A stretch of DNA of 64,000 nt from an uncultured Nitrososphaerota archaeon. Lineage in GTDB: Archaea > Thermoproteota > Nitrososphaeria > Nitrososphaerales > CADDZS01. Numbering within the stretch: the stretch's first letter is position 1; every line of letters begins with the position of its first letter. The stretch lies in contig CAWCYI010000006.1 in assembly GCA_963799845.1 (NCBI GenBank), positions 832,001-896,000 on the forward strand, written 5' to 3'. The notes under the pieces are model-generated. The model had not been told where the DNA came from. It made no database searches and was given only the letters and a program-made list of their open reading frames with translations. Made by a program: the position numbers and the translations under genes. Positions 1-64,000 of the stretch are shown here, one piece after another.

Positions 1-1
1 A

Positions 2-226
2 GCAAAGGCTATCGGGAAGAATCTGGAGGCACGTGTAGATTACGAAACTGCAGCGAGGATCGAGATATTCGAGCAGCACAAAGAAAGCGCGAGAAACTGT
101 CTGGAACTAGCTGATGGGGTTTCAGAGAATGTATCACAGCATCACGAGTTCCATGAAACGATGCTGGCTGATATGGACGAGGTACTGCGGGTTTCCAAAG
201 CCTTCCAAAGCTCTGCGACTAATTGA
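2..226 (+). CDS. 3' end of hypothetical helical protein (runs in from window edge)
   Basis: Open frame AKAIGKNLEARVDYE...FQSSATN* from base 2 to TGA; no family recognised. Confidence 0.4.
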   Translation, partial: AKAIGKNLEARVDYETAARIEIFEQHKESARNCLELADGVSENVSQHHEFHETMLADMDEVLRVSKAFQSSATN

Positions 227-300
227 ACTTCAACTTTGAAAATAAAGTAAGTACTTCTCAATAGTTATTTAACTATCTCATTATTTCAGGAATTCCTGAA

Positions 301-579
301 TTGAGCATCGAATATCCACCGAAATTTGTTGGCCTTCTCATAAGGGATTTCAGTGGGAAGATCATTGCTGGCACAATTACCTCTATCGACCACAGGCAGA
401 AAATTGTCAGAGTTTCCGACGTTTCAATTCTGGAAATAGTCGGATTGAAACATGGGTTAGAGCCGATTTACGACAAAAGAAAAATCGGGCGGTTTCACTT
501 ATCTCTCACTGGAAACGATAGTCCATTGGGAGAATTTGCCGGATTATCTGGAAAGAAAAGATTAGCCGATGACAGTTAA
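301..579 (+). CDS. Small hypothetical protein, possibly Sm/LSm-like fold
   Basis: GKIIAGTITSIDHRQKIVRVSDV resembles an Sm1-type motif; weak. Confidence 0.35.
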   Translation: MSIEYPPKFVGLLIRDFSGKIIAGTITSIDHRQKIVRVSDVSILEIVGLKHGLEPIYDKRKIGRFHLSLTGNDSPLGEFAGLSGKKRLADDS

Positions 580-701
580 CAGCAACAAAAACCGATGATT
601 AGTTACCAGAACCTCTTTTACACACATAATAACGGATTCAGAAACTCTAAACACAAAAGACTTCAGGACTGGAAAAAATCGCATTTTGGAAGGAGTAGAG
701 T

Positions 702-1100
702 TTGGTTCATACAGAGGACACTGAATCCCACATCAGGGCGGTCCTCGAGGATGCTGAATACTGGAGGACAAAGCGGCTAGAGCCTATCATGTTTCAACTG
801 ATCAGGAAGGGCAAACTAGGATTCTACGATTTGTTTACGGCCTCGCCAAAGCCCAGAGCGGTTCCCTCGCTTGCTCGTGGGCAGCCTCAAGCCGGTCTGG
901 AAGAGCGTGTTGAAACTCTGGAATTGAACCTAGGAAGATACATCAACGGAATTGAAATCGCCGCTCAGATTGCCAGAGATTCGTACTTCATAGATGAACA
1001 GAGGAAAGATTCGGGGGTGTACGACGACGAACTGAAATTTGTTCACAGAGAATTAACAGCGGGATCTAGCCAGGGAGAAAAACTTTCTGAGGTTGAGTAG
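702..1100 (+). CDS. Hypothetical protein, possibly nitrile/thiocyanate hydrolase beta-like partner
   Basis: 132 aa ORF whose stop abuts the NHase-alpha-like start; the function call rests on position only. Confidence 0.4.
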   Translation: MVHTEDTESHIRAVLEDAEYWRTKRLEPIMFQLIRKGKLGFYDLFTASPKPRAVPSLARGQPQAGLEERVETLELNLGRYINGIEIAAQIARDSYFIDEQRKDSGVYDDELKFVHRELTAGSSQGEKLSEVE

Positions 1101-1343
1101 ATGTTAGACGAATATTACGATGTCCTGCTGGTGTATCTCAACGCCCTGGTTGGAAGGGGCTTCATTAAACCCGATAAATTGGAGGAAATGCTCGAGGCGC
1201 CCGTTCCACCCAAATTTGAAAACGGAGCGAGAAATGTTGCATTAGCTTGGACGGACGCGCAGTTCAAATCTAAACTTCTGCAAGACGCAAAGCAGACCCT
1301 CCGCGAGATGGGTATCGCAGTTTACAGGTCGCCGCGTCTTTGA
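1101..1343 (+). pseudogene. Nitrile hydratase alpha / thiocyanate hydrolase gamma-like N-terminal fragment
   Basis: LVGRGFI...ENGARNVALAWTDAQFKSKLLQDA matches the NHase alpha NGARVVARAWTDP motif; ends before the CxxCSC metal site. Confidence 0.75.
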
Positions 1344-1911
1344 AGGAGTCAACCCGCAGGGTGTGCGGGTGGCACACTTTGGGGTCCCCACTCCGGAGGA
1401 ACTCAATCACGATTTTCTATGGCGAGTTCACAAGGAGGTACCCGGCAACGGTGAAATTGTCATCTTCAACCGAAGTCACTACGAGGGCGTACTTGTCGTC
1501 CGTGTCCACAAGCTAGTTCCAGGGGAAGTCTGGAAAAATAGGTATCAAGAGATTGTGGACTTTGAGCGATCGCTTTTCGATGAGGGTACGACGATCATAA
1601 AGTTCTATTTGCATATTGATGCGGATGAGCAAAAGAAACGACTGCAAGATCGTCTTGACGATCCAACCAAGAGGTGGAAATTCAGCTACAACGATCAGCC
1701 GGAGAGAGAGCATTGGTCAGAATATATGAGGGCCTACGAAGATGTTTTGGAAAAGACTAGCACGAAATGGGCTCCGTGGTACATAATACCAGCTAATCAC
1801 AACTGGTTCCGAGACGTATTAGTTTCCACAATCGTTGTGAAGACACTAGAACATATGCACATGCAATATCCTGAATTGACAACGGAGACCCAGCAATCAA
1901 ACATAAGGTAA
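1336..1911 (+). pseudogene. ppk2: Polyphosphate kinase 2 (PPK2) family, N-terminally truncated
   Basis: VFEGVNPQGVRV, PTPEELNHDFLWR, IFNRSHYE, KFYLHI, KRWKF, APWYIIPA; the Walker A N-terminus is absent. Confidence 0.85.
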
Positions 1912-2081
1912 GAATTAGAACAGAAGCGTTCCCAGTAGACAATGCTCGATTATTTCGCTGTCACTGAAAGCTGTCTTTGAAAAATGATAAATTATGAGGT
2001 TAGAGAGTACTATGTTACTATCGGCGATCAGATTTCGCATAACGAAATCTTAAGAGCTAAAGTATTCGACTTCCGTATTCG

Positions 2082-2558
2082 ATGTCTGAACTTACCAGGT
2101 CTCACATTAGTATTGCGGGTGCACATTTTGTAGCCGGAGAGCTTTCACAGAGAGGGCACGTGGCGACACTGACCCCTCGAAACACGAGGGGAATCGATGT
2201 CCTAGTTTCAAAGCTTGACGGGTCAAAATCCGTAAGCATTCAAGTGAAGACTAGTAGCGCTAAACTAAGAGAAAACTACACCAGGAGTTGGTCGATGGGA
2301 AAGAAGGATGAGAATATTTTTTCCGACTACCTGTTCTACGTTTTCGTTGACATCAAAAGTGGCAACGAAAAACCCGACTATTATGTCGTAAAAAGCAAGA
2401 TTGTAGCCGAATACGTAAAGACGACCCACAAGGAATACCTCGCCAAATCTGGCGGAGAAGGAAAACCGCACCCGGACGCCGAAATGAGAGCTTTCGTGAT
2501 TGAAGATTCTGATGTCGACAAATTCCTTAACAGATGGGACACGCTAGGCCTAGATTAG
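2082..2558 (+). CDS. PD-(D/E)XK family endonuclease
   Basis: GAHFVAGELSQRG...GIDVLV...SIQVKT catalytic pattern. Confidence 0.7.
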   Translation: MSELTRSHISIAGAHFVAGELSQRGHVATLTPRNTRGIDVLVSKLDGSKSVSIQVKTSSAKLRENYTRSWSMGKKDENIFSDYLFYVFVDIKSGNEKPDYYVVKSKIVAEYVKTTHKEYLAKSGGEGKPHPDAEMRAFVIEDSDVDKFLNRWDTLGLD

Positions 2559-3146
2559 CGCTTAAGCTAGGCCCAGTTATGAGCTTGGCATCTGTTATTC
2601 GCATAATTGCTTTCCGGATCGTAGTTGAAAGCCATAAACTCAGCAACGTTTTCCCGTTCTTCCTAGGTTGCTCTGGTCTATCCGTTAAGGAAGGTCAGCG
2701 GCACCTAGGGAGGACATTTATCTCAATCAATCAATTTTCGTCTCCACGATGCGAATATCGAAAGCCTGTTGAAACGCGGCAGAGAGATTACTATGAAGCG
2801 TTGTCGAAATCGAACTGATCGGCGGGAGCCGTCCAACCGCGAAGGTGTGCAAGATATAGATGACGTGCGTACAAATCATAGCCAAGTCCCGCAGTTGCCT
2901 GACAATCTGGGCACACTCCCATGAGGTCTTTCAAGTCTGCCCAAGCATCTTCGGCTAGTGACTCCGTTATCGATGACATACTCATCGGAGAGCCAAAAAG
3001 TACTATGAAAACTAGTCTTCCAAATGTAAGTCTAGTTCCAAGAAATATTGTCAAATATCTGTTCAAAAATGAACAGATAAATCTAGGTTGTTAGTCTTTT
3101 TTTTGTGCCGATCATGTTTAGGGCATTCGCTTAAGAAACATCCTCT

Positions 3147-3212
3147 TGCGTATTTGTATCAGGATCTGGTATAGCAGATGCGTATTTGTATCAGGATCTG
3201 GTATAGCAGATG
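3147..3212. repeat. Perfect 32-bp tandem duplication
   Basis: tgcgtatttgtatcaggatctggtatagcaga at 3147-3178 and 3179-3210. Confidence 0.95.
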
Positions 3213-3464
3213 ACGAAACAGATAATTTGGTTCCTGACAATACTAGATGAATCTAATTGCGATTTCAATAACTGTCACAAGAACCATAACGAAAACTGTT
3301 CACGAACTTGTTCTTCGGTCTTGCGACCTTAGGCAAAAAGAGTCGATTGGAAAAGATGCTGAAGTAATCGATGCTCCCGTCAATTGACCTATTGTTAGGT
3401 ATGAGGTTGAAAAGTCGTCAGCCTCGGAGATGAATAAATGGGCTCGTTTCGTATTCTTGCGATG

Positions 3465-5031
3465 CTAAGCGCTCACTATGCAGCAAAGGGGAGTAACTCG
3501 GTATAACGCCACACCTTCGGAGGGAACGCTAGCACTGATTGTGCCGGCGTGTGAGATTGTCCAGACCTGCCCCGTCCAGAGGTTTTCGACCAAGTAACCG
3601 AACGAATCGCTAGGTAGTCCCATAGCGGACGCCGTTGTCGAGATGGTTTCATTTGCCGCGTGCAAGTTGGTGCTCGTGTCGAACAGCCCCACGATGCCAT
3701 CACCCCGAGGCTCCACTTTGGCAAAAACTTGCGCAGTCCCAACTTTCAAGATCCGGGACGCGTCAATCGAGTCCTGGTCGACCTCGATAACTTGGCGGTT
3801 CATCAAGAGGCTGAGGTCGGCCAGGTGTAGACCACTGCTTGCGCCGTACGCATTCGTCACTTTGCTTGTCAAGTCGACGCCGAGAATCAGCGGAGAGGAG
3901 CCTAGCGCCCACAAGCTCAACTGGCTCTCCTCGGCAGCATAAGACATGCCGCTATTGGCGGGACCGTTGCCGACCTCGATCGAGTCGTAATCATTGAACC
4001 CGCCGGGGCCACCGTAAGGCTGCCAGTTGGTGACCCCATTGAACCGATCTTCCCAGTGAGAAAAGCTGGTCAGGGGGAAGACGCTCAGGCAACCAGTAAA
4101 TGGAGGAATGCTGCAGCTATTCGCGCTGCCTTCATCCGGTCCATTGATTTCAATGTCGGGGAGGAATTCCCATTGGTTGGAATACCTCTTCAACTCTGGA
4201 GCGATTTTGATCGTGAAACTGCCCTGAGTTGTGTCAAGTATCATCGGGCGGCCTGACTGTGCTATAGCAGTTGACCATGCCCTAACGTCAGGCACGTTCC
4301 TGTTCGTGATGCCGTCGAGCTTGATGTAATCGACTCCCCATGACGCGAGCTCGTCCACAATGGAGTTGACGTAAGTCTTGGGCTCCCGGTTTGCCGTAGT
4401 TCAAATCGACCATTCCACCGCAGTTGTAGTTGTTCTGCGAGGCCTTGGTGGCGATCTGGTCGGCAGTATAAAGAGTGCCCAAGACTGGCGTGTTCTCCGC
4501 CACCGCCTGCTCGGAGATACCGGCCGTTTCATAGACGCCGAATTTCAATCCGAGGCTGTGCACATACGCGGCCAAGGCCATGATTCCATTTTGCGAGCCA
4601 ACACTCGGGTAATTCGTCGAATTGATAACCCACCGGCCGTAGTGGTCCACGTTGGGCCCCTGAGGTCCCGGGCACTGGTACCAGCCGTCGTCGATATTGA
4701 TGTACTCGTATCCGACCGACGCGAGGCCGGTCGAGATCATCGCTTGGGCCTCCCCCTCTACCTGGGAGGTATCCGCGCCAATTCTTAGGAAGCTCCAGCT
4801 ACTCCAACCCATCACAGGAGTCTGGTCGACACTCAACTTTTGCGGACTGGAGAAATTGTACGAAGCTGTATCCATCTGTGAGACGCTTATTGCGCCGATG
4901 CCCTGTTGAACCTCATTATTGCTCGTTGGAGCTTTTAGTGAATCCGCGCCTGCAACGACAAAGATTACAACGACTATGATAGCCAGCCCAATTCTAGTAG
5001 GAGTGACCGCTTTATTTTTGGTAAATTTCAT
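3465..5031 (-). CDS. Secreted/anchored GH27 alpha-galactosidase (frameshift ~4375)
   Basis: TPVMGWSSW, YINIDDGW, LKFGVY, WGVDYIKLDG, FNDYDSIEVG, SPLILGVDL split over two ORFs; N-terminal TM segment. Confidence 0.85.
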
Positions 5032-5251
5032 ACTCCCGCATCTACACCATAATGAGGTGGAGACATTTCTCATACGGATAAACACTTCGAAACAATGTTC
5101 CTTGATGGTTTGTGAGCTGGTTCCACATTAGAAGAACCTAATCGTCTAGTTTGCGCATTTCCGATTATGTTTGGTTTGGCTGAATTGCACGTCTATTGGC
5201 TCGGCAGATAACCGCCACTTTTGGAGTTTGAGTGCGGAAGATCTCTCAAAT

Positions 5252-5728
5252 TCAGAAGGGATAGAATTTGGGCAGACTCACTCCGAGTGTTGCTATCAGA
5301 ATCGCGTCCAAAATGACCAAAACTAGCCATGCGACCACAACAATGCCTAGCGCGCCAAACCAGCTTGTATCAAATGAAGCACGATAAACGGCCAACCAAG
5401 CGAGCAACGCTAGTACAAATGCAAATATTACGGCGGACTGACCTAGGAGTGCTCCCAAAAAGAAATCCAGGCCATAAAATACCAGGAAGTAGACCAACCC
5501 ACCCCCAAGAGTTGCAACCATTGCATCTCCGAAAGTAGATTCACCCGTTGTAACTAGTTTTCCGGCAAAGTAAACTGGAATCGAGACGATAACCCACAAG
5601 ATAATTAGGGCAAGTACGAAGATTATCACACCCGTAAGAGTTCCAGGAATCGGGAGAGAAAATGAGGCCATGGTACTCATCCCATAAAAGTCTCCCTTAT
5701 TTAATTCCTGAGGTACTTCGGCACTCAA
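5252..5728 (-). CDS. Small multi-pass membrane protein
   Basis: About four hydrophobic segments. Confidence 0.7.
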   Translation of the reverse strand: MSAEVPQELNKGDFYGMSTMASFSLPIPGTLTGVIIFVLALIILWVIVSIPVYFAGKLVTTGESTFGDAMVATLGGGLVYFLVFYGLDFFLGALLGQSAVIFAFVLALLAWLAVYRASFDTSWFGALGIVVVAWLVLVILDAILIATLGVSLPKFYPF

Positions 5729-6054
5729 AAATAATGCGTGGAGCTTGGAAAGTCTTCCAAGAACAGCGGCTTGACATCAAAGGGCCTCCTTTGGAGCTCA
5801 TTTTCAAGATCTTCCTCCCGCCTTGCGAAAACTGCAGGAACGTTCTGAATCTTCGCAACTGCCAGAACATAACAATCCACCAGAGAGATCGATCTTGCGC
5901 ACTTGTAGCATCCAGCCTGCATGTCAATTTCATCCGAAGAAACCAGAGAGATAACTGGTTTTAAGTAACGTCTCGATTGCTTCGCTAGCGTATTCGTCCC
6001 CCCTTTCTTCTGCACATCATATAGAATAATTCCGATATTGTTTGTCCGCTCCAA
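5725..6054 (-). pseudogene. PIN-domain (VapC) C-terminal fragment
   Basis: AGCYKC..ISLVDCYVLAVAK...VFARRE resembles the VapC C-terminal half; N-terminal D motif absent. Confidence 0.55.
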
Positions 6055-6198
6055 AAGATTCTGTCAATTCTAGGAGTAGCCAGCCATCTAGATGAAGCCG
6101 ATAAAGTTCAAACCTCCAGTCATGGTCGCTGCGAAATTCTTTCGACAAACATAGAGGAAGTAAGAGCGAGCTATTTTTCAAATCATCTGCGAGAGCTT

Positions 6199-7500
6199 TT
6201 GAATGCCTCTTGGAATCAAAGAAAATGGGGAGTGATCAAATTGTATAGGTCAGATCGGAATCTCCTCCTCGATCGGAGTTTTCTGAAGTATAACTCAACG
6301 GCTGCCCTCGCCAATTTTGTCCAACCCATCTTCACCCTCTTCCTTCCTCTTCTAGCCCTCGAGCACGGCGCCAGCGTCTTCGAGATAGGACTGGTCGGGG
6401 GCGCCCCCAGTCTTGTCTACTCATTCATGCCACTCGTAATGGGAAGATTTTCTGACAAGGGACAAGCTCGCAGCTTGTTGATCATTCTCGCACTCGCTCT
6501 ACTTTCCGCTATCTCGATCCTGTACCACTTTGCAGAAAATCCAGTTGACTTGATTCTCCTCAGGATATTAGAAGGACTGGGCTGGGTTGCCTTTTGGCCT
6601 TCGATTGATTCCGCGGTAAGCCACGATACCAAGATAGATCCGAGCAAGGCTCTAGCGATTTTTAATCTATCCTGGTCATCGACTTCAGCTCTTGGACCAC
6701 TCGTCGGTGCCTTCGTCGTCGTAATTTTCTCCATCAATCAGGTCTTCATATTCAACGCGATTTTTCTTATAGCGGCACTTTTACTTAATTTGATCACTTT
6801 CTCCGGGTTCAGGAGATCCAATGTCTCCGAAAATCCAGATATCGAAGAGGTCGATATTGCTGAGAGAAAAACGTCACAAATTGTAGATACCTCTAGCCAC
6901 GCCGAAAAGCCCACTCAAGCGATCCCGAAGATCCTGAAAGTCAGTCCACTGTTTTACGTGCTTTCTCTTGTATTATGCACTATCTCATCCAATACATTGG
7001 CCTCGTTCTTCTCTCCTTACTCCCACTCTCAGGGTGTTCCGACTCTGATTATCGGTGCAATCGCATTCACCTACGGCTTTGCGAGATTCATTGGTTATCT
7101 CGTCACTTCGGGGACACGACTCAGGAATTTCCTGCTCGTTGAGCGCACTCGGATCAGAAACATCTTCGTGTTGCTATTCTTGGTGTCGTTATCCCCTCTG
7201 ATCATGCTCGTTCACACCAGTTCGGGCACCATCTATTTTCTTTCGTTCGGCATCTTGGGCTTTAGCTACTCGTTCATCTATTACATTGCAATGGTGGCGT
7301 TTTTGGCCGAGACAGACAGGGAGAGGATGGGAGCCGGTGCAGGGATATTCGAAACCTCGATTGGTGTCGGAAGCCTTGTTGGACCGGTCATAGCAGGACT
7401 TGTCTCGGGCAACTCGCTCTCGATTCCGTTCATCGTTCCATCCGTCATCTCAATTCCAATCCTGACAGTACTATTCTTCTTGTCCAGGTCAAGGAGATAG
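6199..7500 (+). CDS. MFS transporter
   Basis: About 12 TM helices, GRFSDKG motif A, LRILEGLG. Confidence 0.9.
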   Translation: MNASWNQRKWGVIKLYRSDRNLLLDRSFLKYNSTAALANFVQPIFTLFLPLLALEHGASVFEIGLVGGAPSLVYSFMPLVMGRFSDKGQARSLLIILALALLSAISILYHFAENPVDLILLRILEGLGWVAFWPSIDSAVSHDTKIDPSKALAIFNLSWSSTSALGPLVGAFVVVIFSINQVFIFNAIFLIAALLLNLITFSGFRRSNVSENPDIEEVDIAERKTSQIVDTSSHAEKPTQAIPKILKVSPLFYVLSLVLCTISSNTLASFFSPYSHSQGVPTLIIGAIAFTYGFARFIGYLVTSGTRLRNFLLVERTRIRNIFVLLFLVSLSPLIMLVHTSSGTIYFLSFGILGFSYSFIYYIAMVAFLAETDRERMGAGAGIFETSIGVGSLVGPVIAGLVSGNSLSIPFIVPSVISIPILTVLFFLSRSRR

Positions 7501-7613
7501 GTAGACGACTAACGCGACCTTCGGAAAGATTGCGAGGAGTGACCCCGATCATTACGAAATCATATACTATTCTTGATATATCGTCCTCGCTCAATTTTTT
7601 TCGAAAGCCGACT
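7402..7613 (+). repeat. Diverged direct repeat, copy 1 (MFS 3' end plus downstream)
   Basis: Aligns with 11221-11429 (caactcgctctcgattcc ... ctattcttgatatatcgt ... tcaatttttttcgaaagccgact). Confidence 0.9.
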
Positions 7614-7657
7614 GGCATTCTAAACCGGATTAACCTGGGGGATTCCAGAAGTGAGTC

Positions 7658-7918
7658 CTACCTGTAAACCTTGTCGTGATGTTCATAATCTTCCAAGACA
7701 ACGCTCTTTCTTGGTTCATCTATGGAATACGTCAGGACATAATTTCCAAAATGAACTCTTCTCATCCCCACCAAAGGATAATGGAGGGGTTTGAACCTAT
7801 GCGGGTCTTCGAGTATCTCATTGATTTTTTCCGTAATCGTTTTCATTTGGTCGGGATTTCGCTTGGCCAATTTCTTGAAGATTCTGTCAACGTGCTCTCT
7901 TACTTCCAAAACATACAT
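7658..7918 (-). CDS. RelE/ParE-family toxin
   Basis: EILEDPHRFKPL...MRRVHFGNYVLTYSI...DYEHHDKVY. Confidence 0.85.
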   Translation of the reverse strand: MYVLEVREHVDRIFKKLAKRNPDQMKTITEKINEILEDPHRFKPLHYPLVGMRRVHFGNYVLTYSIDEPRKSVVLEDYEHHDKVYR

Positions 7919-8161
7919 TTAATTCAAACCGTATCTTTTCTTGAAGTCTTTGACGCTGCCCACTCTGATTATTGGTTCCTTCCGAATCTTCTTTAGTTTC
8001 TTCACGTATTCGGGCCTAATATTTGACTCGAGGATAATTTCCTTGTACAGTTTTGCCATTTTGTTTATCGCATGTGACTTGTCCTTCAAGTCGTATTGAG
8101 CCTTGAGGATATTGAGGACGGTGTTTGCTTCCTTCTCTATATCGACGATGGCTTTGACCAT
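7919..8161 (-). CDS. DUF2683-like antitoxin
   Basis: MVKAIVDI...VLNILKAQYDLKDKS.AI...IRPEYVKKL; directly upstream of the toxin. Confidence 0.8.
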   Translation of the reverse strand: MVKAIVDIEKEANTVLNILKAQYDLKDKSHAINKMAKLYKEIILESNIRPEYVKKLKKIRKEPIIRVGSVKDFKKRYGLN

Positions 8162-8204
8162 GTTAATACTATATTAATATTGGAATATAATCTAATCGCA
8201 ATTC

Positions 8205-8620
8205 GTTTAGCCTCGGAACGACCACCGAGAGCATGACCGAAAAAAGTAGATAAAACAGCAATAAAACCGTCGGCACGTTGAGTTTTGTATTCAAGACTTT
8301 ATTTCGTGTCCGACACTCGTTCATCTGTCGCTCTTTGCGGAGTACATCGTTATTACTTCTTGCCTTGTTGTTCTTTGCTCGTCAAACAGAAGTGTGTTTT
8401 AGGGTCGGGTCCAGTCAGTCTAGGGAAACAAAAGGCAAACACTATTGGCGAAGTTGAGCTTTTAGCTTGTAATCTTCCCTTTGAAGGAAGTAGAATCTGT
8501 GAAGGGGGAAAAGCTGTAGACCGTAAAGCAAGCGCCTTTACGCTAGGTCCAGTCATCCCGCTGTGCCTTTAGTATCTGCTCTCCAATTCCTCAAACTATC
8601 TGAAACCCGATTTCCCTCCA
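8205..8620 (-). ncRNA. Candidate large structured RNA downstream of the DIP1984-like gene
   Basis: Non-coding interval with nested complementary pairs 8227-33/8577-83, 8269-77/8305-14, 8360-72/8427-38, 8457-63/8509-15, 8474-78/8486-90, 8522-28/8536-42. Confidence 0.55.
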
Positions 8621-8627
8621 CACTCCA

Positions 8628-9101
8628 TCAGATGGAAATCTCTAGCTCCACAGACTGATTTGCCTGTTGAATCAGCGCGTCCAGCCCGTTTTTACGACTC
8701 TGATAGTCTTCAAGCATTGAAAGGAGCGTCAAGGTATCTTTTTGCTTGAGCATTTTGACATCTTCCTTGGAGCGCCTTTCGCGATCAAAAAATCCTCTAC
8801 GCTCTATATGCATCATGTCTTTGAGCTGATCTACCGTGGATCGAAGATTGGCGAGCTCGACAATGTTTTCAAAGAGTGTTTTCCCGTTTGGTAGAGTTGC
8901 ATTCATGTTTGCTTTTGCGATTCCAACTTTTATCTTTGTCAATTTGTTGACGACTTCCTTGATTTTGACAGTCAGTGAGTCGAAGTCGAACTCTGGCTTT
9001 TCGTCTTCTGGATACTCTAGGTTTCGGTTTCTGAGTCCTATCAGCTGGACGAGCTGAGACTGCAGCGATTTCTTCAACGCTAGCGCTTCGTATAATTTCA
9101 T
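8628..9101 (-). CDS. DIP1984-like (septicolysin-like) coiled-coil protein, 157 aa
   Basis: Start MKLYEALALKKSLQ and end LDALIQQAN fit the MKL.EAL...IQ..N family pattern; likely start at 9101. Confidence 0.7.
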   Translation of the reverse strand: MKLYEALALKKSLQSQLVQLIGLRNRNLEYPEDEKPEFDFDSLTVKIKEVVNKLTKIKVGIAKANMNATLPNGKTLFENIVELANLRSTVDQLKDMMHIERRGFFDRERRSKEDVKMLKQKDTLTLLSMLEDYQSRKNGLDALIQQANQSVELEISI

Positions 9102-9290
9102 GACCTCGTTTTCGCCTTGGGAAATTGCAGTACTATTACTGTAATCATAAGCGTTGTCGTCTGTAAAAGCTGACCAGCGGTCTGAGATTCTTGTCTGAGG
9201 TGCCGGCGGATAATTCATCTGGCAGAGCTACAATTCATGTCCCTCGGCATGCTTATATGTAAGACTACTTATTTTACTTATTTTGCGGAC

Positions 9291-9515
9291 ATGCCGAACG
9301 TCACTTTGGCAGTGCCAGACGAACTGCACAGGATCATGAAGAATCATCCCGAGATCAAGTGGAGTGAAATCGCCCGTCACGCTATGAAAGAGTACGCCGC
9401 TCACTTGGAGGTCATCGACGAGATCACCAACAAAAGCAAGTTCACCGAGAACGATGCGCTGGAAGTTGGTTCGGCGGTGAACAAGATCTCGCTGCGAGGT
9501 ACAAACGGGCCATGA
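9291..9515 (+). CDS. Antitoxin (RHH-like)
   Basis: [29 protein letters not shown], typical archaeal antitoxin upstream of a PIN gene. Confidence 0.8.
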
Positions 9516-9536
9516 GAAAGAGAAGGTCAAACCCCG

Positions 9537-9959
9537 TTGAAACTCGTGGTCGACACTAATGTTTTGCTCGGCTCGTTGATAAGGAACTCCACAACCAGAT
9601 TGTTGCTCATGAATCCCGATCATGAGTTTTCCATCCCAGAATTTGCTCTGCAGGAAGTGGCAAAATATTCAGACGTGATAAGCTCCAAATCTGGGCTGGC
9701 GAAGAAAGAAATCAAACTGTTGATAGACACGCTAGCAACGAACTTGAAGCTGGTCCCGCTGGAAGAATTCGTGGAAGGTTTTGGTCAAGCGGAGGAGGCA
9801 CTGAATAATATCGACGAAAAGGATATCCCATTCCTCGCACTTGCACTGAGCATCAAATGCGACGGCATCTGGAGCAACGACAAACACTTGAAGGAACAGA
9901 GACTCGTAAAAGTTTGGAACACTCTTGAAATCGTTTCCCTCTTCCGGGATGATAAGTGA
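9537..9959 (+). CDS. PIN-domain toxin
   Basis: LVVDTNVL, DEKDIPFLALAL, IWSNDKHL. Confidence 0.9.
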   Translation: MKLVVDTNVLLGSLIRNSTTRLLLMNPDHEFSIPEFALQEVAKYSDVISSKSGLAKKEIKLLIDTLATNLKLVPLEEFVEGFGQAEEALNNIDEKDIPFLALALSIKCDGIWSNDKHLKEQRLVKVWNTLEIVSLFRDDK

Positions 9960-10020
9960 CGGGTCTTCAAGTACTAATCCATTGATTCTTAAGGAAAAAG
10001 ATTCTGTCGTTTTGCAACCG

Positions 10021-10110
10021 CGCGTGTTTTCCGATTGATGAGCTCAAAACGAGCTCTGCAAGCTCAGGAGAGCTACGAACGCGCTCTCCTGACAATACAG
10101 AGCTCGGAAA
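10021..10110 (-). repeat. AGCT-phased dispersed repeat, copy A (inverted)
   Basis: Reverse complement of 10021-10075 resembles 20331-20385; AGCT at 10041, 10052, 10061, 10071, 10101. Confidence 0.8.
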
Positions 10111-10251
10111 ACTAGTTCTCACGCTGTGCTGGAAAGAATCTTGACTTCAAGTGGTTTCACTCTTCCATGGTTACAATCGGTGACATCGACAGGCAAGCGC
10201 TGTTCATAAAATTCCAACACAAAGACCACGAACGAAGTTGGATCGAAAGAG

Positions 10252-10860
10252 TTACGAATTTTCATTCACTCGATGAAGCCGGAAAACAAAAAGAAAAAAA
10301 TGATCGCTCGAAAAAAAGAGCGACCAAAAAGAGTACGGACTACTTAATCCCTTTGATCTCAGCTCACGTCTATCGTGAATGTGCCAGTCCACGAGACATC
10401 GAGCTTTGTTCGTATAGTTGAATTTGAATGTATGCAATCCGGGCGAAGTAGTAGTGCCAATACTTACGCTCAATGTTCCAAGCAATGTCTGACCGGCCTT
10501 AACAGTAAAGGAACTTGTGAGCGAACAAGTAAACTTACCGCCATTGACGGAGAGTTTACAGCCTGTGAAAGTGTACGATTTCGTTCCCGTGTTATGAACA
10601 GTAAGGTCGGCAGATACCGTTGAGCCAGGCGCACCACTATATGATTTTGGGCTAAATTTCACTGTGACCGGTACTTTGGTAAGCGCTGGGCTCAAGACAA
10701 GCGAGTGAGCTGGTGAGGACATTGTTGCCGTGGCGTAAGGTGCACTTGCTGTAGATGCGAAGACTAACGGTGCACTTCCAACCGCAAGTAGGAACGCGAT
10801 CGAGGCAATTAGGCTTGAAGTTACTAAGATGGATTTCATGCGTGAACGACCTTCTGTCAT
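10252..10860 (-). CDS. Secreted beta-rich (Ig-like) protein; probable frameshift ~10402
   Basis: Signal peptide MKSILVTSS..., TVHNTG motif; the alternative frame ends DVSWTGTFTIDVS*. Confidence 0.6.
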   Translation of the reverse strand: MTEGRSRMKSILVTSSLIASIAFLLAVGSAPLVFASTASAPYATATMSSPAHSLVLSPALTKVPVTVKFSPKSYSGAPGSTVSADLTVHNTGTKSYTFTGCKLSVNGGKFTCSLTSSFTVKAGQTLLGTLSVSIGTTTSPGLHTFKFNYTNKARCLVDWHIHDRRELRSKGLSSPYSFWSLFFSSDHFFLFVFRLHRVNENS

Positions 10861-11220
10861 TGATATTAATGTATCTGTAATGGAACAGATAATTTGTGAA
10901 CTATATCGGATGCCGATAGACGCTTAAAGGTTGCTTCTTTTGCTAGGCTGGAATATTTGGCACTCCGGAAATTCCCAGCTGACGAATTTTACACCGAGAA
11001 TTAGTTCTCAGACTTGCACTGGAACGCTATCAGCTTTAAGCATAGCTCCGTGATAAATGGCATCCCGCCTAAATTAAAAACAAAGCTCAGAAGCAAAGAG
11101 CTCTTCGATACGTCCGTGAATAGTTTGCAGAACACCTACCCGGAGAGAAGGCGAATGACGCGGTTGAATTACAGCTTGCTATAGGTCTATTCTGAGGCCA
11201 ATAACGTAAAGCCACAAGCC

Positions 11221-11429
11221 GTCTTGGTCAACTCGCTCTCGATTCCCTTCATCGTTCCAACCGTCATCGAAATTCCAATTCTGACCGTACGATTCTTTTT
11301 GTCCAGGCAGATAGGGTGACGAGCAACGTGATCTTTGTGAAGATCGCAAGGAGTGCCCCCCATCACCACGAAATCATGTTCTATTCTTGATATATCGTTC
11401 TAGATCTCAATTTTTTTCGAAAGCCGACT
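11221..11429 (+). repeat. Diverged direct repeat, copy 2 (relic of MFS 3' end)
   Basis: Aligns with 7402-7613. Confidence 0.9.
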
Positions 11430-11459
11430 CGTGCGAATAAATAGCGCACTCGATAGGAT

Positions 11460-11660
11460 TTGGGATCCATGTCCCAGATCCAGATTTCAGCTCCACGTGA
11501 TAGAGAGAATAGGGAATACGATCCACTGGTATGCAAAACCTGTCAGAAAATAGCATCTGACGATCCCCAGCCTGCGAGAACTCCGTACAGCGACTGCGAG
11601 GAACATTTCCATCAGAGGGTAACGAACCTGCTCCTTAACGGCGGCCTCCAGATAATCTGA
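11460..11660 (+). CDS. Small hypothetical protein with CxxC...CxxH
   Basis: CKTC and CEEH motifs. Confidence 0.35.
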   Translation: MGSMSQIQISAPRDRENREYDPLVCKTCQKIASDDPQPARTPYSDCEEHFHQRVTNLLLNGGLQII

Positions 11661-11755
11661 GTACGCGGTTCAGACCCTGGAACCGCCTTTTTTGCTGCCC
11701 TTGAAGTACTCGATCCAAGCGAAGGTGTCAATTACGTGAACTACCCACGACTGAA

Positions 11756-12931
11756 CAGTAGATGCGAATCAAGTATGCTTTTCTCGTATGTTAAATGACC
11801 CACTCATAATCAGACCGATGAGAGAGAGTTTCATTTGTATTACTTCCACCGATTCGTTCGGATGGAGCAGCTCTTGGTTGGCATTGTACATGACCCACGA
11901 ATTGTAGACAAGACATGCAAAGAGATAGTAGAACAATCTTACCACGTAGTTCCTTGATGTTGTTTTTATCAGGAATTGATTTGACATTCGGTAGCTTGTC
12001 TCTATGCCCCAGCGGTTCTTGAATAGCCTTAGGATTGTTTCAGCTTTGTAGGGAAGATTTGTTGCAAACAGGTACTTGTAATCCTTTGTCTTGTCATATG
12101 CCACTACAACTTCAAACGAGGCTTGTTCAGATTCCCTCCTCCTGTGTCCGCTAGTAGTGTACGTGAACCTCCTACCCTGCCAGAGCCTCATTTTCTTTGT
12201 CTTGTAGGTTGGAGCCATTCGCACGATGTACTTGAGTCCAGATTCCTCAAGAAATCTGAGTAGGTTTGTGTGAAAGAATCCGCCGTCAAAAACCAGATAG
12301 CGAATTCTTATTTTCAGCTCTTCTTGCAGTTTTCGCACAATTTGTGTGGTAGACGAGACAAGTTCCGAGCCTGATGCTAATCCTGTAACAGCTACGATCA
12401 GTCTTTCTCCATCTGCTAGAACAGAAGCTGTAAGGTACTTGAATGAATAATTGCTTCCGTCCCTGTGCATGGTTCCAATGACCATCGGTGTTTCTTCATG
12501 ATTACCGTAGTACATGACATCATGCAGATCCAAAGCGACAGGGACTGGTACGCGTAATTTTCTTCTTTTTCTAAGATCCTTCACATTCCCGTCTATCAAA
12601 TTATCGAAGATTTGTTTGACTCTCGCTTCTCTTTGTGATTTAATGTACGAAAGAAGAGTTTCTGCAGTCGGTGATTCGCCTAGAGATTTCGAAACACCTT
12701 CAGCAAATCCATTTACCAAGCTCGCCGAGATGAGCAGGTTTAGGTGTTCATTCTTGGAATAAATCGCTCTCTCCTTCAGCTCATATGTCAGCAGTCCTGA
12801 GATGTTTTTCTTTACGAATTCATACAGCTTTCTCGAATTGAACCTCAATTGGAACGTCGGAAACAAGCCCTAAGGCGGGCTGGCCATAATAATTGCGGCC
12901 GGAAATCGCCTAGATTCGTTCGCATCTACTG
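11756..12931 (-). mobile_element. ISH3-type (IS4-like) insertion sequence, 1176 bp
   Basis: 13-bp perfect TIR cagtagatgcgaa; 4-bp TSD TGAA at 11752-55 and 12932-35. Confidence 0.9.
11769..12866 (-). CDS. DDE transposase (ISH3/IS4-like)
   Basis: VALDLH, LVFDGGF, RWGIETSYR. Confidence 0.9.
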   Translation of the reverse strand: MFPTFQLRFNSRKLYEFVKKNISGLLTYELKERAIYSKNEHLNLLISASLVNGFAEGVSKSLGESPTAETLLSYIKSQREARVKQIFDNLIDGNVKDLRKRRKLRVPVPVALDLHDVMYYGNHEETPMVIGTMHRDGSNYSFKYLTASVLADGERLIVAVTGLASGSELVSSTTQIVRKLQEELKIRIRYLVFDGGFFHTNLLRFLEESGLKYIVRMAPTYKTKKMRLWQGRRFTYTTSGHRRRESEQASFEVVVAYDKTKDYKYLFATNLPYKAETILRLFKNRWGIETSYRMSNQFLIKTTSRNYVVRLFYYLFACLVYNSWVMYNANQELLHPNESVEVIQMKLSLIGLIMSGSFNIREKHT

Positions 12932-14216
12932 TGAAGATCGTGGGCTTCTCCACGACCATAGCAGGGCTTCCTGTTTCAACCACCATGCTTGCTCTGATGT
13001 GTGGAATGCTGTTGAAGTATTCCAAGAGAGTATAGGCAAGAGTGTCCGCAGGCGTTAATTCCCTATGCACCATAGGTACTCCTCCTTCCTTTTCGATGTT
13101 TATCGCGGAGTTCAAGTCTCTGTCCATTACGAGACCACAGTATGTGCATTCATAGATTCGATCCGCAAGAGTGACCTGATTCCTTGCGTTGCAACGCGAG
13201 CATTTCTGGGTCGTGGGAATGAAGCTATCCACTTTCCTCGGCGTTTGTGCCTTCTTTTCAAGCGCACTGATTATTCCGCCGAGCGAGGTGTTCAAGATTC
13301 TTCTTCCCCAGATCCGCTGCCAGGCTTTGATTGTATCATCCTGATAGCAAATCGTTGTGAACTGTTTTGTGAGTCCGCGCACAAGCTTGTTCTGGATATC
13401 CTTTTTGACGCTCGTCGTCCCGTCATAGGCTTTATCCAGTTTCGTTTTTGCCTTCCACCAGTTGTGGCTGTGGTATTTCTTTCTGCTTAGCTTCCTGCAC
13501 AGCTTCTTCATATGGTCTGTTATTGGCACTTCGTAGTTGATTCTGATCCCGCTTGATAGCGTGAGCTGGTTTTTGATTCCCAAGTCTATGCCTACGCTTT
13601 TTGATGGCTGTTCTTCTTCCCGATGCTTCGGAACTACTTTAGTCTGGTATGTCGTCACATGTAGATAGTAGTCTCCATGCTTTCGGACCAGAAGAGCGGA
13701 TGCAAGATCGGCACTCGCAGGAAGCTGAAAAATCCCTCTTGTTTTGAGTCCCTGCTTGATTCCCTGAATGTGGACGTAGTGCTTATCGAAGATCCAATAC
13801 GTCATCCCTTGCTGCTTGAGTGGGATGGAACAGATTTCACTTTTGAATTTGAGCGCACCAACTTTGTGTCCGCTCTTCTTCAGCCTGGAAAGTGATCTGA
13901 TGTTGTCTCTCATCCTGTCGATGAGTTCCTGTTTCATCTGGGATGATAGGCATCGGATTTCTCTTGTTTCGAAACCATTCTTTGCCTTGACACGGACCGC
14001 GCCCAACCTGTAGTCGGCCTCGAATATGTTTCCGTTTGCAAGCACATGATTGTAGAACCACTTGGCTTCGAGAAATAATCTGTCGAGATGTTTGTGTGTC
14101 TTGTCGCTGAGATGGGAAGTATCTATTTTCAGCTCGTATTGCTTACAGGTTTGAGTCCTCCGTCTCTCCTTAGTTTTCTTGAGCGAGCCGCGTATGGCGT
14201 CATTCTTGAGAGACAT
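12870..14216 (-). CDS. tnpB: TnpB RNA-guided endonuclease; C-terminus reads into the ISH3
   Basis: VGIDLGIK, YQDD, TTQKCSRC..YECTYCG..DRDLNSAINI. Confidence 0.9.
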   Translation of the reverse strand: MSLKNDAIRGSLKKTKERRRTQTCKQYELKIDTSHLSDKTHKHLDRLFLEAKWFYNHVLANGNIFEADYRLGAVRVKAKNGFETREIRCLSSQMKQELIDRMRDNIRSLSRLKKSGHKVGALKFKSEICSIPLKQQGMTYWIFDKHYVHIQGIKQGLKTRGIFQLPASADLASALLVRKHGDYYLHVTTYQTKVVPKHREEEQPSKSVGIDLGIKNQLTLSSGIRINYEVPITDHMKKLCRKLSRKKYHSHNWWKAKTKLDKAYDGTTSVKKDIQNKLVRGLTKQFTTICYQDDTIKAWQRIWGRRILNTSLGGIISALEKKAQTPRKVDSFIPTTQKCSRCNARNQVTLADRIYECTYCGLVMDRDLNSAINIEKEGGVPMVHRELTPADTLAYTLLEYFNSIPHIRASMVVETGSPAMVVEKPTIFTVDANESRRFPAAIIMASPP

Positions 14217-14361
14217 CCGACTCTCTCAAGCGCAATTCATCCCATGTTTTAAAACATGGGCTTTCTTGCACAATCTGGTAAATCCGATCGGCCTCTCTTA
14301 CAAAAAGCATGTCACTTGCTCTTCCTATCCCGGAACCAGATCCTGTAACTATTGCAACTTA

Positions 14362-15485
14362 ACCTGGCCGACATAAGTTCATAGACACCTGTTGGTCAGA
14401 AGGAATTTCTTCATGTCAAGATGCGAGCAAAACCTTCGCGTTCGATAGTATTCTGCCAGGATTGATTTCAGTTCTTTCAATGACGTCGGAAAGGTTGGAA
14501 GCCTTGAGAGATCCTTCTCACCCTCGCGCCAACACTCCTCCATCATGTTGAACTCTGGCGAAGCTGTCGGGATCCATCTGACTCTGAGAGTCTTCCTGTT
14601 CTTACCCAAATAATCAGTTACGATCCTGGTTTTGTGGTGTTGCCTTGCTTTGTCAAGGAAGAGATAGAGTGATCCAAACTTCCTGTGCACCTTCTTCAGG
14701 TAGTCGAGGAATGTCTCGCCATTGAATTTCTCGTACTGCCTGAAGATTTGTGTCCCGTCCAGGCTGATCGCTCCAAACACCACGGTGTTGCCGTGCGAGC
14801 CTGACACAATCCGAATCGGTCGAATCCCTTTGACCGCCCACACCCTTTTGGTTTCTATGTTCTGGACGAAGATTGATTCGTCTTCGGATGCTACGGTGAA
14901 GCCTTCCGGGATATTCCTGAGGAGTCTTGCGGTCCTTTTTTAAATTCGAGCCTCTCTTCGAGGGAAGCCTTGTGAAGTAACCTCTTGTCAGGGACAATTG
15001 CTCTCACTCCCCACTTCTGCATCAACCTGTAGATGTGTCTCTCAGTGTATGCCACGTCTGCTTCCTTGCGGATCATCTCCCTGACCTCCTTCACGGTCCA
15101 GCCGCATTCGTTCTTCACGACCTTCCTCTTCACCGCAATGAACTTGTTGTGATCGAGCTTCGGAGGTCTCCCGCTCCTTTCCATCGTCTTGAGTCCTTCT
15201 AGCCCATCTTTCTCGAAACGTCTAAGCCACGGTGTCGTCCATGATTTGTGCCGGTGAACTTCCCTTGCTACGTGCGACGCCGGGACACCCTCGTACTTGA
15301 CCTTCAGAACGAGGAATATCCTCTTGCTTACGTTTGCGTCCCTCTCCTCTCTATAAGCCTCTTCAACAATCTCCTTCGGTGCCTGTAATCGAGACATACA
15401 ACCTGAGATAGGAAGGGAAGTTGGCCAAAAATGAGAATGTCTAGGTCTGTGGCCCTTTCAGTCTAATAATTTATGTCGGCCAGGT
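14362..15485 (-). mobile_element. IS630-family element
   Basis: TIR acctggccgacataa at 14362-76 and 15471-85; TA target duplication on both sides. Confidence 0.9.
14379..15397 (-). CDS. IS630 transposase, two ORFs joined by a probable programmed -1 frameshift
   Basis: HTH ORF (RSGRPPKL) plus DDE ORF (ASEDES, FLDKARQH, SPEFNMMEECW); slippery TTTAAAAAAG at ~14936-14945. Confidence 0.85.
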
Positions 15486-15608
15486 TAGTTTCCCAATCTC
15501 AGACGAATTTCACCTGAAGTATATTCCAACCGAAAACAATTTCTTAAATAATATTTGTGCGATTCTCGGGAAGACCTAGCAGGCTCTCCAGTTAGTTAGT
15601 GACTTCCA

Positions 15609-16595
15609 ATGGCGCAGATAGAAATCTCTGCAAATCTTGGAGAAAACGATTTTGATCCGAAAGAGTTCGTCGATGCCGCGGGTTATGCGGAAGAGGCGGG
15701 TTTCTCGACTGTCTGGTTTGGTGACCACATCTTTCCTTGGTACCATTCAGGCAAGAGGTCCTCTTTCGTCTGGTCGATGATGCCGACAGCATTGGAGAAA
15801 ACTGATCGAATCAAAGTCGGACCTTGGGTCACTGTGCCAACTGGAGCACGGTATCATCCGGCGATCATAGCACGGGCTGCTGCCACCTTGGACAACATGT
15901 ACCCGGGTAGACTCTTGCTCGGTGTCGGCACTGGAGAGGCTTTGAACGAACGCCCCTTCTGGAATGATCGGTGGCCAAAATGGGAAGAAAGAATGGACAG
16001 GATGACGGAAGGCATCCGGTTGATACGCCAAATGTGGGACTCCAAGGAACCCTTCAAGTTTGAAGGCAAATACTTCTCGTCTGGTTTTTACTGCCTCTAC
16101 ACCAAACCAAGGAGGAAGATCCCGATTTATGCTTCAGCGATAGGAAGGAAAGCCGCTTATGCTGCCGGCGCGAATACTGAGGGATTGATCACATTGAGTC
16201 CGAGGAATGATGTCCAGAGGCTCAAGGATGTGATCCTTCCTGCCTACATGCAGGGTAGACGCGAGACTAACAAGAAAGGATTAGGAAAGGTTGCCATTGA
16301 ACTGATCCACAGCTTCGAGACGCCCGAATATCTTCTCAAGAACGCGTGGAGAACACTTGGCATTTGGAGAAAAGATTCCTGGAGTACGCCTAACCCCATA
16401 GAAGTCGAGAATGAAGGGAGGAAAGTTACCCGGGAGCAACTTCAAAGTAACGTGCACTTCTGCAAAAGCTGGAAAGGCATGGTGAAACTGATCGAGACGT
16501 ATCAAGAGGTTGGTGTCAACGAAGTGAACATCTCCACTGGTTGTACTAAGAAAATGATCCGAGCGGTTGCAAAGAACGTCCACGACGTCTTCTAA
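15609..16595 (+). CDS. LLM-class (F420-dependent-like) oxidoreductase
   Basis: AEEAGFSTVWFGDH, RYHPAIIA, GVGTGEALNE. Confidence 0.85.
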   Translation: MAQIEISANLGENDFDPKEFVDAAGYAEEAGFSTVWFGDHIFPWYHSGKRSSFVWSMMPTALEKTDRIKVGPWVTVPTGARYHPAIIARAAATLDNMYPGRLLLGVGTGEALNERPFWNDRWPKWEERMDRMTEGIRLIRQMWDSKEPFKFEGKYFSSGFYCLYTKPRRKIPIYASAIGRKAAYAAGANTEGLITLSPRNDVQRLKDVILPAYMQGRRETNKKGLGKVAIELIHSFETPEYLLKNAWRTLGIWRKDSWSTPNPIEVENEGRKVTREQLQSNVHFCKSWKGMVKLIETYQEVGVNEVNISTGCTKKMIRAVAKNVHDVF

Positions 16596-16643
16596 TTCGA
16601 TTCATGATCCAGATCAAAATGAAAGATTTCGAGGCTTTGTAAA

Positions 16644-16883
16644 ATGGAGTACAAGCAGCTGGGCAAGTCTGGGGTGAAAGTGTCCAACCTTTGTATGGAC
16701 ACGATGGATTTTGGATCTAAAATAAATGGAGCCGCAGCAATCAAGCTTGTCAAGCGTGCCGTGGATTTAGACGCCAACTTCTTTGACACAGCTGATGTTT
16801 ACAAAAACGGCAAGTCAGAAGAGATCCTGGGTAAAGTCATCAAAGCCATGAGAGATGAACTGCGAAGAAAAGTGGAGCCCTAA
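16644..16883 (+). pseudogene. Aldo/keto reductase N-terminal fragment
   Basis: MEYKQLGKSGVKVS, FFDTADVY..GKSEEILG; only 79 aa. Confidence 0.8.
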
Positions 16884-16987
16884 AAGTGGTGAACATTGAT
16901 GCCCTGAGATCTCTTGCAGAAGAGATCATGCCATTTTGAGACACTTGATTCTAGTTGCCATAATCTAACATGAAGAAAACGCGGCTC

Positions 16988-19313
16988 TCAAGAATTTCCA
17001 GCCGATTTCATGAGATCTAGAATGTAATCCGGCGCCAAGGGCATTTTGTCCACGAAAACGCCGAGCGGAGAAAGGGCGTCGTCGACCGCGTTAACGACAA
17101 CTGTCGCAGCAGCTATCGTGGGACCCTCTCCAATTCCCTTTATTCCCAGCGGATTACGGCTTGTGGGAGTTTCGGTCCTCCCGCACTCAATATGTGGAAG
17201 CGTTTCAGCCACGGGCAAGAGGTAATCTGCGAGCGTGGCGGTAAGAAGTTGGCCTGATTCGTTGTATACTATCTGTTCTAAAAGTGCCTGACCGATTCCC
17301 TGAAGCACTCCGCCGTGAACCTGACCTTCCACTATCAGCGGGTTGATCACTTTGCCGCAGTCGTCCACTGCAAAATATTTTAAGAGCTTGACCACTCCGG
17401 TCTCTTTGTCTACCTCTACTGCAGCGACATGAGCTCCGAAGGGATAAATGAAATCTGTCGGGGCAAATGCGGTGTATTCGAATAGAGTAGCTTCCATCCT
17501 TTCGGAAGTTTGTCCGGTCGATACGCCGTTCTAGCGACATCGAGAAAAGTAACGACTTTTTTAGGAGTCTTTGAAACGAAGATCTTGCCATCCTGGAATG
17601 ATAACTCGTCTTCAGCGGTATTCAGCATGCCTACGGCTATTTTGCTCATCTTCTTTTTGACCTTGTTTGCACACACGAATACAGCACTACCGGTTCCCGA
17701 CGATCCCGACTGCCCCCGGTAACAAAACCGAATACCAGGGAGTTTGTGTCTCCGTACTTTACGTCCATATCCGCCGGGTCAATTCCCAGAACCTGCGCTG
17801 CGATCTGCACTGCGGACGTCGCGTGGCCCTGCCCCTGCGGCTCGCCGCCGATCGCGATGGTAACTTTTCCGGTACTCGTTACAGAAATTGCTGCCGTCTG
17901 CGGTGCCTGTGCACCTGTGCCGGTAATGTCGACCCAAGACGCAAGGCCGATTCCAACAAGTCTTCCATCCTCTCTCGCCCTGCGTTGCATCGTTCTTAGT
18001 GTTTCATATTCTGAAACTTTGAGAGCCTCCATAAGATTTCTTTCATAATCGCCGGAATCGTAAGACAGTCCGGTCATCGTTTTGTAGGGAAACTTGTCGC
18101 GTCTTACGTAATTTGAAGTACGCAGCCTTACCGGATCGAACTTCAGCTTTCGAGCAATTGTGTTAATAGTCCTCTCGATCAGATAATTTGCTTCAGGACG
18201 ACCCGCGCCCCTGTAAGAATCCTGCGGAACCTTGTTGGTGAAAACGTGAAGCACTTCCGATCTGAAGGCAGATAAATCATATTGACCTGGAGCCAATTGC
18301 ATGGTAGAAGATGGATTGGACCAGCCAGTTGAAGTGTTGTAAGCTCCGCAGTCCGAAACAATCTTTATCTTCAAGCCACGCACCAATCCGTCCCGCGAAA
18401 CAGCAGCCTCAACATACTGCTTTTGGCCCCTTCCATGCGTCATCGAAAGTAAATTCTCGCTCCTTGTTTCTACCCATTTAATCGAACGACCAAGCCTCAT
18501 GGAAGCATACGCGACTGCGATCTCCTCTGGGTAGAGAGCGGCCTTTGCCCCAAAACCGCCGCCAACATCCGGAGCAATGACGCGGACCTTGTTCTCTGGC
18601 AGTTCAAGAGTATCTGCAATTAATGATCTAGCACCGTGCGGGTCCTGAGTAGACAGCCAGACGGTGAGCGATCTAGCACCAACATCATAACTAGCCACGA
18701 CTCCTCTTGGTTCCATGGGGAGCGGCGCGACTCGCTGGTTTGTGATTTCAAGTGCGATCTTCTCATCTGCTTCTTCAAAGACCTTGTCGACATCGCCAGA
18801 CTCATATTTCGAATGGTAGGCGATATTATTGGAGAGATAGTCGTGCGTTCTCGCAGCATTAGGCTTGAGTGCCTTTTCTAGATCTTCCACGGCCTCTAGC
18901 GGTTCATAGTCTACCAGTACGAGTTCAGCAGCATCTTCCGCTGCATACGAGTCTTTCGCAACAACTAGGGCGATCGCTTCACCAAGATAATTTACTTCAT
19001 CTATTGCCAAGACGGGCCTGGGACTGTCTGTCTTTTCACTATCGTTGCCAGTGGTCGGCATGTTCTTGACATGTTTGAGATCTCTAGCTGTCAGGACGAG
19101 CGCTACGTCATGGTGTACCGCAGACAAGTCGATTCCCTTGATTTTGGCGTGGGCGTACGCAGCTCTTACAAACACGCCGTAAAGCGTGTCAGGTAGCCTG
19201 ATGTCATCGAGGTACCTTCCCTCGCCCGTGACTAGCCTAGGATCCTCGACACGTTTCATCGGGTACCCTACAATATCTTTGCTTTTGGTGATAGCTTCTT
19301 GTAACGTAGACAA
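16988..19313 (-). CDS. Xanthine dehydrogenase/CoxL-like molybdopterin large subunit (two frameshifts, ~17700 and ~17498)
   Basis: KRVEDPRLVTG, DVGGGFGAK, SYRGAGRPEA, GQVHGG, GIKGIGEG across three ORFs. Confidence 0.9.
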
Positions 19314-20299
19314 AGTAATAGTTTTCGAGTCAGTGGTTTCGATAATAAGTGTAACTTTTCTTGTAGTCAGAAAAATGAATGTGATCCATTCGATTCGATT
19401 TAGAAAATACGTTTCGGGAAGCTTGAACGGGACGGTTGCAGCTCTTCGTTCTCTTACTTCCTGCTATGATCTTAATGGAAAAATAAACTGGGATAAGATC
19501 AATCTTCCTGAGGAAGGGGAGAAGAAAAGACTAACCTCCCGCGTCAAAACAGCTCCGAGAAATATGGGCTCTTGGGCACATATTGCTCCTTTTGCCTATT
19601 GCCTAGAGATTAACTAATTTAGGGCGAGTGGGGAGATCTCGTGAAAGAACTGTAAGAAAACTTCTGAGATCATTGATAAGTTGGTTTATGCCTAATAGTC
19701 AGGAAGCCACTGCGGAACAAAAAGTAAACAAGAAAAGCGAGAATTGGAACCAGGGTCGCAACTATGGTCCCCAATGGGAACACCGGCGCGGGCAGCGTTG
19801 AGCTATACGTCACGCTCAGACCTCTATAATCGACTTTCGCTAGGAAACAGTTTGTCACTCTGAAAGACCTCCGATAGTCGTCGAGTCTTACCCGGTATGC
19901 ATTGCGTCATAGTCTTCCGATTTCATAAGCGATTTTTCCAAATACAAGGAACACTATGACCGAACCAATGGGGTAGATTGCTTCCATTGCAAACCAGTAA
20001 TTCGCGACGAGAATCAGATGGAGGTTCAATACTTTCGAAATGTCGTCGAGATCATCCAGTCCGAGAAGTGAGAGATAGATCAGCAGGGCTATTACAGCGA
20101 GGAATGAAGGAAAGCAGTTTTTTATCGGTGCAAAATGGACACATCGGCTCAGCGAATCGCTACGCGAAGATTAGCAGCAACGAGATTTCTGTGAGGTCCT
20201 ATCCAGCCCGTCCTATTGGGTTTTCATTGCTGATACTTGAAAGATAATGTTAGATCCTAAAAAATTCCCTTCAACTCGACGATCCCGTTCAATGCGTTT

Positions 20300-20385
20300 C
20301 GAGCTCTCTAAGCTCCGTTCAGCTCGTTTCAAGCTCTTCTGAGCTTACAGAGCTTGATTTGAGCTCTTCACTCGGAAAACACGCC
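20300..20385 (+). repeat. AGCT-phased dispersed repeat, copy B
   Basis: AGCT at 20302, 20311, 20321, 20332, 20342, 20351, 20362. Confidence 0.85.
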
Positions 20386-20635
20386 CCGTGTGCGAACGCA
20401 AGAGAAAATCGTGATCTGTAACCTACAGCTCTCTAGTAAAGGAATGAAATATGCTACGAAATTTTCAGAACATCCTCGAAAACTCGAAAATCCAGTACGA
20501 AACGATCAACTCGACGATTGTCGAGTGTGTCCGCTCAAATGCATTTCAGAACCAGAAAAGGTGCCTCTCAGTCTCAAATTGAATTCTGACACTCGATTTC
20601 CGAGCGTACGCCAACTTCCCAATAATCTTTGACGA

Positions 20636-21547
20636 TTGAATGAATCGGAATCCGCTATAATTGAGGAAATGCTTTTACACCAGATTCCCGCTGGCGCGCT
20701 AAATACAAGAGATGCGAGTGCTGTGTTTCGAAAAATTTCTTCTATCATGGGATTAAGTTTTATTTTCATCCTGTTTGCAGCCTCACCCTTTCTATCCGTC
20801 TCAGCCTTTTTCAGCCCGTCAGGCGCAGCTCCGATGACACCGGTAATCCAACCGTCTATCACCGGAAGTAGCGTATCGAGCTTCAACTGGGCTGGTTATG
20901 CAATAAAGGAGGCGAAGGATACCGTGACTTCAGTACGCGGCTCTTGGACGCAACAAGCGATTACCTGTCCGTCGGCAACAACATTAGAAGCCGCAGCCTT
21001 CTGGGTTGGAATTGACGGATTTTCTTCCAAGACAGTGGAACAAACTGGAACGCTCGCTCTTTGTACAGGAAGTGGTACAACTCCTGAATACTATGCTTGG
21101 TACGAATTTTATCCGAAACAACCCTCCATAGTAGATATAACAACAGTCACCGTGTCGCCTGGAGATGCATTTACAGCGAGCGTTACTTATTCTACAAGTA
21201 CAAGCAAATTCACAGTTACAATAGCGGACACGACAACAGGCAAGTCGTTCACGCACACCCAGGGAGGAAAAGCAGTTCGTAGTTCTGCCGAGTGGATAGT
21301 CGAGGCGCCCGGCGGTGACGCACAAACTGCATCGGGATTGTATCCATTGCCCAACTTTGGCACTGCTTCGTTTACTAGCGCTTCCGCAACCACAACTGCG
21401 AGCTCCGGCAACATTCGAAGCTTTGGAAGTGCTGACCAGAAAATAACGATGGTAGCTGATCCGTCGTTAGTTACGATGGCATCTCCGTCTGCATTGAGCT
21501 CTGGTGGGTCAAGCTTCTCCGTTACTTGGGACAATTCAGGCCCTTAG
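20636..21547 (+). CDS. Secreted G1 glutamic peptidase (eqolisin / Peptidase_A4)
   Basis: SFNWAGY, WVGIDG, VEQTGT, YAWYEFYP, SAEWIVEAP; signal peptide. Confidence 0.9.
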   Translation: MNESESAIIEEMLLHQIPAGALNTRDASAVFRKISSIMGLSFIFILFAASPFLSVSAFFSPSGAAPMTPVIQPSITGSSVSSFNWAGYAIKEAKDTVTSVRGSWTQQAITCPSATTLEAAAFWVGIDGFSSKTVEQTGTLALCTGSGTTPEYYAWYEFYPKQPSIVDITTVTVSPGDAFTASVTYSTSTSKFTVTIADTTTGKSFTHTQGGKAVRSSAEWIVEAPGGDAQTASGLYPLPNFGTASFTSASATTTASSGNIRSFGSADQKITMVADPSLVTMASPSALSSGGSSFSVTWDNSGP

Positions 21548-21866
21548 GTTGGAGAGTTATTTGCCTCGGTGGGGAAGCGCGATAGCTTCCAGAAATCAAG
21601 CAGTCTGACTTCTTTACATACATATCCCGCAATATCTTTACTCTCGTTCCTTACATTCTTCTCGCGGTTCTGCTGTACACGGTAAGTCTGAAGATCCTGA
21701 AAGTTTTGAGCGACGAAGATCGTCGATTTCTATCGCACGTTATTCCAGGGCCGCTTCAATGGATACTGCGTTATGTTTAGGGTCTTGCAAGACGAATCAC
21801 CTATTAGATAATTGTTTACGAAAAGGTGTACCTCTTTTACTATTAAGATGGCTGTATCTCTAAATT

Positions 21867-24203
21867 TTGTCGGTTTCTGGGCTCGAATCTGTTCTGAATC
21901 TTTATTTCGGGGAGGATACGCCGAGTCTATGGCGGATATATTTGAAAAATATTGCGGAGAAACACGCGCTGGCGATTAGCCGTATAATTCTGGTCGTGAT
22001 CCTCGTCATCATCATAGTTGCTGCCGGCGCCGGGTACATCTTTCTGAACCAGCATCAGACCACGACAAGCTCTCAAACTAGTACCTCTTCATCTTCCCAG
22101 TCAGCTTCCACTTCTTCCGTCTCATCCACCACTACTGTGTCTTCGAGCCCTGTTAACTCAAGTTCATCTGCTTCCAGTACTTCATCTTCCTCATCAGGTT
22201 CTTCTATCACTTCATCGTCTACGACTTCGAGCTCATCAAGTCTTAAAATACCCTCGGTTCTAACTTACGAAAGTTCATCTTCGCCACAATTTCTGGATCC
22301 AGAAGTTTCGTTTACCGCTTACGACTTTAACATAATGCAGAACGTATACCAAAGCTTACTTTACATCAATCAAACAAGCAGCGGTGGTGCGGTAAACGTA
22401 CCGTGGCTCGCTCAAAACTATACAGTTTCTTCTGATGGTATGACGGCTAATTTCACTCTGAAGAGTGGGATTACTTTCGCGGATGGCGAACAAATGAATT
22501 CGACGGCTGTTTACTTTGATGTCAATCGCTACTTAATCGAAGATGGTAGTTCTCCATACGGGCACGGAACGCAGGCATCGTACATCATTCAACAGTTGTT
22601 CAATACCAGTCTAAGCTCTGTTCTAAGCGGCCAGCCCCAGCCATACAATCAAACGTGGGTCAATGAAGTCTTAGCGGAGGATGCTGTCCAGATTACCGGC
22701 CCTCTGACGTTCACTTTTCACATCCAAAATCCCAATGCAGCCTTCCCCTATCTGATGCTCTTCACGACAATGTTGCTTGCTCCTAACTATGTGACGCAAC
22801 ATGACGTAGCTCTTTGGAACCAGTCGAGTAACGGCTATACTTTGCCCTATCCAACTCTCAGCGGCAATCTCACCAACAGGATCTACCAATATTTCGTCGA
22901 TGAAGTTTCTACTTGCAATGCGGGTGCAACACCAAAAGGCTGCGGCACGACATACCTCGATGGCTCTTATAACGGCTCGCTCGCAGGTACCGGACCGTAT
23001 GAGATTCAGAGCGCGAGCCAAACCACGGGCGATGTCGTTCTAGCTGCAAACCCTCACTACTGGGGCTGGACTCCAATGCCCAAGACGTTAAGTGGACCAG
23101 TTCCCGCGTTTCAAACAGTGGACATCAATTACGTTCCAACGATAACCACCAGAGAGGTTGACCTTCAGGCCGCGGCCGCCTCGGGAAGAGCGATGACTAT
23201 TGACCTAACTGGTGATCATCTATACGACGTCGCGGATCGAAGCGCGTGGCTCGCAAACGGAACTCTCCAATCAATTCTACCGGGAGTGAGCCTTTACGGG
23301 CCTTACACTACACACGCGACTCTCTACGAGCCGTTCGACATGAACGTGACTAATCCCTTGACGGGCAGCTATTACACATTTCAGCCGTTTGCTGATAGGC
23401 GGCTCAGGCTTGCTTTCGCCGACTCTGTAAACATGACCGAGATCAATACGGATTCCAACAATAATCTGGGAAAAGTAGCAAATGAAGCAATCCCGCCCGG
23501 TTTGCCGCCCGTCGGATCGTACAATAGTTCCATCACGCCTCTGTACTCCTTTAACACAACAGCAGTGCAGGATCTACTTTTGGCTGCGATGCAGCATCCT
23601 CTCACTCAATTCAATTTCTTCAATGGCACTGCCGCGCCTCTGGGATTCTTCAACAACACGTTTGGGTGTTCTACTCTGGACTCTAGCGGACAGTGCGCGC
23701 ATCCTGTAACGCAATCGATCACTCTGGCTTACTACGTCGGAGCTCCGGTAGATCCTGCGGTTTTCGAGCAAATGGCTACAGTGATCAATAATGTAAGCGA
23801 TACCTACAACATGGGATTGTCTGTAAGCGTAGAACCGTTGCCTCTTGGCCCCTTGTTTGGTCAGGGACTTTCCGATGAGCTCTACCTTTATTCTAGCGGT
23901 TACTACGGAGCATACCCTTGGGTGACGGATTTTCTTACTGTCGCATTTAATCCGTTTAGCGCAGCGGATGGCTTCAATATTGCCACCGTTAATTCTCTGC
24001 TAGCGCAGTCCCAGAAAGCAACAGCTTCAAACAACGTGACCGGACTAATAGCCGTCACAAACGCGATCAACGAATGGGCAAACCAGGCAATCATGTATGT
24101 GTGGACAATCAATCCTGTGTCGTTCGCCGTCTATACATCAAACGTCCAAGGATACTTCAACAATCCGTACTTTATCTCCACCTATTTTGCGACTCTCTAC
24201 TAG
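21867..24203 (+). CDS. ABC-type peptide substrate-binding protein (family 5) with Ser-rich linker
   Basis: Class III-like signal, LDP, PWLAQNYTVSSDG, ITFADG, GTGPY, RLRLAF; likely start ~21942. Confidence 0.85.
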   Translation: MSVSGLESVLNLYFGEDTPSLWRIYLKNIAEKHALAISRIILVVILVIIIVAAGAGYIFLNQHQTTTSSQTSTSSSSQSASTSSVSSTTTVSSSPVNSSSSASSTSSSSSGSSITSSSTTSSSSSLKIPSVLTYESSSSPQFLDPEVSFTAYDFNIMQNVYQSLLYINQTSSGGAVNVPWLAQNYTVSSDGMTANFTLKSGITFADGEQMNSTAVYFDVNRYLIEDGSSPYGHGTQASYIIQQLFNTSLSSVLSGQPQPYNQTWVNEVLAEDAVQITGPLTFTFHIQNPNAAFPYLMLFTTMLLAPNYVTQHDVALWNQSSNGYTLPYPTLSGNLTNRIYQYFVDEVSTCNAGATPKGCGTTYLDGSYNGSLAGTGPYEIQSASQTTGDVVLAANPHYWGWTPMPKTLSGPVPAFQTVDINYVPTITTREVDLQAAAASGRAMTIDLTGDHLYDVADRSAWLANGTLQSILPGVSLYGPYTTHATLYEPFDMNVTNPLTGSYYTFQPFADRRLRLAFADSVNMTEINTDSNNNLGKVANEAIPPGLPPVGSYNSSITPLYSFNTTAVQDLLLAAMQHPLTQFNFFNGTAAPLGFFNNTFGCSTLDSSGQCAHPVTQSITLAYYVGAPVDPAVFEQMATVINNVSDTYNMGLSVSVEPLPLGPLFGQGLSDELYLYSSGYYGAYPWVTDFLTVAFNPFSAADGFNIATVNSLLAQSQKATASNNVTGLIAVTNAINEWANQAIMYVWTINPVSFAVYTSNVQGYFNNPYFISTYFATLY

Positions 24204-24224
24204 CGGAGCATCGCCGTATTTTCC

Positions 24225-25553
24225 TTGAAGACCAAGGCTCCGAGCCGAAAGAGAGTCCGGCTCGGAAATGACTCGGGAAGAAAATATCTGTGCATACGAG
24301 CTGGAACGCTGATCGATGGTCGCATTAAAGGCCCGGTCAAGAATGTCACCATCATCATAGCGGGAAAAAAAATCAAATCAGTAGTGGCGGGTGAATCGGT
24401 TCCGAAGAATGCAGTAGTAATCGATGCTTCGGAAGGAACCGTGCTTCCCGGGCTGATCGACATGCACGTTCATGTCGGAAACAAACGGCAGTTGGAGCTG
24501 TTTTTGGAGTACGGAGTGACGTCCGTCCGGGACGTAGGAAATAATCTCGGAAAAATAAAAAATTTTAGAGATTCTGTTGCGAAAGGCAAGTTGATCGGCC
24601 CCAGGATCTTCTTTGCGGGACCGCTCATCGACCATCTTCCTGCTAAAGTGCGAAAGAACGAATTTTTTCCTGATATGAACGTTGCAGTCAATAACGAAAA
24701 GGAGGCGGCCAGGGTAGCAAACCGACTCATGAATCAGGGAGTAGACTGTCTCAAAGTCTATCAAAACATGTCCTCAAATCTGATCGGTGCTGTCGTCAAC
24801 GAAGCGAAAAAGAGAGGCATTCCAGTGGCTGCGCATTCCGGGATCGGTTCGACGATCGGGGAAGCTGTGAAGGCCGGAATCACCACCGTCGAGCATGTTC
24901 ACAGGATGGCTACTGAACTCGCACCGACGGTTCCAAAAAAACCTCTGATTACGGGGCCATTTTCGATGATGCGTCCTTGGGCTGGAGTCGACTTGGGCTC
25001 GTCAGAAGTTAGTAATCTGATCAAACTCATGCTAGACAAGAAAGTGTATTTTGATCCCACGCTTACCGTTGTCGACAAGTTGGCAAAGTCAAACGATCCG
25101 CATTTACTGAAGGATTCTGATTATAGAAAGCTCGATCCGAGTGAGAGAAAGAAATGGGACAAAGAAAACGAGGCGTTCCTCGAAAACGTGAACGATGAAG
25201 ATTTTCTCGAAGCCGGGAAGGCTCTGGGGGTAGCCGAAGGCTTTGTCGCTATGGCGTTTAAGTCCGGTGTGAAGATCCTCGCAGGTTCTGACAACGGAAT
25301 GCCGTATGCTGTCGCCGGAAAATCATTACATGAAGAACTGCATCTTTTAGCGGAATCAGGTATTCCAAAGATCGAAGTTCTCCGCGCTGCCACGATCAAC
25401 GGAGCTTTTGCGCTTGGGCAGGAAAAAGATCTAGGGTCGGTTGAACCTGGAAAACTTGCCGATCTCTTAATCCTCAAAGCTAACCCGCTAGATGATATCG
25501 CGAATACGCTAGAGATTTCGCATGTCATCAAAGATGGCGAGCTTGTCGAATAG
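24225..25553 (+). CDS. Amidohydrolase family protein
   Basis: PGLIDMHVH, AAHS, TVEH, AGSD, GKLADL. Confidence 0.9.
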   Translation: MKTKAPSRKRVRLGNDSGRKYLCIRAGTLIDGRIKGPVKNVTIIIAGKKIKSVVAGESVPKNAVVIDASEGTVLPGLIDMHVHVGNKRQLELFLEYGVTSVRDVGNNLGKIKNFRDSVAKGKLIGPRIFFAGPLIDHLPAKVRKNEFFPDMNVAVNNEKEAARVANRLMNQGVDCLKVYQNMSSNLIGAVVNEAKKRGIPVAAHSGIGSTIGEAVKAGITTVEHVHRMATELAPTVPKKPLITGPFSMMRPWAGVDLGSSEVSNLIKLMLDKKVYFDPTLTVVDKLAKSNDPHLLKDSDYRKLDPSERKKWDKENEAFLENVNDEDFLEAGKALGVAEGFVAMAFKSGVKILAGSDNGMPYAVAGKSLHEELHLLAESGIPKIEVLRAATINGAFALGQEKDLGSVEPGKLADLLILKANPLDDIANTLEISHVIKDGELVE

Positions 25554-25603
25554 TAGTTACCCGGCTCATGTCCTCGATTTTTTTGCGCTCTAACTCTCGA
25601 ATG

Positions 25604-27649
25604 TTACCACGATCTAATCAATCGATGATTAACGCTGTAGAACATTGATGGACCCATTAAGAAAACCGGTACGCGCTTTTCGTTCACTATTATTTTTCCA
25701 TCATAGGTTGCATTTTTTCTCTTGTCGAAAAGAGAATATTCCTGTCCAGCGGAGGGAAAGGCTAGATCTCCTCGATCCTCTTCATTGCGAGACCTGATCT
25801 CAAGAATAGACTCACTGAATTGAAGGCCGAGTTCCACATTTACAGCGATGAGATCTGAGTTTCTTACTTCATTGCTCAGGCCATTCATGTCATTCCCGAG
25901 CTGGAAGTAAGTCCCGGCAAACCAGGGACATCCTACGAGTAATGGTCTTTGGCCCACATGCCAAGAGAGTGTTGGTTCCGCCGGAAGTCCTGCTATTGAC
26001 TCGTGAATGTGCAACGTCGTTCCATCTTCCTTATCTTTCGTTATTTGGAGCTCGCTCCTCCCTTCCGACCGGTCGGCTCGAAACTGAAAACACCGCAATC
26101 CAAGATGGTCTTCGGCAGGTTCAATTACCATCTCAAAATAATCTGTGAAGGGTGGAGCATTCAGAGACACTCGGGATTTGATCATAGTGGGCCTTCCATC
26201 TGATCCATGCACTACGCTCACTTCTTCTTGCCCTAATTCAATGTCGCCAATCTTAATCTCGTACAGAAAATGAGCTTCTCCCTGTTTACTGGGTACTCCG
26301 AAATCAGAGGGCGATAGGTGAGCTCCTGTTACATAGGATTTGGTTAGAGCATCTAGTTTCTGCTCCAGCACCGACTTTTCTAACCATTCGCCCCTTACCA
26401 TAACACCTCGAAGTTTCGTCGAAAGCACCGACACGTCATCCAGTGGGTTTGCATCAAGAAGGATGAGATCCGCCCTTTTACCAGTCTCGATCGTCCCGAA
26501 CTCTTTCTCGGCATTAAGAAACTTTGCAGCGTCCGCAGTACCTGCTTTGAGAGCTTCGCATGGGGAAAATCCCGCAGAAACAAGATTGCGAAGTTCTTTG
26601 TGAATTGAAAAGCCGGGAACAACAAAGGGATTGGGCGTGTCGGTGCCAAGCAGGAATTGGGCCCCCTGTCTGTGAAGAGAAGTCGTGAGCTCAATCAATA
26701 AGGCGTTACGTTTTTCATAAAGTTCCATCTCGACTTCTTCCGAAATTTTACTACTCGTAGAAGCTTGTAGGGAAGCTTTCCAATCTTCCATCCAGATCGG
26801 AGGAACATACCGCATTTCATCTTCTTGGACGAGGTCTTGTCTGATTTGTTTCGGTGCAAGAGCTGTCTGGTAGACGACGAGGGTCGGGCAATTCCAAGTG
26901 CCTGAACGCGTTGTAAGTTCAGTTAATGATGGTATTGCCGACTTGTCCACGAATTCTACAGACCTGAGACGAGCTTCAGGGTCGTGCTCGTTCCTGACAG
27001 GAGAATCTTCAAGCTGAAGAGCCTCGAGATACCCACTCAAATGTTCGATAGAAGATTGGCCCAACTCAATCGCCCCTTTCAATCCGACAGAATAAGGAAT
27101 GTGACCGACGAACCGGATGCCATCCGTCTCCGCCTCTTTAGCGATCGCTTCGTAAACTTCAGCTGAAAGTCTGTTGTATACTTTCAGAAAATCGTATCCA
27201 ATTGACTTTTGGTAGGAAACCTCTTCCTTTACCTCGCCGACATCATCAATTACTCTGCATGAGCTCCAAATTGGCGGCGATCCGTCGATCAGAGGCCCGG
27301 TAGTGTAAATTGTCGGTCCGAGCATTTCACCTCGGGAGATCATCTTACGCCATGCTAGATGCCGAGGGCTGCCCCACATGTTCCTAATGGTGGTTACTCC
27401 ATTTGCAAGAAAGAGAGTAAATTCCGATTCCGACCAGTTGTGAACGTGCATGTCGCAGAGTCCAGGCATGAGAAACTTGCCTCGGCAGTTTTTTACCTGA
27501 ATAGCGTCAGAGGGGAGAGAAATCTCGTCCGCGGGTACTATTGCGCTGATTGTTTGACCTTCCACGATGACGGTTTGATCCTGAAGCACCACGTCCCGGT
27601 CCATGGGGACTACGTTTACTCCAACGAAGGCAATATGCCCGATTGACAA
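25604..27649 (-). CDS. Amidohydrolase with C-terminal extension
   Basis: MPGLCDMHVH, VGHIP, SIEHL, LGTDTP, GKRADL plus ~240 aa extra domain. Confidence 0.88.
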   Translation of the reverse strand: MSIGHIAFVGVNVVPMDRDVVLQDQTVIVEGQTISAIVPADEISLPSDAIQVKNCRGKFLMPGLCDMHVHNWSESEFTLFLANGVTTIRNMWGSPRHLAWRKMISRGEMLGPTIYTTGPLIDGSPPIWSSCRVIDDVGEVKEEVSYQKSIGYDFLKVYNRLSAEVYEAIAKEAETDGIRFVGHIPYSVGLKGAIELGQSSIEHLSGYLEALQLEDSPVRNEHDPEARLRSVEFVDKSAIPSLTELTTRSGTWNCPTLVVYQTALAPKQIRQDLVQEDEMRYVPPIWMEDWKASLQASTSSKISEEVEMELYEKRNALLIELTTSLHRQGAQFLLGTDTPNPFVVPGFSIHKELRNLVSAGFSPCEALKAGTADAAKFLNAEKEFGTIETGKRADLILLDANPLDDVSVLSTKLRGVMVRGEWLEKSVLEQKLDALTKSYVTGAHLSPSDFGVPSKQGEAHFLYEIKIGDIELGQEEVSVVHGSDGRPTMIKSRVSLNAPPFTDYFEMVIEPAEDHLGLRCFQFRADRSEGRSELQITKDKEDGTTLHIHESIAGLPAEPTLSWHVGQRPLLVGCPWFAGTYFQLGNDMNGLSNEVRNSDLIAVNVELGLQFSESILEIRSRNEEDRGDLAFPSAGQEYSLFDKRKNATYDGKIIVNEKRVPVFLMGPSMFYSVNHRLIRSW

Positions 27650-28032
27650 GCTAGAAAATCGACTTCACAAAAATTAACGTTGCAGCTAAAATCCAGATTT
27701 GGGAAATGATCAGAGATCGCGTGGAGCACGACAGTTTGAACTATTAAGGAAATCTACAAAGCAGGAGAGCGTATGCCTGATGTTATCTTAATTTTCTCTG
27801 CTGGTCACGGGTATTTGCGTGATGCACAATGGAAAAAAGTAATCGACATTCTTCAGCCAAAAAGTGCTCACGTGTGTAGAAACGCAGAAAAAAATGGTTT
27901 CGTTATCATTATCGGACCCGTTGCCCAAAATTATGTCACATTCAATAGACTCACCGTCAGCTAAAATAATTTCCCCATGTCAAATTCGCTTCGGTTTAGG
28001 CGAAGCATGCGACCTCATTTTGGTGCGCATTT

Positions 28033-28095
28033 GACCGTGCGAGAAAGTGTAGTTTCGGTATACTAATTTCCGGAAAACAGAGACCGTGCGAGAAA
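28033..28095 (+). promoter_or_regulatory. Two 14-bp direct repeats upstream of the permease promoter
   Basis: gaccgtgcgagaaa at 28033 and 28082, then an AT-rich TATA-like tract at ~28100. Confidence 0.5.
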
Positions 28096-28134
28096 ACGAA
28101 ATATTAATATTGGCGGGGTTTTTTGCACGAGGCA

Positions 28135-29776
28135 ATGCCGGAAGAAAAAACGCTTTTTCTCAGGAATGCATCTGGGCTTGTTCGTAGTTGGCGTATATGG
28201 GACGGTTTCATCTACGCGGTCTACGCCGACAGCATTATCGTCGCCGCAGCTTTGACATATGCGATTGCTTATCCTTGGCCCGAAGGAAACATTCCTCTTG
28301 CAATTGTTCTTACTACGATCTCGATCATTCCGTTGACGATTGTTTATGCAATGCTGGCATCAGCGATGCCGAGAGTTGCTGGGGATTACGTATGGCAAAG
28401 TCGCGCGATAGGTGGATTTGTTGGCTTTACTCTTTCGCTCGCTGGTCTCGCATTTTGGCCGTGGTTTTATGGAGCTGACTAACGTTTATCCGGGAACAGT
28501 ATCGGCTATTGCTCCCGCGTTTTCGCTTTTGGGCGGCTGGCTCAACAACGTCAGCTTGTCAAATCTCGCGACCTATCTTACAACTTCCTCGGGAATCTGG
28601 TGGGGCTTTGTCGTATTCGTTGCCTGGGCCACGTTCATAATGATTGCAGGAATGAAGTGGTATGCTCGCGTCCAGAGGATATCGTTCTACATTGGCATGG
28701 CTGCTGTTGTCGTCTGGGTCGCCGTCTTTCTGACTACGTCAAACTCGCAGTTTATTTCGAATTTCAATTCTTTCGTGACTTCCCATTTTCCGGGGTGGGG
28801 AGGAGCTGACCCATACCATTACATCCTCAACCAGTCGGCAGCGGGCGGGTACACCGGCGTTTCATTGAGTCAAACAAACCTGACCCAGACCTATATGCTC
28901 GTTCCGGTTATGGCATATGTCTATCTATGGGTTGTCTGGGCTGGTGGACTTTCTGGTGAGATTTCTGGTATTCAACAGTTGAAAAAATCGCTTACAATGT
29001 ATGTGGGATCGGCAATATTCGCGATGGTAGTCGGCGGGGGCGTCATACTCCTGACACTGCTAATGGTTGGCAACGGGTGGTTTTCTTCGGCGAATTTTCT
29101 GTATTATAATCCAGGACACACACCTGCCATGCCTTTCGCGCCTTTCTTGGGCTTCCTTTACATCGCGATGACAAAAAACCCCATACTATGGACAGTGACC
29201 ATAATCGGGTTCAACGCGTGGTTCTGGATATGGCCGACCAACAACTGGGTCTGGTCAATTAGAGCGTTCTTCGCAATGAGTTTTGACAGGGCGCTACCCA
29301 GTTGGTTCGGTCAGATTAATAATAAGACGGGAGTTCCCCTCAACGCAATCATACTCGTATCGGCCGGGTCGCTCGTGATGGGTTATCTATACAGCTTCAC
29401 TGTAGTAGCCTCGTACACTCTTGATGCTACTTTGGGGACTGCTCTTGCAATTGTGGGTACGACGTTCGCTGCGATAATATTGCCGTATCGGAAGAAGACG
29501 AAAGCGCTTTGGGAACAGTCGCCCGCCGCAAAATACAAGATTGGAGGCGTACCGGTGATAACCATCTGCGGCATTCTGACGTTTGTGATTCTCTGGATCC
29601 CACTGTACTTCCTGTGGGCGACTAATCCATTATACGGGGTGAACAATCCGACTTCGGGCTTATTCGTCGTAAGTCTGTTCGCCATTGCGGCAGCCATCTA
29701 TTTGATAATGAAATTCTATCGGAAACGTCAAAACATAGACCTGAATCTAGTCTTCGGCGAAATTCCTGGCGAGTAG
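28135..29776 (+). CDS. APC-family amino acid permease (frameshift ~28477)
   Basis: LFLRNASGLVR, AMPRVAGDYVW, RAFFAMSFDRALP, FGEIP. Confidence 0.88.
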
Positions 29777-29878
29777 ACAATCTTCATTTTTGCTGTGATC
29801 GTGGGAAAGGGGGACTTTCTGCCCCTGTTGAGCAGTGAATCTTTTTAGAACAAAGCAGGAAACTGGATATACCATAGA

Positions 29879-30814
29879 ATGAAGACTAGAATCTTCTTCG
29901 CAACCGACATCCACGGTTCAGACAAGTGCTGGATCAAATTCATCAACGCTGCAGAATATTACAAAGCGAACATCCTCGTGTTGGGAGGCGATCTAACTTC
30001 GAAGGGTTTCATCGCGTTGTTGAAACAACCGGATGGATCTTACAGGACAAACTTTCGGGGAATAGACTACCAAATGAAAAGCGAGGAAGAAGTAGTTGAA
30101 ACAGAGAAAAAGATCAGGACAGGTGGATTCTATCCGTTCAGGACTACCTCTCAAGAGGTCGTTGAATACGAGTCGGCGGAGAAGACAAGGCAACTCATGA
30201 TAGAGTTGGCAAAGGAGTCTCTTAGGCGATGGATGAATATTGCAGAAAAGAAACTCTCTGGCAAAAACATTCCGTTCTATTTAACCGGCGGGAATGATGA
30301 TGAGTTCGAAATAGATGATATCCTTCGTAGTTCAAAGATAGTGCAGTATGTGGAAGGGAAAGTGGTTAACATCGATGGTGAACATGAGATGATAAGCACC
30401 GGGTTGGGCAACAAGACACCATGGAGTTGCCCGAGAGATGTTACGGAAGAAGAACTCGAGTCTGTTATAGTGAAGATGGCTGACCAGGTGAAAAACATGC
30501 GTACCTGTATATTCAACATTCACGTTCCGCCGTATGGTACACGCCTTGATGATGCACCGGAGCTTGACAAAACCATGAGAATGTCATCAGCGAACATGGT
30601 CCCGGTGGGAAGTACGGGAGTTAGACGGACCATAGAAAGATACCAGCCGATGCTCACGCTGCACGGCCACATACACGAATCTAAGGGAAGTTACAAGCTT
30701 GGAAAGACACTCTGCATTAATCCCGGGAGTGCGTATGCGGACGGAGTGCTCCAGGGTGTATTGGTTGATATCGATGGGCCGACGGTAAAGAGGTTCATTC
30801 CTGTCAGCGGTTAG
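29879..30814 (+). CDS. Metallophosphoesterase (Icc-like)
   Basis: TDIHGS, GGDL, GGNDD, HVPPY, LHGHIHE, INPGS. Confidence 0.9.
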   Translation: MKTRIFFATDIHGSDKCWIKFINAAEYYKANILVLGGDLTSKGFIALLKQPDGSYRTNFRGIDYQMKSEEEVVETEKKIRTGGFYPFRTTSQEVVEYESAEKTRQLMIELAKESLRRWMNIAEKKLSGKNIPFYLTGGNDDEFEIDDILRSSKIVQYVEGKVVNIDGEHEMISTGLGNKTPWSCPRDVTEEELESVIVKMADQVKNMRTCIFNIHVPPYGTRLDDAPELDKTMRMSSANMVPVGSTGVRRTIERYQPMLTLHGHIHESKGSYKLGKTLCINPGSAYADGVLQGVLVDIDGPTVKRFIPVSG

Positions 30815-30873
30815 TTTGAATGTCTAAGGCAAATTTCAAAAGCATTAGTGCAATTTCGCAAAGCTGTTAGACA

Positions 30874-31299
30874 ATGATTCGGTCGAGTAAGATATCAAAC
30901 AAAGAAATTGATGTTGCGGTTGCAGCTTGTAAAAAGAAGTCGACGGAAATCGGAATGCCGATGGATATTGCAGTCTGTGACGACGGAGGGAACCTTCTAC
31001 ATTTCGAAAGGATGGATGGAGCGATCGTCGGCGGGATAAACCTCGCGATTGACAAAGCGTACACCGCAGCAATTTTTGGAATAAGGACTGAAGAATTAGG
31101 TCGTACTGCGGTTCCAGGAGGTCCGGATTTTGGAATAAGCTCATCGGATCGCGGCAGAATAATAATCTACGGAGGGGGCGTACCGATCATCATCGAAAAT
31201 AATATCCTGGGCGCAGTCGGATGCAGCTCTGGCGGAACATCGGATCAAGATTCGGCAGTTGCGAGTACGGGAGTGGACGCCCTCAAAAAGAATCTATAG
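30874..31299 (+). CDS. GlcG/HbpS heme-binding family protein
   Basis: IAVCDDGGNL..FERMDGA...AIDKAYTA, GGGVPI, GAVGCS. Confidence 0.9.
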   Translation: MIRSSKISNKEIDVAVAACKKKSTEIGMPMDIAVCDDGGNLLHFERMDGAIVGGINLAIDKAYTAAIFGIRTEELGRTAVPGGPDFGISSSDRGRIIIYGGGVPIIIENNILGAVGCSSGGTSDQDSAVASTGVDALKKNL

Positions 31300-31301
31300 A
31301 T

Positions 31302-32090
31302 CTAATGCATGACTAGTCCGCCAGTGGGACAAATATTCTGGCCCGTGATGAACGAAGATTGATCTGAAACAAGGAAAAGAGCAACATTCGCAATGTCTTC
31401 CGGTTCGGCGATTCGCCCCAGTGGAGTCTTGCTGACCAGTCCATCAATATACTCACGGGATAGACGTTCGAAAACCCGAGTTCTTACAATGCCAGGCGAA
31501 ATAGAGTTCACGTTGATGCCAAAGGATCCAACCTCTCTCGCGATGGCTTTCGTAAAGGCTATCACCCCTGCCTTGCACGCGGCGTAAACTGCCAGCTTAT
31601 CTCCGCCATCCGCTGAATCTCCCATTCCGGTCGTTGAACCAAGATTGATGATCCTCCCGTACTTTCTATCCATCATTAGAGGAAGTGTATGCTTAACGCA
31701 ATTGAACATCGAGTACAAATTGCCATTTACCGTAATATCCCATGATTTCTTTTCAGTTCTTGCGAATTCAACGCCTCCCACTCCATAACTTCCTCCGGCA
31801 TTGTTAACCAGGATATCGATCTTACCGAATTCCTTCTCTGTTTTCTGGATCAACTCTCCTGCAAAATCATAGTCTGATACATCGCCGCGAAAGGTCAAGA
31901 TTTTAGATTCTTCCAACTTCATCGACTTTGCTCCCTCCTTGAAGGAAAGTAATCTGTCTTCGTAAAGATCGGCTAGTGAGACACTCGCACCAGCGTGGAG
32001 ATACTTCCGGGCAATCTCCCGCCCGATACCACTCCCGCCTCCGGTAATCACCGCTACTTTTCCGCTGAGAATTAGGTCACGTTCTGCCAT
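31302..32090 (-). CDS. Short-chain dehydrogenase/reductase
   Basis: TGGGSGIG, NNAG, YAACK. Confidence 0.9.
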   Translation of the reverse strand: MAERDLILSGKVAVITGGGSGIGREIARKYLHAGASVSLADLYEDRLLSFKEGAKSMKLEESKILTFRGDVSDYDFAGELIQKTEKEFGKIDILVNNAGGSYGVGGVEFARTEKKSWDITVNGNLYSMFNCVKHTLPLMMDRKYGRIINLGSTTGMGDSADGGDKLAVYAACKAGVIAFTKAIAREVGSFGINVNSISPGIVRTRVFERLSREYIDGLVSKTPLGRIAEPEDIANVALFLVSDQSSFITGQNICPTGGLVMH

Positions 32091-32119
32091 TGTAGATTCA
32101 CTGTCATAATCACATTTTT

Positions 32120-33526
32120 ATGTTCTCGGCCGAGACAAAAACAGGCGCGATGACAATTCACAGTTACATTCCTAACAGCGACCCAGAGATCAAGCGTGAA
32201 ATGCTCGAATTCATTGGGGTCAGTGACATAGATGAGCTCTTTGACGTGATTCCTGACCGAATAAAGCCAAAAAAATCTTTGGCACTTCCACCTGCTCTCC
32301 CAGAATCAGAGGTCAAGAGAAAAGTGGAGGCGTTGCTTGCGAGGAATGCATCATGCAACGAGCTGGTCAATTTTCGTGGGGCGGGTTGCTGGCAGCATTA
32401 TGTTCCTGCGGTATGCGACGAAATTAATTCTCGTTCCGAGTTTTTGACCGGGTACACTGGCGAGCCTTATTCAGATCTCGGACGGTATCAATCCCTTTTC
32501 GAATTTCAAAGTATGATGGCAGACCTTGTTGACATGGACGCGGTACTCTATCCGTTGTATGATTGGCCGACTTCTGCGGGTGACGCCCTTCGAATGGCTG
32601 GCATGGTGACAGAGCGAAAGGAGATACTGGTTCCAAGAACGATAAGTCCCGAGAGGTTGAAAGTGATCAGAAATTACACGGGTGATTCCATCAGGATTGG
32701 TTTTGTCGAACATGATACGAATGGTCTGCTGAATCTGAAAGACCTGAAGAATAAAATTTCCCCAGCGACGGCTGCCATCTATTTCGAGAATCCGACCTAT
32801 CTTGGTTTCATAGAAACAAATGGTGATGAAATCGGTGAGATAGCTCACAACAATGGATCGTTGTTAGTTGTAGGCGTTGAGCCCCTGTCCCTGGGCATCT
32901 TGACGCCTCCCGGAGAGTATGGAGCCGACATTGTTTGTGGTGAATGTCAGCCGCTCGGACTACACATGGGCTATGGAGGTGTCTCTCTGGGTTTCCTGGC
33001 TTGTAGGGATGACATCCGATTTCTATCATCCACAGGACATCGATTGATTACGATAGCTGAAACAGAACGGGCCGGAGAACGGGGATTTTCCTATCTGCTC
33101 CCCCACCGGTCGATGTTCGCTGAAAGGGAAAAAGCGGCATCAATCACCGGCACGACAACAGTAATCTGGGCGATCACGGCTGCCGTTTACCTATCATTAT
33201 TGGGTCCAATCGGCATTGCAGAACTCGCCACCGTCATCATGCAAAAAACCAATCATGCAATGAAACTCATTTCAGAGATCGAGGGTGTAGAGGCGCCGCT
33301 ATTCGAATCTCCTCACTTTGAAGAATTCACCGTGAATTTTGACGGAACAGGGAAAAGAGTGCGCGACATAAATCACTCTTTGCTCGACCGTGGAATAATT
33401 GGAGGCAAGGACATCTCCAGCGAGTTTCCAGGAATCGGAGAAACTGCGTTATTCTGCATTAATGAGCTTCATCGGAAAGAAGACATTGATAGACTAAAAC
33501 AAGAAATTGAGGAGGTTGTCTCATGA
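32120..33526 (+). CDS. gcvPA: Glycine dehydrogenase subunit 1-like (divergent)
   Basis: FRGAG, RSEFLTGY, LFEFQSM, YFENP, PGEYGADI, GECQPLG. Confidence 0.85.
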   Translation: MFSAETKTGAMTIHSYIPNSDPEIKREMLEFIGVSDIDELFDVIPDRIKPKKSLALPPALPESEVKRKVEALLARNASCNELVNFRGAGCWQHYVPAVCDEINSRSEFLTGYTGEPYSDLGRYQSLFEFQSMMADLVDMDAVLYPLYDWPTSAGDALRMAGMVTERKEILVPRTISPERLKVIRNYTGDSIRIGFVEHDTNGLLNLKDLKNKISPATAAIYFENPTYLGFIETNGDEIGEIAHNNGSLLVVGVEPLSLGILTPPGEYGADIVCGECQPLGLHMGYGGVSLGFLACRDDIRFLSSTGHRLITIAETERAGERGFSYLLPHRSMFAEREKAASITGTTTVIWAITAAVYLSLLGPIGIAELATVIMQKTNHAMKLISEIEGVEAPLFESPHFEEFTVNFDGTGKRVRDINHSLLDRGIIGGKDISSEFPGIGETALFCINELHRKEDIDRLKQEIEEVVS

Positions 33527-35079
33527 CTGAGACAGGTTATAGATCGGTTTCATGGCACGAACCCATTGTTTATGAGTTGAGTAAAAAGGGGCGGCGAGGA
33601 TTCATTCCTACAAAAGCGGAGGAGGAAGTGTTAGCAACTTCGGGTGATGTAATTTCACTATTACCAACTAAGATGCGCAGAAAGAATCTGCCTTCTCTAC
33701 CGGAAATGTCAGAACCGCAGGTGGTACGGCATTATATCCATCTATCGCAAGAGAATTTTGGGGTCGATTCGGGCATCAATGTTGGAGTCGGCACTTGCAC
33801 AATGAAGTACAATCCGTGGTTGGACGAGATATTATCACGAGGTCCAAAAATCGCCGATTTACATCCACTCCAAGACGAAAGTACAGTGCAGGGGATTCTG
33901 GAAGTAATGTATACGATGGGGCAATGGCTCTGCGACATTTCTGGAATGGAGGAATGCTCCCTGCAACCGAGGGCAGGGGCTAGCGCGATATTTACGAATG
34001 CTCTAATGATAAAGGCTCATCATAGATCGAATGGGGAGCTTGAGCAGCGTCGAGAAATCATAACCACAGTGCTTTCACATCCTTCCGATGGCGCAGCTCC
34101 AGCAATGGCAGGATTCAAGGTCATCTCTCTTCATCCGAACGCAGATACAGGTACCCTGAATGCGGAGGCGCTCAAAGCAGTTGTCTCGAAACACACTGCA
34201 GGATTAATCATGACTGATCCGTACGATACGGGCATATTCGATCCGGACATTGACGAGTACGTAAAAATTATCCATGATTCTGGAGGACTGGTGGCTATAG
34301 ACCAGGCTAACGCGAACTCGATTTTGGGCAAATTGAGGATAGGGGACACCGATGCGGACATGTGCCACTTCAATCTTCACAAATCCTTTGCCGTACCGCA
34401 TGCTTCTGGAGGTCCCGGTAGTGCGCCTGTTTGCGTCAAGAAAGAATTCTCAAAGTTTCTCCCAGTACCTATCGTGCGATTTGACGGTACAAAATATGAC
34501 CTTGACTACGAACGTCCCCAGAGCATAGGCAAAGTTGGTGGTTTTTTTGGGGTTGCGCCAAATGTGTTGCGAGCCTATGTTTGGATACTGAGCATGGGCA
34601 GTGAAGGCCTGAAGGAAGTGTCTGATGTTGCCGTGATTAACAACAATTATTTGATTAAGATACTCCAGAATGTGAAAGGGATCAGCCTCCCTTGGAGCAA
34701 AGCCCAACCGATTAGACTTCAAGAGGCGAGATTCAGTTTGGAAAATATGAAGAAAGAAACCGGTGTTGGCATCGACGATGTAAATCGAAGGATAGTAGAT
34801 TTTGGTGTTCAGAGATGCTTTACCAGTCATGAGCCCTGGCTTGTCCCCGAACCATTTACCCCTGAACCCGCTGAATCTGCGACGAAGGAGGACCTAGATA
34901 GATTTGCCGAGATTTTCAACGAGATTTCATATGAGGCATACACAAATCCAGAAGTGTTTACGCACTCACCGCATAACTGCGCAATCGGCAGGATCGATTC
35001 AACATATAGTACAGATCCGAAAAAATGGGCCACGACGTGGAGGGTCCATCTGAGAAAAAGATTGAAAAACGGAAATTAG
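33523..35079 (+). CDS. gcvPB: Glycine dehydrogenase subunit 2-like (divergent)
   Basis: VVRHYIHLSQ, GTCTMKYNP, HFNLHKSF (PLP lysine), GGPG. Confidence 0.88.
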   Translation: MTETGYRSVSWHEPIVYELSKKGRRGFIPTKAEEEVLATSGDVISLLPTKMRRKNLPSLPEMSEPQVVRHYIHLSQENFGVDSGINVGVGTCTMKYNPWLDEILSRGPKIADLHPLQDESTVQGILEVMYTMGQWLCDISGMEECSLQPRAGASAIFTNALMIKAHHRSNGELEQRREIITTVLSHPSDGAAPAMAGFKVISLHPNADTGTLNAEALKAVVSKHTAGLIMTDPYDTGIFDPDIDEYVKIIHDSGGLVAIDQANANSILGKLRIGDTDADMCHFNLHKSFAVPHASGGPGSAPVCVKKEFSKFLPVPIVRFDGTKYDLDYERPQSIGKVGGFFGVAPNVLRAYVWILSMGSEGLKEVSDVAVINNNYLIKILQNVKGISLPWSKAQPIRLQEARFSLENMKKETGVGIDDVNRRIVDFGVQRCFTSHEPWLVPEPFTPEPAESATKEDLDRFAEIFNEISYEAYTNPEVFTHSPHNCAIGRIDSTYSTDPKKWATTWRVHLRKRLKNGN

Positions 35080-35295
35080 AACTGATGGGAGCCAAAAAAG
35101 GGACTACGTTTTGGAAAGATCCTTTCTTCTATTTAGGTAATGGAACTACGGCAAAATTTGAATGAGCACTCCTGGTCCATTCCCAAATAATGATAGATTA
35201 ATAGGAGAGGATTTTACGGAACGACGACAAGAATTGATTCGCGATAAAGCTCCGAGATCAGACCAGCATTCAGAACTCCTTCTAAGAGGGTTTAG

Positions 35296-36522
35296 GTGAA
35301 ATATATGGAAGAACATCTCTTTTCAAAAGAAGCATACGAAAAACCTCTCAAGATTGGTGAGAAGCCGTCTGATGATCTTGCGTTAGACAACTATCTTACT
35401 TTCGCGTGCAGGCACAAGTTTTGTCGAGAAATATGTCCCGTTAATCAAGTCACTCGGAACGAATCCCATACGCCCTATGGATTCAATACCGCACTTCTCT
35501 CAGTTCATCAGGGAATGAGTGAATTCAAGGAGCTTGCAGATACTTTTACTCACTGTCTTCAGTGCGGGGCCTGTGAGGTCAGGTGCCCCAATACATTGTT
35601 CATGGCCGATTTTTACAAAACAGCCCTGACCACGGTCGAGCTTGTTAGAAAAGTTAGAAGCGATCTTGTAAGGGGAGGAGTTGGCTATCCCAATTCTACA
35701 CAAGTTCAAATGGAACTGGAAACGCACTTGGCTACTATCGAAAAATCCCAAGAGATGCTATCTTGGACAACTGGCTTGGATGTCCAGGTAGGTGGACAGA
35801 GCACCGCCGTTCTATACATAAGCAGGTTCACCGCTACGCAAGTAAGTGAAACTGCAAGGGCCGCGGCAAGGCTCCTGAAAGTAGCTGGAATTGACTTCGC
35901 TATTATGGAGAAGGTCAATGCCGGGATCGGCGAAGCTCTAGACGTTGCAAAGGAAGATATTTTTGTCGAACTAGCGCGCAGGGATATTGACGCATTACGT
36001 AAGATGGGAGCTGAAGTTGTAATTGTTGTCGACCCGCACGATTACTTCTTCTTCAAACGAGATTACGAAAGAATGCTGGGAAAACTTCCCTTCAGGGTCG
36101 TATTTGTTACCGATATTCTTTCGGAGCTAATCGAGGAAGGCAAGATCCTCCCAAAAAATTCAGTTCATAAGAAAATAACTTTCCACGATCCTTGCACGTT
36201 AAACAAGCTGACGAACCTCTGGGAATCGCCAAGAAAGATTCTTCGCGCAATCCCCGGAGTAGATTTTCTTGACGAAGATCACGTCGACCAATGGTACTAT
36301 TGCTGCGGAAACGGTGTATCTACCTTCAAGAAGGTGAAACCCGAGATTGCGGCCGAGATTGGACAGCGAAGATTGAGGAAGGCAAAGGATACTGGAGCTG
36401 AAAGCCTGGCATTGGCTTGTCCTCATTGCTGGGATCACTTCACAGAAGTAAAGTCGAGTTCGCGTCTCGATATCGAGTTACTAAATGTTGTTGACCTCCT
36501 AGCTCAATCTGTAGGTGTTTAA
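35296..36522 (+). CDS. Fe-S / CCG-domain oxidoreductase subunit (GlcF/HdrD-like)
   Basis: CRHKFCREICP, CLQCGACEVRCP, FHDPC, CCG, ACPHC. Confidence 0.85.
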   Translation: MKYMEEHLFSKEAYEKPLKIGEKPSDDLALDNYLTFACRHKFCREICPVNQVTRNESHTPYGFNTALLSVHQGMSEFKELADTFTHCLQCGACEVRCPNTLFMADFYKTALTTVELVRKVRSDLVRGGVGYPNSTQVQMELETHLATIEKSQEMLSWTTGLDVQVGGQSTAVLYISRFTATQVSETARAAARLLKVAGIDFAIMEKVNAGIGEALDVAKEDIFVELARRDIDALRKMGAEVVIVVDPHDYFFFKRDYERMLGKLPFRVVFVTDILSELIEEGKILPKNSVHKKITFHDPCTLNKLTNLWESPRKILRAIPGVDFLDEDHVDQWYYCCGNGVSTFKKVKPEIAAEIGQRRLRKAKDTGAESLALACPHCWDHFTEVKSSSRLDIELLNVVDLLAQSVGV

Positions 36523-36523
36523 G

Positions 36524-36718
36524 ATGCCAGAAGATTTCGTGGAACGCGACGGGCATTATGAAATAGACCAGGCTAGAATGAAAAAGGTCAGCAAGTCAGT
36601 CATCAAAGGCATGACTGAGGAAGAGGTCATGAAGATAACTGAAATGCGAAAGGAGTACATCAGATGGATGCACAATAATTTCGCAAAGAAGGTCTTGAAA
36701 CCTCCAAACGATCCTTAG
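36524..36718 (+). CDS. Small hypothetical protein
   Basis: Tightly coupled downstream of the Fe-S gene. Confidence 0.5.
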   Translation: MPEDFVERDGHYEIDQARMKKVSKSVIKGMTEEEVMKITEMRKEYIRWMHNNFAKKVLKPPNDP

Positions 36719-36792
36719 ATAGAATTGTTGTTCGTAGCATTCAGATGCTCATTTCTGGTCTGGCAATATTCTCCTTTTCGTGTAATTGAATT

Positions 36793-37575
36793 ATGAAAAT
36801 CGCCTGTTTTGCAAAGTACGGCTTCGATCCGGCTAATCTGGTATTCAATAGCGCCAAGACTGCAGTAGATTTCGAACGATCGCCAAAGAAAATCAGTGAG
36901 GCTGATATCAACGGAGTTGAACAGGCCGTCAGAATAAAATCAACTTTGAAAGCGACTGTGAATATATTCACGCTTGGGCCCAACGAGGCCCTCAAATCGC
37001 TCAAAGAACTTGTAGCCATGGGTGCGGACAAAGCCTACTTGATTTCTGATCAATTGTTCTCAATTCAAGATTCATTTACAACTGCGACAATCTTGTGTGA
37101 AGCTCTTAGAAAATTTGGTCCGTATGATCTGATGCTCGCGGGTCATGCATCTGAGGATAGTTACTCTGGGTCTGTCGCCTTGATGGTAGCTGAGATGTTG
37201 GGGATACCCCACATCGCCTACGCTTCGAAGATTACTGTATCCCCGGATTCGATTGTCACCGAAAGGTCGATGGATGGAAGAATCGAAGTCGTGAAAGGAA
37301 CCTACCCAGTTCTCGTAACGGTGACTCGGGAACTGAATTCGCCGAGGTATGTCACGACGCTCCAATTGCTCCGGGTTTCCAGAGACTCTGTCATCATGCT
37401 AAAGTTGTCAGACGTCGTAACGACTCCCGAAAAGATTACACTCGAAGAGCTTCAACGTAGAGTCGCTATAGTACCATTAGTCACTAGTCGGAAGAACGTG
37501 GTTATCGACGGCTCAGACCCGGTATCCGCAAGCAAGAAGCTTATCTCATTTCTGAAACAAGAACAAGTGATATGA
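36793..37575 (+). CDS. etfB: Electron transfer flavoprotein beta subunit
   Basis: AMGADKA, DLMLAG..SEDSYSG, NSPRY. Confidence 0.9.
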   Translation: MKIACFAKYGFDPANLVFNSAKTAVDFERSPKKISEADINGVEQAVRIKSTLKATVNIFTLGPNEALKSLKELVAMGADKAYLISDQLFSIQDSFTTATILCEALRKFGPYDLMLAGHASEDSYSGSVALMVAEMLGIPHIAYASKITVSPDSIVTERSMDGRIEVVKGTYPVLVTVTRELNSPRYVTTLQLLRVSRDSVIMLKLSDVVTTPEKITLEELQRRVAIVPLVTSRKNVVIDGSDPVSASKKLISFLKQEQVI

Positions 37576-38510
37576 TGGAAAAATTATTACTATTTGCTGA
37601 AGATGACTTGCAGCTTTCTGACTTGCTTAACTTTGCAGAATCAGTTGGGGCGGATGCGGCGGATTATACGATCTTAAGTGAAGGCGGAATCGTTGATCAA
37701 AATGAGTCCACTTCGAACCAGATCCATCGCGCTGTTTTTTATGAGCCCGAAAATCTAGCAAAGGATCTATTCACCGTTGCGAAAGACAATCAATACGAAA
37801 TCATAGCGCTACCCGCTACAAAGCTTGGACGGGAAATTGCGCCGAGGCTTGCCATACTTCTTCATGCTGGATATGTCGAAGGCGTTGTCAACTTTGAAAG
37901 AGTTGGCCAGGATATTCTCTTTAGAAGACTAACCTTGGGAGGAACCTGTTTGGAGACGATTAATGTAAAGACCCAAACAAAGATAGTTACTCTCAAAATC
38001 GGGAGAGATTTGAATTTGCGAGCAACACAAATCAAGAAAAATGAAATAAGAATTTTCGATAATTCTAGAAAACATGCCAAAGAGGTAATAGAAGAACGAA
38101 CTCATCAAACTGTTGAAAATATCCAAAGCGCTGATCGGATAGTTGCAATTGGAAGAGGGATTAAGAAAAAAGAAGACATCAGTATGGTCGAAGAATTTGC
38201 AAGGGCATTGGATGCAAAGATTGGTGTCACTAGACCTCTCGTTGAGGACCATAACTGGTACCCGAAGGAGAATCAAATCGGTCTTTCCGGGAATTCCGTG
38301 AGACCTAGTTTGTACATAGGGCTTGGTATATCGGGACAAATCCAGCACATAGTTGGAATGAGGGAGTCGAAAGTTGTCGTTGCTATCAACAAAGACAAGT
38401 CTGCTCCGATTTTTGCATTTGCAGATTATTGTGTCGTCGGCGATTTGTACGCAATAGTTCCCGAAATGACGAAGCTATTGAAAGAAGAAAAATTCGGCAA
38501 AGCTGCTTGA
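37572..38510 (+). CDS. etfA: Electron transfer flavoprotein alpha subunit
   Basis: VAIGRG, QIGLSG, GISGQIQH.VGM, AINKD..APIF. Confidence 0.92.
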   Translation: MMEKLLLFAEDDLQLSDLLNFAESVGADAADYTILSEGGIVDQNESTSNQIHRAVFYEPENLAKDLFTVAKDNQYEIIALPATKLGREIAPRLAILLHAGYVEGVVNFERVGQDILFRRLTLGGTCLETINVKTQTKIVTLKIGRDLNLRATQIKKNEIRIFDNSRKHAKEVIEERTHQTVENIQSADRIVAIGRGIKKKEDISMVEEFARALDAKIGVTRPLVEDHNWYPKENQIGLSGNSVRPSLYIGLGISGQIQHIVGMRESKVVVAINKDKSAPIFAFADYCVVGDLYAIVPEMTKLLKEEKFGKAA

Positions 38511-38586
38511 TTGCTACCGAAGCAAAAGACTGGTTCATCAGATCTCTTCGCAAAAACTTTAAGCGCAAACGCATGTTCGAGTTAGC

Positions 38587-39648
38587 ATGGCCACACTCAC
38601 GTTTGAACAGATATCTCGGGTCTGTTCAAGCATATTGGAAGGATTTGGAACACCGCCATCTGAAGCAAAAATTGTGGGTGATCACTTGGCGCGAGCGAAT
38701 CTATTCGGACATGATTCCCATGGTCTCCAAAGCATAACCTACTACGCATTCCTCATCCGTAGTGGTCTGATGAAATCAGTAACAGAGTGGCGCGTGGTCC
38801 GAGACACCCCAAGTGTGGCCCTGATCGATGGAGGCGCGGGGCTTGGTCAGGTCGTATGCACAAATGCGACGAAGCTGGCGGTTATGAAAGCAAGAAATTC
38901 GGGCATTGGGTCAGTCGGTATATTCAACTGCGGTCACATAGGTCGTCTCGGCGAGTACACATCAATGATTGCAGACGAGAAGATGATTGGAATGGTTTTT
39001 GCAAACACCGATCCGACGATGGCGCCTTGGGGCGGAATGGGAAGGGTCCTTGGCACTAATCCAATGAGCTTTGCGTTTCCCGCCGGGGTAGAAAATCCTG
39101 TGATGGTGGATTTTGCATCCGCTGCAGTGGCTGAAGGAAAAATTAAGGCGGCTCTATACAAAGGGGAGTCAATTCCGCAGGGATGGATATTGGACAAGAA
39201 TGGAATGCCTACTACAAATCCCGCCGATTTGTACAGCCCACCACTTCCTCCTGATGGCCAGAATCTTGCCGGTACGCAACTCCCTGCGGCTGGGCACAAG
39301 GGATTTGGATTGGCGGTTGCCGTCGACATAATAGCGGGTGCTTTGACCGGATCAGGGTGTGGGTATGATGTCAAAGCCGGGAATGGAGTCTTCATTCAGG
39401 CAATCAACATAGAGTGCTTCGGATCGGTTGACAAATATGGAGAGCGAGTGGACAAGTTGATCAACGAAATCAAAACTTCTCCAAAAGCTCCTGGAGTTTC
39501 CGAAATACTGATGCCGGGAGAACCCGAGTCTAGAAGTGCTCAAAACCGCAAGAAACATGGAATCTCCATTTCCGAAAAGACTTGGGCAGATGTCGTGAAG
39601 TTAGGTAGGGAATTAGGAATAGATGTTGAAGATATTGTTGCGCGATAG
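38587..39648 (+). CDS. Ldh_2 family (malate/L-lactate/sulfolactate-type) dehydrogenase
   Basis: GHDSHG, HIGRLG, GTNP, HKGFGL, PGEPE. Confidence 0.9.
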   Translation: MATLTFEQISRVCSSILEGFGTPPSEAKIVGDHLARANLFGHDSHGLQSITYYAFLIRSGLMKSVTEWRVVRDTPSVALIDGGAGLGQVVCTNATKLAVMKARNSGIGSVGIFNCGHIGRLGEYTSMIADEKMIGMVFANTDPTMAPWGGMGRVLGTNPMSFAFPAGVENPVMVDFASAAVAEGKIKAALYKGESIPQGWILDKNGMPTTNPADLYSPPLPPDGQNLAGTQLPAAGHKGFGLAVAVDIIAGALTGSGCGYDVKAGNGVFIQAINIECFGSVDKYGERVDKLINEIKTSPKAPGVSEILMPGEPESRSAQNRKKHGISISEKTWADVVKLGRELGIDVEDIVAR

Positions 39649-39726
39649 TATTTGAGATCCAAATTATTTTATATTTCACTCAATTGAAAACGAAACCAAT
39701 CTTTGTTTCCACGGAGTCAGTAAAAA

Positions 39727-40494
39727 ATGTCTAATGTACCACGTCGACTTGAAGGTAAATCTGCTCTTGTCACGGGATCTAGCTCGGGTATCGGAAGAGG
39801 AATAGCTATCCGATTTGCCAGGGAGGGTGCCAATGTCGCGATAAACTATTCAAAATCAAAGGAATCAGCTGACAATACTTTGAGTGAAGTCAAGGCAACG
39901 GGTGCGAAAGGTATTGCGATCAGAGCAGATGTTTCGAGAACCGAGCAGGTTGATAGGATGGTTTCTGAAACCATCCATGAATTCGGAAGACTAGATATTC
40001 TTGTAAATAACGCCGGAGTCTTCATCGAGAAATCTCTGGAAGAAACGACGGATGAAATTTGGGACACCATCCTCGGCGTGAATCTTAAGGGAGCTTTTCT
40101 TTGCGCAAGGCGATGCGTCCCAGAAATGGTAAAGCTCGGCAAAGGCAAGATAATCAACACCGCCTCTATGGACGGTCTCATTGCTGAGCCGAATATACCA
40201 GCTTACTGTTCATCCAAGGCTGGAATAATTGGGCTTACGACCTCTCTCGCGCTTGATCTTGCGAGCAAGAAGATCAATGTAAATGCGATTGCGCCCGGAC
40301 AGATTCAAACGCCAATGATAGCGGAATGGCTGAAAAATCCAGAGCTTGTCAAAGGTCTCACTTCGAAGACGCCGCTAGGTAGGCTTGGACAGCCAGAAGA
40401 TGTTGCGGCAACTGCAGCATTCCTTGCGGCGGATGAAAGTGATTTTATCACCGGTAACGTGATTCTCGTCGATGGCGGCTGGATTATTCAGTAA
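39727..40494 (+). CDS. Short-chain dehydrogenase/reductase
   Basis: TGSSSGIG, NNAG, YCSSK, VDGG. Confidence 0.9.
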   Translation: MSNVPRRLEGKSALVTGSSSGIGRGIAIRFAREGANVAINYSKSKESADNTLSEVKATGAKGIAIRADVSRTEQVDRMVSETIHEFGRLDILVNNAGVFIEKSLEETTDEIWDTILGVNLKGAFLCARRCVPEMVKLGKGKIINTASMDGLIAEPNIPAYCSSKAGIIGLTTSLALDLASKKINVNAIAPGQIQTPMIAEWLKNPELVKGLTSKTPLGRLGQPEDVAATAAFLAADESDFITGNVILVDGGWIIQ

Positions 40495-40553
40495 TCAAGT
40501 CGTTACAGAATTTCTTCCAACCCTATTTCGACTTCACGGCTAATTAGATAATT

Positions 40554-42062
40554 TTGTCCACTTCACAAGAATTTCCGGAATCTCTCATAAAGAGCCTTAG
40601 CTCATTGCTTGGATCTAGGAACGTATTAACCGAGCCTCATCAACGAGCAATGCGATCGGTAACACCAGCTCCCTTTCCTCTTCACAGGTGGAAGGAACAC
40701 ATGCCGGATGTCGTCGTATTACCAGGAAGCACTGAAGATGTTTCGGAAATTTTGAAACTGGCAAATCAATTCAGGGTTCCTGTTGTTCCGAGAGCTGGGG
40801 GAACAGGACTAAATGATGGCGCCGTTCCGCTGAGAAAAGGGATTGTTGTCGACATCAAACGACTCGATCAGATTCTTGAAGTCGATGAAGACAACATGAC
40901 TGTCACGACTCAGACAGGAATCAACAACCAAGAACTCAGCAGGTCGCTCAAAAAATTTGATCTTTGGTGGCCCTTCGATCCGGCTTCCTTTCCAGTTTCG
41001 ATCATAGGAGGAAACATTGGGACTGGAGCATGGTCTCTGATTAGTGGCATATCTGGACACATTCCCGATCTGGTGTTGAGCATGACGTTTGTATTGCCGA
41101 CTGGCAAAATCGTCGAAATAGGTGAAGGTGGAGGGAGAAAAATAAGAAAATCCTCAACCGGTTACCGACTAAAAGACCTCTTTATTGGGCATCAGGGGAC
41201 TCTGGGGATTGCAACTGAGGCTACACTGGACGTATTCCCTCGGCCTGAAGCAGAGTTTTCTGCATTCTTCGGATTTGGAAGCTTCGAAGAAGGCTACGCG
41301 TGCCTGGGAAAAATGAGCAAATCATTTTTGCGGACGATGGCCGCCGTTGCATTGTTTGACGAAGACAAGCTAAATTTTCTTCGTCGCGATGATGAAGCGT
41401 ACATTACACTTTCCACCAAAATAAAATCGGTCATCGCAACGGCGTTTTACGGAACGGAGGGTGAAGTCAAGGCTTCATCCAAGAAGATCTTTGAAATCGC
41501 CAAACTAAACGGAGGCGAGTACCTTGGCGAGGAACTGTCCGAGGGGGACTGGGCGTCGAGACACGACAGGTACCATCTTGCCTTGCACGGAAGAGATTTG
41601 AAGGGCAATGTGATGCCGAGTACCTGGCATGATGAAGATGCTGCCATAATTTACACCGAACTTCCATCAGTGCGGACCGAATGGAAAAATGTTGTCAAGG
41701 AATACAACGACAAGTACGGAATATTCGATTATGGAGGGGCATTCTTTTACAACAATTCCCCGTTTCGTCCATGGGGCGACTATCTGGCGGAGATGGACAT
41801 TTTCATACCTGAAATGGAACTTGATGATGAAAAGTGGAATGCGTGGGTTGAGCTCACGAAGAAGATAAGTGAAATCAGCATAAACCACCAGGGGAGTATT
41901 TCAGCGGCCCACGGAGCGACGAGACCCGGGCAGGATGAAATGATCAAAATGGAACTTCAGAACGGGATGTACGATATAATGAAGATGATAAAAAAATCGA
42001 TCGATCCTAACAACATAATGAACCCTGGCAAGTTTGGTCTGGATTCGGCATACTCTGAATAG
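40554..42062 (+). CDS. FAD-linked oxidase (GlcD/D-lactate dehydrogenase-like)
   Basis: PRAGGTG, DPAS, GHQGTLG, SISAAHG, DPNNIMNPGK. Confidence 0.9.
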   Translation: MSTSQEFPESLIKSLSSLLGSRNVLTEPHQRAMRSVTPAPFPLHRWKEHMPDVVVLPGSTEDVSEILKLANQFRVPVVPRAGGTGLNDGAVPLRKGIVVDIKRLDQILEVDEDNMTVTTQTGINNQELSRSLKKFDLWWPFDPASFPVSIIGGNIGTGAWSLISGISGHIPDLVLSMTFVLPTGKIVEIGEGGGRKIRKSSTGYRLKDLFIGHQGTLGIATEATLDVFPRPEAEFSAFFGFGSFEEGYACLGKMSKSFLRTMAAVALFDEDKLNFLRRDDEAYITLSTKIKSVIATAFYGTEGEVKASSKKIFEIAKLNGGEYLGEELSEGDWASRHDRYHLALHGRDLKGNVMPSTWHDEDAAIIYTELPSVRTEWKNVVKEYNDKYGIFDYGGAFFYNNSPFRPWGDYLAEMDIFIPEMELDDEKWNAWVELTKKISEISINHQGSISAAHGATRPGQDEMIKMELQNGMYDIMKMIKKSIDPNNIMNPGKFGLDSAYSE

Positions 42063-42658
42063 TCTTGGATTTCAAAGACGAATGTTCCCAGTAGGTAACT
42101 AATTTTCTGCAACCTCTGTTTACTTTACAATCCGTATATCGGTATTATGATGGTTGTCCCTTCGTAAGGTTAGCTGAGCGATCTAGAACGAGGGAGAAAA
42201 GATGTACGGCAGGGGGACCCTGACATGAAGTTCGGTGTAGCCTCCGCTGCGGCAGCACTCAAAGTCGATCAAGGACTTTAGGGTTGAGCTCGAAGGAGAC
42301 CTGATATTTCCAGGAGTTGCTGATGAAGAATCCTTCGAGCCTGCTGGGACAAAGTATCTCCTCGAAAGAGGGATAAAGCTGACAATGCAATTGTCGCTGA
42401 ACCTACAGACCTTCAGATCAAACTTGCTCAGCGCGGATGCTCTGGCTAGAAGTAACAACAGAAGGAAGAGCTGCTCACGGCGGTAGACTGGCAGCAGAGG
42501 TGGAGACTAGCGATCTGATAGTCTATTAGCGAGTGATGAGTTAATTCCATAGCGCGCGCGCGCTATGACAGGACTACCGCACAGCCCTTTATTGCAAAAG
42601 GCGTAGTTTAATACGCATTTACTCGGAAATCTGTCCAAATGCCTTCACTACATCATGA

Positions 42659-42958
42659 TTGGTCGTCCTTGTTTTAGACTATAACCTAGAGAGAGCGAAC
42701 AGGCCCGATTGCCAGAGCTGTGGCAACTACTGGGTTGCCTATGTGAACGTTAAGGTTCCTGAGGAGTTAGCCGAGGGCATTGACGCGGTGATAAGGGAGC
42801 GTAAGTTGGGTTACAGAAGTAGGGCGGAATTCGTGGGAGAGGCTAGCAGACAGAGGCTCATCGAATCAAGAAGATCAAATGAAGCTTTTTTGCTATTTCG
42901 TTCCCGACTTTTCTTAGATAATAGCCAAAAACGTAGAATCTACTTGGAGCAACAGTAA
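42659..42958 (+). CDS. Ribbon-helix-helix (CopG-like) regulator; true start probably ~42735
   Basis: VNVKVPEELAEGID...GYRSRAEFV. Confidence 0.65.
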   Translation: MVVLVLDYNLERANRPDCQSCGNYWVAYVNVKVPEELAEGIDAVIRERKLGYRSRAEFVGEASRQRLIESRRSNEAFLLFRSRLFLDNSQKRRIYLEQQ

Positions 42959-42984
42959 TCCCTTCGAACAGTGCATGGAAAGGG

Positions 42985-42999
42985 TAGTAATGCATATAG
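42985..42999 (+). promoter_or_regulatory. Shared TATA-like promoter motif
   Basis: tagtaatgcatatag; near-identical at 45986-46000 and similar at 47797-47809, each ~25 bp before a start codon. Confidence 0.5.
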
Positions 43000-43023
43000 A
43001 CCTCTTATTTGCGGCGTCGATAG

Positions 43024-44582
43024 GTGTCGTCTACGAGACCATTCAAAAAGGGTATTTCGGGTCAATTTTTCAGGGGAGTTAGACAAGAGAAAGTCATCGT
43101 AACAATTTTAGCTGCTTTATTGATAGTGCTTGGAGCATTACAAATGTTTAGCACAATCAGCGTCGCAAAAAGCGGAGCCACTCAAAGTAAAGTCGTCTCG
43201 AATCAATTCAATCCCTCAACGTTGCAGATTCCATTAACAGATCCCACTATTGAGTTGAGCACGGCTAATGGTGCGACGGTCTGCCCCGTGACTTTGAATG
43301 GCATCTGGACAGCTCAAGTGACACTTGTACGGTAAGTGGGGGCGATATTCCGCTGGGAACGACGCTACAAATAGACTCGGGTGTAACGCTTGTCAATTCC
43401 TGTTGCATGTCCTTCTCCGATGAAGGGACGATTGACAACTACGGGACGATTGTTAACTCAGGAGGATTTTTCATCAACGCGGGTATCGTCAACAACTATG
43501 GAACTATTGACAACTCAGGTGGAGGTGGCGTCACAATCGGTGGCGTGTTTACCAATTACGGAACCTTCGCAGATTCAACCCAAATCTTCGACGTGGACGT
43601 TGGTGGTGCAGGTAGTGCACTCGTCAACTATGGATCCATAGATGTCTTCGGCGGCATCCTCGTTGAAGCTGGCGGCGGCGCTATCACCAACGAGAACAGC
43701 GGGGTGCTGACAGTCGAGAGCAGTGGGACTATCGGAACTGGTGGTTGCTCCCATGGAATCATCCCCCCTTCGATCAACAACTATGGCACAATCATAGTCT
43801 TGAGCACTATTAGACATGGGGGTTTCGGAATCGGAAACTGCTTCTCTGTTACACTCAATAACTATGGATTCATCAACATAGCTGGTACTGATGGACTTGG
43901 CATCAATTTCAACGGTGTTCTCAACAATGAGAATGGGGGCAGTATCACAATCACCAGTAATCTTGACGATGAAGGGATACTCACAAACTATGGTGTTATT
44001 AACAACGAAGGGGGTGCACCAGGGGGTCTCACTATCGACAATGGTGGCCCTGGTACACCCGAAGGAATTCTTAGTAACTATGGGATCATCGATAACGAGA
44101 ACGGTGCATTTCTCGGAAGCTCAGGATTCATCACTAATGGAGGCATTATCATTTTTGAATGTGGTGCAACATTCGTTAACACGGGTACATTTACAGGCAA
44201 TCCTGTGTTGATGAATGCATGTCTCTCATGTCCTCAAGTTCCAAACACTGGTGGCGTCAACCTACAATGGGCTGACCTCCAAGACTGTAATCTTGCTGGA
44301 TAAAACATGGCAGGCGATAATCTGCAACATGCAGATCTCTCTGGTGCAGATCTCTCTGGTGCGAACTTTGCAGGAGCCAACATGCAACACGCAGATCTTT
44401 CTGGAGCATTCATCCAGGGTGTTTCTGGCCTAAACCCTACTAACTTCAATGGAGCAAACATGCAACAAGCCAATCTTGAAAATGCGTTTTGCGGCAGTCC
44501 TAACTATATCGTGGCATCAGGAGCAAATACACAACATATAGACTTGACAGGATCTATAGGTGTCTGTGACCCCCCGCTATAA
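43024..44582 (+). CDS. Secreted NYG-repeat (beta-helix-like) protein with C-terminal pentapeptide repeat; frameshift ~43315 and TAA at 44301
   Basis: Repeated NNYGTI motifs; ADLSG pentapeptides; the paralog has TAC where this copy has TAA. Confidence 0.75.
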
Positions 44583-44681
44583 TCACTCGGTACCTGCATA
44601 ATAGTCTGAGATTCCATACTCGCCTATTTTTTTGGTGGGGAGCCTGGCGGTCTCTTCTCAGATTATCATCAAAATATTATG
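44229..44681 (+). repeat. ~450-bp near-identical duplication (pentapeptide module plus 3' flank), copy 1
   Basis: Matches 47121-47572. Confidence 0.95.
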
Positions 44682-44934
44682 ACAACCTCAGGATCAGTCA
44701 TCTTTACTTTCACGACTCGGATTCTTTATAGCCAGCTCTAGGAGCGTCAATCTACTTGTTCAAGTCTTTGATCTGACTGAAACTACGGCCCTAATCCCGT
44801 CTTCTCCACATTTTAGGAGACTTTGTACTCTGTCTTTCTCCTAGTCTCATCTCTTCCTAGCTGAAAAGTCCGCAAAAATTGCTGAAAAGTTCCATGATAA
44901 TCAGTAACTCATTCTAATCAGTTTCTATCACGAT

Positions 44935-45972
44935 TCTCTTTTCCGACAATTATTTCGCAAGCTGGTAAACAGGAGTAGACTGGGAGAGTTTTGGAAGAGC
45001 GTAACAAAGCGTTACGAGAAACATGTGCCCGCGAAGCTTGATAGCGACAAGATCAGTTACCTCTTCAGAGCTGAGAGAAAGGGGCGAGAGCTGCGCAAAC
45101 ATTGCTCTCCAGCTCGGGGTGTCAAAGAGGAGGGTTGAGCAGATACTTGCCCAGCATAGGAAAGGTGGGGGTGTGCCTCTCCTCCTCAAGAAACCAGGAA
45201 GGAAAAGCATTCCAATTACCGACGAGGAAACTTCACTCGTCATTGATGCTTATCAGAGATATAGGGCAAACGCCCTCTACCTTGAACGAAAGATCGAGTG
45301 CGATAGCAAGATTCACATCAACCACAACAGGATACACAGGGTGCTCCTGATGAACTCCTTTGCGTCAAACTCTAGGAAGAAGTGGATAAGGAGGAAGTGG
45401 GTCAGATACGAGAGGGAACACTCGAATTCATTATGGCATACGGACTGGCACGAGGTAAAGGATCCGAGGTGGAAGGGCAAGTGGCTCACCTGCTATGAGG
45501 ATGATGCTTCTCGTCTCATTACCGGATTTGGGGTCCATGAAACGCTGACCTCGGAGTACTCTGTTTCCTGTCTTGAGAGTGCCATGAAGGAACACGGCAA
45601 ACCTGCATCGATCCTATCCGACCACGGAACCACATTTTACACGATGGAATCTGAGAGGAGGGAGAAGGGGATGACAGAATTCGAGAGGTGTCTCTTGAAG
45701 CACAAGATAAGATTCATCCTCGGAAGAGTCAACCACCCCCAGACGAACGGCAAGATCGAGAAGTTCTTCGACATATTCGAGAGCAAGATCAAGTGGTTCT
45801 CCTCGATAGATGAGTTCATGAAGTGGTACAATGAAGTGAGGCCTCATGGAGCCCTTGACCTCAAGACGCCAACCCCGGCTTACTACGAGAAGATGCCGCA
45901 GTTAGATGCTCTTGAATATCCTTTGTCTATGGAGGTCTCCTGACAGATGCGAAATGATTTCTGGAAAAAACA
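44935..45972 (+). mobile_element. IS481-family element
   Basis: Imperfect 25-bp TIR (shared inner atttcgca); direct repeat gtttctatcacgat at 44921-34 and 45973-86. Confidence 0.85.
45023..45943 (+). CDS. IS481 rve/DDE transposase
   Basis: RYEREHSNSLWHTDW, EDDASR, ILSDHG, HPQTNGKIEKF, YNEVRPHGAL. Confidence 0.92.
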   Translation: MCPRSLIATRSVTSSELRERGESCANIALQLGVSKRRVEQILAQHRKGGGVPLLLKKPGRKSIPITDEETSLVIDAYQRYRANALYLERKIECDSKIHINHNRIHRVLLMNSFASNSRKKWIRRKWVRYEREHSNSLWHTDWHEVKDPRWKGKWLTCYEDDASRLITGFGVHETLTSEYSVSCLESAMKEHGKPASILSDHGTTFYTMESERREKGMTEFERCLLKHKIRFILGRVNHPQTNGKIEKFFDIFESKIKWFSSIDEFMKWYNEVRPHGALDLKTPTPAYYEKMPQLDALEYPLSMEVS

Positions 45973-46030
45973 GTTTCTATCACGATAGTAATGCTTATAG
46001 TCCACTATACTGCCGCTTTGATGAGCTTTA

Positions 46031-47474
46031 TTGTTAGATATCCACAAAGCTGCATCTGGTCAGAGTCGCTTGATGAAATTGTCAGGGTTGAAATCCAAAA
46101 CATCCGGCTTTAGAATGGCGCCTTTCATCGTCTTGATTATGCTCACACTCATCTTGTTCTCATTTACCAGTGCCCTCTATTTTCGGCCCGCGAGCGGAGA
46201 ATCCATCAATCCGTGGGGAAGTACCACAAGCTATCCCACGAGCATAACCTCACCATCATGCGCGATATACCAGAGCTACATCTATTGCGTGGCAGGAGCT
46301 ACCTCGGGCGGCGGTGTCGCCACTAACGCCGTCTACTACGCCACAATATCTTCATCGGGTGTAGGCACGTGGATAAGCACCACGAACTATCCCGCTAACC
46401 TGTACGCCCCGTCATGCGCGATATACTCGGGCTACATCTACTGCGTTGGAGGAAATGCCAACTCTGGAACGCAGGAGACCAACGCCGTATACTTCGCCTC
46501 AGTATCTTCCTCCGGTGTGGGCACCTGGACTAGCACTACGAGTCTATCCAACCACGATATACTCCCAATCATGCGCTATATTTTCGGGCTACATATATTG
46601 TGTTGGAGGGGACAATACAGAGTCTAGCCAAACGAACGCTGTCTACTATGCCACAGTATCATCCTCCGGTGTGGGCACCTGGGCTAGCACCTCAAGTTAT
46701 CCAACTACGATAACTTCATTTCCGTGTGCGGTAGACTCGGGCTACATCTACTGCGTCGGGGGATATACCGGTTCTAGCGTCACCGACGCCGTCTACTACG
46801 CCACAGTAGGGTCTTCCGGCGTGGGCACCTGGACTAGCACCTCAAGTTATCCCTCAGACGTATACTATCAATCATGTGCGACATACTCGGGCTACCTCTA
46901 CTGCGTGGGAGGAGCTACCACCTCTGTCCTCACCGACGCCGTCTACTACGCCACAGTAGGGTCTTCCGGCGTGGGCACCTGGACTAGCGCCTCCAGTTAT
47001 CCCACTGACATATTCACTCAATCATGTGCGACATACTCGGGCTACCTCTACTGCGTGGGAGGAATAATTACCGGCTCTGGCCTTACAAACACAGTTTACT
47101 ATGCCGAAATAACATCTCCCTGTCCACAGGTGCCAAACACTGGTGGCGTCAACCTACAATGGGCTAACCTACAAAACTGCAATCTTGCTGGATACAACAT
47201 GGCAGGCGATAATCTACAACATGCAGATCTCTCAGGTGCAGATCTCTCTGGTGCGAACTTTGCTGGAGCTAACATGCAACATGCAGATCTTTCTGGAGCA
47301 TTCATCCAGGGTGTTTCGGACTTGAATCCCACTAACTTCAACGGAGCAAACATGCAACAAGCCAATCTTGAAAATGCGTTTTGCGGAAGTCCCAACTATA
47401 TCGTGGCATCGGGTGCGAATACACAACACATAGACTTGACAGGATCTATAGGTGTCTGTGACCCCCCGCTATAA
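46031..47474 (+). CDS. Secreted Kelch-like beta-propeller protein with pentapeptide C-terminus (frameshift ~46543)
   Basis: Six ~50-aa repeats SCA.YSGYIYCVGG...AVYYA...GVGTWTSTTSYP. Confidence 0.8.
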
Positions 47475-47572
47475 TCACTCGGTACCTGCATAATAGTCTG
47501 AGATTCCATACTCGCCTATTTTTTGGTGGGGCGCCTGGCGGTCTCTTCTCAGATTATCATCAGAATATTATG
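47121..47572 (+). repeat. ~450-bp duplication, copy 2
   Basis: Matches 44229-44681. Confidence 0.95.
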
Positions 47573-47799
47573 GCGACCATCACCCGCAACTAATTGGAAT
47601 GAGTGAGTTATCGACGCTCGTTCCTGCTCACTTCTGAAGTGATTTGGAGCATACTTATTGAGGCTCTTATCCTGTGGCTTGATGAATGGTTCTGTTTCGT
47701 TATTGGGCGATTTCTAATGGGTTTCATGTTGGGTAGCAACAATAAAGAGTCAGGCTATGGAGCAATGACCTTATCCGTTTTGAGTCAATATGAGGTGTA

Positions 47800-48987
47800 A
47801 TGCTATATGCGAACATGGACTCTCCGCCGATCATGAGTGAAAGAAACTCATCAACGAAACACGAGGGTGCCCCTGGTCAAGTCTTCAGAGGAAATAGACT
47901 AATATCAAGTTCCCTTTTTCATGTTCATCCGAATATTAAGTTAGGACGTATTGCCGCCCTAATTTTATTATTCATTCTGGTTTCAGCAGCCATAGGTGTT
48001 CAAATCCCTTCAAGCTTCTTTCGTTCGGCGCAGGCTACCTCGGTCATCGAGTTGAGCATTTCAGACGGCCCGACGGTCTGTCCCGCAGCACCTTTGAACG
48101 GCATATGGGCACCGTTCGGTGAGAATGTATGCTTAGTAAGTAGCGTCGTTATTCAGTCAGGAACGACCCTACAGATTGACTCTGGTGTAAACCTTACAAT
48201 TGGTCAAAGCCCTACCACGGGCGACCCTGGAACTTTCACCAACCAAGGGACGATCGATAACTACGGGAGTCTAACGAGTTTTGGAGGCTCTCTCCAAAGT
48301 TCAGGTGTGATTACCAACGAGAATGGCGGCATAATCTCAGTCATCGATAACCCTCTGGATATCGACATCACGGTCACTGGTACCTTCAACAACTACGGCA
48401 CTATTGACATCTCACTCCCTGATGACTTCGGTGGAATACTCGACATCTCAGGCGGTACAATCATCAACGAGAACAGCGGCACAATCGACAATATCGGTAC
48501 TATTGACAACCAAGGTACGGTCATAAACTATGGTACTATTGACAAGGTAGGTTCGTTATCGACAGGTTTCGGACAGACAATCCTCAACAACTACGGCTTT
48601 ATTGACAACTATGGAACCATCATTAATGAGAACGGAGAACTCATCAATAACGTCGGTACGATCGTCGACGAATGCGGAGCGATCTTCATCAACTCCGGTA
48701 CGCTGGAGGGCAATCCTGTGCTGAATGTATGCGATCCAGCCCAAGCTATCTCTGGTCTGATTAGCTTGAAAGATAGCATGAATCTTCCCAATGGTATTAC
48801 TAACAGCCTGGATGCCAAGCTGAACGCGGCACTAGACTCAGTAAACCGGGGGAATGATAATGCAGCCGTGAATCAGCTCAACGCGTTCATCAATGAGGTG
48901 AATGCTCAAACAGGAAATAAGATAACCGAGGCTCAGTCCCAATTATTGATTACAGACGCGCAAGCCATCATAAACGCGCTTGGTTAG
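47800..48987 (+). CDS. Secreted NYG-repeat protein with C-terminal FIMAH-like helical domain
   Basis: TM/signal segment, NNYGTI repeats, NSLDAKLNAA...AVNQLNAFINEVNAQTG. Confidence 0.75.
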   Translation: MLYANMDSPPIMSERNSSTKHEGAPGQVFRGNRLISSSLFHVHPNIKLGRIAALILLFILVSAAIGVQIPSSFFRSAQATSVIELSISDGPTVCPAAPLNGIWAPFGENVCLVSSVVIQSGTTLQIDSGVNLTIGQSPTTGDPGTFTNQGTIDNYGSLTSFGGSLQSSGVITNENGGIISVIDNPLDIDITVTGTFNNYGTIDISLPDDFGGILDISGGTIINENSGTIDNIGTIDNQGTVINYGTIDKVGSLSTGFGQTILNNYGFIDNYGTIINENGELINNVGTIVDECGAIFINSGTLEGNPVLNVCDPAQAISGLISLKDSMNLPNGITNSLDAKLNAALDSVNRGNDNAAVNQLNAFINEVNAQTGNKITEAQSQLLITDAQAIINALG

Positions 48988-49441
48988 CATCAAAATCTCC
49001 TTACCCACTAATCTCGCCCTTTTCTCTTAGCCTCAAGTAAATCTATTTCTCTCTGCTGAATGACGAGTAGAGACATGAAGAACGCCTCAGTCTGATATTT
49101 CTCAGGCATTGCCTCTATTGCTTCCTTGAAACGCAAGACTGGGCCATAGAGATTCTTTTTCAGGAGGGTTAGATCTTCAATGCGGAGTGCATTTTCAAAA
49201 ACCGTGTCAAGATGCTAGTTCGATGTCTAGAGAAGACATTGTAGGAGTTACTGTAGCGCAGTAACTTAACTATTTTGAATTCCTGTTGTGTTCGGGGAGA
49301 AAGGGGTCTCCAAACGTGTTTCTGATACTCAAAGAACTGCCCTTAGTCCTTTCAGACAATTAGAGCAATGGAAAGAGCTAAATATTGTCTAAAGAAATTG
49401 GGATGACCGCGCAGTTGTTCTCCGCGCGGCGAAGTTATCGA

Positions 49442-50801
49442 TCATGAGGTGGGGGTTATGTTGACGAATGATGGTATATCCAATGGTGCCAATAATCCGG
49501 AGGTGACCGTCTCCGTGAATCCGGTTAGTGTCACCGTGGCGGGTTCTACATTGGTCCCTGCAAATGAATTTCCACTAGGAGCATCGTTGTAAGCCGTCAC
49601 TTGTATCGGCGCTGTTGAAAATGAACCCTTGAAATTGTTGCCCAAGAGGGTAGCAGAGGTTGGATTCGCAACGAAACCGTCCGAGACTATGGCTATCCCT
49701 ACCAGGCTGCCTGAGATTCTGTTGTTAGAAGCTGTATAGGTTCCATCATTCAAATACATTCCTTCGTACCTGTTGTTTTGAACAACATTGTTCGTGGACA
49801 TCACTGCGTCACTGGAAGTAAGGATTCCAATATCGTTGCCGCTGACCGTGTTGCCACTCACCCTAGTGCCGGCACCCGACTCGTAGGTGAGAATCCCCGC
49901 GCTTTGCGTTTGAGTAACATAATCCGAGCCGCATGTTGTAGGTACATTGCATTCGTTGCCGCTGACTGTGTTGTCCGACACGGTGCCCACCGCTCCGAAG
50001 CCAATCTGGATGCCATTAGGGGCGATATAATCGGTATAGGCCGAATAAAACGACACTGTATTCTTGGTGATAGTGCAAGTGGTTCCCACATCATTGCAGG
50101 TAATCCCATTCTTGTTGTAGTTCAGCACTTGGTTATTCGATATTACAACAGTCGAGGATAAACTAACACCTGTCTGGACTTCGACGGCATTACCAGGTTG
50201 ACAACCAGCAGAGCCTAATGGAAGGTAGACGTTCTGTACAGTATTGCCAGTAATTGTACCACCTGCGTTGAGAAATAGAACTCCCTCATAGTCAAAGGGA
50301 TCGCCTGTTATGGGTAAACCACAACTGAAACCAGCTGAGGTAAAGAAAGCAGGAAGAAGGGAACCATCAACTACTAGATTAGTGATTGTTACTCCCGTTA
50401 TTGAAGAGCCCCCTGCAAGTATGATGTTGTATTCAGGAGTGGTGGTATCAGGGTCTGCTGAATTTTGAACAACAGACGTTGGCTCTATGGTCGCTTGCTG
50501 GTGCCCACCGGTACTCTCCAAAGTAACGGAGCTGAGATGTGATCGTAATCTGTGTGTTGTAGGTCGCGCCCGCGGTGAAGCAGTAGGTTCCTGGGCTGGT
50601 TATTGAGATGGGAACCATTGGATTTGCCTCCAAATAACTGCTGGATAAATAAGTGGTAGTGCAGTGAGGGTCAGCTGAGCTCGAGCTCGCGCTCACGAAA
50701 ATCGTTGGGATGAAAAGAAAGGATGCCGTTGCTAACAAAGCAATTCCTATTGTCGCGAATAACATTGTTCTGTGGACTACGATTTGATTGGTGAATCTCA
50801 T
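49442..50801 (-). CDS. Secreted right-handed beta-helix protein (frameshift ~50530)
   Basis: Signal peptide; ISNNQV..YNKNGI, NGIQI, VSGNTVSGNDIGI repeats. Confidence 0.8.
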
Positions 50802-51948
50802 ATCCGAGTGGTTCGGGTAGGTATTATAAGAACGAGACGCTCACTCAAATGGCTCAATAACGAAGAAAAGTCCATGATCTTTCATCATAGAGACCCAGAA
50901 TGTCATTTCGGCTATGACACCAAAATACAGAGTTTTTGATTGGGCTGGCGATGGGAGTGGATAGATGTATGAAAGAGAAACAAAAGGACGATGACGGAAA
51001 TATTTTGGTAGCATAAAGGAGTGTCTATGAATGTTGCTTCGAAATGCGCGCGAGCTCGCTCAGGTATGAATGTCTATCTACACAAGACAATATTTCCGCT
51101 CGGTAGGACGACGTCAATCGCCTAATCTTCATCAAAGTATTCAAGTAAGTGATCTTCCGCCGTTAGGTTGGAAAACTTTATTCCAGAACGCCTCAAAGCA
51201 CGAGATGTGTTCACTGTCGGAGTCTGACTCTGATAAAGTGAAAGTTCAAGTTCCCGATATTGGTCAGAGACCCCCCGAAGATCGAGGAATAGCCGACGTT
51301 TCTTGACTACACAACTAGAAAATATTACCATGTAATGATGTCTGTAACTGTAAAAAAGGAGCCTCTGGGAGGGGAGACCCCTTTACTCCCAGAGTAGGTG
51401 ACTGGCAAGCTGACGCAGATTAGACTATGTCGACCGTAGAATCTCCAGAAACGGTGTAGGTGTGTCCAGGGGAGAAATGATAGATTTTTGAAAATAGAAG
51501 TTGCGTGCGTTCTAGCCTCAAACCAAAACGCACTCCTGATCGCCGTCAGTTCGCTATTTTCAGGTGATACAGAAGTACGATAGACCGAGTTAAAAATCCT
51601 CTCTCGACTGAGAGCGGAGGACAATCAAGTTCCGTAAATCAAGACAGTTTATCGTCGGCTAGCAACCAATTGACCAGTTCTTGGCCGGATACAAAGCAAA
51701 TCGATTTCAGTGATGCACCGAGTTTTCGAATAAACGAATCTTGGTACTGTATTCACATCGACTATCCCTTTGTCGACGGGCAGGCAATCGATACTTTCCG
51801 CATCAATGCCGGCGATACCTGCGAGATAGGATTAGAAGCTCGGTACTGGTTTTCCAAAAATATGTCGAATGATAATAGAATATCGCGTATGCCGAGTAAA
51901 GAATCCGACCTTGAACGAGGATAGTTATCGCTTCTTTACCTACTAGGA

Positions 51949-52233
51949 CTAGATCCCTGTTTTTCTCTTCTCGTCATCGATTCGTCTTAGCATTTCCCGT
52001 ACTTTCATTTCGACCAGCTCCTCGATATTCTCACCGTGTTTTATTCTGGAGCTCCTGAACGCTTCAAGACCTTGGCTGATTTTATCGCCCAATTCTTCCG
52101 ACGGTAGCCCTTCATTCCGGTCTATTATACCATCAATCAAGTTTCTTTCTTCCTGATCACTCGCGCTCAGTTTCGACATCGAGCGAACAAGCTCGATCTG
52201 ATTTTCTCCCAGCTCTTGATTTTTCAGCTTCAA
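51949..52233 (-). CDS. Small helical hypothetical protein
   Basis: 94 aa charged ORF. Confidence 0.45.
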   Translation of the reverse strand: MKLKNQELGENQIELVRSMSKLSASDQEERNLIDGIIDRNEGLPSEELGDKISQGLEAFRSSRIKHGENIEELVEMKVREMLRRIDDEKRKTGI

Positions 52234-52566
52234 CTGCTTAGAAAGTAAATTAAGTAATCCAGATTAACAGCTTCTAGTATAGCAGCAATAATCTCGATAA
52301 TTTTACGGTCGATAACATTCTCCCAAATCATTGGATGGCGCTGGAAGTACATAAAGCCCGGATTACGGATTACCGCGCTCTGTTACTTCACTCTCTTTGT
52401 AGGCTTTATCGGAATGAGCAACGCGCCGTTCGGTCTCACGTACGGCATTCGAAAAAGAATGGATTAGACAGCTTGGCTTGGGATATTGACTTCCTGCTTT
52501 CCAGGTTCCTACACGTCAATCCGAGAGCACAACACTAGTCGCACTTGAGACTTGTAAAAAGAAGAA

Positions 52567-52595
52567 AGAACGCTGAGCTTCTCACTCAGCGTTCT
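52567..52595 (-). terminator. Hairpin followed by U-rich tract
   Basis: Perfect 11-bp stem agaacgctgag/ctcagcgttct, then ttcttcttttt on the minus strand, 60 bp after the stop at 52656. Confidence 0.6.
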
Positions 52596-52655
52596 CATTG
52601 CGATTGGATGTAGTGACTTGCTGGGACACTGCTAAATCTCGGTGGTTTCCTACGA

Positions 52656-54134
52656 TCAGAGGCTTGTTATATCCACGGTGGTTAGGTAGGGTGACACTCC
52701 GGAGACCGTTTGAGACAACCCATTTATCGTCAACACCACTGCGGGCGTGGGATTGTTAGGTCCTCCATAGGTCCCGCCTGACAGGGCAATCACCTGAACG
52801 ATGGCCGTAGAGAAGTGTCCGTTAAAGTCGTTTCCGTTGAGAGTGGAATAAGTTGCAGTAAGGATGAAACCGTCCGATACTACCGCTACGCCTATTGGAC
52901 TGCTGGATATCTGATTTTTCGAAGCAATGTAGTTACCGTCGTATTGCAATATGCCTTCATACGTGCTGTCTTGAATAGTGTTTGATGTAGCTGTGACCGG
53001 GGCTGTATCGTCGTATGAGGAAACTCCGATATCATCCTGTTGGAGCTTATTGCCCGTCACTGTGGCACCGCCCGACCAATAAGTGCCAATTCCTGTCGCG
53101 GTGGCTTCACCGTTATACAAATTGGAACCGCATGCAGGGAAGTAAGTGCATAGGTTTTCAGTGACTGTGTTACCGGATACGGTCCCCTTGGCACCATCTG
53201 CTATCAGGATACCGTTGGTCGCGACTCCAGCGCCAGCTGTTGAGAGAGGTGAAACTTTGTTTTTATCAATGGTACAAATAGTCCCCTCATCATTGCAGCT
53301 GATGCCGTTTTTGGTGTACCCCGTCACAGTGTTGCCACTAATCGATACTACAGATCCAGCGGAGGCGGTGCTCTGGACCCAAATTGCCTCGCCACAATTG
53401 TCCAATGATGATCCAGCGATGTTCACTACCTGCGTGTTTGTAACAGCTCCGGAAGCACCTGAGAAGAGTATTCCCATGAAATCTGGAGGAGGTTGTGTTG
53501 GACTATTGCAGTTTGTAGGATCGTTAATACCATTAACCACCAGATTCTGAATTTTGACTGATGATGATCCCGCGACAAGAATTATTGCGACCTGGGTTGG
53601 AAAGGCCCACACCTCGTCGCATATGTTCAGGGTGCTACTGGTACACCCACTCGGGTACGTAGGAGTGTACGTGGTAAGCGAAGCAATAGAACTAGGCTCT
53701 ATTATAGCCTGCCCTAGCTTTGTCCCTGGCGCAGTCGTTAACACCACGTTGCTTGCAGTGACAGTTATTTGTGTGTTGTAGGTTCCCGCTTCGAAACAGT
53801 ACGTTCCCGAGCTACTAATTGAGATAGGCGTGAAGCTAACGTAAGAGCCTGGTAAGTAGGTAGTGGTACATGGATCGCTGGCGGAAGCTGGCGACAGGGA
53901 ATACATTGACAGAGCCGATAGCAAAAATAATGCAGCTATCGAGACTGCCATTATTGAGTATGTTAGATTCTTCATAGGATTTCGTCGAGAATGGTGCATC
54001 ATAATAAGATATCGACGATTCTCAATGATGAGAACTGCCTTCACTTTCGAGCCACAAGTTTTGCCCGAGCTCGATTCCAAGTCTATTGGAAGGAATCTTT
54101 GAAAAAGGCTATTTTTAGCATCTGACATTCTCAA
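52656..54134 (-). CDS. Secreted right-handed beta-helix protein (paralog of 49442-50801; likely start ~53975)
   Basis: DPCTTTYL...PISISSSGTYCFEAGTYNTQITVT and YTKNGISCND shared with the paralog. Confidence 0.82.
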   Translation of the reverse strand: MRMSDAKNSLFQRFLPIDLESSSGKTCGSKVKAVLIIENRRYLIMMHHSRRNPMKNLTYSIMAVSIAALFLLSALSMYSLSPASASDPCTTTYLPGSYVSFTPISISSSGTYCFEAGTYNTQITVTASNVVLTTAPGTKLGQAIIEPSSIASLTTYTPTYPSGCTSSTLNICDEVWAFPTQVAIILVAGSSSVKIQNLVVNGINDPTNCNSPTQPPPDFMGILFSGASGAVTNTQVVNIAGSSLDNCGEAIWVQSTASAGSVVSISGNTVTGYTKNGISCNDEGTICTIDKNKVSPLSTAGAGVATNGILIADGAKGTVSGNTVTENLCTYFPACGSNLYNGEATATGIGTYWSGGATVTGNKLQQDDIGVSSYDDTAPVTATSNTIQDSTYEGILQYDGNYIASKNQISSSPIGVAVVSDGFILTATYSTLNGNDFNGHFSTAIVQVIALSGGTYGGPNNPTPAVVLTINGLSQTVSGVSPYLTTVDITSL

Positions 54135-54880
54135 ACTCTAAGCTTTTCTCTGTGTGCGGCGAAGCTTCGGACGGTTTCTTTTTCGAATCTTATCCTAATA
54201 CTCCTAACTTCTCCGCTTCGCCCTCATTCTCCAGAAAATATCCTTGTTTCGATGAGCCCGGATTTCGCCCAAGATGACTCTAATTTGTACAGCCAGATAT
54301 AGCGGAATCCGATATACCGGAATTCGCTATATTTCTGGGATAAAAGGCGACAGATGATTAATTTTATTACAATTCTGGCCCAAATGTAAATTCTACACTA
54401 ATTCTCTCAAAATGATGTGAGGCCAGTAAGTGCCGGAAAATCAAGCTTTCCTTAGCCTTGAATGGACGACATCCCCCAAGGCTACTGCCCTAAATTGTCG
54501 GTGGTTGCCGCGATGAGCAGGTCGTGACCACTGAAGGATTTGAAGCAGCGAGTGATATGGGACTGGGTGATGGCAGATCTGACAGTTGTTGAACCTTGTT
54601 TGAATTTGTACATTTGTTCGTCTCCTATGGTGGACAGATTGCCGTCAGACTGTAGAAAACATCTACGATGCCAGATGCGACGGAAATATCTAGATAGAAT
54701 AAGTTTCCTGAGTAAGTCATTGTGTATCCATTCAAATCAGGAGGAGCGATTTGTGCATCCTCGACAATAGAACCACTACTGGTCAGAAAATCCAGAAGGA
54801 GTGTATTACTTCCTTCAAAAAATTCTTCGCTCCAGCTCAGACCTCACGAGTGCGAACGAAGCGGACCCCACAATCTGGAA

Positions 54881-55987
54881 TCAGCTGCTAATGAAGAAGC
54901 ATTGAATTAGGGCAGGGCTGGTGAGATTATTGTTAATGAAGGTTAACACCTCCCACTCGCCAAGGTCGCTTGCTGCAGGATATCCGTTTATGTCTATAGT
55001 CGCAGCGGCATTGAAAGCTGGAACCGGGCCTGTGATGTTGCCTGCATTGACAGTAGCATAGCCAGCTCCCTGTGGTGTAATGATGTTAAAAGTAACGTTG
55101 TAGCTACCCGAACCCACATTTGTAAATAAAACATAGAGATTAGCTTCCGTGCTGTTCGAAGTGTAATATAGTGTGCTGTTTATCGGGTAACCGTTAGAGT
55201 CGAATGAAGGCACCACCTCATTCTCCGAAATTGTCAGTGGTGAGATATAAGTGCCGACACGAAATGGCACAGTCAAGAAATTAGCACCACCGACATAGAC
55301 CAGTACATACCATGCCCCTGTTACGTTCGCAACTGATGTGCCTGCTAGAGGCATGTTGGCATATCCAGCATCCCACGGGTACCCGGTCGGAAGGCTGCCT
55401 CCTGTCGATTGATAATATTCTGAACCGTTTGGAAGGTACCAGTAGAAATCTATGCTCTCAGAAATTTGAACATTAGTAAAGTTCACCCATATGTAAACAT
55501 CTGGGGTTTGAGCAGTGAAAGACGATGTCTCGTTGATAGGCGCAAGCGATGTCGAATTAACGCCCAGCGCGGTTGCCTCACCACTTATTCCCAACACGAA
55601 AGTTAAGCTAGATGAAGAGGAATTAGATGTCGAAGAGCTTGACGTAGATGAAACGTTCGAGCTTGATGATGAACTCGAGCTTGATGATGATGAACTCGAG
55701 CTAGTCAAAATAAGCGATGATGAGGAAGAGGAAGTGACAACAGATGAACTGACCCCGACCGAAGAACTTGATGCGGATGAGGACGAGATTGTAGAAGGTG
55801 AACTGGAACTAGACGAAGATGAGCTTGAAGAAAGGGAGGAGCTAGAGGAGGAAGAACTTGATGAGGAAGTAGACGTAGAGGGCCTCGTCGCAAAGTAAAT
55901 ACCGGCACTAGCGATTAGAATTACTATAATGACAACTACCGCGACAATACTTGTGGCGATTGCTGTTTTCTTCCTTGAAATTTCCAT
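54881..55987 (-). CDS. Membrane-anchored Ser-rich surface protein with two Ig-like domains
   Basis: RKKTA/IATSIVAVVVII class III-like signal, poly-Ser stalk, many NxS/T sequons. Confidence 0.75.
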   Translation of the reverse strand: MEISRKKTAIATSIVAVVVIIVILIASAGIYFATRPSTSTSSSSSSSSSSSLSSSSSSSSSSSPSTISSSSASSSSVGVSSSVVTSSSSSSLILTSSSSSSSSSSSSSSSNVSSTSSSSTSNSSSSSLTFVLGISGEATALGVNSTSLAPINETSSFTAQTPDVYIWVNFTNVQISESIDFYWYLPNGSEYYQSTGGSLPTGYPWDAGYANMPLAGTSVANVTGAWYVLVYVGGANFLTVPFRVGTYISPLTISENEVVPSFDSNGYPINSTLYYTSNSTEANLYVLFTNVGSGSYNVTFNIITPQGAGYATVNAGNITGPVPAFNAAATIDINGYPAASDLGEWEVLTFINNNLTSPALIQCFFISS

Positions 55988-56323
55988 CGATACCGGCGGC
56001 AAATTTTGCCCCAGAAGTATGATTATTAAGGATTTCCACAGGTGTACCTGCGGTGACCGGTTCCACACTCGCCGTACTTATGCCAGATAGTAAACTCAAT
56101 GCAGCAATCATTCATCTTAGTCTTACTTAGTGCTAAATTTGGAAAAGTAGTAAAGAATGAGTATCGACTATTGGAGATATTCTGTTTTCGTACTCTCTCG
56201 GAGAAGATCAATTCCCCAAGCGTCCGGTGCATCACGATTTGTGGGACATGTCACTCATCATGGTGGGATGATTCACAATAGTTATTACCCACTTGATATC
56301 CTATGTAGGTGGGAAAGGAAACA

Positions 56324-56638
56324 ATGTCTATTACAGTGACTGAAAGACAGTTGGACGAAAAGCATCGGATCACCGTACCTGCTAACTTTGCTTCAAATCT
56401 GAAGGAGGGAGGCAAGGTAATCATTGTTAGTTATGAAGATCAGGCGGTCATAATTACACAAGATAAACGGGTCGCTGACGAACTTTTCGCTCAGCTTCGC
56501 CAGAATGAAGTCAAGCGCAAGATGGGAGCGCTAGACGAGTGGGAGAACTTGATTGACAAGGCCGGACTCTCAAAACTAACAGCGCGGAATATAGACCGGG
56601 CCGTGGAAAAGGCCATCAGGAGACCGAAGAAGCTCTAG
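56324..56638 (+). CDS. AbrB/MraZ-like antitoxin
   Basis: RQLDEKHRITVP. Confidence 0.7.
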   Translation: MSITVTERQLDEKHRITVPANFASNLKEGGKVIIVSYEDQAVIITQDKRVADELFAQLRQNEVKRKMGALDEWENLIDKAGLSKLTARNIDRAVEKAIRRPKKL

Positions 56639-57079
56639 ATGTCGAGCAACGATGGTATGCGCGAGATCGTCGTTGACACATCTGCTTTTTTCGCAAAGAT
56701 CACTGACTTGAGAAATATTATCATCGAAGGAAAGACCAAGCTTTCCACGGTAGACCTGGTCGTTTTCGAGTTTGCAAAATTAATGCAAGCAGAGCTGAGG
56801 GAAGCCGCGAAAACGAAAAGAGGTGAGAGGAAGAAGATGCTGGTTGCAGTAAGAGATCGCTTTCCTGGGCTACTCGCTGATCTTGGAATCGAAATCAAAT
56901 CCCCGGTTTTTGCTTGGGACGACCTGTCAATGCTCTACGATGAAATTGCAAAAGGACAAGATGCCGGGGACTGCATGATTTGGCTGAAGATGCAGAAAAT
57001 AGGATTAAAATCGATACTGACTCAGAACACTGCCGACTGGAAAAAGCTCGGTGCTGCAGTGATGTCTCTGTCACCATAG
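56639..57079 (+). CDS. PIN-domain toxin
   Basis: IVVDTSAF, VFEF, DAGDCMI, ILTQN..DW. Confidence 0.75.
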   Translation: MSSNDGMREIVVDTSAFFAKITDLRNIIIEGKTKLSTVDLVVFEFAKLMQAELREAAKTKRGERKKMLVAVRDRFPGLLADLGIEIKSPVFAWDDLSMLYDEIAKGQDAGDCMIWLKMQKIGLKSILTQNTADWKKLGAAVMSLSP

Positions 57080-57370
57080 AAATTTAATTCCGTACCCGTC
57101 CTACGAATGCGATTGGATGCCAGCTGATGGAAATCTACATCGTCATGAATGGAAACTAGACTCTCTACGAGAATCCGCGAAGAGAATCCGAGAGAGAATA
57201 GTCAATCTTCGTCGAATAGTTGGCTCACCCAACCAAATCGCTTACGCGCGCGCGCGCTGAAAATAAAGCACTACTACGAAGAGTTCGACGACGGACACAT
57301 GAATATCCAGTATAGGTACGACACCTCTCTTCCCATGATTTACAAAGCTTTGACCTATCCAACGTAATAA

Positions 57371-57640
57371 TCAGAGCATCCTCCCAAAGTCGTCATACAC
57401 CTTGCTTCTGTGTCCAACAAAAAGCACTATGACCAAGTTGTCCTTTCTTTCAATCGAGTATATTGCCCTGTAATCGCCGATTCTAATTTTCCAGTATTCG
57501 GATGGATGCAGAGGTTCTCCCTTAGTTTCTGGGGAGTCCTCCAGTTCATTCAGAGCGGACTTTATTCGCCCCCGAATGATGCTGTCGATCTTGTTAAGGG
57601 ACTTTGCCGCCCGCGGATCGAGCATGACCTTGAATTTCAA
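57371..57640 (-). CDS. RelE-family toxin
   Basis: WKIRIGDYRAIY, VGHRSKVY. Confidence 0.9.
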   Translation of the reverse strand: MKFKVMLDPRAAKSLNKIDSIIRGRIKSALNELEDSPETKGEPLHPSEYWKIRIGDYRAIYSIERKDNLVIVLFVGHRSKVYDDFGRML

Positions 57641-57864
57641 GGAATCTTTTTGAGCGGTACTAGTCTTTCCGGCTTTTCTCTCGCTTCCTTGCTCCGAGCT
57701 TCGAGCATTTCATAGAATTTTCTCGTTTTCTCTCTCTCTGTGTACAGAGAGACAATAGCCTTGATAGCTTCACTCCTGTTCACAAACTTCCCCTCGCCCA
57801 CCCACTTGTCCAATTGTCGTGCCAGCTCTTCCGGGAGTCTTACCTGAACCTGGACAGTAGTCAT
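57637..57864 (-). CDS. RHH antitoxin
   Basis: VQVRLPEEL...GKFVNRSEAI. Confidence 0.85.
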   Translation of the reverse strand: MTTVQVQVRLPEELARQLDKWVGEGKFVNRSEAIKAIVSLYTEREKTRKFYEMLEARSKEAREKPERLVPLKKIP

Positions 57865-57947
57865 ACGGCGTAAACATAGCTGTTTACAGGCTAAAAAGAT
57901 TTCCCGGGATTCTGAAGTAAGTGATTTGATCTCATTTTAATTGGAAA

Positions 57948-57987
57948 CGAGCTTTTCCAAGCTCTTCTGAGCTTACAGAGCTCGGTT
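57948..57987 (+). repeat. AGCT-phased dispersed repeat, copy C
   Basis: caagctcttctgagcttacagagct identical to 20330-20354. Confidence 0.85.
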
Positions 57988-58142
57988 TCTCGAAGAATTT
58001 ACGCGTATCTGGGCGACATACCTTGGGGATTCTACTCACGATCAATGTCTGGGAACTTTCAAACTCAAGATCACTTGAGAATTCTTACGAAACCACTAAC
58101 CTAAAAAGAATCGCGTAAGATACATCTTACGACTCGATCATC

Positions 58143-58415
58143 ATGGCACTTGACTTTACTAGGTTGTCGGAGAAGGGCCAGGTTGTAATTCCAAGCGAGA
58201 TGAGGAAGAGAATGAAGCTGAAGGAAGGCACGCGGTTCGTCATTCTAGGTCTTGAGGATACGATAGTGTTGAGGCGTGTGCAGTTATCGGCAGAGAAGAG
58301 CGCCTTAAGAAAAACCTTGACGAGATTTCGAACAGTTGCGCAAAAATCGGGATTTAGCGGACTTGAAATTGCGCGAATCATCGAAGCTTCCAGAAAGAGC
58401 GTTCACTGTATCTAG
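58143..58415 (+). CDS. AbrB/MazE-family DNA-binding protein
   Basis: LSEKGQVVIPSEMR. Confidence 0.85.
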   Translation: MALDFTRLSEKGQVVIPSEMRKRMKLKEGTRFVILGLEDTIVLRRVQLSAEKSALRKTLTRFRTVAQKSGFSGLEIARIIEASRKSVHCI

Positions 58416-58420
58416 TATAC

Positions 58421-58750
58421 TTGGTGGAGAAAGTGTCCGAAACAATAAAGGTTTCAAAGCAAACGAAGCAGTCGCTTATCAAAATTGCAGCCAGACTGCA
58501 AGAGGATACTGGAAAGAGGGTTGACTTCGACGAGGCAATCCAACACTTCATGTCTCTCACCGAGAAGAGACCTGACCTATTGAACAAGGTATTCGGTTCT
58601 GTTCCAAAATTGAATATTCAAGACCTGTACAAGGAGAGGCAAATCGATGAGCTCAGAGCCAAGCGGAAATATCCATTTCTTCTTGACTCGCAGGGAATGG
58701 ATCGGGGATACCCCCCTAAACTGCCAGAACGACCTCGAGCATTTCTTTGA
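58421..58750 (+). CDS. VapB-like antitoxin, toxin partner apparently lost
   Basis: ETIKVSKQTK..LIKIAARLQ...RVDFDEAI. Confidence 0.65.
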   Translation: MVEKVSETIKVSKQTKQSLIKIAARLQEDTGKRVDFDEAIQHFMSLTEKRPDLLNKVFGSVPKLNIQDLYKERQIDELRAKRKYPFLLDSQGMDRGYPPKLPERPRAFL

Positions 58751-59126
58751 CGGGAAGAATCTTGATTCCTCTGAACTGTTTGAAATCAAGTAGATGTTGG
58801 TCTCCGGATACTATGTAATCTGCCTTTCCTTCATGGGCTGAAGCGAGGACTACGTTGTCATCAGGATCTTCCTTGATAATGCCGAGTGGTTCGTTAATGG
58901 TCACGATCAAAGATTTGCTCGCGACAATTGAGACAAACAAGTTCATCTGATCTTTCTCTATTTCCCGGAACTTTTCTCTTGACAGTACGTCAAGTAGTTC
59001 GGCTAGCATTTCCCACGAGGATATCACTATATGATTCTTGAGTAATTCTAATACCAAACGGCGTGGATTACCGTGACCGACGATCGCTGAGACGAGCACA
59101 TTCGTATCCAGTACGACTCTTAGCAT
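58716..59126 (-). CDS. PIN-family putative toxin
   Basis: VVLDTNVLVSA, DPDDN, ADYIVSGDQHLL. Confidence 0.9.
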   Translation of the reverse strand: MLRVVLDTNVLVSAIVGHGNPRRLVLELLKNHIVISSWEMLAELLDVLSREKFREIEKDQMNLFVSIVASKSLIVTINEPLGIIKEDPDDNVVLASAHEGKADYIVSGDQHLLDFKQFRGIKILPVKEMLEVVLAV

Positions 59127-59414
59127 TCAGCGCGCCTTGGCCATTCGTGCTTCTTTCCTGAAGGCCTGAATCTCTTTTAGTATCTCCTTTTCTGTAGGCT
59201 TCTTCTTTCCTCTGTACTGTTCATCAATTTGAACGAATGTGGCATTCAGTTTCTCATCGAGGGACGGTACGTCTAGTTTTGTTAATACCAATTTGTTTCC
59301 CCTCCTGTAGATTGCGATCCGATTATTCGGCTTAATGTTCAACTTGGTTCTCAGACGCTGCGGGATTACAATCTGACCCTTTGTTCCCACTACTGCTATT
59401 TCTGGTTCTGACAA
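59127..59414 (-). CDS. AbrB-family antitoxin
   Basis: VGTKGQIVIPQRLR. Confidence 0.85.
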   Translation of the reverse strand: MSEPEIAVVGTKGQIVIPQRLRTKLNIKPNNRIAIYRRGNKLVLTKLDVPSLDEKLNATFVQIDEQYRGKKKPTEKEILKEIQAFRKEARMAKAR

Positions 59415-60388
59415 TTTCGCGCAAGTATGATTTTCATACTTCCTCCATAAAATAGTTTCCTAACTATTGAAGCTCGTTTTCATCCCACGAATTCATTAGT
59501 GGGAGGACGCAACCAAACGACCGATCCTTCAATTTCAGCTTGATGGCGTGAACCAACGCCATAAAGGCGAAGGTGTTTATCCTCGGGAGAAAAACGAGGA
59601 GTGAAACCTTGACACGTCCCGCGAAGACACCCGAAGAAGTGGCTATTCACAATGAGACAAAGAAAACCACGGAATTCCTCAAGAGAATCAAGCAAGTGAA
59701 ACTCGATCCGGCAATCAGGAGTTACTCTGACCTGGTATCCGGGCTTTTCGAGAACTCTCAGTGGATGTTCGTTCGCAGTCAGCATGTCTCGGCGCGTTTC
59801 TCAGATGAGGAGGAATTGAAGAAGCATTTCAAGAACGAAGCACACAGTCTTTCGAAGTTTGGTCGATCTCAGTCTATGTACGATTAGGATTACCTTGTTT
59901 GGAAGGATATCTCGGGATCGGAATCCTAGGATGGGTCCTAACTGAAAAGTACGCTGTGGGTGTCATGCACATCGGCTGGGCTATTGCCGGCTCGATCATG
60001 TTTACTGTTTTCTGCTACAGTGATTTCTTTCGGAACGATCTCCCTTTATGAAAAGGAATTGAATCTAGAATCTCGAAGAGAATCCACGAAAGAGAATAGA
60101 TTCTGTCTGCGTTTCGGTTGAATAGATAACAATCGAATACAAGATTTTCCGAAATCGCAAACCGGCATGAGCTCTGGCCGCAACTGATACAGACACGACC
60201 GTTACGGGATCTACGATCTCAACTTCTCGTATTCGTTCTACATCGACTACGACAACCGCCACGACGGGCCTCTCGTAGCCATCGCTCAAACGCTGGGCAT
60301 CATATTTCCGCACAGATTGCTGAAATATTAGTTAACAGGATTAACCTTTGAGATCAGATTTGCAAAGCACCTGCAATATCTTAATTGA

Positions 60389-61796
60389 TTGACTCTACGA
60401 AAAATTGGCAACGATTTGTCTACTAATCTCCCCTTGACTACAACGCTTTACTTCGACAAGGGTAGCATAGTTGTGAGAGGACAGTTTGGAGTTCCCAACG
60501 CTGTGTGGGATGAAAGAATCAGAGCCTTCCGGACCCAAGCTTTTCACTACAAAGAAATACTCAATTATCTGGACCAAAGCCGCCTCCAATTTCAGGACAA
60601 CGTGCAGGATTTAGTGCCGTGCCCGCACCTGAGTTGTGACGCGCTCCTCCTTAGAGGTTACCAGAAAAAGGCTCTGAAATCTTGGGAAAGTGCCGGCGGG
60701 CGAGGGGTGATAGTTCTTCCAACTGGAGCGGGCAAGACCGTAGTCGCCCTAAAGGCAATCGAGCTCGTAAACAAGCCAACCATAGTGATCGTTCCCACGC
60801 TAGACCTCTTAGAGCAGTGGAGGAAGAGGATCAGCAAGGAGTTCAACATCGAGACTGGAGTCCTCGGCGGAGGTGAAAATATCATCAGGGCTGTTACCGT
60901 TTCAACCTATGACTCGGCATATCTCAGGGCGGGAGAGATCGGCAACAAGTTCAGCCTGCTTGTCGCGGATGAAGTCCACCATATCGCATCCGAAGGATAT
61001 AGACAGATCGCTGAGATGTTCAGCGCTCCATTCAGGATGGGTCTCACCGCGACACTCGAGCGAGAGGACCTTCTTCACAACGATATTCCAAGGCTCATGG
61101 GAGGGACAGTCTTCAGGCTTGAACCAGAAGACCTTGCCGGCCGATATCTATCGGATTACTCTCTTGAAAAAATAAATGTGGATCTCTCAGACGAAGAGAG
61201 GGAAACGTACACAAGACACCACAAGATATTCACTGACTTTCTTGCCTCAAGAAAGATTCGGATTTCGAGTCCCCTTGAGTTCCAGCGCTTCATAATGAGA
61301 AGCGCTTCGGATAGAGAGGCTAGAAAAGCTCTACTTGCAAGAAACAAAGCGCTTGAGATTTCACTCAACTCTGACGCAAAAATAGAGGCCCTTGAAAAGA
61401 TCTTGCAGTCGAATCCAAATGAAAGAATACTGATTTTCACCCAGCACAATCAATTGGTGTACAAGATTTCAAGGAGATTTCTTCTCCCGTACATCACTTA
61501 CAGGACAGACAAAGATGAGAGGCACAAAATCCTTGACGGCTTCAGAGACGGTAGCTACAGGGCGATTGTGACCTCCAAAGTCCTGGATGAAGGAATAGAC
61601 GTCCCGGAAGCTTCCCTAGGGATAATACTGAGCGGGTCGGGTAGCTCGCGGGAGTTCGTCCAAAGGCTCGGAAGATTGCTCAGGAAGAAGGAAGGAAAGG
61701 GTAAAGCTGAAGCTTATCGAGTTGGTCTCGAGAGAGACTTCCGAGGTTTCCACGAGTTCAAGAAGGAAAACAAAGAGGTCGAGAGAAAGTAAATGA
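60389..61796 (+). CDS. xpb: XPB/Rad25-like SF2 helicase (apparent +1 frameshift ~61709)
   Basis: LPTGAGKT, DEVHH, GLTAT.ERED, QRLGRLLR; the shifted frame gives KLIELVSRETSE..SRRK*. Confidence 0.9.
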
Positions 61797-61884
61797 GGAA
61801 AAAATCGAAGTTTCAGAAAGAGAAATGGCGTCGACTCAACTCTAATGAAGCAATGATATTCAGTTAGAAACCGGTTCTTGAACG

Positions 61885-63546
61885 ATGCTTCCATCTCCTC
61901 TTCTACGAGCCCGCGTATCGAAGGGAAGGCTGAGCCCTAAATATGTGACATTAAACGATGAAACAAACGCGCTGTCTAAGAGCGTCATCAACTCATACGA
62001 AGCCAGCACCGGGAAGAAGAAAGAGCACCTCCTTCGGATGCTCAAGGAGCTCGAAGAAAAGGAGCCTGATTACAAGCTTGTCAGGGGATTGGCGGAGCTT
62101 TTGGAGAGACGATGCAACTATCTTATCGAGAGCCCGATAGATCCAAAACATGCTAGGGACCTAACTTTCAGAGAAGCGAGCAAAAGAAGAGCCGTCAGCT
62201 TTCCAGAACGGAGCCAGGTCATTCAAGATGTTAGCGATAAGCTAAAGGTAGATCCGAATGACATTGAGAATTCTTTGTGGAAGGATCTAGAGGAAGAACA
62301 GATACTGGAAGGATTTTTGACTATCGACTCCAAGACGCTCATCAAACAGTACAACTTTGCCCTAGCTCAGACAGCTCTTTTCAAAAGCACGAAGATGGAG
62401 TTCACGGCCAGCGGCAACTGGAAGAACATTTTCAGAGACCTAAAATATCTTGGTCTCATGTACGCCGTAGAAAGGAAGAAGGGTAATGACGATGGAAAGA
62501 TAAATGAGGAGGGATACACCGTCTCGATTGAGGGTCCACTATCTCTTTTCAAACTAACCGATAGGTATGGCACTTCATACGCCAAACTCTTGAATCAAAT
62601 TATCCTCAGTGATTCGTGGAGCTTCAAAGCAGAGCTCTTTGACAGAATCAGGAATAGAATCCTTTACTTTGAAGAGGATAGCGGAAGTGTTTTTGGGTTG
62701 TTCGAATCGAACTGGACACCTACCGAACCAACCAAGTATGACGGTGCGGCGATTGTGTCATCGCCAAAGAAATCGCCATTCATGTTTCAGCGGCAAAACA
62801 TTCATCTTTATGACAGCAAGGTCGAAGAAAAATTTGCATCCGGATTCAACGCCCTGAGAACAGGATGGGCGCTCAAAAGAGAGCCGGAGCCATTGGTTGC
62901 GGGAAGCCATGTACTTATTCCGGATTTTAGTTTTGAGAAGGAAGGCCTGAAGGTCTATCTCGAAATTGTCGGATTCTGGACAACAGATTACCTTGAACGC
63001 AAGCTTGCAAAGCTTTCCTCCCTTTCGCCAGATATTGAAATGATCGTCGCGGCAGACGAAAGTCTCGCCTGCTCAACGAAATTTGAAAGAATTAAACAAA
63101 ATAGTAAAAGGCTGTTGTTATTTTATTCCAAGGTGGTTCCAATCTCCCCTATACTAGGCTATCTAAATGGGTTGGACGCGGTAGCGAGAAAAAGACGGGT
63201 TGAGATCCTTCGCAAGGAGAGGTTCGAGTTCCATGAAGATATCATCACTATCAAGCGTCTTGCAGACGAACGTCAAGTTTCTCTGGAAAGTATGAACGAG
63301 ACATTCTCTCAAATCCGGATAGATGGATACGCAAAAATTGGAGATTATTTGGTGAGTCTATCTAAAATTTCCAAATTGAAAAGAGAGCTGAGAGCTCTTG
63401 GAGATGACTCCAGTCTAGCCCGTGCGGTAGAGATGATCGAATCTGAAGGGCTGCAGAATCCTCAACAAGTGCTCAGCACTCTCGGTTACACCATAGACTG
63501 GCAAGGATTAGACTACGAAAAAAGTAAGATAAGGTTGGCTAATTGA
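61885..63546 (+). CDS. bax1: Bax1 / DUF790 endonuclease
   Basis: MLPSPLL, GPLSLFK.TDRYG, YDSKVEEKF, IPDF, LEIVGFWT; downstream of XPB. Confidence 0.88.
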   Translation: MLPSPLLRARVSKGRLSPKYVTLNDETNALSKSVINSYEASTGKKKEHLLRMLKELEEKEPDYKLVRGLAELLERRCNYLIESPIDPKHARDLTFREASKRRAVSFPERSQVIQDVSDKLKVDPNDIENSLWKDLEEEQILEGFLTIDSKTLIKQYNFALAQTALFKSTKMEFTASGNWKNIFRDLKYLGLMYAVERKKGNDDGKINEEGYTVSIEGPLSLFKLTDRYGTSYAKLLNQIILSDSWSFKAELFDRIRNRILYFEEDSGSVFGLFESNWTPTEPTKYDGAAIVSSPKKSPFMFQRQNIHLYDSKVEEKFASGFNALRTGWALKREPEPLVAGSHVLIPDFSFEKEGLKVYLEIVGFWTTDYLERKLAKLSSLSPDIEMIVAADESLACSTKFERIKQNSKRLLLFYSKVVPISPILGYLNGLDAVARKRRVEILRKERFEFHEDIITIKRLADERQVSLESMNETFSQIRIDGYAKIGDYLVSLSKISKLKRELRALGDDSSLARAVEMIESEGLQNPQQVLSTLGYTIDWQGLDYEKSKIRLAN

Positions 63547-63628
63547 AAGTGTTTGACATTTGAAGAAAATATATCCTCGTGAACTTGAGAACGATTGAAC
63601 TAAGGGTCAACATAGCGGACGAAACTGA

Positions 63629-64000
63629 ATGCCCAAATACCTCTGTAGAACTTGTGGCGTGCAAATTGAGGAAGCAAGAGAACCGCCAGATAGCTGCCAG
63701 ATTTGCACGGACGATAGACAGTACGTGGGGCGGGATGGTCAGCAATGGACTACTCTTGAGAAGTTGAGACAGAGTGGATTCAAAAACAGAATCGAAGCGG
63801 TAGACGACGAACTCTATAAAATAATCACCGACCCCTCCTTCGGAATCGGCCAGAGAGCTTTTCTAGTTAGAACGAGATCAGGCAATCTCCTTTGGGATTG
63901 CATCTCATACTTAGACGATGAAACCGTAACATCGGTTAAGAAACTCGGTGGAATAGATGCCATCGCGATATCCCATCCGCACTACTATTCGTCCATGATT
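63629..64000 (+). CDS. MBL-fold metallo-hydrolase (partial, runs off the window; absent from the ORF track)
   Basis: MPKYLCRTCG...CQICTDDRQYV...FGIGQRAFL...LWDC...IAISHPHYY. Confidence 0.85.
   Translation, partial: MPKYLCRTCGVQIEEAREPPDSCQICTDDRQYVGRDGQQWTTLEKLRQSGFKNRIEAVDDELYKIITDPSFGIGQRAFLVRTRSGNLLWDCISYLDDETVTSVKKLGGIDAIAISHPHYYSSMI

Follow-up and report, generated by a model that had tools for sequence, protein, structure and literature searches.

Does the long gap behind a DIP1984-like gene in an uncultured Nitrososphaerota archaeon encode a structured RNA, and if so, is this RNA the partner of the adjacent protein? An earlier note on this DNA had proposed as much, describing an RNA of ~400 nt that forms a complex with the protein. 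We examined the 64,000-nucleotide stretch that contains the gene (the window) together with homologous loci from metagenomes and metagenome-assembled genomes (MAGs). The whole statement that we arrive at, to which we give about an even chance (roughly 0.5), is that the locus is a ~800-bp cassette consisting of a promoter, a DUF6847 gene and a ~216-nt RNA that would act as the cognate partner of the encoded protein.

The DUF6847 gene and its neighbors

The gene occupies 8628..9101 on the minus strand (start at 9101) and encodes a predicted all-helical protein of 157 aa. It matches positions 2-141 of the 141-position model PF20935 (DUF6847) with E 4.6e-14 and 53 bits, where the cut-off is 27, and its start agrees with those of 20 homologues, which bears out the original assignment. 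A full-length match to NF038048 (DIP1984 family, positions 1-149, E 7.6e-18) scores 65.1 bits, below the curated cut-off of 70, and by sequence the protein is thus a relative of this group that lies just outside the curated subfamily. The only other Pfam match is a sub-threshold one to MnmE_helical. The AF2 model has five helices at low confidence (pLDDT 65.7), and a Foldseek search with it returns the DIP1984 structure 3KDQ (E 0.055), generic coiled coils and nothing else. The nearest ESM Atlas clusters are 90-100% PF20935, which is to say the family itself only. No known RNA-binding or nuclease domain appears in the Pfam, 3KDQ or Foldseek comparisons, and no PADLOC defence model matches. PHROGs yields only weak matches, all to function-less families. 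The protein is absent from the viral contigs searched, and a plasmid search with P0042 gives no match. Proteins of the window's own clade (P0002-P0011) are 65-90% identical, and the family as a whole comprises ~280 clusters at 50% identity.

The gene was said to lie between two toxin-antitoxin modules, and this description is accurate. Its downstream neighbor is a DUF2683 plus ParE-type toxin-antitoxin pair (7658..8161, minus strand; PF10884, E 8.4e-9; PF05016, E 4.3e-9). Divergently oriented on the other side are a small ORF and then a PIN_2 toxin-like gene (9237..9959, plus strand; PF10130, E 3.2e-25); the small ORF, of 92 aa, has no Pfam family in a Pfam search. The gap at 8162-8627 is also as free of credible ORFs as had been supposed, with no Pfam match for the two longest ORFs, which were the ones checked. 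ARAGORN finds no tRNA or tmRNA gene in the 64-kb window.

A conserved RNA element 3' of the gene

A conserved structured RNA of ~216 nt (8401..8617, minus strand) begins 11 nt past the DUF6847 stop codon and is delimited by a covariance model, folding energy and covariation. The covariance model R1, which was built from 21 Bathyarchaeia-type loci only and did not include the window sequence in its training, matches the window end to end at 8393-8623 on the minus strand (24.7 bits, E 3.5e-6). This is the sole credible match in the 4.6-Mb genome (E 2.1e-4). A second model with 57 pairs, R2, aligns locally at 8458-8550 (34.7 bits, E 9.7e-8); it reaches no further than the center of the window copy and misses locus L006. 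Against shuffled sequences the whole gap has a fold z-score of -2.96 when read on the minus strand; for the plus strand the value is -2.39. The comparison with shuffles that had been proposed for this gap turns out favorably for one part and not for the other, with z = -3.89 for 8401-8616 and -0.55 for 8162-8400. The structured RNA that had been suspected behind the gene is present, conserved and covarying, and its size is ~216 nt instead of ~400 nt.

The remaining ~240 nt (8162..8400, minus strand) lie outside the conserved RNA and have no match in any relative. They include an AT-rich stretch immediately ahead of the DUF2683 start that is likely to be the promoter of the ParE operon. A partial copy of 8352-8432 with 78% identity occurs elsewhere in the same genome (G000:C6:1045004-1045086).

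Rfam 15 has no match in the 64-kb window, so the proposed Rfam check leaves the RNA outside known families; within the gap there are chance-level snoRNA and lncRNA hits only (E 2.6-7.5), and the Bathyarchaeia-type loci L013 and L017 give nothing at E <= 0.1. Nucleotide identity in 10 pairwise comparisons is 72-86% for the RNA and 68-85% for the coding sequence. Under the 57-pair model, 92.2% of alignment cells are paired and 14 pairs change on both sides; none of 500 shuffles reaches this, and slid controls have 30-43% of cells paired and at most 8 such pairs. A 30-pair model has 97.6% of cells paired. The alignment holds 21 distinct but related sequences with an effective number of 1.3-1.6, and these covariation statistics are optimistic because the same sequences also served to derive the structure. 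The structure scores 244 bits on the forward strand and 17.8 bits on the reverse, and G-U pairs (a U-G pair of hairpin H4 in 21-22 sequences and one of helix P3 in 5-6) can form on the strand of the gene only. The element is conserved as strongly as the gene, covarying, strand-specific, non-coding and outside Rfam, and it is very likely a genuine gene-linked structured RNA. Three DNA runs contribute one 151-nt contig of a relative, which spans the equivalent of 8522-8673 and contains the 5' part of the RNA only.

Secondary structure

The ends of the RNA are brought together by two closing helices. In P1, whose pairing in the window is read from the sequence, the 5' strand AGGG (8614..8617, minus strand) would pair with CCCU (8401-8404). 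Every Bathyarchaeia-type sequence has GGGG/CCCC at the corresponding helix 1, where 98.8-98.9% of cells are paired. In P2, UCGGGU (8605..8610, minus strand) pairs with ACCCGA (8405-8410). The two helices are separated by a 3-nt purine bulge that is AAA in the window and AGA in its relatives. P2 forms a compensatory series, with UCGGG/CCCGA in 15-16 sequences, UCAGG/CCUGA in 6 and UCGAAU/AUUCGA in L006. A long irregular stem between 8564..8576 (minus strand) and 8425-8437 is the equivalent of P3 and P4. It corresponds to an inverted repeat (I2) of 13 nt with 85% complementarity and also forms in minimum free energy (MFE) folds. The P3 and P4 helices of the relatives (helices 3 and 4) include 5 pairs with double changes, and the outer stem of the window copy differs from theirs. 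The earlier note had closed the RNA with a helix between 8227-33 and 8577-83. These letters are complementary, but 8227-33 falls outside the conserved element, and both the comparative and MFE models pair 8564-8576 with 8425-8437 instead. Two further stems in that description, 8360-72/8427-38 and 8269-77/8305-14, lie partly or wholly outside the element and have no comparative support.

The most constant part of the RNA is a near-invariant 23-nt core, GGACCUAGCGUAAAGGCGCUUGC (8526..8548, minus strand), with a consensus in its H4 region of CCUAGCGURRAGGCGCUYGC. Within it, AGCGU (8540-8544) pairs with GCGCU (8531-8535) across an AAAG loop to form hairpin H4. In 22 of the 26 loci a 23-nt match to the core is 91-96% identical; in the other four the core is found inside longer, less identical matches. 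The H4 pairs, including the U-G pair restricted to this strand, are 100% paired in 22-23 sequences, and the core spans clades whose proteins share ~54% identity. A stem that had been drawn at 8522-28/8536-42 overlaps this invariant hairpin, but its register is possible in the window's own clade only.

Two other stems of the original description, 8457-63/8509-15 and 8474-78/8486-90, correspond to two helices of a central arm, both conserved and covarying. At the base of this arm, the P5 5' strand AGCUUUU (8509..8515, minus strand) pairs with AAAAGCU (8457-8463). The equivalent helix 6 is GAUCUU/AAGAUC or GAUCCU/AGGAUC in relatives and AGCUUU/AAAGCU in L006. The tip is the P6 hairpin (8474..8490, minus strand), in which CUUCC (8486-8490) and GGAAG (8474-8478) enclose the loop UUCAAAG. 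P6 is the best covarying helix (helix 8), since four of its six pairs have double changes, and it occurs as CUGCGC/GCGCAG, CUCCGC/GCGGAG, CUUCGC/GCGAAG and GUGCGU/ACGCAG. The model that these helices suggest is one in which P1-P4 join the RNA ends in a long closing stem, from which the H4 hairpin arm and a long P5-P6 arm extend. The window has the P1/P2 closing helices, the H4 core and the P5-P6 arm, all directly 3' of the DUF6847 gene and on its strand.

The 10-nt motif GGTCCAGTCA that had been seen at 8408 and 8546 does occur exactly twice in 64 kb, where 0.07 occurrences are expected and none of 100 shuffles reaches two. In the RNA, copy 1 of this repeated 10-mer, UGACUGGACC, is located immediately 5' of H4 (8546-8555, minus strand), and copy 2 runs into the 3' strand of P2 (8408..8417, minus strand). 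Relatives retain only a shorter RAACC at both sites. No tandem repeat array is present in 8100-8700 other than a low-scoring A-rich row of 27 nt that lies outside the element. Parts of the RNA were also inspected by eye for K-turns, tRNA-like folds and anti-Shine-Dalgarno motifs, and these readings were rejected for poor motif fit or lack of conservation.

Linkage, cassette boundaries and transcription

The RNA is directly behind the gene in all 26 homologous loci with downstream sequence (22 from metagenomes and 4 from MAGs; two further loci end at the gene and were left out). The look behind homologues that had been suggested reveals a covarying structure with 14 compensatory pairs. Its position relative to the stop codon across these loci runs from +28..50 to +213..256. 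Each of the four MAGs has a single DUF6847 gene with the RNA directly behind it. The RNA is absent from 150 further genomes belonging to that class, and the window's own family has no credible match to it in its 12 other genomes; a weak R1 match in G003 (19.1 bits) was dropped when inspection found no similarity. The cassette is rare, with counts of 4 in 401 and 1 in 401 genomes. The RNA core pattern is also absent from viral contigs. In locus L041 the gene and the RNA are decayed together, and fragments of the RNA remain in L042, L003 and L002. Full-length copies always adjoin an intact gene or a gene remnant, and no solo full-length copy exists in the 150 plus 12 genomes. The RNA is inherited, moved and lost along with the gene.

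Homology between loci is confined to an interval that opens with a TATA-like box ~60 nt upstream of the start codon and closes where the RNA does; across unrelated contexts it begins at about -72/-73 and stops at the RNA 3' end. These limits define a cassette of ~800 bp. Toxin-antitoxin families adjoin at least 9 of 19 scanned loci, with PIN, ParE and HicAB genes nearby, and no constant partner gene other than the DUF6847 gene and its RNA is present across these 19 loci. The recurrence of gene and RNA as one compact cassette in toxin-antitoxin-rich archaeal regions suggests that they constitute a new protein-RNA pair.

A putative archaeal TATA-like box, CTTTTACAG, is located at the 5' edge of the cassette (9161..9169, minus strand; about -60 to -68 from the ATG) and aligns under a YTTAWWRG box that 18 Bathyarchaeia-type loci have at -56 to -62. 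Its candidacy as the promoter comes from the known archaeal TATA consensus. Of 21 loci, 19 have a box of this kind ahead of the ATG, and in 22 loci none is present within 70 nt before the RNA. This distribution fits co-transcription, and the RNA is probably transcribed together with the DUF6847 gene.

Proposed role and alternative explanations

We propose that a single archaeal promoter would drive the gene for the 157-aa helical protein and then the RNA domain at 8401-8617 (minus strand), with the RNA arising as the 3' portion of the DUF6847 transcript and possibly being processed afterwards. The RNA could then be the cognate partner of the protein, either bound by it or restraining it in the manner of the RNA antitoxins of type III toxin-antitoxin and abortive-infection systems. 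That it works by binding the DUF6847 protein directly is possible, if somewhat doubtful. A cognate-RNA role would fit the patchy spread of the cassette and its location among PIN, ParE and HicAB modules, and by analogy we infer a type-III-like toxin-antitoxin or defence role.

The RNA could instead be a purely cis-acting 3' UTR that stabilizes, terminates or autoregulates the DUF6847 mRNA and has no separate partner function. We judge this unlikely, while giving it real weight, since the RNA starts 11-50 nt past the stop codon on the same strand with no TATA-like box of its own in 22 loci, and the cassette stops at the RNA 3' end. In the window, the last codons of the gene (8631-8640) can also pair with the P1/P2 5' strand (8609-8618, inverted repeat I3), which would couple folding to translation, but this pairing is absent from Bathyarchaeia-type sequences. 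A multi-helix fold of ~200 nt with a 23-nt core, conserved like the coding sequence, exceeds what a terminator or stabilizing hairpin needs, and no U-tract follows the RNA. The same absence of a TATA-like box ahead of the RNA makes it improbable that this is a self-contained small-RNA gene, driven by a promoter of its own and directed at targets in trans, that merely resides with DUF6847 on a mobile cassette. Fragments of the RNA 3' part occur without the gene in L042 and L002, and A-rich stretches separate the stop codon from the RNA in some loci, as such a gene might predict; all full-length copies nevertheless keep to a gene or its remnant.

Readings in which the element does not act as an RNA fare less well. 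A DNA-level element, for example a site of recombination or attachment, or a hairpin of single-stranded DNA, at the end of a mobile cassette, would account for the exact 3' boundary of homology between contexts and for isolated remnants of the 3' part at other junctions. Bacterial family members are also situated in small plasmid modules, and one report describes XerC/XerD-flanked modules on such plasmids (PMC3358182). However, the many conserved G-U pairs would become A-C mismatches on the other strand or in duplex-derived hairpins, and known recombinase sites do not resemble an element of 200 nt with 57 conserved pairs. The two cassette ends are not linked by terminal repeats, either direct or inverted, and a recombinase gene is not a constant neighbor, so we consider this explanation quite improbable. 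Least credible of all would be a decayed or very small protein-coding gene. Chance ORFs of 95 aa (plus strand) and 67 aa (minus strand) do cross the element in the window, and 2 of the 21 relatives have an open frame +2; but no frame is free of stops in all 21 sequences, stops number 1-9 in most frames, Pfam has no match for the ORFs, and the substitutions are compensatory in helices without a three-base period.

Bacterial relatives and broader significance

A broader version of the cognate-partner proposal, which we offer as a speculation that is unlikely to hold in full, is that all DIP1984/DUF6847 proteins, including those on small plasmids of Acinetobacter, Psychrobacter and Enterococcus, are the protein halves of unrecognized protein-RNA modules. 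Each lineage would have its own structured 3' RNA, and the modules would have a type-III-like toxin-antitoxin, plasmid-maintenance or anti-virus role. In each of four bacterial plasmid loci inspected, 268-441 nt without an annotated gene follow the DIP1984 gene. Model R1, run with filters off, finds nothing credible in four bacterial DIP1984 loci (best 8.7 bits, not behind the gene), and the fold z-scores of the four 3' regions are mixed (-2.47, -0.81, -2.82 and -1.33). A 3' region of ~290 nt accompanies the gene in ~400 Acinetobacter plasmids, and a hairpin with a conserved loop keeps its pairing between Acinetobacter and Psychrobacter, changing from AUCC/GGAU to CCCC/GGGG. No RNA partner for the DIP1984 family is reported in the main texts of the searchable literature. 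If the broader reading is true, then the archaeal cassette is the first case in which the RNA partner is made visible by covariation.

The cassette also offers a first functional handle on a widespread family that has a solved structure, no known role and, on plasmids, often the mistaken label 'septicolysin'. The name 'septicolysin / pore-forming toxin' given to plasmid proteins is an annotation only; the authors of one plasmid report state that their exact role is unknown (PMC3358182). The RNA adds a new structured class from poorly studied archaea. If it is the partner of the protein, then protein-RNA toxin-antitoxin or defence modules would gain a protein fold, an RNA architecture and a gene order that are all new to them. 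At ~800 bp, the cassette is small enough for direct expression in a laboratory host.

Comparison with known systems

The closest protein is DIP1984 of Corynebacterium diphtheriae (PDB 3KDQ), which belongs to the same family (PF20935) and aligns over its full length. This match is weak (E 0.0016), and relative to the bacterial proteins the window protein is on a distant archaeal branch, within which identity is ~54%.

Type III toxin-antitoxin systems combine a small protein and an adjacent structured noncoding RNA in one short unit, and they are patchily distributed, mobile and found near toxin-antitoxin and defence genes. Like ToxIN, CptIN and TenpIN, the cassette pairs a small protein gene with an adjacent structured RNA, has a patchy distribution and is located among toxin-antitoxin genes. 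In type III systems, however, the RNA is 5' of the gene and made of tandem ~36-nt repeats, and the protein is an endoribonuclease of the ToxN/AbiQ type. The cassette RNA is 3' of the gene and forms a single multi-helix domain of ~200 nt, and its protein is a predicted all-helical DUF6847 member without a PADLOC match.

Several Rfam motifs are named for neighboring DUF or Abi genes, such as the abiF-associated RNA, and most of these are bacterial and located 5' of the genes. The cassette RNA resembles the abiF-associated RNA in having a conserved structure that emerges from comparative genomics and goes with a single protein family whose function is unknown or in defence. It differs from these gene-associated motifs in being archaeal, in its position 3' of the gene and in having no Rfam 15 match. 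Y RNAs, whose genes adjoin that of their binding protein Ro60 in bacterial rsr-yrlA modules, have ends that form a long bulged closing stem. The DUF6847 protein is not a Ro/TROVE protein and the Y RNA families of Rfam are unmatched, whereas the long closing stem formed by the 5' and 3' ends is a feature that the cassette RNA has in common with them.

Extent and Conservation of the RNA

The 466-bp gap (8162-8627, minus strand) downstream of the DUF6847 gene contains a genuine structured element that is new as an RNA family, and this RNA is smaller than, and folded otherwise than, the earlier note proposed. As that note stated, there is no credible ORF here: none in the gap has a family match, and no tRNA is found in it either. 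Its suggestion of a novel RNA also agrees with Rfam 15, which gives nothing at gathering scores across the 64-kb window and only chance-level matches (E 2.6-7.5) to the gap alone. Across its full length, the gap has a somewhat more stable fold than shuffled sequences (z = -2.96 for the minus strand, -2.39 for the plus strand). Because this signal is strong in the gene-proximal half (8401-8616, z = -3.89) and weak in the rest (8162-8400, z = -0.55), the candidate is about 216 nt long and not about 400 nt as first claimed. Both reported copies of the 10-nt motif GGTCCAGTCA are present, against 0.07 expected. Outside the conserved RNA, one base of the T run at 8296 is missing in contigs of two public DNA runs, which probably reflects assembly or strain variation.

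Protein searches for close and mid-distance relatives, together with scans of metagenome and genome contigs, yielded 28 loci. The four loci with named records belong to Bathyarchaeota/Bathyarchaeia MAGs. Two loci break off at the gene, and the other 26 retain downstream DNA. All-against-all BLASTN on the 700 nt 3' of the stop codon finds a block of about 200 nt, roughly +35 to +240 past the stop, that every Bathyarchaeia-type locus shares, with identities of 72-93%. Matches of the window to two of the collected loci, L032 and L022, span +75 to +175, and all 26 loci match it in a 23-nt core: this is a 23-nt match of 91-96% identity in 22 of them, and in the other four the core falls within longer, less identical matches. 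Identity in ten pairs of loci is 72-86% for the noncoding block versus 68-85% for the coding sequence, so the two are equally well conserved. A model made from only the 21 distinct Bathyarchaeia-type sequences matches the window end to end (8393-8623, minus strand; 24.7 bits, E = 3.5e-6), and this is its only credible match in the 4.6-Mb genome.

Secondary Structure Model

RNAalifold predicts 30 pairs with default settings and 57 pairs with RIBOSUM scoring. The 57-pair model agrees with individual minimum free energy folds, and it matches the central part of the window's element (8458-8550) with 34.7 bits. The 5' and 3' ends of the RNA form a long closing stem that begins with P1 (GGGG/CCCC; 8614-8617 with 8401-8404 in the window), continues after a 3-nt purine bulge on the 5' side into P2 (UCGGG/CCCGA; 8605-8610 with 8405-8410), and is prolonged by the irregular helices P3 and P4. 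The outer stem is also long in the window, where it includes 8564-8576 paired with 8425-8437. Enclosed by the stem are H4, an extended and nearly invariant hairpin (AGCGU-RRAG-GCGCU; 8540-8544 with 8531-8535), and a long arm composed of P5 (8509-8515 with 8457-8463), P5a, P5b (GAUC/GAUC) and P6 (8486-8490 with 8474-8478). When the window is read with the comparative model, P5 and P6 coincide with two of the nested stems in the earlier note; two others lack support. The sequences cited in the note are all present, those of its proposed closing helix (8227-33/8577-83) included, but the comparative model does not support the pairing of that helix.

Conserved and covarying structure behind homologous genes, which the RNA hypothesis had called for, is found behind the DUF6847 genes of the collected loci. 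Pair counts on model-guided alignments give 97.6% of cells paired and six double-change pairs for the 30-pair model (0 of 500 shuffles equal it in cells paired; slid controls 31-45% paired) and 92.2% and 14 for the 57-pair model (0 of 500 shuffles; slid controls 30-43% paired, with at most eight such pairs). The 21 sequences are relatives of one another (effective number 1.3-1.6) and were themselves used to build the structure, so the pairing statistics support it and do not prove it. The clearest compensatory series occur in P2, where G-C changes to A-U in six sequences and locus L006 has GAA/UUC, and in P6, where one pair is found as GC, UA or CG and a second as CG or UA. Between clades, P5 likewise varies from GAUCUU/AAGAUC to the window's AGCUUUU/AAAAGCU.

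The Gene and Its Surroundings

The DUF6847 gene (9101..8628, minus strand) encodes a 157-aa protein that matches Pfam DUF6847 (E = 4.6e-14) and scores 65.1 bits with the NCBI DIP1984 subfamily model, just below its cut-off of 70. Its start is fixed at 9101 by alignment with 20 homologues and is not the upstream ATG of a 196-aa ORF. The source annotation carries that longer ORF from 9218 (P0001; 8628-9218), and homologues begin at the 9101 ATG. A low-confidence model predicts an all-helical protein, and 3KDQ, whose function is unknown, is its sole structural relative. No functional study of DIP1984 proteins was found in the literature searched, which offered a single, incidental mention of "DIP1984". 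The label "septicolysin" on Acinetobacter plasmids comes from annotation, and the authors of PMC3358182 describe its exact role as unknown.

Downstream, past the gap, are a DUF2683 gene and then a ParE gene; upstream, a small ORF followed by a PIN_2 gene runs divergently to the DUF6847 gene. Two ORFs occupy 11769-14216, 3-5 kb away: an IS-type transposase of 365 aa and a 448-aa ORF that, judged from translation only, has a C-terminal zinc-ribbon typical of TnpB/OrfB. The region therefore appears to be a variable, mobile-element-rich island. Window positions 8609-8618, in the 5' strand of P1/P2, can pair with 8631-8640 in the gene's last codons (10 nt, 90%), which would set translation of the ORF end against closing of the RNA. 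The Bathyarchaeia-type loci lack this pairing.

Across 19 loci the neighbors vary: at least nine have genes of the PIN, ParE, HicAB, UPF0175 or DUF433 families, and no gene besides DUF6847 and the RNA is constant. A 255-259-aa ORF without a Pfam family recurs upstream on the same strand in loci L009, L011, L020, L023 and L024 and is absent elsewhere; it ends 660-690 nt before the DUF6847 stop codon in all of these except L011, where it lies farther upstream.

Linkage of Gene and RNA

The DUF6847 gene is rare, occurring in 4 of 401 genomes of the Bathyarchaeia-type class and 1 of 401 in a sample of the window's phylum. Four MAGs each have a single DUF6847 gene with the RNA directly 3', and 150 further genomes of that class gave no match to the RNA. 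The 12 remaining genomes of the family to which the window belongs give no credible RNA match (one weak match proved spurious on inspection) and no DUF6847 gene except a 31-residue remnant in genome G011. This locus (L003, G011:C123, 1500-1720) is a decayed cassette that retains the last 31 codons and only the H4 core, with an adjoining VapB/PIN pair. Another MAG carries a second, inverted copy (L041, G454:C48:1-338) about 3 kb from its intact cassette, in which a stop-ridden C-terminal gene remnant is followed by a degraded RNA (126 bits versus about 215 for the intact copy). In a further MAG, all that survives at L042 (G456:C62:11161-11326) is the RNA's 3' half, beside an AbrB/RelE-like toxin-antitoxin pair. 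Window positions 8352-8432 are also 78% identical over 83 nt to a site about 205 kb away (G000:C6:1045004-1045086; L002 1501-1583). It comprises the last ~30 nt of the RNA and ~50 nt beyond, upstream of a small cupin-like ORF with the DUF6847 gene absent nearby, and may have been left behind by a lost cassette or mark a recombination junction.

Four of four bacterial plasmid DIP1984 loci have 268-441 nt without an annotated gene 3' of the gene, which is a lead only because plasmid gene tables are incomplete. The archaeal RNA model has no match in these four loci. A 65-nt stretch behind the DIP1984 genes of an Acinetobacter plasmid (L047 1933-1997) and a Psychrobacter plasmid (L050 1976-2040) is 75% identical. 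The hairpin within it has AUCC/GGAU in one stem and CCCC/GGGG in the other, with two double changes leaving the pairing intact and the loop CUUACYUMCACAAC conserved. In about 400 plasmids the Acinetobacter 3' region accompanies the gene. An Enterococcus plasmid (L049 1041-1271, minus strand) has a T-box leader upstream of a neighboring peptide ABC transporter gene; it scores 86.8 bits, slightly short of the gathering score of 93, and is unrelated to the DUF6847 RNA.

Possible Function

The element is conserved, strand-specific, noncoding and covarying, and it has been inherited, moved and lost with its gene. A small or decayed gene is one other explanation for such a block; every reading frame is interrupted in at least one of the 21 distinct sequences. 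Another is a cassette boundary that acts at the DNA level. Homology between loci in unrelated surroundings does extend from ~72-73 nt before the ATG to the 3' end of the RNA, and frequent G-U pairs occur on the gene's strand only.

An independent small RNA would be transcribed apart from the gene. A YTTAWWRG box, which from the known consensus we infer to be an archaeal TATA element, is located at -56 to -62 from the ATG in 19 of 21 loci; the 70 nt ahead of the RNA hold no such box in any of 22 loci. With this box before the gene and none before the RNA, one promoter and therefore cotranscription is the most economical model, and the RNA would be the 3' part of the DUF6847 gene's own transcript. 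A purely cis-acting 3' UTR would occupy the same position. Our unproven proposal is that the RNA serves the DUF6847 protein as a partner RNA. The closest working analogy is with type III toxin-antitoxin and abortive-infection pairs. By gene order, repeat array and toxin fold, all the testable defining features, the cassette falls outside type III, and so it would be a protein-RNA pair of another kind.
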